This document shows, one piece after another, positions 1 through 64,000 of a stretch of DNA of 64,000 nt. Source of the stretch: Podarcis gaigeae (taxonomy: Eukaryota); assembly GCA_964106915.2 (NCBI GenBank), contig OZ066919.1; one strand, written 5' to 3'. Positions within the stretch are counted from its first letter, which is position 1. The number at the start of each line of letters is the position of its first letter. The notes beneath the pieces are model-generated. The model saw nothing but the letters and a program-made list of their open reading frames with translations. It did not search any database and was not told the origin of the DNA. The position numbers were made by a program, and so were the translations under genes.

Positions 1-855
1 AGTCGGTAAGAATTCTAATAAAATCTTAATTATATAATCAGCACCATCTTCAAACATAAGGCTACTCCCACCTGAAAGTTCTGAAGTTTTACTCTCCCAA
101 GAGTCATTCAATCTTTGGGTGGGGCATTTTCTCCTCATCTTCACTAAAATGCTGAAAAAAGTCAGACTTGAGTAAAGCTCCATCAAGTACTTCTTTATTA
201 TCCAGCAAGGATAGTCACAACTATGTTCTATTGAACTGAATGGTCAGATTTAAATTGCTTCTCAACTTGGGAAATATCTTTCTTGTGAAAAGGAAACAAA
301 ATCTAAGTTTTAGAATCTCAAATTCTACACTATGTTTCTAGCTTGTCTTTCTGCATCCTCAAGGAGGAGTTTGAGTCTCAATTAATATCTGACCCAATTA
401 AATGCTGAGTTATCTCAGAGCAACACACAGCCCATTATACCCTGAAATTCAACAATCTATGTGTTCACATAAGGCACTAGAAACCAAAGAACCCACCCTA
501 CATATTCTCTGTTTGCAAAGGATGAGAATCTATTTCAAACATTTTATTGAGCCACACCTGAAGTTAAAACTATTACTGCCTGCAGCTAATCATGGGAGTG
601 TGAAAGAAAAAACACCCAGCTTGTCTAAACAAAACAACATAATAGAAAACATTAACCTGATCCTCCAAAGATGACAGACTTGTACATTTTATAGCTTAAC
701 ACAGGGAAATCTATGGATATATATATACAGAGTGTGGGTTGTTGTTTTTTAAATGATATAAAATCTGCCCAAATAAAGCCTAACTTTTACTGCTGTTCTC
801 ACATAAAATTATTTAATACATAATTTCTGCTGAAAAACAAAAGATTATCTGCTAT

Positions 856-994
856 CAGCACTATTTTTCTAGAAAAAGAGGTGCTGGGACTCACCATGAA
901 CACCTCCCTCATTCTCTTATAATGGCAATGATTCCCACCTGAGAGGTGCTGGAACTGAGTTCCGGCAAGTTCCAGCTAAAAAAAAAAAGCCCTG
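856..994. mobile_element. Short non-autonomous hAT-type MITE
   Basis: Termini CAGCACTATTTTT / AAAAAAAGCCCTG (imperfect TIR), internal repeated GAGGTGCTGG(G/A)ACT, degenerate 8-bp TSD tctgctat/cttgctat. Confidence 0.75.
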
Positions 995-2355
995 CTTGCT
1001 ATTACATTTTGGAAACACTTCTTAAAAACCCATCACAATTTGCTTTGTCCCCAAATGGCTGACTTGCTTCAATAAGCTAATTTGAGGTACTTTTTGTGGG
1101 GTTTGCCTTTGTTTTGTTTTGTTTTGTTACTGGTCTTGATTCTATGCCTTAACATCAGGGTGGCATGCAAAAATCTGTGAAACAACACTTTTTGTGACTT
1201 GGACATAAAGTGACACTATAAACTTTCAACTTCTTAATTTTTGTATCCCAGGCCACTGTTAAATGCTCGCTCTCTGTTCCTGTGCCTTTAACAATAAAGC
1301 TACTCAATTTAAGTTCACAGGAAAGGAAGATGGGTTGATGGCTGATCACACAATCTGAAAGCTTAGCTGACAGTCCACCTATTTCCAGATAAATAAACAT
1401 AAAAACATTAAAAAGTTTTTCCTCTCCATGAACCTGAATAGTTCTCCATGCCTTTATCAGTGTTACTCTTATTTCTACAGGTGGTTTTTTTAAGTAAAAG
1501 AAACACACACTATGTTTTTCAGGAAGAAGATTGAAAAACCAGCTGATGGGAAGTCAAAGTGAATAGACATTTTCAAGTGGGATTTGCAAATAAAGGAAGT
1601 TTTTTCAAGCAATTGTAGAACAATATATATCTACCATGAATTTTATCCTAAAGCAACGAGGGTTAAATGTTGCATAACAAGAAAAATAAACATTATGTTA
1701 GGCCTACTGTTACTTAACGTAAAAATGTGGACAAGTCAGACCAGCTGTGTAACAGTCAATGCTTTTACAGTAATAAATTTTGACAGCAGAAATAAAAAGA
1801 ATGCATTATCGAGGTATCATCAAATGGGTTCTGTCAGTACATAGGAACTCCACCCTGTATAAGCTTGTCAAAAAGTGTTACTGTAATCCATTGAGAAGTC
1901 TCCTCCTCAGGCAAGAGAGGAAAAAATGCATAAGGAGGAGGCTCAAAACAGGTGTGTTGAATTGTAATACCATTATTTAATCACAAATCTCTTCTCATTA
2001 GTTTCATATGTGACAAATTCAGGCTCTATTCTTGCCTATCATGCAATGCTAGAATCATCACTCAACAGTCAAGTTAAAAGCCAAATGTAAACAATGAAAC
2101 TGTGGACATGTCTTTTTAACACTGTACACTCCTCAAACACTTAATAAATTACTGCCATTTCTCTTGGAGCTCCCAGCTAGGTCTCCAGTAACAATATGAG
2201 ACTGAAGGAAATTATATTTCTCAATTAAAATTGGACTTCCTCTGGATAGAAACAGCCACTTTCTCTGGCTCACTTTTTTCCAAAGCTGCTACTGCTCAGG
2301 ATAACATTGCCAATTCATTATGGTAATATATTACAATTTAGTCCACAGGCATTTA

Positions 2356-2820
2356 GGGTGTAATCCTAAAGCCAGTAGGAGACCAGCTGAGGACCTCTGG
2401 ATTCAGAATCCCATTCCATCAGAGAAGGAAGGCCCACTGGTATGATGGCACTCATGCCACTAGAAGATCCCTGGTACACCCACAGAAAGGTCTGTCAGTG
2501 CAGATGTCCCACTCGTGTTTTGCTGGTGGAGGTAGTGAAACGAGGGCAGCTAAGGATCTGCAAGACCTCAAGATCTCTTGAATTCCCAACGTGCCCATAA
2601 GAAGCCCTCAACTATACCGTTCCGAGAGCTGGAATGGCTAATTGCTTCTCACTGAACACAATGGCAAGGGAGTAAATGAAGGAAAGCAGCCCACCAAAAA
2701 AGGTAGAATCCCCACCCCTACTCCCACTCAGGCTGGAGTGAGCTGGCAGGGCACTGGAAGTGCTGCTAGCTCTGTTACCTTACTCAGAAATTATGGGAAG
2801 CCACTCTTGTGGGATTGAAA
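2356..2820. mobile_element. Decayed Harbinger-like MITE
   Basis: GC-richer block bounded by gggtgtaatcc ... gggattg, a terminus type seen in other copies here. Confidence 0.4.
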
Positions 2821-4921
2821 AATACCTACCACTCCCTAAAGTACTTAAGTTATCTACATGTTTGCTAAAACTGTGCAGTGTCTCAGTTTTGTCTTATTTT
2901 TCTTCTTCTTCAGTTAGCTTCAGTGATACTAGAAGAGTTCTACCCTCTATCTACAATTACGGTAACTGAAAAACCCAGCTCCACATTATGACACCTAGCA
3001 AAGGATACTGTGTTAAATGCTATGCAAAAGTGTGTCACATTGTTATTCATGATTTGAAGACTTCTAAGCATAAAAATATATGAAAAGGGCAACGTTCCAA
3101 ATTTTCATACTGGTTCATTGACGATTCCCCCACCCCAGCTGAAACATATATTCTTTGAACATACAGAACCATTCTTTTGTGCCTCCATGTACAAAAAATA
3201 TATACATGTTGACTTAGAAAAAAATAACAGCCAAAAACCTCGGAAGAACTTTCTGTTTATCTTTTTGTGGTTTATGATGGCTTACAGTTGTTACTAGGAA
3301 AACAGTAACAGAAACCGGAATCTGTATCCTGCTTGCTATTGTCACATTTTGAAAGAAGGTTCATGTAAATGCATTAAGATCTTCACTAGAAAAAGGAGTT
3401 GCTGTTTAAACAGAAGTTGTCAGGAACAAGGCTTATAAAAAAGAGTTACATGTTAGCTAGCAAACCACGAAAAAACAATATTTTTTTTCACATGCCAACG
3501 CCTCTTGCTAAGTACATAATATATGGATTACTTCACTACCTGTTTAGCACATTATTTTATCTAGTGAATTGCATTTCCCTTAAAGACACTGAGGAATAAA
3601 GCTGGTTTTATTCCTCAAATGTTCTTACAGGTTTGAAATGAATTGCAGACACTATGTTTATGTTAAGTTGTTAACTATTTTGCCTTTCCAAAGAAAACCC
3701 TTCCACTTCTGTTTTTTTGTACTTCCAGGATATGTGAAAAGGGAGAAATGTGCATGCATTCTCCCCTGGGAAAAAAAACCACAAGAGAGATGCAGAAACA
3801 CAATACTGGAAGCATGAATTACTGGCACAATTATTTTTTGCTACTTCTCTGAAAGTGAGAAGCCATCTTATGCTTCCTGGTGTTTGAAACCAACATGTGC
3901 GTCAATAAACCAACACAGCCTATATCAGCCATGTTTGGTGGTTGACCAAAGACTCAATAATCTGCCTGTTTATATTGCCTGCCTGGGTCTGTAAGACCAT
4001 TGTGCCGGTGCTGCTGCTGACAAGCAGCTGGAAACCACAGCTGAAGACTGCATTTGGCTTGACATGTGCACAACGCTATCTTGGTAGCTGAAAGGAAAGG
4101 GAACAAGGCTATAACGATATCTCAGCCAATCCAATTTGAGCTGCCCAATCAGCAGCACATGGCACACTAGTCTCCCTGCCCCTGCCCCAATCAGTAAATA
4201 TCTAGCATTCCTATTGTACAGACAGTGGCAGTGCTAGTGCTACTCTACCTGTTCTCACTAACTGCAGGTCAGGGAAGGAGACTGATTACTCTCAGAAATA
4301 CTCCAGAGAGAGACTATAGCACCAGAGTCCCACTGCCTACAACATGGGTTTGCAAGCACCATGCTTAACATAGAAAACAGACTTTATTGAGAGAAAATCA
4401 GAGCCTGTTAGAATAAAACCAGTTTTTGAAATGGTACCCCTAGGCATCCCTAACAACCAGAAGGTAACAAAGAATGGAGCAATGGAGTAGGCCATATATA
4501 TCTTCACAAGCCATCCATTAGGCAGGTACAATTAGGCAGCAACTTAAAAACATGGCAACTATGATTTTAAAATCTGCACAACAATATAGAGTGGAATCTA
4601 GATGTTTCCCTTGTGATCACAGAAAAGCTTTTGATTCATGGGGCACCTCTGCTAAGTGATGATGAGAGAGACAATTATTGCAAATTCGCCCTTCCTCTGA
4701 AAGCTCCCTGCACTACCTTTCACTTTGGGCTGGAAGGTCTCTAAACTCTGAAGCCAATTTACAGGGGGCACTGTAGGGCTGCAGCTCCTCCTCCTTTCTT
4801 CCATTAATGGAGGCATCTGTTGGCTCAGAAGCCCTTCTGGGAGTGCAAGGGTACCTCGACCCTCTTTTGCATACTAAACAGCCCTATCATTTGAGACCTG
4901 AAACATTTCCATGAAAGTTTT

Positions 4922-4924
<3 letters not shown>

Positions 4925-4976
<52 letters not shown>
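4925..4976. repeat. (AT)n microsatellite, left flank of the PLE
   Basis: Direct read. Confidence 0.99.
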
Positions 4977-4978
<2 letters not shown>

Positions 4979-5060
4979 TTTCGTAGATTTTCACGGGTAC
5001 AGGAATGCAGGTTTTGGTGTCCTCGGGTGTCTTCCCGTGTAAAAGTTGGGGTGTCTAGGC

Positions 5061-5094
5061 GACGTTTCGACGAGGTCTCACTCGTCATCTTCAG
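5061..5094 (-). ncRNA. Minimal type I hammerhead ribozyme in the pLTR (same sense as FAF1 pre-mRNA)
   Basis: Minus strand CUGAAGA-U-GACGAG-UGAGAC-CUCGUC-GAAA-CGUC: CUGANGA box, 6-bp stem II, GAAA, GUC triplet. Confidence 0.8.
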
Positions 5095-5824
5095 GCTGGT
5101 GCTTTCGGCTTCTTGTTACTGGAACAGAGCGGGATCTCAATGTTTGAGTTCCTATAAATACTGTAGAGGGGGTGTGGTGTCTAGCCTCCAATGTTCTGGG
5201 CAGAGAGGAAGTTCCCAGGCTAGTGTGCCTTTTCTTCTTTTGTTCCTTAATTACTTGAGAGATACCTTGAGTGATTTCTTGAGTGATATCCTGAGTACCA
5301 CTTAGGTGGGTCATTAGGTGTGGATTAGTTGCTAAAGTCTTTGTGTCTTGACCTCTTGAACTTTGTGAAGAGTTTTCCTGAGAAGATGGCTGTATTGCAC
5401 TTAGTTGTGCTTTGGCTTGGCTTCGTGTATAGGGGCGAGCTGTGGTTTTGTGGCTTGTGTCAGCCAGATCTGTGTAGGGATTGCAGGGGGGTGCAGCATC
5501 CGGAGGTGCCACCATGGATTGGCTACTGGATGGTGTCAGTAATTCATCTGTGGAGAGGGTCTGGGTTTGGGTCTGGTGTGGTTGATTGGTGTTGGCGTTC
5601 TGTGTGCCTCTGGATCTGGTGTCAGTTTTTGTGGAGAGGGCTAATTTCCAGATGTCTGGCAAGCGGGATGTGTCGTCACGCTTGTTCATGTTGTGAGGGT
5701 GTTTCTCTATCTCGATGGCTTCCATGATTATTCTCTTGTGGTGATGTTCCCTCTACAGTATTTATAGGAACTCAAACATTGAGATCCCGCTCTGTTCCAG
5801 TAACAAGAAGCCGAAAGCACCAGC

Positions 5825-5858
5825 CTGAAGATGACGAGTGAGACCTCGTCGAAACGTC
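5825..5858 (+). ncRNA. Minimal type I hammerhead ribozyme in the inverted pLTR
   Basis: CTGAAGA 5825-5831, stem II GACGAG 5833-5838 / CTCGTC 5845-5850, GAAA 5851-5854, CGTC 5855-5858. Confidence 0.8.
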
Positions 5859-5912
5859 GCCTAGACACCCCAACTTTTACACGGGAAGACACCCGAGGAC
5901 ACCAAAACCTGC

Positions 5913-5933
5913 ATATATATATATATATATATA
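5913..5933. repeat. (AT)n microsatellite, right flank of the PLE
   Basis: Direct read. Confidence 0.99.
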
Positions 5934-7341
5934 ATCTCATGGTTACCTTCTGCTATAATGCAATGAAAATTCAATGATATTATGCAATAAATTTCATAAA
6001 TTTATGCAATCCTCATAACTAAAAATTCTATCAAGAATAGAATGGAATTAGAGTAGAGAGAGGAAATGGATATGGTAGATAGAAATGCAGATGACATACA
6101 TTCATATTTACATAAAATAATCAGTAAATCTTGTACTAATGAGAAACAAGACTTAAATGGCTGAAAAATGTATTTAGTGCATTATTGTCAATCAATGTCT
6201 CTACAACCAGGATAACAATAATCTTGAATGGCAACACACCTATTATTACAAATTCCTAACTAAGTACTTCATTACTCGCAAATGTCACTCCCAATTTACA
6301 GAGTAACAGATAAATGTCTCATTACTGTATACCTGTCTTGTGTCTACTTTTTTTTTGTAAAACTGAAACTGTGACAGTTCTGGAAAACTTTATACTTCCA
6401 CGTGCTCATTTAGTTTGAATGAAAGAGATCTGTACGGTAATGTATATTTTTATTATTATATACTGAAAGGTACCTTTGCTAGAGTACTAAGTATGATTGT
6501 TTTCCTATTTTTTTAATCATGGGGGTAAGGAATGAAAGAAGTGGTAAGTTTTTAGCAGAGTGAAGCCAAATTCCTAGTAAGAAAGAAATGATGAGAATAA
6601 TCTCCCCATATAATAAGCTGCTTTGAACATGTGAAAGGTCGATTAAAAACATGAGATGGACTTCTGCTACAACCAAAATATTTTGTTCTATAACATTTCC
6701 ATTATTTCTATTACATTACTGTGATGTTATATGTTTCAGCTACCAACTTTATTATTTACAATTTCCATCATATTTTTTAGCTAACCAGTGACACACTTTC
6801 TTTTTAAATCAACATTACGAAAACCAGTATGAACAGTAAATAACAGTTTTTAAATTTGCCGTTCAATACTTGTGGCTTTCCAGGTGCAATAATCCCCCCC
6901 CCCCCCATTCAGATGATTTCCTCAAGAGATAATTTCCCCCAGTACTCAAAGACAATATTTAGCCATTAAATTGCTTTTGCAAATGCTATGAAATTTCTAG
7001 GAGTCACAGGTGCCTATTGGACTATGATACTAGGATCCTTCCCTCTCTCCAATCCATTACATTTGTATTTTGTGCTATATCAGCACCTCTTACCGGTTCA
7101 TTGTTGTAGCATTTCAGTATCAAATGTTCATCTTTCCCTGTTCATCTTTCCCATTTAAAATAAAGCAAACACCTGTCAAAGCTCCCTTCCCTCTGTAACA
7201 TGTCGTGCCATATAATGAACCTTAGCTTTTATTTTATTTATTTAAAAGCTATATATTCATTTTTAGCACTGACGCTCACTTCTGCTCTGACTTCTTTTAG
7301 AACGCTACAGGTGATGGCTGCCCGACCCTGTCCATTACATG

Positions 7342-7479
7342 CAGGGGTGGAGAGCCTTTGGCCCTTCAAATGTTGCTGAACTGGAAATTCCATCAGCTCT
7401 ATCAAGCATGGCCAATGACCATGGATGATGGGGACTTTAGTTCAGCAACATCTGGAGGGCCAAAGCTTACCCACACCTG
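7342..7479. mobile_element. ~135-bp palindromic hAT-type MITE (family A)
   Basis: CAGGGGTGG...tggcccttcaaatgttgctgaact ... agttcagcaacatctggagggcca...CACCTG; self-complementary, with related copies elsewhere in the window. Confidence 0.85.
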
Positions 7480-7790
7480 TGTTAGCGCATCCTGGTATTA
7501 GCGTGCCTTGATGAAAAGGACAGTAGCCGTGTCCAGTTGTACAAGAGAGCTCATTAGGTGGAACTTCTCTTACTTGTGCAGTAAGAACCTACAAAAACTT
7601 CCTCTTTGCTCAACTATTAAAGCCAAAGGAACCTTGTTTTCCTTAGCATCCGGCCGTACAATGTGCAATTGGTGCTGAATTGGGGGCTGAACAGATCTAG
7701 TGCTTTGAATAGAATCCAATATTTTTTAATTGTCTGGAAAGGCCTTTACTCGAAATTCACCAGATGTCTGGAGTGATGTCCAGCTCTCAC

Positions 7791-7879
7791 CTCATCTTTT
7801 ATGTCTTCCTGCTGCTGAGCACCGAAGATCTCCATTGCAGCCATCAGCCTCATCATTAGCTCATCCACTGTTGTGTTAC
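7791..7879 (-). CDS. FAF1: FAF1 exon (~exon 15), 89 bp, phase 1-0: NTTVDELMMRLMAAMEIFGAQQQEDIKDE
   Basis: Acceptor ctttgttgctag|GT, donor GAG|gtgaga; within ORF 7746..7943. Confidence 0.98.
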
Positions 7880-8269
7880 CTAGCAACAAAGAAAGATAGC
7901 TGAACTTCATATTATGAAAGTTATTAAAAAACCAGAAAGTCATTCTAGAATTAATCCAAAAGGAATACCTAGCAGGGGTTTTTATAAGTCATAATAAGAA
8001 TATGAGATGAGATTCTTAGAATATTTTCTGTTTATCGGTGGGCTGCCCCCCACAAGTTTCTAATTTTTCCAATAAAATGTATGCACAAGCATAGACGAAA
8101 GTATTTATTCTGAACTGATTGATGATGCTTTCTGTTATATTTTCCTATAGGTGAAAATAGGATCACTAAACAGGAAGAGAGAGGGTTTTTTTTTTTATTT
8201 CTTTCAGGTAGCTGAAAGAAGCATCTTAAAAAAAATATTGTCAAACTGATATGTAAAATTTGGGCTAGC

Positions 8270-8880
8270 TTCAAAGAAGAATCTGAGGGCATTAGCTCAA
8301 AACACTTTCCACAATTGTATCCAAATTCTTCTAGACTTTTATATTGCATCTCAAATAGCAGTATATACGGTATATCCTGTTGTCCCTTGAAATCCTACCC
8401 TTCCTTTCGCATTAGTCCAAATATTGTTAAAATCCATTCTATGGTCCTGTCAGGTTTTCATTCCTGGGTGACAATAACAATTCTCTATTCTCCAATGCAA
8501 GGTGGGCTGACATGCGAGAAGATGGTAGCTTCACTTATTTCCATTATTTTCCAAGTGAGATTTTGCTTGCTCTCTACAGCAATACTCGCTGCATTTGGCA
8601 TTGTGAAATTTTGAATTTCAAATGTTGACCTTTCAGAAATCAGGATGTCTTTGACAACATACACACTAAATTTAAACTTGGAAAAGTAATGCCAAGAGTA
8701 GAGAAAGGAACTTTTTATGATAAAACATCAAACTGCCACAGCTTTGGTTAGATTTGGACCCTTGTTTTGCTTTCAAGACAGATTCCTTCAGTTATGGAAA
8801 TCTCAGCTTGAAATCAACAATATTTCAATGTTTTAAGAGTTCCAAATTAAGAATGTTGCAAGATACCTGAATTCAATGAC
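8270..8880 (-). mobile_element. Old L1-like ORF2 remnant
   Basis: Degenerate RT-region-like translation on the minus strand with frameshifts and stops. Confidence 0.35.
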
Positions 8881-9526
8881 TCAAAACATTGAGGCCCTGT
8901 TATAACATCTCTTCATCCCATTTAATTTTCACAATAATGCTATAGGGCAGGCTAAAATGGGACATGATAGCTTGCCCAAAGTCTTTAAAACTGAGACCCT
9001 ATATGTAGACTTACCTGGACAGAAATCCCATTGAAGACAAGGGAGCTTATATCTGAGTGGATATGCACAAGAATGCTCTAATCCTAAGAACACTTACTGG
9101 AGAGTACTTTTGTAGTAAAATCCTATGCATGTTTACTCAAATCAGCCTCAATGCTGGAAATCTGAAAGGGGATCTATTCTAACAACGAACCTGAATTCCT
9201 GTTTCTAAAGCTCTAGCTACAGAAAACTTATCATTCACAGTCTGTCAGTTGTTTTCATTTTTTTTGTATACTTGCTGGTAAGCATGAAAAATAAATGCCA
9301 TTTGTCACTATTTACACTATACTCCTCTTCATTATTAGAGATGCAAAGAGTAAGAAAATCAGTTTTGGCCGTAGTAAATGCAAATGAGTATAGTATAAAT
9401 GCACTGCACTTTACATTTCCCTAAAAGGTACTTTCTGAACTAAAGAAGATAAACTATATTCTAGAGAGGACCGCCAGCAAATTAACTTGGAAGGAACATA
9501 TGACCAATAGAACCAAAAAACAGTAC

Positions 9527-9663
9527 CTTGTATTACATTCAGCACCTCATTCGATGATCGTTTCCCCATAATAATCAGGAAAAGTGGAAACTGATCTGTT
9601 TTCTGAGTTCGAATAGTTTGAGCTACAACGCTACCAAAGTGTCTCGTGCACATCGTTAGAAAC
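9527..9663 (-). CDS. FAF1: FAF1 exon (~exon 14), 137 bp, phase 2-1: FLTMCTRHFGSVVAQTIRTQKTDQFPLFLIIMGKRSSNEVLNVIQ(G)
   Basis: Acceptor tgttttccag|G, donor CAA G|gtactg; within ORF 9411..9680. Confidence 0.98.
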
Positions 9664-9803
9664 CTGGAAAACAGAAACATTTAAAGGGGGATGGAAATTT
9701 TGTAAAACAATGTCCACTTTATTAAGGAAAAGAAAGGTTATTAGATTTGGACTAAATTAGCGAGTTTCAAAAGTCCTGCGTGTTCACTTTGTAACCATAT
9801 CAT

Positions 9804-9876
9804 TGTCAATATTCCCATTTATCCTGTCAATATTCCCATTTATCAATATTTATCAAAGCCAACATTCCCATTTATC
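9804..9876. repeat. Local tandem duplication of TGTCAATATTCCCATTTATC (2 full copies plus partial)
   Basis: Copies at 9804-9823 and 9825-9844, partial at 9864-9876. Confidence 0.9.
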
Positions 9877-10149
9877 ATATTCAGAGCTATCAAATTCCAT
9901 CCTGCAGCAAGTTGGTTCTCATACTGAAGAAAATGAACACCACATTTTAAAATAATGAATGCACGAATACAAACTATTTTTCCCCTGAACAGAAGAGAAT
10001 GGAATTAGTCACAATCCAAAGAAAGACCAAGGCCAGCCCAAGACATTTCAAGGTTTAAATAGCATGTTCTACTCTGCAATGTGATGTAGAACCAGATGCT
10101 CTGTAGTACAACAAACTCAAAGGTTGTAGTATATTTTAACAGGCCTCCT

Positions 10150-10460
10150 GATGATGAAATCTATAGTTTATTTTTCTGTTATCACAAATATATAAAACAA
10201 TTGGGGCCTCTCAAATATGCAAAGAGGAATGAGAAATTTGGTTATCCTGTTACAGCAATCCCAAGGCCAGATAAAACAAACTTTTTAGCAGGGGCAGTGT
10301 GCCTTGGCATTCACAACTAAAGTGGTTAACAGGTTAATAAATATGGGGTCTATCTACTCCAAAGGCATTGCTAAAATAAAGAGCAAATAAGAGAAAAATG
10401 GGGGAGGTGAGAGAGTGCTAAATGATATGAATAAATTCTACTCCAATAATATATTTCCAT
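10150..10460. promoter_or_regulatory. Candidate conserved non-coding element near exon 14
   Basis: Repeat-free, with octamer-like ATGCAAA; position fits my recollection of a human ultraconserved element close to this exon (unverified). Confidence 0.4.
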
Positions 10461-11039
10461 ATGCTTTAACATCTGGGGAAGAATGTCTACAATACATTCT
10501 CCTTTCATTCACAAGCATGGACTTCTGTCACACATTCATTTTCTGGTGGAATTCTCAACTTTCAGACCATTAACACTAATCATATGGCTGTTAACAGCAC
10601 TTAGAACATTTAGAGCAAGCACTTAGAATGCATACACATCACACCATTTTACTATTACCTACAATAATTGTATTGAAAGGCTTCTGGAGGTGCTGCAATG
10701 GAAGGAGGAAGAAAAGTGATGATGTGTGGGTCTAGGGAAGTTTTCCTTCCATTTTTGAGTCCTGTGCTCTGGTGTAAGACAACTGACTTACGCCACAGGT
10801 TGGGACAAAAAAAACCTCCTGTCTTTTAGTCCCACGCTCTGGCATGGCCAAGCCAAAGCGGGACATCTGGGATTGGGATCAGAAGCCTTTCATGGAGTTT
10901 AACAAAATAATCAAACAAAAATTCAAATATCCCCAAATACATATTAAGACACTAAAAACACTGCATCACAAACTTTACCAATACAGTAGCAACAACATAG
11001 CTGTTGGACTCCAGGTAATATTTAACCTCAAAGAGTAAG

Positions 11040-11160
11040 AGGAAAAAATGCATGTTCAATTGGCTTTGGAAAACTGACAGTAAGAGGGACAAGTTACTGG
11101 TAATCCCTACAGGGAGAGAGTTCCACACCTGGGGTGTGACGACAGAGAAGGCACCATATG
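11040..11160 (-). mobile_element. L2-clade LINE 3' fragment
   Basis: Minus strand AFSVVTPQVWNSLP, the L2 ORF2 C-terminal motif. Confidence 0.7.
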
Positions 11161-11475
11161 AGGGTAACCTCTGCTTCACTGCATCTCCTGAAGTATTTTT
11201 GAACAAATCTTTCAAGAGTCCAACAGAATTTCAACACTGACTTTTGTTGAAATTTCTAAAAATGAATGAAACTGACTGAAGTACCACTTCCTAGGATTTC
11301 AGAAGTGGTAGAATCAGTTTGCTTAAGATAAGTCTCTTACTTAGGCAGAAAAAAAGAGATCTACTTAGAATTCTGCATGCTGTTTCTAATTTTCAAACAC
11401 AAAACATTTAACCATGTTTTGAGCACCAAGCTCCACCTGTTTACCAAGAGCAGGAAAGATATAGAAAGCAGTTAT

Positions 11476-11570
11476 GATTGCAGTCATATACTCATACTTA
11501 CTTGGAAGTAAGCCCCATTTAACTCAATGGTTTTCACTTCTCGGCCATTGTAAGTACGATTGGGTCACAT
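11476..11570. mobile_element. Short palindromic element (family B: aagtaagccccatt.aactcaatgg)
   Basis: Same core recurs at about 9000-9080, 16591-16672, 44060-44152, 46785-46878 and 63768-63851. Confidence 0.6.
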
Positions 11571-12334
11571 ACAAGGTAACTGGTATCTCAGTTACAACTG
11601 CTACATATGCACCACACCAGAATAAACTACAAGGCTCAAAGTAATGTAATGATGCCTTTTAGTTGAATCTTTAGATGATGAATTTGTCATCAAGACACAA
11701 CATACAGTACCATCCTCAAAGGTTCAGTGTGCTGGCATTGTTGCATAAAGTTGTGTGGATAGCTATGAACACACCAAAACATTAGGGCTCAAAACAACAT
11801 GGAATAGCACCAGAAATCTATCATTTGTGACATCTCACTTCACAGAAACACCACTTCTGAAATTACCATGGCTCTGTCACACTGTATTGAATGGATAATT
11901 GAACTCATCCCAAAAGAACTCTAGCAAACCTAACTTTTGCTGTACTTCACATGACTATACACATGACTATACAAATCTGCAAGTATTGTGTATTGTACCC
12001 TTTACTAGGTATCAGCAACTAAACTTAAGAGCTTCAGAGTAAAATACAAATCTAGAAAAAATAAATACCAACAGAATAAAAGTTGGGGACTTATTTAATT
12101 ATGAAATACATATATTGCTTTATACCTAGAGATAATATTTTAATATAAAATTTGTAAGTTCAATTAGTAGCAATAAAAATCAATGACTTTTACTCAAGAG
12201 TTATGCTTCTGGATATAGTACTAGCCTTCTTCACTTTCATACTTACTAGTGCAGTCTTAAAACAATAATTCTAAGCTTTTGGCCAAAAAAATGCCTTCAT
12301 CCATTAGCATACTGAAGTCTGGCATTAGTATTCT

Positions 12335-12618
12335 NNNNNNNNNNNNNNNNNNNNNNNNNNNNNNNNNNNNNNNNNNNNNNNNNNNNNNNNNNNNNNNNNN
12401 NNNNNNNNNNNNNNNNNNNNNNNNNNNNNNNNNNNNNNNNNNNNNNNNNNNNNNNNNNNNNNNNNNNNNNNNNNNNNNNNNNNNNNNNNNNNNNNNNNNN
12501 NNNNNNNNNNNNNNNNNNNNNNNNNNNNNNNNNNNNNNNNNNNNNNNNNNNNNNNNNNNNNNNNNNNNNNNNNNNNNNNNNNNNNNNNNNNNNNNNNNNN
12601 NNNNNNNNNNNNNNNNNN
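12335..12618. other. N-run, 284 nt
   Basis: Direct read. Confidence 0.99.
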
Positions 12619-13436
12619 GTACAGGCTTATTAATTCTTAATTATGTTCATGAAAGGCAACTTAAATCATGTGTTTTCTTATGCCTTATGATAATATTTTA
12701 GGTAACAACTGATCTTGAAATGTATGCACTATCTGATGAGCAAAGTCCTGTTGTCTCATGCATTAGAAGGTAAATCTATTTGAAAAGACAAGCGGCATTA
12801 AAATGTCACAGGCTGAGAAGCATTTGATATCAAAATCCAAAACAGAATCACGGCACTTCGTTTTCCTATCAGCGGGAAAAATCTCAACATCTACACTTCA
12901 GAAACCTAGAATGACAAATAATGGAAGTCAAAACTAGGCTTGCTGTTGAGAGCTGCTAAAAGTCTGAAAACAAATTAGACCCAACTTTGAATCTCCACTG
13001 GCCTCGTTTCAGTAGAATATATAAATTTAAGATGGAAGCCATGGAACACATTTGTTTATTAAGGGTAAAAAAAAATTAAAAATCAGACTAATGGAAGTGT
13101 GTGTGGCATCATCATTTGAATGCATCATCAGGCTGCCACCACTGAATGGAAACTAGAGGGTTGTGACGCCAGAGACTCTCTGATGTTACTAGTGGGTGGT
13201 GTTTGGCAGCTGCAGAGACTTTCAGGGTAGTTTGCACTGTGCAAGTTCTATGTTCCTGGAAGAGGACAGGTTGAAGATGTCCTTGGGTTGTGCTTTAAGC
13301 AAAGTTACTCAAGAAGACCAGCTGCTCCAAACTTGAGGATACAGAGAGGACAAATGGCAAAAAACCCCACCAAAAAACAAAACCCTGCACTGGATATAAC
13401 TTTGCTCTAATTGTGCCATTCAATTGACAGCGTTCT

Positions 13437-14120
13437 GGCCCAGCCTGCGCACCATGGTAACCAAAGCTCCTGCTTTGCTTCTCCCCTATGGCAAACAGGA
13501 GCAACAAACCACAATTGCTGGCTTACTGTTAAGTCTGAACTAGGGACTGTAGTTGATTTCGATTCAACATGAAGCCAAGATTTGTTCTCGGCTTACCAAC
13601 TGTGGTGGTAATGAACGACAATCCCAATTTGGAGTTCCTTGTTGCTGGTGCTACTTCTGGCTTCTGCTTGGCTGGTGTTGACCTGTGACAAGGCTTTTTT
13701 GGTAGTGGCTCCCCATTTTTAGAATAGCTTCCTTGGTGAGGTGCGGTTGTCTCCTTCATTATTGACTTTCAGGCAAAATTTAAAGACATTCCTGTTTACC
13801 CAAGCATATGATGGCTATGACCTACTGGCCATGGCAACCTTGAAATTAGTAACTGTAAAGCAATGTGATTGTTTTTAAAAGTTTTAAGTGGTTTTAAAAT
13901 GTTTTAATTATGTTTTTACTTATCTTAAGTTGTTTTGTTTTAATGTAATATTTGCTGCTCTGGGATCCTTTGGGAGGAAAAGTGGCATACAAATAAATAA
14001 AATACACTAAGCCAAGGATTGTGGTTTGCTGCTCCCACTAGGAGAGGAGTGAAGCAGGTGCAATCTCCACATTGGCTGTAAACAATCAACTATGGTTTAC
14101 CATGATATAGAAACTGGACC
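13437..14120. mobile_element. Harbinger-like palindromic MITE interrupted by an L2 3' fragment (~13700-14004, + strand)
   Basis: Ends ggcccagc..accatggtaacca / tggtttaccatga..aaactggacc; internal L2 tail aaagacattcctgtttacccaagc...aaataaataaaata. Confidence 0.6.
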
Positions 14121-14966
14121 AGTGATTTATTACCACAACCAAATTTAAATTCTAAAGAAATTAATCTTAAGCATCAATCTGGTAAAACCAATTTGATGAG
14201 CCATGACCTGAAGGTCAGTTCTAGAATTATTTAAGGTCAATCAAATCAGCCCCTTGAAGATAAGAGACAATATATGCTGACCTATCTGCTGGGGTTTTTG
14301 TTTTTTTTAAGATAAAGCTTAAAAGTATCTTTCCTCATAGAAGAGATGCTTTAGTGTCTTTCCAAAGCAAAAAGAATACTTGTTGAATATTAAACACGTA
14401 AGACATGTAATTATTTAACATTATTAATTTTATACTCTGCAAAGTCAACACAAGTCTCATTAAAATGTTAATTTAAGAATAACATTTTATGTATTAATAT
14501 TTAAATTTTAAATGTAAAACTGAAGGATGTGATATGTAATATTTAAACAGGGTATCTATGCATGATTGTCTTAGTACAGTCTGCATGTGAACCACTTAAC
14601 CCCAACTTTCTTTAAAGACAATTGCTATTTTTTACTGGGCTCACACCATTTCTTGCTACATCTTTCTGCAGGCAATGACACTTTTATTGCAATCAGTCCA
14701 GTCAACACTAAACTAATTGTTTCTGTTTAGGAAGTTTATTTGAAAATATTAAGATTGTTTGAGGCTATGTACCTCTTTATCTGTAACTCTTAGAGTAGAT
14801 ACAGTTGAGCTTGATGGATTAGCCATTAAAATAATACAAAGCTAAAGAAATATAAAGGCCCCATCCTGCTGTAAGCCACTATGACTAATTTACATATTAC
14901 TTACTGTCCATGATTGCCACTGAAAACTTTTCCACTTGTGTATCCATATGGTGTGTGTTAAAAAGG

Positions 14967-15352
14967 TGTCGTGAGCCAGGAATCAGGTTCACCTGCTGAA
15001 CAGCATCCTGAAAGGGGAGGAGGTGGAGTGACTCCACCTGCAGTTGATCAGCCTTCAAGGACTCAGAGGGGAAGACACTGGTGAGAACCAACTGGCTTCA
15101 GGCTTCTTAAGCAGTTTCCAGCAGGAATCAATTGCTGGTAACAATGCTAGTAGTTCTTGGCCCTACCTTGCTGCTCCCTGCTCATCTTGACCCTGCACCC
15201 AATGATCACTGGATTCCCTGACCCCTAGTCATGTGGACTGCTGTTTGCCTGACCCTAGGACTGGACCTGACTTTGAATGCTAACTCTGCCTCCAGGCATG
15301 TACACCTCAGAGACTCTCCCACTCCACTGAGCTCAGCAACCAGACTATGACA
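14967..15352. mobile_element. Solo LTR
   Basis: Starts TGTCG, ends TGACA, perfect 5-bp TSD AAAGG (14962-14966 and 15353-15357); GC-richer than the flanks. Confidence 0.85.
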
Positions 15353-16590
15353 AAAGGTCTCTACCTTTTTTATCAGTCTACAAGTGTGGAGTATTTTAAC
15401 ACAAAACTATGAAGCAGTTAGAATGCAAAACTGTGCATTTAAATGTTCCTCCTCACATCATTAATAGCAGGGAAGGGTTTTGAAGTGGCAACAACAGATG
15501 GAAATTGGTCCTGAGAAGTACAACGAAGAGTGTGGTAGTTCTGTTCTCTGTAATGTGCCATTTTGCAAATCTACACAAATAGAACAGTAACCATGGGTGA
15601 GTTATTCATAATTCATTTGGGGAAGCAGAAGACTGTCAAAGGTCATTATTGAGTGATAAAATCGCCCCAACCTTGCCCATGCCCAAAGAGTTACTGTGAT
15701 GAGGCTTTGGCTTGCTGACTAGAACAGTCTATTCCTCCCAGCTATCCGGCTTCTATTAGCTTTGTTACAAGTTGAGAGAGAAAGGAAAGAGGGAAGCATA
15801 AAAAAAGAACAGCTCTACAGGTTTGGAACATTTTAAACTCAGGAGTTAATCATCACAGAAAATTTATTAGCATACTGTTATGTTCCACTTATGTGTGGGG
15901 CAGCAAAAGAGGTTGGAGAAAATATTTTGGGGAGTGGAAGCAGCTACCTCATATTAGCCCAGGAGAAATACCAGATTATATAACCTCTTGAAGATCAGTG
16001 GCTCTGTGAGGGATTTTAAATTCAGGTAGCAATTCAAGCATGAGGGGGGCATGACACTGCACAGTATGATCCAAGAAAGGGTATTCTTATGATCCCTCTG
16101 CAAATGCAGTGCTAGTTACTGCAATGCCCAATTGTGAAAGACTCCATACTTTTAAAAACTAGGTGTAATAATCTTGTTGCTTACTGAGTCCTCCTGATAA
16201 GAAAAAGGCCAAGCACCCACATAGATTTTGTTAAATGTCTTTGTGATTTTGATAACAGAGTCATTGAGATATTACTGATGCAGCTGTAGGCTTTTGTAAG
16301 TGTAAATGGAATTGTGCCCAAATGCCTTCACTCTTTTTTCCTCAGAGGCCGGCATCAGCCAACCACTCTTCTGCATCATAGCTCTTTTACAAATAGCACC
16401 ACAGGATCCTATTCTTTTGCACCTTCTGCTCTACAAGTCTGAGTGATGAAAGGACTTGACACTGAAGATGTTTAGGCCACATCGCTATCAAAAAAGTCAT
16501 GATGCACAGTTCTACAACAGGATTTTCCCTCTTTATAATGCCATGACAGTCCTAAGGTTTCTCAACACAGGGGAGCACTGGACCAACTAA

Positions 16591-16672
16591 GGCTGCAATC
16601 TTACACACTTCCCTTAAAGTAAGTTTTATTGAATTTGTGGGACTTAGTAGGTATGCAAAGGATTATACTGTT
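16591..16672. mobile_element. Short palindromic element, family B
   Basis: taa GGCTGCAATC ... ggattata.. tta; core ttattgaatttgtgggacttag. Confidence 0.55.
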
Positions 16673-17039
16673 AATGATGTATTTAGTATGGGCTAATCAA
16701 GGTGCAGATTAAATGCCAGAAGGTTACAGCTGTAATTTTTTTTTATGAAGCAAATACAACTTTATATATTTCCAGAACCTGGTCGCTATCTTGATCTGAA
16801 AAGACATTGGTATTAATTTGGTAACCTCATGCAGGGATGGAGTCTACATGCTACACTACATAAAAGGCTTCTTTTGAGTTAAAAACAACATATACTTGGA
16901 TCTTAAGAGAATGTATTGTGTTAATTTCAATTCCATAACTAAGGGCCTTGTGTACAATCCATCCAACTATACTCATCTTCATTGGAGCCTTTGCACCATA
17001 GCCTACCAAGTTTCTTTCAAAGGCAAGGATGCAATAGCC

Positions 17040-17400
17040 TGCTTCTCTGTAACAGACTGGGAGTGGTGCATATAAATCTAATGGTTATTCACGCATGTAT
17101 GTTTTCTCCATGCAACAAAGAGATCAACAAGTTGTTGTTGCTGTTAAAATTAATGGCCACAAAGTGGCAAAACAGTTTACTGAACGGCAAAGAGGGGAGC
17201 TAATAAAGAGTTCCTTTACTCAAATTGTACAGCAGAGGAATGCATGGTCACCAACAAATCGGCATAAGAATTAAAACAGTTCTGTCAGTCATCACTAACT
17301 GCATCAGAAAACCACCCAGGGCATACCTCTAGCATCCAAACAACAACATACTAGACAGACAGCAACGCCACTGGTGATCCACAACAATTTCTTACAAACT
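17040..17400. promoter_or_regulatory. Candidate enhancer (PAX6, homeodomain and PBX-MEIS motifs)
   Basis: TTCACGCATG 17088-17097, AATTAATGG near 17148, CTGTCAGTCA 17282-17291. Confidence 0.45.
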
Positions 17401-20400
17401 TGCTACCTGTTGAAAGAATTGCATTTTTTCAGATATGACATACTGCAAATTTGAGTGCAAGGAAACAGTGATTTCTCCACAACAGGATATAATTATAAAG
17501 AAAAATATATGGACTGTGAACCAAAATGAGAAATCAATACATATTTACTGTGCAGTAAGAATTTTATTTGTGAGGGAAAGCTTTTAATTAGTTTTCAAGA
17601 CTCTAGTTTTAGGACTTTTCCATTCTAGATTTTGATTTTTCATTTATCTAAATACTGACCCTAAACTGATATATTTTAGAGCAGGCATTCCTTGCTGCAT
17701 TGCATGATGCTCTCCTATACATACAGAATCAACACAAGGAGTAGAATACCAGCAGGCATTCATTGGTGAACGGTTTAGAAGCACTGCAACATACAGCAAC
17801 ATACAGCTAGAGCAGCTTCAACAGTTCACAGTGAGGAGTTGTAAGCCAATGCCACCCCTTTCCTGATGACCCCTGCAATTGAGGGGCTATGGAGTAGGAA
17901 CCCAGGACTAAGGCCACTGCTCAGTTGGAGTTAGATGTAGCACCACAACAGTTTCTGGAATGTACTCTTGCTTAATTCATTGACTAAAGATTCTGCACAT
18001 AGAATCATTTCAAGAGCAGAACAGCCTATCCTTCAGCGGTACAAGAATTCTGCGTATTAATTTGATGAAATGAGCCTAGGGAGTATGACTGGCATGCAAT
18101 GTTATTTGGAGTAATTTAAACAAAAACCCAAGCCAGATCAAAGGAGGAAAGTTGTGCACCTTTAACATTCATAAACCTATAGGTCATCAATCACAACTTT
18201 CCTTTTCTAGATGTGGAGGCCTTAATGTCCTTTTGATACATATTTCAAAACACCTAACAGGGTATCATCTCAAAGAGTATATATGTTTAAATATATATTT
18301 TCCTTGTTTAGTAGACATATTCAGCATTACAAACAGCTCTTGCACTATCTGAATACAGGCTGTGTGAAGAGACAATCACCTTTCATTCCTTCCCTTTTTT
18401 CTTCATTTCTTGCTATTAGGAAACCATTCACAAGTGCAACCCTGAACAATGTTATGCAGTAATTATGACTACATGACAAAGAGATGTGAACAATTACTGA
18501 GGCTGTTTTGAAACCCTATACTAATAAAGTCATTAGATGCTGCCCTTGCCATGATCCTTCTAAAAGCTTCTGAAGTTACAAGAACACACAGCATTGTTTG
18601 TAGGGACAATTGCTGCTGGCAGAATGCAAACCTTGAGTTTAACCATGCTTCAAATTGATCTTGACATTCTGTTAAGACCACCACTAAAATCAAAAGCAAA
18701 GGAGAAAAGGAGAAAATGAGCGGGTAGGATATAATCAAGAAACAGGAGGGTTCCCTCCTCAACTTCTCTCCTCTGCTTCTTCTACAAAACATGCCACAGA
18801 CAAAATGAGAAACTTGCCTGGTAGTAAATCTTTATTTCTTAAAACATTAATTAGACTCCTGACCCGGGCACCTTTAAGCACCTTTGATAATTATGTTGTT
18901 GTAAGTAAATTGAACTGTGTTTAAATTATTATAGACAAAATAGAAGCAATTTCTGACAAACTTAGACAAAAGTCTAAGAATGGACTGCTATCTAAGCAGG
19001 AACAGATCCAATTCTTTTGCAAGTTACCTCTTGCTGAATTTTATTTCATTCCATGAGAAGCCATCAGAACTGAAGGCAAGTGGGTGATGCTTAAACTGGC
19101 TGCTGTATTTTTCATGTCTTCCAACTAAATCACAAAGTGACATTGATTTAGAACATGTATTTGACTTAAAATGGTTCTCTCCCACTTTCTCTATTGGCTT
19201 AAAAACATTCAGAAGTGGCAAAGACCAGACTAAAAGGGCATCTGTCATCACTTGCATGTGAACGGAGACCAGTACATACAAAAGCAGTAAATCTACTGGT
19301 TTTCATTCAGATGAACTAGCAAAAAGGATGTATGATATGTGAATCTGGCTAATTATTTGGTCATGGAAATAAGGAAATGTGTATGTCAATTACCCCTTTC
19401 TTAAGCTGAGACACTAAAGGAGAAAGAAACATTTTAAAATTAAGACTAGCAAGCACCGGCCAAAGAAAAGAGGATTTGAAATATTGTACTCAAGGGCTTA
19501 TAACCATGTGCATAGAAATTGATATGATTCTTCAGTAGCTGCTATTATTTAACTTGCATTTTATTTAACTTGATAAATTAATTGTGGCTTTGTTGGTTTT
19601 TTATGGTTTATGTCAACCACTTTGGGTGCAAGAATAATAAACTTTATTTGCTGCTAACAATAATAAGGCCATCAGGTAAGGATGAGCATCAGTGCTCCAC
19701 TGTGGACTTCCTGGCCCCACATAATCTCTTTCAATCCTCCATCATAATGAGAGGAAGGTAAAATGCAATTTTAGGTCTGACTCCTTCTGCAGATAATAGC
19801 GGCTCTGAATAAAGGCTGCAGAGTGAGGAAATGGAGGGAGAAAGAACCAATAGGCTGCAGTAGTAATGCACCTGGTTTGGCAATCCAATTGTCCGCTTTT
19901 CAACTTGGGCGCTACTTTGTGGAAATATGCATACAATAGCTTGGATTCTAAGAAGAGCAAGCAGAAGGAAAGGTCCCTTCCTCCCCTATCCCAGCAGCCA
20001 CCTGTGCTATCACCAGCTTCTCCAGAGGATCAGGGGCTCCTCCTGAACAACATAAAAAAGGTATGATGGGGGTTTCTAGAGGAGGGAGAACCCACCCAAA
20101 ATCAAGTCTGACCCTCCAGTTGGAGGAACAATTTCTCTATGAATGTCTTTCCACCCACTTAAGAGTCCAAGACATTTGCTTTAATTTTCAATAAAATATC
20201 TAACCTTAATCTGTCCTCATACCACCAAAGTGACAGGTCCATATTAAGTTAACAGATATTTGTAGATACACATAACAAAGTCTATCAACAATCATAGCCA
20301 GGACTTTATATTTTTAATATATTGTGTTGGGAAGATAGTAATTTAATATTACCCCATCTGTTAGATTTATATTGAAGTAGCCTTCACAATTTTCATGTGA

Positions 20401-20594
20401 TAGCACTATGGTCTCTAGTTAGCAATTCATCACTCTCCCCATGCTGCATGAATAACCCTGCAGCCTAAGAGTAACCTAAATTTATATATATATATTAAGT
20501 ATTAATTGTATTTTGACCTTCCCTATGCTCCACCTAGAATGGAAGCATGGCTGGGAGGGAGAAGAGAAGGCTCTCTCAGTAGCTGCACCCAATA

Positions 20595-20860
20595 TCTTAC
20601 CTCATGAAATGTGGCTGGCACCCTCTGTCATTGTTTTTCACTGGTTGTTGAAGACTTTTTTCTGGCAGGTTTTTCTTTTATGAGGTAGACAATGTTGTAA
20701 TGATTTTTTAAAAAAACTGCTGATGTCATCTCTTTTAAAAAGTTTTTTTGCTCGTTTTATTAAATCGCAATCTTTATAGGCTGTAAGACACCCTGAGCAG
20801 AGTATTTATACAAGAAGGGTGGTTATAAATGCTCTAATGAAATAAAATTAAATAAAAAAT
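20595..20860 (+). mobile_element. L2 3' fragment
   Basis: L2-type tail (gaagacttttttctggcagg ... tgtaagacaccctgag ... aaataaaattaaataaaaaa). Confidence 0.6.
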
Positions 20861-21020
20861 CGTTTGTTTATATATAGCCATTTGAAAACTGCTATACAAT
20901 AATTCCTTTGTCATAAACTGATAGCAAAACCCAAAAGTGTAAGCTTAAGCATCTTATTGTATTTCACAATCAGGTTCTAGATCCATTGAGAATAGCTATA
21001 AAGCCTTAAACAAGCCCTTT

Positions 21021-21184
21021 NNNNNNNNNNNNNNNNNNNNNNNNNNNNNNNNNNNNNNNNNNNNNNNNNNNNNNNNNNNNNNNNNNNNNNNNNNNNNNNN
21101 NNNNNNNNNNNNNNNNNNNNNNNNNNNNNNNNNNNNNNNNNNNNNNNNNNNNNNNNNNNNNNNNNNNNNNNNNNNNNNNNNNNN
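21021..21184. other. N-run, 164 nt
   Basis: Direct read. Confidence 0.99.
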
Positions 21185-22835
21185 AAAACACAACAAAGCA
21201 ATGACATGCCTGTTGATTGTCAGTCATAAAAAACCTCCCTCAAACACAGATTTTCAAAAGAAACTACACTGCAATTTTTTGTCATTGTAAAATAAAAGAA
21301 ACTAGAGAATTAAACAGAGACTAGAACAATATAACAGCAGGCAGTCGACTGAACTTAGCCACTGCAGATGGTTTAGAAATAGTGTTTCCTTCGACACCAA
21401 GTTGTGGGATAAAAGGAAAGGAGGGAACTCCCTACCCCCAGTGAATGGCAGCATGTAAGATTTAGCCCAATCTCTTGTCCACATATTTTGCCGTGTTAAA
21501 AAGCATAGTTACTTCATTCATATCTGTGTTAGAAAGTACTTTTTATCCCTCTTTTCAATAGTAATTAAAACAATTAAAAGCACGGGTCAACACTGTGAAC
21601 TAATCTAAATTAAATTAAGATTATGGTAAATGCATCCAAGTAGTCTGTGGAGTATTATGCAAGAACATTGCATGTTTCAGTCTTAATTTGAAAAGTTAAC
21701 TGCAATTAACTCATTTGTAAGTTACCGGGCGGCATGGTGGAGGAGTGCACATGTCAGTGAACTAGTCCGATAGGAACACAAAACCATGTGATTTCTTAAG
21801 TGCTCTGTTTATATTAAGTAACAATTATCAATATCAACATGGAATGAGACCATCCTTGAAGTTAATAAAAAGGAGATCAGCTACTACAATTTTAAGATCC
21901 TTCCATCATAAAAATATATAGACATAGGCTCATTGGTACATACAATATTTCTAAAGACTATCATGATGAATGACATAACCCACACATTCCAACAGTTACA
22001 GAAAGAACTTTGGTAAGGAACTATTGCCAGCAGACAATTAAGTGCAATCTAAAGCCCAATAACTGTATCACCATATGGGAAAACTTCTGCCTTTATTTAT
22101 CACAATTAGGCTGCATTTGACGAAAGACAAATGGATCAGATTAAATCCAGTGTAGCAATTCTGGATGTTTTTAATATTACAAAACTTTCCCACATGAGCT
22201 CAACACAGAGGCCCTTCAAACTAAACTTCCTGTGGTGTATTAAAAAACTATTAATAACAAAGAGACAGATGGAAAATGGGTATTTGTAGATGGTTCTGGT
22301 ATTACACTTACATATCTATGCAATGCAATAGATTCTATACAGTTCATCGGGATGTGGGAACAGGTTGCAACTTGCTTACACCCTATAGGTCCATCCCACT
22401 GCTTTATTCCATCCCATAACAGAAAGTTCTCTCCTTTCTAATTCCCCATCCCAGACACAACAGATCACTGCATCAATCTGCAGGAGGTTTGCTACACTTC
22501 CTTCTTATACTACCCTTGAACTCATTCTCCAAGTCTGAATCTTTATACAGCCAAACTGGCACCACCACACACAAAGGGGAAGTATCATCAGGTGTGGAGA
22601 GAACCCAATGGTTTCCACCCAAAATGAAAAATCTTTAGGAAAACACAACCCTGAGGAAGAAACCCCAGAACAGGTAAAAGAGGACTTGGTATGTGTCAAT
22701 CGGCACAGAAATGCTGATTTAGTATTGGGGGCTAATAGACAGAAAATCAAGTGGAGGAAAAAGAATAGGACAAAGTATGTGCTGAAAGAAGGCATGACTG
22801 GTAGGCTAGAAATCTGAACTGAAGAAGGCCACACT

Positions 22836-23147
22836 GGCCCAGTTCACATTACATCTTAAGCCATAGTAAAAATAAACTATGAAATAAACAATTTGAATGA
22901 GCAGCATGCTAGTGCATGCGTCTCAAAAGTGGATGCATTTCAAAAGTCCACATTATGCTTCTCCCCTAATCTACATATTTTTCCACACATGGAACAGCAA
23001 GCTAGTTAGTTTCCTTCCTGGCATGGAAGCAGCAGGAATGGAAGAAGAGTGAAGAATGGGCATTTGAGCAGTGTGTACCAGCAAGATCATTCACATTGAA
23101 CTATAGTTTATTTTAACTACAGTTTAATATGATGTGTGAATCAGATC
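22836..23147. mobile_element. Harbinger-like palindromic MITE
   Basis: ~40-bp imperfect inverted arms (agttcacattacatcttaagccatagtaaaataaactatg / ctatagtttattttaactacagtttaatatgatgtgtgaatc). Confidence 0.65.
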
Positions 23148-23580
23148 ACCGCATCTCTTTGTTGAAGGTTCCACTTGTTGATAAAATGCTTTCCAGGTCT
23201 TCATTGGGTGATGGTGACTCTAAATGTATCCTCCAAGGCGCCAGAAAAGGATGCAGTCATAATGCCTCTCAGATATTTCACTGGTTCTCTTGCTCACTCT
23301 CCTCATTCACCTAACCCTGGCAGACAGGAGGAAGAGAATGGCCCAGGAGACTTGTGAATGAACAGAGTGGGGAAGGGTGTGTTGGACGCACAGTGGCGGC
23401 ATCCTGAGAACATTAGCCTGTGAAAAGTAAATCACTGAACAATAAAGGCGGCGGGGGGGGGGGAGCAGTCCCAAAATCTATTATTTAAACAGACGGTATA
23501 CTATGTAACATATATTATAAAGATACACTGAGTTTCCTGAGTTCTTAAAACAGTTTAATATTCAACTCCAAATTATTTAC

Positions 23581-23735
23581 CTTGCTCTGTTTGCTTCTTT
23601 TGTCATATCCCATGCCCAGGTTATGAAGTTCTGACTAAGGTAGGAGACGATAGATTCGGCACAAAGCATTTGAGAACAGAACACGTTGGTTAGCACACTT
23701 TCGTCATGGTGGAGGTAGACAGCAAGCAGCTTTCT
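23581..23735 (-). CDS. FAF1: FAF1 exon (~exon 13), 155 bp, phase 0-2: RKLLAVYLHHDESVLTNVFCSQMLCAESIVSYLSQNFITWAWDMTKEANRA(R)
   Basis: Acceptor gtttttcag|AGA, donor AG|gtaaat; within ORF 23577..23765. Confidence 0.98.
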
Positions 23736-25869
23736 CTGAAAAACAGGGGGGGGGAGTGTTAGCATGATATTTTGATTTATTTGCCCACACCACCACCACT
23801 TTCAGATATAAGTGAAATTTCTGTCTCAGCCCTAACCAAATATTTTGGAGGCATCCTATTGATATTGCTGGAACATCCTTTCACCTATCTCAGCACCCAG
23901 CACTCCGCTGCTGCTTCCATAGAAACAATTCTTTGTTTAATGGTATTTGGAGAGAAAGTGAACTACTCTATTCTTGCGATCAAGAGCCCATGGCCAAAAT
24001 GTTTATTTAAGAACATTTTTTCTACAGAAATAATAATGTTGTGACTATTATATAAAAAGAAGAAAAGTTTACATTCTGTCATGATCACCAAAATTGAATT
24101 TAGAATTCAATCAGTTGCAAATACTTACTACTGTACAACCAATAGCTGATTTTAATGCAATGGCATTAGGATAGGAGGTTTACTATGCATTAGGGAGAGG
24201 GAGAATTAAACAAGGGATGTAGCACCTTATTTCCTTTTGTGCACAGCAACACACACACACACACACAAAATGGATCTAGGGAAATTGTGTATTCAAAAAT
24301 TTCTCTGGATCTGGGGCAAAATCTCTCATTTACTTGGGTTTTAGTCCTATGGAAAGAGCATTCCTGTGCAAACTAATCCCTGATTCCCAGGCCACATAGA
24401 TAAAACTATATTGTGCATTGGGTAACATCCATCTATTCACAAAAGGGACAGAGATCCAGCAGAAAGGGGTGAGGCAAGACAAGGCAATTTCCCCTTCCAC
24501 ACTGTTCTGCAGGGTACCCACCTCTGGAGCAGCATGGGAGCTCTATGGGAAACTTGCCTCACCCACCACTAACCCCTCCACCCAAACTCCATTCATGCAA
24601 AGTCTCGATCTAACAGAGTATATTTATCTCATAACAACACTGATTTTTGTTTCAATTTCCTTTTTAAACTAACTAAATTGTTGAGTTTACAGTAAGTTAC
24701 TCTAGCACACTATGCTGTTGCTTTGTTTTACCCAACATCTCAGGGAAATTGATAACTATCAAATTGTCTAGATTCTGAATTACGTTTGAAAATACAGTAG
24801 CTGATATAAAAAGAAAACTCACCAAAAAAATTCTGATACCACACAACTCATAGCTTGGAAATGTTATATAAAATTTTACAACATAAAATTTCATTCATTT
24901 ACAAGTATTAATTTCACAGGTAGTTTCAAATCGTAATTTCATAGGTAGTTTTGTACTGCTGGTAGTTTCACAAACATTATTCCAGGAGGCTGCAGTGGCA
25001 AAGCCCACCATAGAAAGATGAGGTATAGTTCAGTTCTTTATATTTCAGCTTCTGTAGACAACAGACAAATTTAACTGAAACTTATTAAAATATTGTCCTG
25101 TTAATAAGCCCAAAACGTTACCAACCTGCAACTTTTTTCAACTAGCCTAAGAAAGTAGGAGCCTGTATTTCCATGGTGGAAATATGGGCTTCTTGGGTTT
25201 TGTAAGTGCCTTCTACCAAATGGACTGATGTGGGGAAGATGTTTTGCTGGCTCCAGAAGCAGTGAATCCCATTCATCTGCTGCCAGCATGGGAACCAAGT
25301 GGGTTGGTGGAGCAGGGATGGCTTTGTCCACCAGCCTGCTCAATTTCCTTACAACCTATGGCTACCTGGCAAGCTGTTCTCACATAAGGCTATTAAACCG
25401 CTTCTTCTTTAAGAGACACGAGTAATAATGAGCAAGCATCTTTCATGAAAACTATTGTCTTTTTATGATACATTCAGATCTGCCCCTCAAGGAATTGGCC
25501 AAGATGCAATTAGCTCAACACATAATGTGGGTTCTGAAATTGTGTTTCTGGAACACATTTTAAAAACAGTTTGCAATATGGCAAGAGGCAGGGGTTATAG
25601 GGAGTAAGAAATAGCACTGGGCATGCCCAAAGTAACTCTTTGGATCAGAGCCAATGTATTTAACCAGCTAAGAATTGCCAGTTAAAAATAAATATGTTGA
25701 ATGCATAGAAACATCTGTTCTAACAACATATTCATTTAAATCAGCACATTTATAAAATACAGAGTTTGTGTAAGTCCTCAAAATCGATTTTAAAAGTATA
25801 AAACATTTCAACAGTAGACTTTGGAAAAGGGATTAGACATTTACATTAATGTTTGTCCGCTTTAATTTA

Positions 25870-26221
25870 AAAAGCGATTCAAAACCAAGTACACATGCAC
25901 CAGAAAAGGCCACCAATAAGCCTAACATGCACAGTTCCATATAAGTGCAGTCAACAATGTTGACTGAAACTAAACTTGAAAATCCAGGGCACTAATGCAC
26001 AATATCAGGCAATAAAACAGCATCTCAGTGGTGATATTTAATTTAAAAAAGAAGAAAGAGGCAGGAGAAGATCAGGCACTGTCTGTTTTGGAGGATCAGC
26101 CATTCTGCATTTCAAAGCGTGGATCTCTGCAATATCCAGGTTACTGTGCTAGAATCTCCACTATTATATAGCAGTTGTAAGAGAGGGAGGGCAAAGATGT
26201 GTTTACTCAGTGATTAGGGCC
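25870..26221. promoter_or_regulatory. Candidate conserved intronic enhancer containing a palindromic DMRT/SOX site
   Basis: Repeat-free block about 2.2 kb from exon 13; palindrome at 25948-25966. Conservation not tested. Confidence 0.5.
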
Positions 26222-26377
26222 NNNNNNNNNNNNNNNNNNNNNNNNNNNNNNNNNNNNNNNNNNNNNNNNNNNNNNNNNNNNNNNNNNNNNNNNNNNNNNN
26301 NNNNNNNNNNNNNNNNNNNNNNNNNNNNNNNNNNNNNNNNNNNNNNNNNNNNNNNNNNNNNNNNNNNNNNNNNNNNN
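26222..26377. other. N-run, 156 nt
   Basis: Direct read. Confidence 0.99.
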
Positions 26378-28319
26378 TCATTATTTTTTCCACAAGGAAA
26401 CTTTAGGAAAGTGTTTAGTTAGAGAAAAACCCACATTGACCTCTCCCTAAACCCTTAATCTTTCCTTTGTGGTGGGACTGCTTTGTGGTAAGCGGATGGC
26501 TTTGCTCTCCTCTTTTCATTGGGAGCAGAGAAAAAAAGGCTCTTGAGAAACTCCTTTCGTCCCAAAGAAACAACCCCATGAAACTGTTAAATATAAGATT
26601 CCATGTGAATGAACTTTCCAAAATATGTACAGTTTAAAGCTAGGAGTTGAGGCCAAATACTAGAAAACAAGGCAGGTGCACACTTTAGCATATGTAAATT
26701 AGGAAATGGCCAAAAATATTTAACTACCCCCATTTATCGATTGAAATGCCATTTGGATTTCAAATTCAGATCATTCAGTTTGGCCATTTCTGGCACGAAG
26801 TAGAATCATATTCAGTCTCTTGGCTAAAGATGCCTTGGATTAAAATATATATATATACTAGAGTAGTAAAGATCCAAAAGTACTCTGGGAAGGAAATGAC
26901 TACCAAATCTCAAAACTTCTAATTTACCAACATTAATAACAATTTCATTTAAAATATACAGGCAACATTTAGCAATAGTATGTGTAATGATTTGAGTCTG
27001 TGTTTTTCCTAATACCAAGAAACCTTGCATTTGCTACATTTCTACAAAAGAATCAATTAAAAACAAATCCACACAAACTGTTTTGGATGAAGCAGCAGCA
27101 AAATCGTAAAACACGAGAAGAAACCATCAATCAAAATGCTGAGTGGTCTTGAGGAGGTTAGCTTTTCAGTGACCAAACTCCTTAGCAAAGTTCCCGGGAA
27201 TGTATTAAGATAATAGGAGCTTTGTCCCTTTAGATCTTCCTCTGTGAGGAAGTGAGGTAACAAGATTACTAAAAGGGCATTATCTGGAGAAAGTATTACT
27301 TGGAAGTGACACCACTATTTAATTCTGAGGAAGATTTTTCTTAAAAGCACCTGAGCTAGCCGCCAAAATCCAAATGGCTCACAATGTGATTTGGGGGCCT
27401 AGCTTTTGAAAATCCTACCTGAGCTGTTGGCTTGAGTGAGTGAGGCTTAAAACATGACTAAATTCTCTTAAATTCTGTTTGGTTAATTTTGGTTTGTTTA
27501 TTTATTAAAATTATAATTAAGAGAAAAATTGAGAAATTACCATGGTTCAGTCATTAAAGATAAGATATTAGTATCTGGCATGATCTCTTTCCCTAGTGCA
27601 TTGTTTCCTTTGGCAGACTTGCCTCAGAAAAGCACTTAATTTTTCAACCCAACAATCCTAAAAGGCAGAATATGCCACCATTTGAAATATATAGGCATGT
27701 ATCCCTTAATTTTGAAATGCTAATTGCTTCTGAATGTAGGCGAAGCTTGTTAAGAATTATAAATTATTATTAAATCCAGTTTAATTTTCTGATCTTGCAT
27801 TTGCAGCTATTCCCCCCCCCCCTCCATCAGTCTTAAGAAACCAAAGAATAAAGGGTATTAATAATAAGGTATTTAGTCATCAGCCCAAGAACAGTCCAGA
27901 ATGACAGATAATATCGGAACAGAATAACAAAACAACTTTAATATCCACATTTTTCATTGTTTGTGGTCAAATCTCTTTTTAATTTTAAGTACAAAAGTAT
28001 GTAAGACTTGTTTTATATTAAATAAAAAATATGTATGGGGTGTTCTGTTGCAGAATAACTATGTGGCCAATAAGGACTCTGTAGTCCTTAATTTGGTACC
28101 TTGTGCTAGAGAAAGGTAGCAACTGTGAGAAGATGAGCTCTGCACATGCGAAGGGACAGCTGATTTGCTTGCATTATTGAAAGAAATGGGAAAGCTTGCT
28201 TACATATCACAAATGCATGTGACAACATGCATGGACTTCTAAACCAGAGACAAAAATCTAATTAATCAACACCAAATATTATTTTTTTGCTAGGGGATGT
28301 ATGACCCTATTCAAAAGAG

Positions 28320-28950
28320 GCTATTGACCAATTATCTGGACTCAAGACCCACCAACCCACAGGGCTTCCATCTTGCCAGTTTACTGGCCTTTATCTAGCC
28401 CATCACTGAGCCCTAGCATCAGCAGCCCAAGGATTGCGCAGCCTCTTGATTTGGCTATTTCAGATAAAAAGAGCTGGGTATCAGCAGCATACTGTTGACA
28501 TTTCCCCCCAAATATCCAAATGATTTCCTTCAATGGCTTTTTTATAAATAACATTAGGGACAAGATAGTACCCCACAGCACCCCAAGGCCCAGGGTGCCA
28601 AAAGACAATCACCCAATTGAAAATGACCCAACACCTTCAATATCTATCCCACCAAATCAGCTTGGAAGGATACCATGGTGGTTGATATCAAAAGCCACTG
28701 AGAGATTAAGTAAAAATAACAGGTTTGCACTCTGCCTGTCCTTGTCCCAATAAAGAGAGTGACCAAGGTCAATTTAGTCCTATAACTAGGCCTAGATCCA
28801 GATTGAAATGGGTCAAGATAATCTGTTTCATCCAAGAGTACCTGCAACTGTTGAGACACAACCCTCTCAATCACCTTTCCTAAAAAGGGAGTATTTGTGA
28901 CCAGGCAGCAGTTGTCACAGACCAATAGGAAAAGCATAGGCTTTTTCAGG
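28320..28950 (-). mobile_element. L2-clade LINE reverse-transcriptase fragment (degenerate)
   Basis: ORFs 28644..28937 (PFLGKVIERVVSQQLQVLLDETDYLDPFQSG) and 28381..28608 (QQYAADTQL, a decayed YADDTQL). Confidence 0.9.
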
Positions 28951-29756
28951 TTTCAGGTAATATGTTTGAACAATAATAGTCTTTTGGGGAAAGGAATTGC
29001 AGTGCTCAGCCAGGATCTGTAGGTGGTACTGAAGACCAAGTTGTTGCTGACTTGATTTGAAATCTTTTGTTTTTAACTTTTGACCTAAATGTTTGCATTT
29101 AAAGTAGGTGTTGTTGTTGTATTATACAGTGCCATCCACATTGCTAGGCAAGCAGGGCCCAAGCAGACCAGAGTGCAGCAGCCTGCAGTTTAGTGTCCAG
29201 ACCCTGAAAGCCAGAGAGGTGAGCAAACTGGCTTTCCCAGGCCCAGGGAGCCTGAGGGGGGCAAGGGAAGGAAGGAGAAGAGGGAAAGCCCCATCACACA
29301 AGTTATAGTCCTTGCACAAGGCTTCTGCTGACAGGGCTGCTTAGGTGGATCTTCTCTCTCAAATGTTATTTCTCCACATGCCATTCAACATGATTTCACA
29401 CAACCATTTTTACCTCACATTTAATATCATGAAGTAGAACTAGGCAGCTGATAATTTCAGCACATTTAAAAATCGGAAGTACACAGATGAGTAAATTTGA
29501 TAACCATATTGGTGAATCATTTTCAGCATCTAGATCTAAAGAACACATGATGAAGAAAACTCAAAAACCAAGCAATAATTTCATCCCCCTCCCCCAAAAA
29601 ACCCAGTGTAAACCAATTAAGCATTTAGGATCAACCAAAGATTCAGAAACTTTGTAAAATAAGGATAACTAAATCTGTTTTAACTAAGAGCACTGGTTTA
29701 AATAAATGTAGTACTTTGCTTTTCCCTCTGTGGTGACGTACACACTCTTTAAAAAA

Positions 29757-29945
29757 TATGATGCTACCTCATACTGAGCGAAGTAACCAGGTCCACCTAG
29801 ACCACTACTCTGCTTGAACTAGCAGGACGTACCCACAGTTTCAGGTAGAAGTATTACCCAACCCTGCCACCAGAGTCATTTAAGCGGAAATCCCAAGGAT
29901 TGAACTGGGAACCTTCTGCATACAGAACATGAGCTCAGCTGAAAC
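29757..29945 (-). mobile_element. tRNA-derived SINE with CR1-type tail (Squam2-like)
   Basis: Reverse complement resembles the 52751-52940 copy (gcagaaggttcccagttcaatcc B-box; ggtggacc...ctcagtatgaggtagc tail). Confidence 0.7.
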
Positions 29946-30994
29946 ACAAACACTCAACACACTTTTTACAAGATGTGTGACATCCTTGAGCTGCTTTATA
30001 GCATTCGGCCTACATTCATAATAATTTTAGGCTTGAAAATTAACGCAGTTTCTTAATATTTTCATAGTAAAATTTCAACACACTTGCATTGTGATTACCA
30101 TTTTGACCAGCTTTGAATATGTATCACTTTCATAAAATGTTTGAAGTATTGCAAAATATATTACATGAATATACAGTATATATGAATATTTTTGTTTAAC
30201 CTATGAAATACACAAAATAAATTTGGATTTTCTGCCCGTGGGCTAGGTTGGATGTGCATATGGATTGAGTTATTCTTATTCTTATCTATTCTAACCACTC
30301 ACCTCCAAGCAATGTGTGTGGCCTCAACCAGATCATGTTGGCCACTGTGTTTATTTCAGTAAGTTGAAGTGAAGCATTACAGATGCCAATAGGTAATGTT
30401 TCCCTCTATCCACCTCAGGATTTGACTCGCAATTGATTCTCCCATCTGGTATTTGGGTTCAGCAGGAAAGCTTTGAGATTTAATTAATAATTTCAAAGCT
30501 TGAGTTCACTTTTGCTGAAGTTGCAATATCATGATATTAGAATAGTTTGCATCAGAATATTTGTTGAAAGAGATGCTGGAATTATTAAAGGTACAGTACT
30601 TCTGGCTTGCAGTTAAACATTCCAGTATTTTTATTTTGGAAATGTTATCAGACTGTCAGACAGGCCTATTCTTTTAGCAATTAAAATGCTGCAAAAAGTA
30701 AAGCTGCAAAATCTGAGAACAGTATGGAGACAGAAATTTTATTGCAACAGTGAAACACATTTTTCACATCTGTTTCATCATCAATCAGTGATCACCTTAA
30801 TATACTTTCAGAACATACAGAAGGTTTGCTGAATTCCAGATTTTGTTATCTGAATGTCTTATGGCACCTGGATGGTAACAATATGGACCCCATTATGATT
30901 ATTTGGCTAATCAAATTATGGATATAGAGGATATGATGCTGCTTTGCAGGAAAACAGAAAAAATTATATGAAAATAGGAAAACATTTACAGTAT

Positions 30995-31331
30995 ATAATA
31001 GCCATATTCAAGTATCTAAAGGGTTGCCACATGGAAGATGGAACATATTTTTCTCCTGCTCTGGAGGGTAGGACTCAAACCAATGGATTCAAGGTACAAG
31101 AAAGGAGTTTCTGACTAAACATCAGGAAGTAGTTTCTGACAGTAACAGCCGTTCGACAGTGGAACAGACTCCCTTGGGAGGTTGTGGAGTCTCCTTCCTT
31201 GGAGGTTTTTAAGCAGATGTTGGATGGCCATCTGTCAAGGATGCTTTAGTTGAGATTCCTGCATTGCAGGGGGTTGGACCAGATGACTCTGGGGGTCCCT
31301 TCCAACTCTGAAATTCTACAGTTCTATGATT
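30995..31331 (+). mobile_element. CR1 LINE 3' end
   Basis: Encodes ..FKYLKGCH..GRTQTNGFKVQ..VRQWNRLPWEVVESPSLEVFKQMLDGHLS; ends ggtcccttccaactct...ttctatgatt. Confidence 0.93.
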
Positions 31332-31769
31332 AATTTTTTATCTTAGATAATCCAAGGACACACTCTTGGCTTCCCAATAAAATTGTAATAGTGTGTACTT
31401 GTGGGAAAACGTTTCAGTTTGTGTTCTTCCTTTTCTGGATAGTTGCTAGAAATTAAGAGGGGGTGCTCAGCATCCATTTGTTCCCAGGGCAAATGCTGAG
31501 GGGAATAGATTTTGGATCTGAGAATATGTTGGGGCGGGGGACTAAGTGGGGGAAATTAAATAAAATTAAATTTAAAAAGGCCAATTGAGAGTTAGCTTGC
31601 TCAGTGGACATTAAATGTGGTTGGCAAGGTAGAAAGCTGGTGGGAATAGAGTATCCTGGAGGGAGATAGTGAACAAGGGTCCCACTTGTATAACTGTGCT
31701 CATAAATCCAGGCAGTGCTGTAATCAATTTCATCTGCTAGAAGATCCTTCTGCCAAAAGCATTTATGAA

Positions 31770-32400
31770 GCATGTAAGGGTTCAATCTGAATTCGGTAAC
31801 TAACCGGCCTGAAGCTGAATCCCAACATGGAAACATTGTGGGTGAGTGTTCTCAGGTTTGGGGATGAGGTTGCACTACCCATAAAGGAGCAGGTATGCAG
31901 TTTAGGGATACTCTTTGATCTACCATTGCCACTCGAGGCCCAGATGGCCTCAGTGTCCCAAAGTTCACGTTGCCAGCATTGCTGGTTCATTGGCTGAAAT
32001 TCCCTTGTGCACAGGGATAGCTTAGCTAAGGTGATTTATGTTCTGGTAACCTCCTGGCTAGATTATGTGTGGCTGCCATGAGATGCCTTGGAAGCATCAG
32101 TCAGTGCGGAGCTTAGCTGCTAGAATTTTGATGAGTACAGCAAGAGTCATTCAATATTACTGCTATTTTGAAATATCTACACTAGCTGCTTGTTTGCTTT
32201 AGAGCCCAATTTCAAGTGCTGGTGCTTCCTTTTAAAGCCATAAATGGTTTGGACCTGAAGGTGTTCCTCTTTCACTACTAACCTATCCCTGTTTTAGGAT
32301 CTTCTGGAGAGGCTCTGTTCCAAGTACCCTATTAAGCAGAAGTATGTTAAGCTTCCACAGAGGACAGATTTTTTCCTGTGGTGGTGCCCAACCTTGGAAT
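31770..32400 (+). mobile_element. L2 ORF2 3' portion (degenerate)
   Basis: L2 motifs LKLNP, VTSWLDY, AQFQVLVLPFKAINGL and tgtggtggtgcccaaccttggaat. Confidence 0.8.
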
Positions 32401-33312
32401 GTAAAGAGGCATACATAGCACTGAAATTACAATATGGTGGGCACCAATAGACCTTCCTATCTACTCTTGCATCTTTGAACCTGGCAGTAGCATATGGCAT
32501 GCATGCACGTATATAAGAAATGTGAAAAGATAACTCATATATAATAGCCATAACTTACAGATCATTTAAAGGTGGATTTAGTTAAATTCACATTTGAATT
32601 AGTACACTTACAGTATTCTATAGCATACCAACAATAAACTAGGCAGAAATAAACTTAGTTCATATGTGTGTTGTTGTTTTTAAAGAACTATATAGGTATC
32701 ACTAAGACTTCTAACATGAATTTCTTTTCAGTAATTTTTATTAAAATTTCAAATTTCCATTATAGCCATCCATTCAACAACTTTCCTTCCAAGGTTCTTT
32801 TAATTTGTCCGCCATTCCTGCATATTTTTGTAAATCCATCTAATTCATTTCCCCATCTTACATACCTTTTAAATATGTTATACTGTTGCATTTACCTTAA
32901 TACTGACACCGTTTCCAGCTGTACACAATTATTTTCAGCAAAAATTTTCCACTCCTCTTTAAATACCTGTTCTTCTTGCTCTCTTATTCTACTTGTTAGA
33001 CCTGCTACCTCTGCATATTCTATCATCTTAAGTTCCAATCCTCCTTGCTATGGACCTCCCTCACCTTCCATTTTTGAGCTAACAAGATCTGAGAATTAAA
33101 AAGTTTTTATGACACCTGGGTACCTCTGTCTGAACCATTCCTAACAGAAATGACACTGGTTTTTGGGAATGTTGTTTTAAACTTTTTTTATCTCATTATA
33201 TATCATTTCCCAATGTTCTTTGACTTTTTTGCATGCCCACCACATATGGAAAAAGTTCATTTCATTTCTTTACATTTCCAACACAAATCCGATTCCGCTT
33301 ATACATCTTAGC

Positions 33313-33678
33313 CAGTGTTCGAAACTCCCATTGTTTGAAGTGCATTTTCTGGCAGCGAATTCCATTAGAGTGAACAGTTTCTGAGCTCTGGGAGCAGTAC
33401 GACACCTAATATTTCAGATTAAAACTGCAAAGTGGAAGGAAAGGAGGATCTTTTTATGCCTCCCCACTTCCAGCCACTATCTGGAAAAGAAATCCTTTTA
33501 AGAATATTGGGGGGTGGGGGCAGGGGAAAGACTAGACCATGTGAAAAAAGAACATGATATTTTAGCTGCAGTTCATTCGTTTTCAGCCTTGTATTCTTGT
33601 TATAAGACAAGACATTTAGTTGTTGGTCCCAGAACCTAGGTTTAGCTCCTAGCTTTCATATCTCAGTTTCTAACACTG
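33313..33678. mobile_element. hAT MITE nested in L1
   Basis: 14-bp TIR CAGTGTTCGAAACT / AGTTTCTAACACTG (1 mismatch); 8-bp TSD ATCTTAGC/ATCTTAGT. Confidence 0.9.
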
Positions 33679-33999
33679 ATCTTAGTTAGTCTTAGTTAGT
33701 CTACTTGGGGTTAGATACCATCTATGAATCATTTTCATGTGTTCTCTTTCGACGTGTAGTAAATTTCAGCTCTTTCTTTCAGAGTTTCTCCCAGAGGTTT
33801 AGTTCTATATTATACCCTATATAAATTGCCCAGTAGGTCACCTAGGCTTTAACTAGCTTGTCTTTTGTTTCCCATTCCAATAATTGCTTATATATTTTAG
33901 ACAATAATTTTTTATTATTCTGCAATAACTCTCTTTCAAATTGTGAGATTTTCTCCAAAACTCAATTTTTCTTATCTAGTTTAAACATATCATATAATT

Positions 34000-34257
34000 C
34001 AGGGGTCAGCAAACTTTTTCAGCGGGGGGGGGGGGCGGTCCACTGTCCCTCAGACCTTGTGGGGGGCTGGACTATATTTTGAAGGGGGGGGGGGAATAAA
34101 CGAATTCCTATGCCCCACAAATAACCCAGAGGTGCATTTTAAATAAAAGCACACATTCTACTAATGTAAAAACACAGATTCCCGGACCGTCTGTGGGCCG
34201 GATTTAGAAAGTGATTGGGCCGGATCCAGCCCCCAGGCCTTAGTTTGCCTACCCATG
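34000..34257. mobile_element. hAT MITE nested in L1
   Basis: Termini CAGGGGTCAGCAAACT / AGTTTGCCTACCCATG; perfect 8-bp TSD ATATAATT (33992-33999, 34258-34265). Confidence 0.92.
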
Positions 34258-34446
34258 ATATAATTGATAATATTGTAACCAATCAGTAACTTGGCTCTGC
34301 TTCTAACATGAATGTCAGGAAGGTTAGATTATGAGAGAGTCACAATATGTATGCAGGAGAAGACGGTCTTTTTGAAATCGGGCAATAACACATTTTCAGT
34401 AACTATATGTATCTTTAAAAAAAGAGATCACAATGTCTCTTCATCC

Positions 34447-34447
34447 A

Positions 34448-34482
<35 letters not shown>

Positions 34483-34508
34483 GCAAGCAAGCAAGCAAGC
34501 AAGCAAGC
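34447..34508. repeat. Compound (TAAA)n(GCAA)n microsatellite
   Basis: Direct read. Confidence 0.97.
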
Positions 34509-35950
34509 TACTACGTGTATACCAAGTACATAAGAAAAGTACAATTTCTAATAACCAGAACCTTTCATTAACTTTCTATTTTATTCATATATATATTTAG
34601 TTTATCCTTATTCATATTCACAAAAACTGCTAGATGTTTTCCTCACAAAGGATAAACAAAGTACAAAGAAACTAGTTTTTGCTCTGGAGCTGAAGCTGAG
34701 TTTTTACAGAACACCTTCTGCTCAGACAACTTAAAATTCCCCAAGAAAAAGGACAAGGTCTACACACACTCTTGGCTGCAAAGTGCTCTCAAATTAAATC
34801 AGTTTGAAGTGGTTTTCATTAAGATGGATTGAGTGTGGCATCGTGAGAAACACTTTATAAAATGTAGTGTTTTACTTAGTGATTAACTATATACCAGTTG
34901 ATGAAGCTCCCTAAATCCTTCGTAATCCGACCACTCCAATAAACATTTAATGAGCATATAAATTCAAAAAGCCTAGCAGAGGATTTAAACCTTCAATCTT
35001 GTTTTTATTTACTCTTCCAACTCAATTTCTCACTTCAAGTTAAGAATGCTATTGCTTCAAGCTCGTCTGTTGCCCTGGTAAAATTAAGTGCCCTCTGCAG
35101 CTCAGTTTAGAACATATGGTTTCAGATTTCAATTATTTCAGAAGGAAAGTATATATTTTAGAAATTGTATTTTAAAAAACATTACTACTTCCTAATAACT
35201 ACTCTTAAGGAAATCCTCCCATTAGGAAATGAGTGAAATTAGGAAATAATGTAAAAATGTAAGAGAGTTTGATCCTTTTAAACTTGTTATTCAGTTACTT
35301 GATACATTGGCCTGGTTCAAGTGTCTCTGTGGTTTAATGTGAACAAAAAAGTCCCCACTTCACTGCTCTCCCACTCATGCTGGAGCATGTTGGGAGCAAC
35401 TACCCACAAGCCTTGGCTTCTTATGTCATTTGAATCCAAGCTTGTGGTTTGTTTTTCTAACAACTCACCCTTATTGCCGATAGCCAAGGTGTTGTATCCA
35501 ATACTGCTGCTCCACTTGAGCATCATCAAAATCTATTCCAGAGACCCTCCAGAGCAGATTCTGGGTATGTGTGGGGAAAGGCGGAAGGCTCCGATCATGC
35601 AGTCAGAACCTCACTGACATAGTATCGGATACAACACTTGTGTTGTTCTTGGCTTACCACTTGTAGTTTGAGGAAAATAACCACTAGGGCTCAAACAACA
35701 TGACAAGCCAAGGTTTATGATTCACCGCTTCCAGCGTGGCATAGTCGGAAATAGGGGCGAAAGTAAAGTAGGGGTGTCTGACCAGCATGCATTGCTGCTT
35801 GTTCATGTTAAGCCACAGTTAAACATTAACTATGCTTCAATGTGACATGCAAACATAACCAATTTTGGAACTAACTACTGCAATAGTTAATCAGTGTAGG
35901 AAGCGGCCCGAAAGGCATTTTAGACAGTATAGTATTAAAAATGTACTTAC

Positions 35951-36032
35951 ATCTCTGGCTTTTCCATAGAAAGCCTCTTGAAAAGCAGCCTCTAATGATC
36001 CAATAAAAAATACTGGATGGCAGTCACCATAT
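35951..36032 (-). CDS. FAF1: FAF1 exon (~exon 12), 82 bp, phase 2-0: YGDCHPVFFIGSLEAAFQEAFYGKARD
   Basis: Acceptor ttcacacag|A TAT, donor GAT|gtaagt; start of the UAS domain. Confidence 0.97.
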
Positions 36033-37182
36033 CTGTGTGAATACCAAAAAGTTTCAATTAATTTTTTTTAAAATAAAAATAAAAATAAATGGGTTCCAGC
36101 ACCTAATTTTTTTTTTTTTTTACAAAAACACAGAATAACTACATTTTCTAGGAAGCAATATTTTAAACATTTTATTTGCATTCAACACTTCATATCAACA
36201 CACCACAATATATTTCAGGCATATACACATTTTTCATTTCTATATAGATAAAATTGTTATCTATCAAACTGAGAGCTACCAGGTCCAGAAATGCAACTCT
36301 GAGATAAAGAAGACTGACACTGAGAGCAGTCTCAAGTAAATGACTTTGGCATGCCTGAAATGTAAACGTTATCAATCTTATACTTAGCGTAAAACTTTAA
36401 GTTAAATGATAGAATGCCAGCTTTAAACAAACGATCCCACAAAAATCAATTTCTGTTCTTATTTGTTCATTTGTCTTCCAAGGGATAATGGGAAGACCTT
36501 CGCAGGAACAGGCCAGTGTTGGTAGCATAAACAGAAACTTATAGAGGAAGGGAGGGAGGGGTTTCTAAATGACACAAATGGAGAGCTGCTCTCCATGAGA
36601 CATTTGCAGAGGTTTGCACTTTGCTTGTTACCCAAAATTGCAGAAAGCATAAGTACTTCCTGCCACACTTCTGACCATATGAAGTCGCTCAGAATAACAA
36701 AGCTTCAAAATCAAAACTCACAAGTTTGAGCCACTAAAGTTCCCATGGTAGAGCTAACTGCACGAAACTGCATTAGCTACAAGAACAATTTGTAGAGTAC
36801 GGTAAATAGTATTGTCTCCTCACCTTCCGTAACTGCATTAAGTTTATTCATAGCCATTCGACCCAGCCTCAGCTAACTACATTTCCTTCCCTTTCTTCCT
36901 AATCTGGAATCGGATGGAAAAATACTCTCAACCGGATGTTAAACTATCCCACTGCTCACTGAAAGCAGAGAAATTCAAAAGGTAAAATAAGACTTGTCCT
37001 TTTGAAGGTAGCTGGGTAATAGGAATATTGAAGAGAAGAGTGTAGAAATTGAAAACTTGCTCCTACAGGCAGCTGGATCCTACTCAAAAGCCACCCTTCC
37101 ACCAAAACCAACACTGTCAGTCTTGTAATGGCTGCTGGAGATAGGCACCTAAGAACAGTTCTCAAAACCTGAGCTGCATGGC

Positions 37183-37265
37183 TTAGGAAGCTGCCTTATG
37201 TGGAATGATACCATGGACTGGCAGTAGCTCTCTGAGGTTTCATTCACATATGTACCTGGAGATGC
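37183..37265 (-). mobile_element. Internally deleted Squam2-like SINE tail
   Basis: taggaagctgccttat...gactggcagtagctctc matches the tail of the other copies. Confidence 0.55.
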
Positions 37266-62632: not shown

Positions 62633-63767
62633 CACCAGAGTCTAACGTGATAAAATAAAGCATTTTTACCCACAAAGGTGATGACATAGCAACTGGAGAA
62701 AGGGACGGCAATTTTATTAGTGTCTTTTCAATGTTAGCAATGGGTCATTGCCAACATTCTGAATGTGGGAATTTCAAGGGAAGTTAGAATTGACCACAGC
62801 AGCATTTTGGTATGCATATTTGGAGCAGAACTTATATTTACAAGAAGTAATGCCATATTTGGGGTATCTATACTGTATCTAGCCTTATTTTAAAACAATT
62901 CAATATTAAATTATACTCTCCAACACCTTGAAATTGAAAATTCAAACCTTCAATGGTCCTAATTTTATTTATTCAATATTCATTTCCTCTTAATACTGAA
63001 TTTTTTTCACAAAAACTTCCTAGCACAAGAAACTAGTAAGTTGCTCTGAAAATGGCGTTCTGCAGTACTTCATTTTGGGAAATATAATAAAAAACATCAA
63101 GTCTAAATGGCTCTTCGATAAACACTGTGGAAAACTTCAAAAAAATGCCAAATGAATAAATCTTCTAGTAATAATAATAATTGTAATAATAATGCCAAAT
63201 ACCTGTTTCTTAGGATATAAGATGATATTGGATCAAGAAATCCAATATCATCTCCTATCATGTAAGCCAATTAAGAACAATAGCAAACTAATACCTGAGC
63301 AGCTTTATCAGTTTTGTACATACGGCATTATTTTACTGTCATCAATGGAATAACACGGTTTGTACTGTGACGTATACCAGGATGTCTCTGTCTTTCAAAT
63401 ATCACATGTCCTGCCCCCAACAGACTTGTTGTTTAAGGGCACCTGCAGCAGCATTGGAAAACAAACAGATCAATACAACAGACAAATGGAGTGATGAGGG
63501 GTCATTGACGCAGGATTGTATTACAGAACAGGTGGGTTCCAAGTATTCTCTCTGAGATAGAGACAGAGTAGGAAAGAGAGAAAGCCTAAGATTGTGTGCA
63601 TGTGTTAATGCCACTTTACTCAGGTTTGTGAAGGTACTGTCTAAGGCTGAAACTGAAAACTCATTTGCAAAGACGTATATATCACTGAACAAACTGAGTA
63701 AACATGATTAGGGTTACACTTGTAAAGGGTAAAGGACAGTGCTGAAAAACAACAAGGGTATTTTCCT

Positions 63768-63851
63768 GTGAAATCCTTACTTGTTAGATCAGAACTAAGT
63801 CCCATTAAGTTCAATGGGATTCTCATGGAAGTGTGCATAGGATTGCAGCTT
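63768..63851. mobile_element. Short palindromic element, family B
   Basis: aagtcccattaagttcaatgggattc..gtgtgcataggattgcagc. Confidence 0.65.
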
Positions 63852-64000
63852 AAAGACTGTAGCATGCAAGCCAAACAAAAGACCAAAAATTATTGCAAGA
63901 CATTTTTTTTCTTCAGCTTTTCAACATCAAGGACCCACTTCAGCCCCATATGCACTGTGGTACTCAACTCTGACATTTTTTCTCAGTTTTGATTTTTTTA

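Follow-up and report, generated by a model that had tools for sequence, protein, structure and literature searches.

The Poseidon element PAc of Anolis carolinensis has, like the family analysed here, an ORF that combines reverse transcriptase (RT) with a C-terminal GIY-YIG endonuclease and an ATG placed at the start of stem II of a hammerhead ribozyme (PMC11167929). According to the available portions of that study, the PAc protein acts on both target strands, cutting and extending each, and uses two neighbouring start sites; reverse transcription begins 111–118 nt into the ORF. The PAc hammerhead cleaves in vitro only together with the element's protein, being inactive without it, and RNA-seq data showed no read ends where it cuts, as far as the same portions go (PMC11167929). 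For the minimal hammerhead ribozyme (min-HHR), cleavage by a single copy is undetectable and that by dimers is weak. Min-HHR pairs on opposite strands, 100–700 bp apart, had been noted in 2014, double-stranded RNA (dsRNA) and editing being undiscussed in the accessible part of that text (PMC4209133). Tandem and inverted insertions of Penelope-like elements (PLEs) with a one-sided tail, an architecture identical to that of our copy, appear in PMC8557442, whose accessible sections likewise leave dsRNA and editing undiscussed. The same sections describe Naiad PLEs, which lack a canonical hammerhead and yet form inverted insertions with a tail on one side.

As to the RNA of such elements, the LINE that is massively edited in a lizard is Penelope, with more than 40 K edited sites, and A-to-I hyper-editing is a property that it shares with the present family; the available text on lizard hyper-editing, however, connects it neither with a built-in inversion of the arms nor with the core of the ribozyme (PMC5625713). 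In Drosophila, Penelope siRNAs have been described for which inverted copies are, alike, the source of dsRNA (PMC3681739, PMC3136932, both in the parts accessible).

The locus examined here lies in a 64,000-nt stretch of Podarcis gaigeae DNA (contig OZ066919.1), hereafter the window. Inverted Alu pairs in primate introns are fold-back substrates of ADAR, and in L1 twin priming the inversion is made at insertion. In comparison, the window family gets both arms from one insertion, with 100% identity and a duplicated 3′ end.

Structure and identity of the inserted element

Two arms of 166 nt at 5005–5170 and 5749–5914, 100% complementary and 578 nt apart, form the inverted repeat reported in the original prediction. 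It had also placed the ribozyme-sense arm second in either direction of transcription, and this was confirmed by the positions of the hammerhead cores at 5825–5858 on the plus strand and 5094–5061 on the minus strand. FAF1 is encoded on the minus strand, and its pre-mRNA does carry the inverted copy as had been proposed, with the element in sense to the gene. Read along the minus strand, the order is an (AT)n microsatellite (5913–5934), the inverted tail-less arm, the end of a 221-codon ORF, the pLTR with the hammerhead, a 27-nt tail and another (AT)n microsatellite (4925–4977), the (AT)n target adjoining the element at both ends.

The main arm (4978–5749, minus strand) is the 3′ part of a Poseidon-type PLE, comprising a C-terminal ORF fragment, the pLTR and the tail, with 99.6% identity to the full-length copy L031. 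Its open 221-codon fragment (5085–5749, minus strand) encodes, as judged from the translation and from the frame shared with copies L031–L033, the GIY-YIG endonuclease end and a low-complexity extension; the fragment by itself gave no Pfam matches, and its stop codon falls within the hammerhead. The left arm (5005–5170, minus strand), defined by self-complementarity and core position, is ribozyme-sense in the FAF1 pre-mRNA and the second to be transcribed. The other arm (5749–5914, plus strand), inverted and without a tail, is antisense there and transcribed first. The inversion joint is an overlap of 1–2 nt. The tail (4978–5004, minus strand) equals the start of the next ORF and ends 112 nt past the stem II ATG; present at the left end alone, it takes the element out to 4978, an extension that was not part of the original account.

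The full-length copy L031 has a 990-aa ORF with an RVT_1 domain (59 bits, E 7e-16) and a GIY-YIG match (20.2 bits, E 7e-4) scoring below the curated cut-off of 22.6. The linker of this ORF contains one Cys, as seen by eye, which agrees with a Penelope/Poseidon-clade character. Features of EN+ PLEs are found in the family: one ORF that encodes RT and, C-terminally, GIY-YIG, as well as pLTRs, tandem and inverted insertions, and a tail at one end, of 27–30 nt compared with the 30–40 nt given for such elements. Judged by sequence, the window element is therefore classified as a 5′-truncated Poseidon-type PLE of the Penelope/Poseidon clade, on account of the RT and GIY-YIG ORF, the identity to L031, and an ORF start at stem II and a tail end placed as in PAc. 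As a separate observation, the intact tandem copy L031:1042–4011 has a long low-complexity C-terminal extension that reaches into the hammerhead, and within or beside stem II are found both the L031 stop codon and the ATG that follows.

Host gene

The identity and strand of the host gene are fixed by a minus-strand exon at 23581–23735 (Pfam FAF1 PF21021, E 4.5e-27). The exon upstream of the host intron lies at 7791–7879 on the minus strand, is AG/GT-bounded and open, and has its donor about 1.9 kb ahead of the element in the FAF1 direction. The next FAF1 exon (L034:3479–3622 frame) is located about 6.4 kb past the left edge of the window, which makes the host intron about 14 kb long. Both this exon and the one at 7791–7879 we take, from their peptides, to belong to FAF1. 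The same intron also holds an imperfect 54-nt inverted repeat at 7342–7479 (76%, 30-nt spacer), possibly the relic of a small DNA transposon.

Hammerhead motif

The minimal hammerhead core on the minus strand runs from C3 (5094) to C17 (5061), with the predicted cut between 5061 and 5060 and the core adenosines A6, A7, A9, A13, A14 and A15.1 at 5091, 5090, 5088, 5067, 5066 and 5065, respectively. Compared with the accessible description of min-HHRs (PMC4209133), the motif has the conserved core, the extra base after A9, the G10.1–C11.1 pair and the palindromic 15.2–16.2. Stem II has 6 bp, the 15–16 region is palindromic without a loop, and helix III is impossible within one copy. Helix I comprises only 2 bp (−2.0 kcal/mol) and has a pairing probability of about 0.001 even when the antisense arm is left out, and no longer helix I was found within 15 nt on either side. 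This value is at the weak end of the min-HHR helices I reported in the same partial source, which have 4–5 bp, or 2 bp in D. virilis (PMC4209133). The motif had neither of the marks of a canonical monomer-active hammerhead, namely three stable helices and an Rfam match: the search at gathering score gave no matches.

Because the FAF1 transcript contains one sense hammerhead copy, no dimer can form in cis. By analogy with the min-HHR and PAc ribozymes, a lone minimal ribozyme of this element type is predicted to be inactive regardless of the mirror arm. At the predicted cut site, no accumulation of read ends was seen in family RNA of a related species, as is also expected of an inactive ribozyme. 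At L001–L003, L014–L016 and L022–L024, new copies have inserted into (AT)n at the ends of older copies and thereby built nested arrays. Such arrays have two sense hammerheads per transcript and are loci where a dimer could form.

Family-wide architecture and insertion

Copies were counted genome-wide by pattern search for a 32-nt core and for tailed and tail-less ends. The core occurs in 6,693 exact copies, or 7,126 when up to 3 mismatches are allowed; with 94% of about 7,100 hammerhead cores letter-perfect, the family was amplified in a very recent burst. Ends with a tail number 4,216 across the genome, and tail-less ends preceding ATAT 3,452 (tail-less to tailed 0.82). Among the matches listed for C1 0–24.6 Mb, 91 clusters were distinguished, and 74 of them (81%) carry arms on opposite strands, 70 being recognised by pattern and 4 by BLAST or inspection. 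All 70 two-strand clusters found by pattern are antisense-first and none is purely sense-first. Inversion is the default of the family, in about 80% of insertions, and the antisense-first order is its general layout, not a peculiarity of the FAF1 locus. The spans of inverted copies form a continuous range from 87 to 3,549 nt, and among 31 checkable pairs the exact core was present in both arms in 25, in one arm in 3 and in neither in 3.

Simple divergent pairs (n=52) combined one tailed with one tail-less end in 47 cases, two tails in 3 and none in 2 (p 1e-9 versus 50:50). Such a regular occurrence of exactly one tailed end suggests coupling between the two priming sites, with one serving each target strand; this strict count comes from the window family, not from PAc.

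The mirror arm probably arises as a side effect of insertion, when both target strands have been cut and each of them primes. In the scheme that we infer, the endonuclease would cut both (AT)n strands, and each target 3′ end would prime cDNA from the 3′ region of the element, the first from the tail start at +112, the second about 30 nt upstream. An overlap of 1–2 nt would then join the two cDNAs, and both outer edges of the insertion would be element 3′ ends, by which the antisense-first order would be forced in either direction. The window tail ends at +112, against PAc start sites at +111–118, and the AT-rich targets and two priming sites are alike in the accessible account of PAc (PMC11167929). 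The distance from the cut site to the ATG is 28 nt in the window family and 26 nt in PAc, the latter as described in that account (PMC11167929). From the architecture and this analogy with PAc, two-ended priming is likely in the window's Poseidon family as well. The main texts of the open-access literature searched held nothing on point concerning twin priming in Penelope.

Predicted duplex in the transcript

That the arm duplex would outcompete hammerhead folding is borne out by prediction, with −348 kcal/mol for the duplex versus −33 and −47 kcal/mol for the single arms. In equilibrium folding, the probability of stem II fell from 0.91–0.99 to 0.00 once the antisense arm was added. Folding of growing transcripts, which was thermodynamic and not kinetic, gave a probability of arm pairing of 0.0 at 16 nt of the second arm and 0.98 at 26 nt. 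C3 emerges only after 76 nt of the second arm, i.e., pairing precedes the core. During FAF1 transcription, the arms would start pairing once about 26 nt of the second arm have been made, ahead of core synthesis; ADAR would edit the arm duplex and disable the ribozyme, and the intron would then be spliced out. As modelled here, sequestration of the ribozyme is probably real yet incidental, and selection on it would be unneeded.

A-to-G editing in family RNA

The RNA data comprised two bulk runs (X23, X24) and one single-cell run (X22) of a related species, with contigs from another individual (X20) as the DNA control. The reads derive from many copies of a family that differs at fixed sites and are not assignable to the FAF1 copy. 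At this family level, the proposed ADAR substrate with clustered A-to-G changes was found in RNA of the related species, the changes being strand-concordant and absent from DNA. Over 4978–5748, A>G/T>C places numbered 75/57 in X23 and 79/73 in X24, against 13/4 and 13/3 for C>T/G>A. In comparison, the DNA contigs of the related species had 8/6 A>G/T>C places versus 8/2 for C>T/G>A. In the arm alone, A>G and T>C places amounted to 18+23 (X23) and 18+31 (X24) versus 2 and 3 for C>T/G>A, with 1 each in the DNA contigs X20.

Base calls in the arm were summed over 33 rows of the best 40 of 59, 7 being left out as DNA-supported or of another type. In the rows listed, T>C accounted for 316/1589 (X23) and 615/1945 (X24) calls in first-mate-plus reads versus 9/795 and 0/1186 in the others, and A>G for 163/518 and 306/725 in first-mate-minus reads versus 4/980 and 5/1237 in the others. 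The A-to-G change occurs on whichever strand is RNA, in sense and antisense arms alike.

The editing extends through the ribozyme core. A6 was edited in 14/82 (X23) and 40/95 (X24) sense reads, A7 in 20/82 and 45/95, A13 in 17/91 and 42/108, A14 in 34/90 and 53/108, and A15.1 in 33/90 and 54/107. These five adenosines were thus changed in 17–50% of sense reads, with none in opposite-direction reads and none in DNA contigs; A9 does not occur in the rows listed. Mean editing levels by 5′ base were 0.41 for U, 0.38 for A, 0.25 for G and 0.23 for C, i.e., U/A was favoured over G, and among the listed sites 6/6 were edited after U and 9/16 after G. The single-cell run X22 had only 1–2 of 21–25 reads edited per site.

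Genomic variants as the source of the A-to-G changes were ruled out by the strand concordance, by their absence at core sites in the X20 DNA and by the lack of any genomic A15.1G. In this genome, none of about 7,000 cores has G at A15.1, as opposed to a third to half of the sense reads in the related species. RNA that has been edited probably does not serve as a template for new copies, a comparison that spans species and tissues. Judged from core conservation, editing would cause a loss of ribozyme activity; on what inosine at 15.1 does, the open-access literature searched held nothing. Alternatively, the editing could stem from duplexes formed in trans between separate sense and antisense transcripts. 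Apart from editing, reads of the two bulk RNA runs exit the element at 5095–5097, immediately 5′ to the hammerhead core, and continue in unrelated sequence; they represent short copies that are expressed elsewhere in the genome of the related species.

The original prediction knew of no description of a system of this kind, and for two parts of it this is wrong. Penelope hyper-editing in a lizard (PMC5625713) and siRNAs from inverted copies in flies (PMC3681739) are already published, as even the accessible portions of both papers show. For a retrotransposon ribozyme whose core is edited by ADAR, the open-access literature searched held nothing on point, and supplements, e.g., that of PMC5625713, may bear on the matter.

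Strand skew around single-armed and inverted copies

As a proxy for location in introns, strand skew was calculated in repeat-masked 10-kb flanks (L051–L182) of 66 of the 91 clusters at one chromosome end, 21 with a single strand and 45 of the simple inverted kind. When checked on FAF1, the proxy had the right sign in 7/7 chunks, but it is noisy, with a rho of 0.24 between left and right flanks. After reclassification, in which 4 loci were moved to the inverted class and 1 without a core was removed, 16 single-armed and 49 inverted copies remained.

The expected enrichment of inverted copies in transcribed-like DNA was absent by this noisy proxy (one-sided p 0.97 for inverted > single). The median absolute skew was 0.028 around single-armed (n=16) versus 0.021 around inverted copies (n=49), with p 0.053, having been p 0.011 before reclassification. 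With strongly skewed flanks, 4 of the 16 single-armed copies were in sense and 3 in antisense, and orientation tests on the skew proxy were null for the 66 clusters. The lower skew around inverted copies hints that duplexes in introns are selected against; the copies may also be so young that selection is not yet visible. Given 81% inversion overall and assuming at most half of the insertions in genes, at least 63% of the intergenic copies are computed to be inverted.

Discussion

Taken together, we consider it probable, with good confidence, that the locus is an ordinary recent PLE insertion, in which the mirror arm is a by-product of two-strand priming, the duplex is likely edited by ADAR, and the ribozyme would be inactive alone anyway. 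The original prediction went further in hypothesising that introns tolerate inverted copies because these neutralise their own ribozyme. For this, a lone sense ribozyme, perhaps activated by protein in trans, would have to cut host pre-mRNA, so that inverted copies survive preferentially in introns. The pairing of the arms predicted 26 nt into the second arm, ahead of C3, would fit such a role, as do the edited core adenosines in family RNA and a cut site without accumulation of read ends, although missing cut ends are equally expected of an inactive ribozyme. Moreover, the PAc protein activates the PAc hammerhead in vitro, according to the available part of PMC11167929, and by likeness to PAc a lone copy might cleave pre-mRNA wherever cells make the element protein. 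However, a minimal motif of this type is reported to be inactive when alone, inversion in about 80% of copies genome-wide implies at least 63% among intergenic copies (with at most half in genes assumed), and PLEs without a hammerhead, the Naiads, are likewise inverted in the accessible sections of PMC8557442. The skew proxy gave no enrichment and trends in the opposite direction. These points together oppose the claim of intronic tolerance, and we regard it as improbable. Cuts within introns can be tolerated, a point given no weight here.

The flank skew, higher at single-armed than at inverted copies (p 0.011, then 0.053), is in line with inverted arms in pre-mRNA being mildly selected against because of dsRNA sensing, disturbed splicing or DNA instability, with ADAR editing defusing them. 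The heavy editing in family RNA agrees with such a cost, as does the unwinding of long near-perfect duplexes by ADAR (PMC5625713, in the portion available). The proxy is nevertheless weak, n is small, several comparisons are uncorrected, and the window copy itself persists in FAF1; this explanation is possible, albeit we hold it tentatively and behind the ordinary insertion. It appears unlikely that the importance of inverted copies lies in supplying endo-siRNAs that silence the family. Penelope siRNAs match inverted regions in transgenic flies, but the same partial source states that they do not silence Penelope efficiently (PMC3681739). In related-species RNA, transcripts come from both strands of the family and are double-stranded. 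The family has, however, reached thousands of near-identical copies. Intronic duplexes are, furthermore, nuclear and edited, by which Dicer would be hindered, and this counts against the endo-siRNA explanation. It is likewise quite improbable that four-fifths of new Poseidon insertions disarm themselves, the arm trapping the hammerhead and ADAR rewriting the catalytic adenosines, and would then be neither activatable by protein nor templates, which would allow survival of sense intronic copies in protein-making germ cells.

Returning to the ordinary insertion as the preferred reading, sequestration and editing are supported at the family level and largely known already, and the FAF1 locus itself is ordinary. 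Intronic tolerance through a self-neutralised ribozyme would, if true, be a new truce between host and transposon, but the evidence leans against it. The A-to-G change through the catalytic core of the hammerhead is the part not found in the literature searched. The pattern of one tail per insertion (47/52) is a usable constraint on the mechanism of PLE integration. Overall, with about 80% of insertions supplying their own perfect duplex, the built-in mirror arm offers a likely mechanism for Penelope being the lizard's massively edited LINE.

Follow-up and report, generated by a model that had tools for sequence, protein, structure and literature searches.

Opposed minimal hammerhead motifs in a FAF1 intron of Podarcis gaigeae are very probably the two ends of one young Poseidon insertion, with no activity predicted in FAF1 transcripts

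Does the FAF1 pre-mRNA of the lizard Podarcis gaigeae carry a self-cleaving ribozyme? The window that we analyzed, 64,000 nucleotides of contig OZ066919.1, contains two oppositely oriented minimal hammerhead motifs. A sequence-only reading had placed them in a Penelope-like element (PLE) and had taken the host pre-mRNA to carry a potential self-cleaving motif. Penelope-like elements are the closest relatives of telomerase reverse transcriptase (RT). Our analysis indicates, with considerable confidence, that the motifs are the two ends of one young, 5'-truncated Poseidon insertion in the FAF1 intron. This insertion was likely made at a (TA)n tract with both cut strands acting as primers, and we predict that its motifs are silent within FAF1 RNA.

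The host gene is indeed FAF1. An exon at 7791-7879 on the minus strand, with a GT donor at 7790, matches human FAF1 in the PDB (E = 7e-12). The following FAF1 exon lies outside the window, its start about 6.4 kb ahead of position 1 (acceptor at G000:C15:55483577), and a UBX exon lies further along the gene (55479423-55479599). FAF1 is on the minus strand and the host intron is about 14.2 kb long, with the insertion 1.9 kb from the donor and 11.4 kb from the acceptor. Because FAF1 exons flank the element on the minus strand, the element is intronic and the motif at 5094-5061 is in FAF1 sense, as the earlier reading had it. The insertion is the sole family copy across the window and the adjoining 40 kb.

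The whole insertion (4978-5914) sits within a (TA)n tract, with the left flank of the tract at 4925-4977 and the right flank at 5915-5933, and consists of two arms that meet head to head. The long arm (4978-5750, minus strand) has its element sense in FAF1 sense and maps to −661 to +111, counted from the AUG of the element. The short inverted arm (5749-5914, plus strand) covers −81 to +84 and is a perfect reverse complement of 5005-5170, so that the two form an inverted repeat of 166 nt (100% identity) with both hammerhead cores inside as mirror images. A microhomology of 2 nt (5749-5750) joins the arms. When the arms are compared, the long arm alone has a "tail" (4978-5004, minus strand), which corresponds to +85 to +111. 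The long arm is 99.7% identical to a natural full unit of the family, L037 (2 differences in 771 nt). It includes the 3' end of the PLE open reading frame (ORF; 5078-5752, minus strand), which encodes residues 769-991 of a 991-amino-acid RT and GIY-YIG protein, that is, the endonuclease end and a low-complexity open extension. A putative TATA-like TATTTATA lies in the pLTR at 5759-5766 (plus strand) and in mirror image at 5160-5153 (minus strand).

The motifs themselves are where the sequence-only reading had put them, with one core at 5825-5858 on the plus strand (antisense to FAF1) and the other at 5094-5061 on the minus strand. The predicted cut is 3' of 5858, which is C17, on the plus strand and between 5061 and 5060 on the minus strand. 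The described layout of CUGAAGA, stem II, and GAAA was borne out, but a bulged U that separates CUGAAGA from stem II had been overlooked. Together with A9 and G10.1, this U makes up the AUG of the element (5831-5833 in the plus-strand core and 5088-5086 in the minus-strand core); the UGA stop of the ORF lies in loop II of the minus-strand core, at 5080-5078. Stem II (GACGAG/CUCGUC) has six Watson-Crick pairs and a 6-nt loop and forms with a probability of 0.98-1.0 when 81 nt are folded in isolation. Stem III is reduced, with ACGU directly after GAAA, and stem I is weak (in the fold, a C-G pair and a G-C pair only, then mismatches); both points agree with the earlier description.

The motifs have CUGANGA, the extra nucleotide, a helix II with G10.1-C11.1, GAAA, a palindromic NN, and UH, and their assignment to the minimal type I hammerheads of PLEs stands. 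(The exception is helix I, which does not reach the usual 4-5 bp, and we file the motif as an atypical 2-bp form; compare D. virilis in PMC4209133.) Other features shared with the minimal hammerheads of metazoan PLEs, as far as the available text of PMC4209133 describes them, are the lack of a real helix III, the palindromic positions 15.2-16.2, the extra nucleotide between 9 and 10.1, and a long helix II. A minimal-hammerhead descriptor had two matches in the window, as compared to a mean of 0.017 and a maximum of 1 in 60 Markov simulations, but these are not independent matches because the two motifs are one duplicated sequence. The Rfam hammerhead models had no match at E ≤ 10 over 3000-9000 (there were 15 other matches), and between −80 and +111 we found neither a partner for loop II with at least 5 Watson-Crick bp nor a pseudoknot. 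A non-LTR retrozyme was also considered and rejected, as the arms are inverted, not head-to-tail, and carry ORF sequence.

What kind of element is this? Exact matches to the 34-nt core number 6,685 in the genome (0 for a reversed control). The full natural unit L037 is 2,965 nt long and encodes 991 amino acids, with an RVT_1 domain (E = 7e-16) followed by a C-terminal GIY-YIG domain (E = 7e-4; the score was 20.2 bits and the Pfam cut-off is 22.6). The ORF fragments in the window had no Pfam match. The best homologs of the protein are in Podarcis muralis (94% identity) and in Anolis carolinensis (45% identity). Because of the Anolis match, and because the layout of AUG, hammerhead, and RT start is common to PAc (Poseidon_Ac of Anolis carolinensis, PMC11167929), the family is likely to be Poseidon-like. 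It also has the structure of Penelope/Poseidon elements with an endonuclease (EN+), namely inverted or tandem pLTRs with an optional tail (L037 holds a partial tandem), and an AT-rich or microsatellite target. The insertion in FAF1 is an ordinary locus, a young 5'-truncated Poseidon copy.

In the portions of PMC11167929 that are available, PAc resembles the family in several respects: it has an RT with a C-terminal GIY-YIG domain, its ORF starts where hammerhead stem II does, the cut is about 25-26 nt after the start codon, an RT start is near +111, the target is AT-rich, and two RT start sites bracket the tail. Three differences are that the protein is only about 45% identical to Anolis P0020 (which is presumably PAc-like), that the second start is at +84 and the target is (TA)n here, and that the ORF here spans the whole unit without interruption until its stop in hammerhead loop II. 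In L037 (L037:1039-4014, at about 12.60 Mb of G000:C1), the 991-codon ORF exceeds the 2,965-nt unit by 11 nt: it starts at A9-U-G10.1 of the hammerhead and stops in loop II of the hammerhead of the next unit. A ribozyme-cut monomer would be without the AUG unless it were circularized, and the next methionine is residue 184. The last 200 codons contain 0 stops, versus 11 and 12 in the other frames, and have no synonymous bias. We saw no sign of constraint on this C-terminal extension among the 18 near-fixed differences listed (3 are at third positions, by hand count), and the C-terminal tails of the homologs vary widely. The distant homologs P0020, P0022, P0032, and P0033 begin with M, a short variable stretch, and then "ETS", which would fit if Poseidon elements generally had their start codon within the hammerhead.

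Can the FAF1 pre-mRNA be cut? The sequence-only reading raised it as a potential self-cleaving substrate; cleavage might proceed as a monomer, as a dimer in trans with a family transcript, or with the aid of an element protein. Our folding models point the other way. The two arms are predicted to form a 166-bp duplex of −348 kcal/mol, and the probability of stem II was about 0 in a 1.3-kb FAF1-sense transcript, in six nascent prefixes of it, and on the opposite strand. Once the inverted arm was omitted, this probability rose to 0.91-0.99. Whichever the direction of transcription, the antisense arm precedes the motif. As the antisense arm is made first and the perfect duplex buries the motif, cleavage of the FAF1 pre-mRNA is unlikely. 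(The folds assume equilibrium, and with 728 nt between the arms, proteins or splicing might interfere.)

Cleavage as a dimer fares little better. Because the two copies in the window are on opposite strands, neither is the same-sense partner that dimer cleavage needs. Thousands of family copies could provide partners, and pairing of two same-sense motifs through ACGU/ACGU is slightly favorable (−20.3 versus −17.2 kcal/mol, a gain of about 3), but a sense/antisense duplex of the same 50 nt reaches −106 kcal/mol. Also, stem I has just two pairs, and minimal hammerheads were reported to have no activity as monomers and low activity as dimers (PMC4209133, in part). For PAc, RNA-seq gave no ends at the cut site, and the ribozyme required a protein for cleavage and was dispensable for insertion in vitro (all from portions of PMC11167929). 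The core is intact, and the contigs of four other organisms have no listed difference in 4980-5130 (they do in 5131-5191), which speaks for cleavage; however, the overlapping AUG and RT start signals also explain its invariance. Stem II itself varies little: there is one genomic variant, at 10.2, which gives a G-U pair, and none is listed in relatives. A search, with one pattern, for older families in the genome that might show covariation in stem II found none. Overall, we consider cleavage of nascent FAF1 pre-mRNA by the FAF1-sense motif to be very improbable. Instead, we predict that both hammerheads pair with each other and stay silent when carried in FAF1 RNA, and the hammerhead's real role would lie in the element's own cycle. 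(Its role in vivo is unsettled in what is available of PMC4209133 and PMC11167929.)

In a read-through transcript, the antisense arm would come first and a 166-bp hairpin would form, which would be a likely substrate for ADAR rather than an active ribozyme. RNA reads from a relative (organism A, another species; 405, 500, 320, and 271 reads per run, with all family copies pooled) have strand-specific changes. In two bulk runs, 14/38 and 34/56 of the reads in one direction carried A>G at the position equivalent to 5073, versus 0/74 and 2/71 of those in the other; T>C at 5212 was seen in 16/43 and 16/50 reads versus 0/18 and 0/36 in the opposite direction. A>G and T>C dominate these two runs (45 + 37 and 61 + 35 places; C>T, 12). 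In two single-cell runs, the excess of A>G was weaker (23 and 22 places), and position 5073 was almost unchanged. These sites are not listed as differences in the contigs of the four other organisms. The counts for single sites come from the 40 rows listed (129 more were not), and all these figures, without matched DNA, hold for the family rather than for this locus; they fit with A-to-I editing of family duplexes. Among the rows listed for these reads, no molecule ends at the cut site, but standard libraries would miss such ends, so this carries no weight.

This raises the possibility that the insertion acts on FAF1 through the duplex (by editing, nuclear retention, or small RNAs) or through two outward pLTR promoters. 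The duplex is perfect, the family has the editing signature, and both arms retain the TATA-like box. Nevertheless, the insertion is deep in the intron, is very young, and is one of thousands, and such an effect seems improbable to us. The insertion is probably of little consequence for FAF1. At the level of the family, thousands of perfect intronic hairpins would be a large potential load of ADAR substrates.

Is the pair of opposed motifs peculiar to this locus? The earlier reading had treated it as a local feature, and this was mistaken: 78 of the first 100 cores listed are in divergent pairs. Opposite-strand hammerhead pairs 100-700 bp apart were already reported, with snakes and turtles mentioned (PMC4209133, in part). 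Across the genome, 3,490 short ends (+84 from the AUG) and 2,386 long ends (+111) abut (AT)n. Within C1:1-32.8 Mb, a long end is combined with a short one in 55/62 divergent pairs with defined ends (31 expected, P = 1e-10); the remaining pairs are 4 short-short and 3 long-long, and 59 ends are unpaired in those lists. We also mapped 127 loci at base level (126 from C1 and the window, leaving out four FAF1-flank loci and loci that were selected by their junction patterns). These yielded 104 head-to-head junctions, 103 of them complete: 87 long+short, 7 long+long, 3 short+short, and 6 other. By junction type, 68 of the 104 have 1-6 nt of microhomology, 9 are blunt, and 27 have inserts. Only a single arm was present at ten end-selected loci.

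The prevalence of one long and one short end leads us to a mechanism. The endonuclease would nick both strands of the (TA)n tract; one 3' end would then prime at +84 of the element RNA and the other at +111; and the two cDNAs would be joined head to head. As both primings are downstream of the hammerhead, each arm copies the motif, while the tail is on one arm only. Each arm extends across the cut site, so the template would have been either uncut or re-ligated. In agreement with this, PAc nicks and extends both strands, and its RT begins at two internal sites (PMC11167929, in part). Against this mechanism, 10/103 junctions are long+long or short+short. Unlike here, where the genomic pairs are mostly long+short, the available account of PAc in vitro describes no difference between the strands in the RT start (PMC11167929). 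A segment before the short start, +50 to +57, can pair with the tail at +84 to +97 (6-7 bp), which makes a candidate RT-start stem-loop; in the window it would be formed by 5039-5032 and 5005-4992 on the minus strand. Separately, there are six cases of neighboring insertions, 35-57 nt apart and tail to tail (e.g., G000:C1 2384411/2384455 and 5882707/5882745), suggesting repeated insertion into one (TA)n tract.

The inner ends of the arms are also informative. They lie within 25 nt of each other in 33/87 long+short pairs (permutation mean 5.7; maximum 16 in 20,000), and the spacing in coupled pairs is usually 14-21 nt. Of the 49 pairs whose arms both extend beyond −100, 14 have inner ends no more than 25 nt apart (2.5 expected), and in 11 of these 14 the long-ended arm stops 14-21 nt short. 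Among pairs within 30 nt, the short-ended arm reaches further 5' in 25, versus 6 for the opposite (P = 0.0009). In an independent set, 8/29 arms that start at +29 are short-ended with a partner that starts at +43/44. The inner ends are more than 30 nt apart in 53/87 pairs, including the window copy, whose arms are at −661 and −81.

A rival explanation is that the inverted arm arises when one cDNA folds back and primes itself, or from an antisense template, as proposed for rotifer Penelope. Self-priming was put forward in the available part of PMC3846280, and fold-back would yield inner junctions like those seen, nearly palindromic and with 14-21 nt spacers and short microhomology. This seems unlikely, as simple fold-back predicts the opposite direction of coupling, a cDNA primed at +84 cannot yield an arm that ends at +111, and the inner ends of those 53 pairs are too far apart.

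The observed direction is predicted by two RTs in tandem on one RNA. Together with the arm starts at core position U4 (discussed below), the coupling suggests that a single uncut RNA often serves as the template for both arms. We tentatively propose, as a refinement that we hold to be somewhat short of an even chance, that each target strand engages its own RT, with the two loading on the same RNA at +84 and +111 and moving along it in tandem; that the follower halts about 14-21 nt (one footprint) short of the leader; and that the cDNA ends are then joined. A major template would begin with a discrete 5' end inside the core, at U4, which is 5 nt upstream of the AUG; it would keep the start codon, with its 5' copy of the ribozyme incomplete, and ribozyme-cut RNA would be only a minor template. 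As the window copy is uncoupled, it lies outside the support for this refinement.

The evidence for the 5' end comes from arms that start inside the hammerhead core. With matched patterns, the arms that start at U4 (equivalent to 5093 and 5826 in the window) after an A or a G number 114, as compared to 29 that start at the cut site (+29) and 8 at the control position +35. All 30 of the U4 junctions that we examined are true junctions, as are all 29 of those at the cut site. U4 accounts for 20 of the 100 junctions listed in −10 to +4, and +29 for 11 of 63 in +24 to +38, the same as +26 (both by hand count). Microhomology is present in 0/13 inverted U4 junctions; 11 U4 starts come after a same-sense piece of the element (3 of these rows are from one cluster); and 8 pairs among the 100 listed have the spacing of a blunt palindrome, with one confirmed at the sequence level. 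The peak at U4 looks like run-off and template jumping at a discrete RNA 5' end in the core; it might originate from a transcription start or a nuclease stop, or instead from an RT stall. At the cut site, the excess over the control is modest. We considered a pile-up there as a fossil of cleavage, but this was weak, and totals in 15-nt windows show none: 285 for +24 to +38 (where 38 of the 100 listed are from one satellite), 284 for +43 to +57, and 407 for −10 to +4. That satellite, a 58-bp tandem repeat that runs from +32 to about +89 of the element, is at G000:C3:88491227-88493407 and contributes 38 units among those listed.

How much of this is new? Inverted ends, a one-sided tail, a start codon inside the hammerhead, and a bias towards microsatellites are already published. 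The family resembles other EN+ PLEs in having head-to-head 5'-truncated copies, a tail at a single end, and a microsatellite target, but the tail is 27-28 nt instead of 30-40 bp; the available parts of the two sources for this (PMC8557442 and PMC3846280) describe no count of long/short pairing, no inner-end coupling, and no peak of starts in the core. Helix I is 2 bp here, as compared to the 4-5 bp reported for most such hammerheads (2 in D. virilis), and the family is nearly invariant, like an invading family in D. virilis (PMC4209133, in part). The open-access literature that we searched does not describe this lizard family, nor does it mention coupled inner ends or the U4 peak, and the accessible portions of bioRxiv 10.64898/2026.07.22.740005, PMC13725137, and PMC6515669 have nothing specific on these points. 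How tandem and inverted PLE insertions form was named as an open question in the part of PMC8557442 available. A young, high-copy family provides footprints of insertion at base resolution (paired starts, coupled stops with an offset of 14-21 nt, and a 5'-end peak in the core), and these could be tested in the existing in vitro system for PAc. If our interpretation is true, then thousands of near-identical insertions record the mechanism of Penelope.

Elsewhere in the window, at 7342-7479, 37365-37475, 48298-48408, and 54305-54408, are older short repeats with imperfect inverted arms that are 60-88% alike.

Follow-up and report, generated by a model that had tools for sequence, protein, structure and literature searches.

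A perfect 19-bp palindrome in a FAF1 intron of Podarcis gaigeae may best be explained as a SOX site overlapped by forkhead-type half-sites, lying in a probable long-range DMRTA2 enhancer and forming at best a weak DM-domain site. We put this reading first, although tentatively. The SOX/forkhead reading appears likely from the motifs present, as a judgement of likelihood and not as a demonstration. An overlap of SOX and forkhead motifs is likelier than a DMRTA2 self-regulation switch, because the base most strongly selected by vertebrate DMRT proteins is absent. If the SOX/forkhead reading is right its import is small, namely a further cluster of motifs in what is probably a developmental enhancer; transcription-factor motifs in the introns of bystander genes beside developmental regulators are of a known kind. 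No published description of the palindrome motif was found in the literature covered, which excludes most subscription papers and several supplements. The sole literature match to its inner 15-mer was a C. elegans synapse paper.

The window, i.e. the whole 64,000-nt stretch of DNA analysed here, corresponds to G000:C15:55,490,001-55,554,000. Positions 25948-25966 read CAGTCAACA-A-TGTTGACTG, in which two 9-bp arms form a perfect inverted repeat about a 1-nt centre at 25957; length, arms and centre agree entirely with the initial annotation. The arms stop at 9 bp, with no extension even when mismatches are allowed. The 401-421 bases around the palindrome are single-copy in the genome, and there are 27 near-matches of the palindrome at up to 2 mismatches. 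The features discussed below are collected in Table 1.

Table 1. Features in and around the palindrome, in window coordinates. Binding sites are candidates, recognised by their motifs.
Feature	Position	Strand	Remarks
Perfect 19-bp palindrome, centre 25957	25948..25966		Exact 19-mer and inner 15-mer unique in the genome (one exact place each in 1.51 Gb)
Forkhead-variant half-site GTCAACA	25950..25956	+	One change from RYAAAYA
SOX HMG-box motif AACAATG	25953..25959	+	Same 7-mer as the SOX9 gel-shift probe described in PMC5499551
DM-domain core ACA(A/T)TGT	25954..25960		Flanks agree at +/-4 and +/-5 with the DMRT1 probe; both strands have T at -6
Second forkhead-variant half-site (+ strand TGTTGAC)	25958..25964	-	1 nt from the first
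Canonical forkhead site GTAAACA	26200..26206	-	240 bp from the palindrome
Probable enhancer DNA around the palindrome, single-copy and non-coding	25780..26200		Bounds are those of the query, not of the element
FAF1 coding exon, residues about 372-423 of P0013	23580..23735	-	Borders the host intron on its downstream side
FAF1 coding exon, residues about 345-371 of P0013	35951..36031	-	Borders the host intron on its upstream side; high end approximate

The AACAAT motif that had been pointed out in the palindrome is present, and it is contained in the longer AACAATG, which corresponds to the SOX HMG-box motif (A/T)ACAAT(G) over 25953-25959. The full motif is found on the + strand as a single putative site. 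The palindrome is not a SOXE paired site, because the mirrored strand has T at the centre. The minus strand of the palindrome may resemble SOX2-PAX6 composite sites, and what we take, from its match to the consensus, to be a TCF-like motif lies within 250 bp. The canonical forkhead motif is RYAAAYA (PMC8034652), and TGTTGAC is named as a FOXA2 target common to human and mouse in the text of PMC2794179. The presence of SOX and forkhead motifs proves nothing in itself, since both are common in the window (21 occurrences of AACAATG and 26 of GT(A/C)AACA). Three canonical forkhead motifs lie near the palindrome (window 25688-26206), at a density not clearly above the window average.

As read from the sequence, the GTCAACA and AACAATG motifs together account for 7 of the 9 pairs of the palindrome. 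In neural progenitors, AACAATG would be occupied by a SoxB1 monomer. A forkhead protein would take up one of the GTCAACA halves at any given time and would exclude SOX, given the bases common to the motifs. The symmetry would then need no dimeric reader of the palindrome: the SOX AACA lying over the forkhead TGTT would give 4 pairs, the second forkhead half would supply 3 further pairs, and 2 pairs would be left to chance. The probability of these two leftover pairs arising by chance is about 0.07 (window pairing rate of 0.263).

The palindrome is inside FAF1 (minus strand), in the 12-kb intron between the two exons of Table 1, and 2.2 kb from exon 23580-23735; the analysis covered the unmasked part of this intron. 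Eight FAF1 exons were mapped in the window, and a UBX exon just beyond it matches FAF1 proteins, the best match being a Podarcis muralis entry. DMRTA2, identified by its DM, DMA and DMRT5_DMB domains, is located past the 3' end of FAF1 on the minus strand, and a CDKN2C-like exon past the 5' end. The gene order DMRTA2-FAF1-CDKN2C is the vertebrate arrangement. The initial annotation had placed the palindrome beside a DMRT gene, which is correct in part: DMRTA2 is the nearest DM gene and the palindrome, within FAF1, is on its upstream side, but no DM exon was found inside the window and the DMRTA2 start codon is 89,661 bp from the palindrome centre. Elsewhere in the genome, two different DM-domain exons lie 11 kb apart on one strand (L006 and L007, at G000:C15:56,766,472 and 56,777,527); one of them looks DMRTB1-like and the other presumably resembles a DMRT2-type domain. 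A divergent DM exon was observed at a fifth locus, on C17 (L008). The window also harbours retroelement-like open frames at 5078-5752, 10952-11230, 28644-28952 and 58722-59186, and these four gave no Pfam matches.

In genomic regulatory blocks, the introns of bystander genes carry enhancers for a neighbouring developmental regulator. The surround of the palindrome has the corresponding features (single-copy non-coding DNA, in a bystander gene near a developmental regulator), and it is a probable long-range enhancer. The FAF1 intron would carry this enhancer for DMRTA2, a target suggested by synteny and by the regulatory-block logic. Conservation of the surround is only suggested by the word counts, which reached close relatives and no distant vertebrates. 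At least half of the sampled surround words were carried by 20 of the 24 sequencing runs listed (the best holders), while the remaining four carried next to none and were uncounted. With organism A set aside, five other organisms keep 0.88-0.90 of the 41 words of the 421-bp surround, a share that stands without a neutral control. It corresponds to about 1.4-1.7 changes per 421 bases, and the palindrome may be among the 4-5 words that are missing.

The human VISTA elements Hs194 and Hs200 belong to the same DMRTA2-FAF1-CDKN2C syntenic block as the palindrome. Going by the human FAF1 exon positions, Hs194 presumably falls in the same FAF1 intron, near the same exon. Its likeness to the palindrome surround is one of position alone, and its activity applies to the lizard DNA only if the two are orthologous. 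Hs194 is 400 kb from CDKN2C (mouse midbrain, 7/9) and Hs200 is 270 kb from CDKN2C (forebrain, 10/11), both being detected in zebrafish and shark (PMC3541358). Hs194 was tentatively assigned to CDKN2C, not to DMRTA2, in the same work (PMC3541358). No motif-level dissection of Hs194 or Hs200 was found in the literature. FAF1 is named in a table of gene groups in an ultraconserved-element study (PMC13513235). The Dmrta2 inputs named in the relevant parts of PMC8695973 and PMC5688529 are Wnt, Lhx2 and Emx2-type factors, with an Lhx2 element 6.4 kb downstream, and not an element of the FAF1 intron.

It is rather unlikely that the symmetry arose by chance, or was perfected by template switching during replication, and that no protein reads the 19-mer in particular. 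Palindromes of such a size are ordinary, since control DNA totalling 670 kb (the 200 kb upstream of a DMRTA1-like gene, 270 kb flanking the locus and 20 scattered stretches) had 7 loop-1 palindromes with arms of at least 9 bp, approximately one per 96 kb. The window has 3 of them after low-complexity palindromes were dropped, while the average over 200 order-3 Markov simulations was 0.475. From 135 cores in 733 kb and six further pairs at 3.3e-4, simple arithmetic gives about 90 palindromes centred on a DM core expected in the whole genome. The inner 13-mer occurs 47 times, compared to 31 for its reversed control. The exact 19-mer was also found in 14 metagenome stretches, all 14 with unrelated flanks (12-38% identity); a 24-mer gave 0 matches in metagenome contigs. 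As single-stranded DNA, a 76-nt stretch folds no better than its shuffles (z -1.1), also in agreement with chance.

Against chance, the surround seems constrained among relatives, the block of the palindrome holds deeply conserved enhancers, and none of 118 control ACA(A/T)TGT cores had arms of at least 8 bp. Symmetry centred on a DM core is locally uncommon: among the 17 ACAWTGT cores of the window, that of the palindrome at 25948-25966 is the sole one with arms longer than 5 bp. For a distance of up to 100 kb from one of the 8 DM exons found, the expected number of such palindromes is about 0.07, ignoring the post-hoc choice of the motif; this proximity figure is suggestive at most, because the motif was picked after the fact.

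Of the two other palindromes of the window with 9-bp arms, the one at 15021-15039 has 15 exact copies in the genome and is consequently part of a dispersed repeat. The one at 36578-36596, whose surrounding DNA has no other match in the genome, is probably due to chance.

The initial annotation had proposed auto- or cross-regulation through a DMRTA2/DMRT3 site, possibly in competition with SOX; in this model DMRTA2 would repress its own enhancer through a site of low affinity. We consider this model unlikely. Its DM-site part stands as far as the core: ACA(A/T)TGT is intact and odd-centred, as in the site selected by DMRT1 and DMRT5, the bases at +/-4 and +/-5 fit probe 1RE, and the match of the inner 13-mer to the DSX/DMRT1 optimum is indeed 11/13 (Murphy 2007, PMC1931443). 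However, both mismatches fall at the outermost positions (T for G at -6 and A for C at +6), and DMRT1 selected G at -6 in all of its sites. A C at this position strongly impaired binding, C and not T being the change tested (PMC1931443). Both DMRT1 and DMRT5 binding suffered most from alterations of the left half, at -1 to -6 other than -4, and DM binding was modelled as beginning on a strong left half (PMC1931443). There is some asymmetry in the selected sites, one strong half being favoured, whereas the palindrome is symmetric to +/-9 and lacks a strong half, because perfect symmetry puts T at -6 on both strands. DSX, unlike DMRT1, has no strong preference at -6 (PMC1931443), and the DSX-based match therefore overstates the fit to vertebrate DMRT proteins. 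G at -6 on at least one strand is found in 7/7 of the probes listed in PMC1931443 and in the three core-bearing probes among the six listed in PMC5499551. Compared with what vertebrate DMRT proteins (DMRT1/3/5) bind with high affinity, the palindrome has the core but no G at -6 on either half, where at least one half should carry it.

Other observations agree with a DM-domain protein. The DMRT7 probe 7RE has, as its weaker half, the same sequence as one half of the palindrome (PMC1931443), and conserved enhancers of Pax6 and Gsx1 are repressed by DMRTA2 according to the text of PMC12186615. A core centred in arms of at least 9 bp was obtained in just 2 of the 200 simulated windows. The nearest DM gene, DMRTA2, encodes in the lizard a DM domain that retains the recognition-helix sequence of DMRT1; since this helix is kept, the rule at -6 likely carries over to it. 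By contrast, a preprint describes the Emx2-bound enhancers of Dmrta2 as not co-bound by Dmrta2 itself (10.1101/2024.09.19.613943). Better DM candidates exist nearby, because 12 of the 26 cores between DMRTA2 and the end of the window carry the G at -6 on one strand or both, those at 43683 and 55811 among them. The 13-bp DSX/DMRT1 optimum has 47 places in the genome, none of them close to the FAF1 locus; its reversed control contains a CpG and is unusable as a control.

The 19-mer is consequently predicted to be a weak DM-domain site at best, and DM binding leaves the symmetry beyond the 13-bp core unexplained. DMRT autoregulation via the palindrome is possible but weakly supported; the search produced no evidence for DMRTA2 acting on itself through it. 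Two other DM cores were observed in the window, one at 43677-43688 (G at -6, left half like that of probe 5RE) and one at 55805-55817 (G at -6 on both strands). Judged by their bases, both are closer than the palindrome to what vertebrate DMRT proteins prefer.

A cooperative forkhead homodimer site, with two inverted halves selected together, is quite unlikely. The twin GTCAACA halves have the orientation of a DIV site and account for 7/9 pairs, and the inner 15-mer occurs once in the genome compared to 5 times for its reversed control. We take DIV3, from its numbering, to be the arrangement with a 1-nt spacer. FOXO1 forms dimers on DIV0 and DIV2 and is mainly a monomer on DIV1, DIV3 and DIV4 (PMC8034652). 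The palindrome shares with the DIV0 and DIV2 palindromes of that work the two inverted forkhead-like halves in the same orientation; it differs from them in its variant halves (C for A at position 3, not the canonical RYAAAYA) and in its 1-nt spacer, where the halves of the dimer-forming sites overlap or, as in DIV2, have no spacer. Cooperative forkhead dimer binding is not favoured, because the spacer is 1 nt and FOXO1 is mostly monomeric on such a site.

Three further origins were rejected. The palindrome is not derived from a transposon or MITE, as it is single-copy and has no longer inverted arms. An RNA hairpin was discarded with 0 Rfam matches across the window. A paralogous element by the DMRTA1-like gene was also discarded: the best match in the 200 kb upstream of that gene had an E of 0.39, and none of the 27 near-matches of the palindrome is on its contig.

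A more elaborate version of the SOX/forkhead reading would be a three-way switch in the DMRTA2 enhancer, an improbable scheme. SoxB1 would activate via AACAATG and a forkhead protein would occupy one half or the other; DMRTA2 would displace both proteins only at high concentration, the bases at +/-6 being deliberately sub-optimal; the resulting thresholded negative feedback would shape the DMRTA2 gradient, and the 19-mer would be conserved. DMRTA2, whose expression in cortical progenitors is graded, is a microcephaly gene. If the switch were true, the palindrome would be a concrete 19-bp target in which mutations could show how DMRTA2 keeps its own level in check. It would also give a clean case, away from the gonad, of SOX and DM proteins competing for a single sequence.

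Inverted repeats were also observed outside the lizard locus. In 3 of the 14 metagenome matches (L088, L092 and L093) a far longer perfect inverted repeat is centred on the 19-mer; these repeats are unrelated to the lizard locus and could be hairpins or fold-backs of the assembly. Long GC-rich perfect inverted repeats, with arms of up to 22 bp, are common to L069:8272-8373 and L029:2397-2424, and likely represent a hairpin-bearing repeat family.
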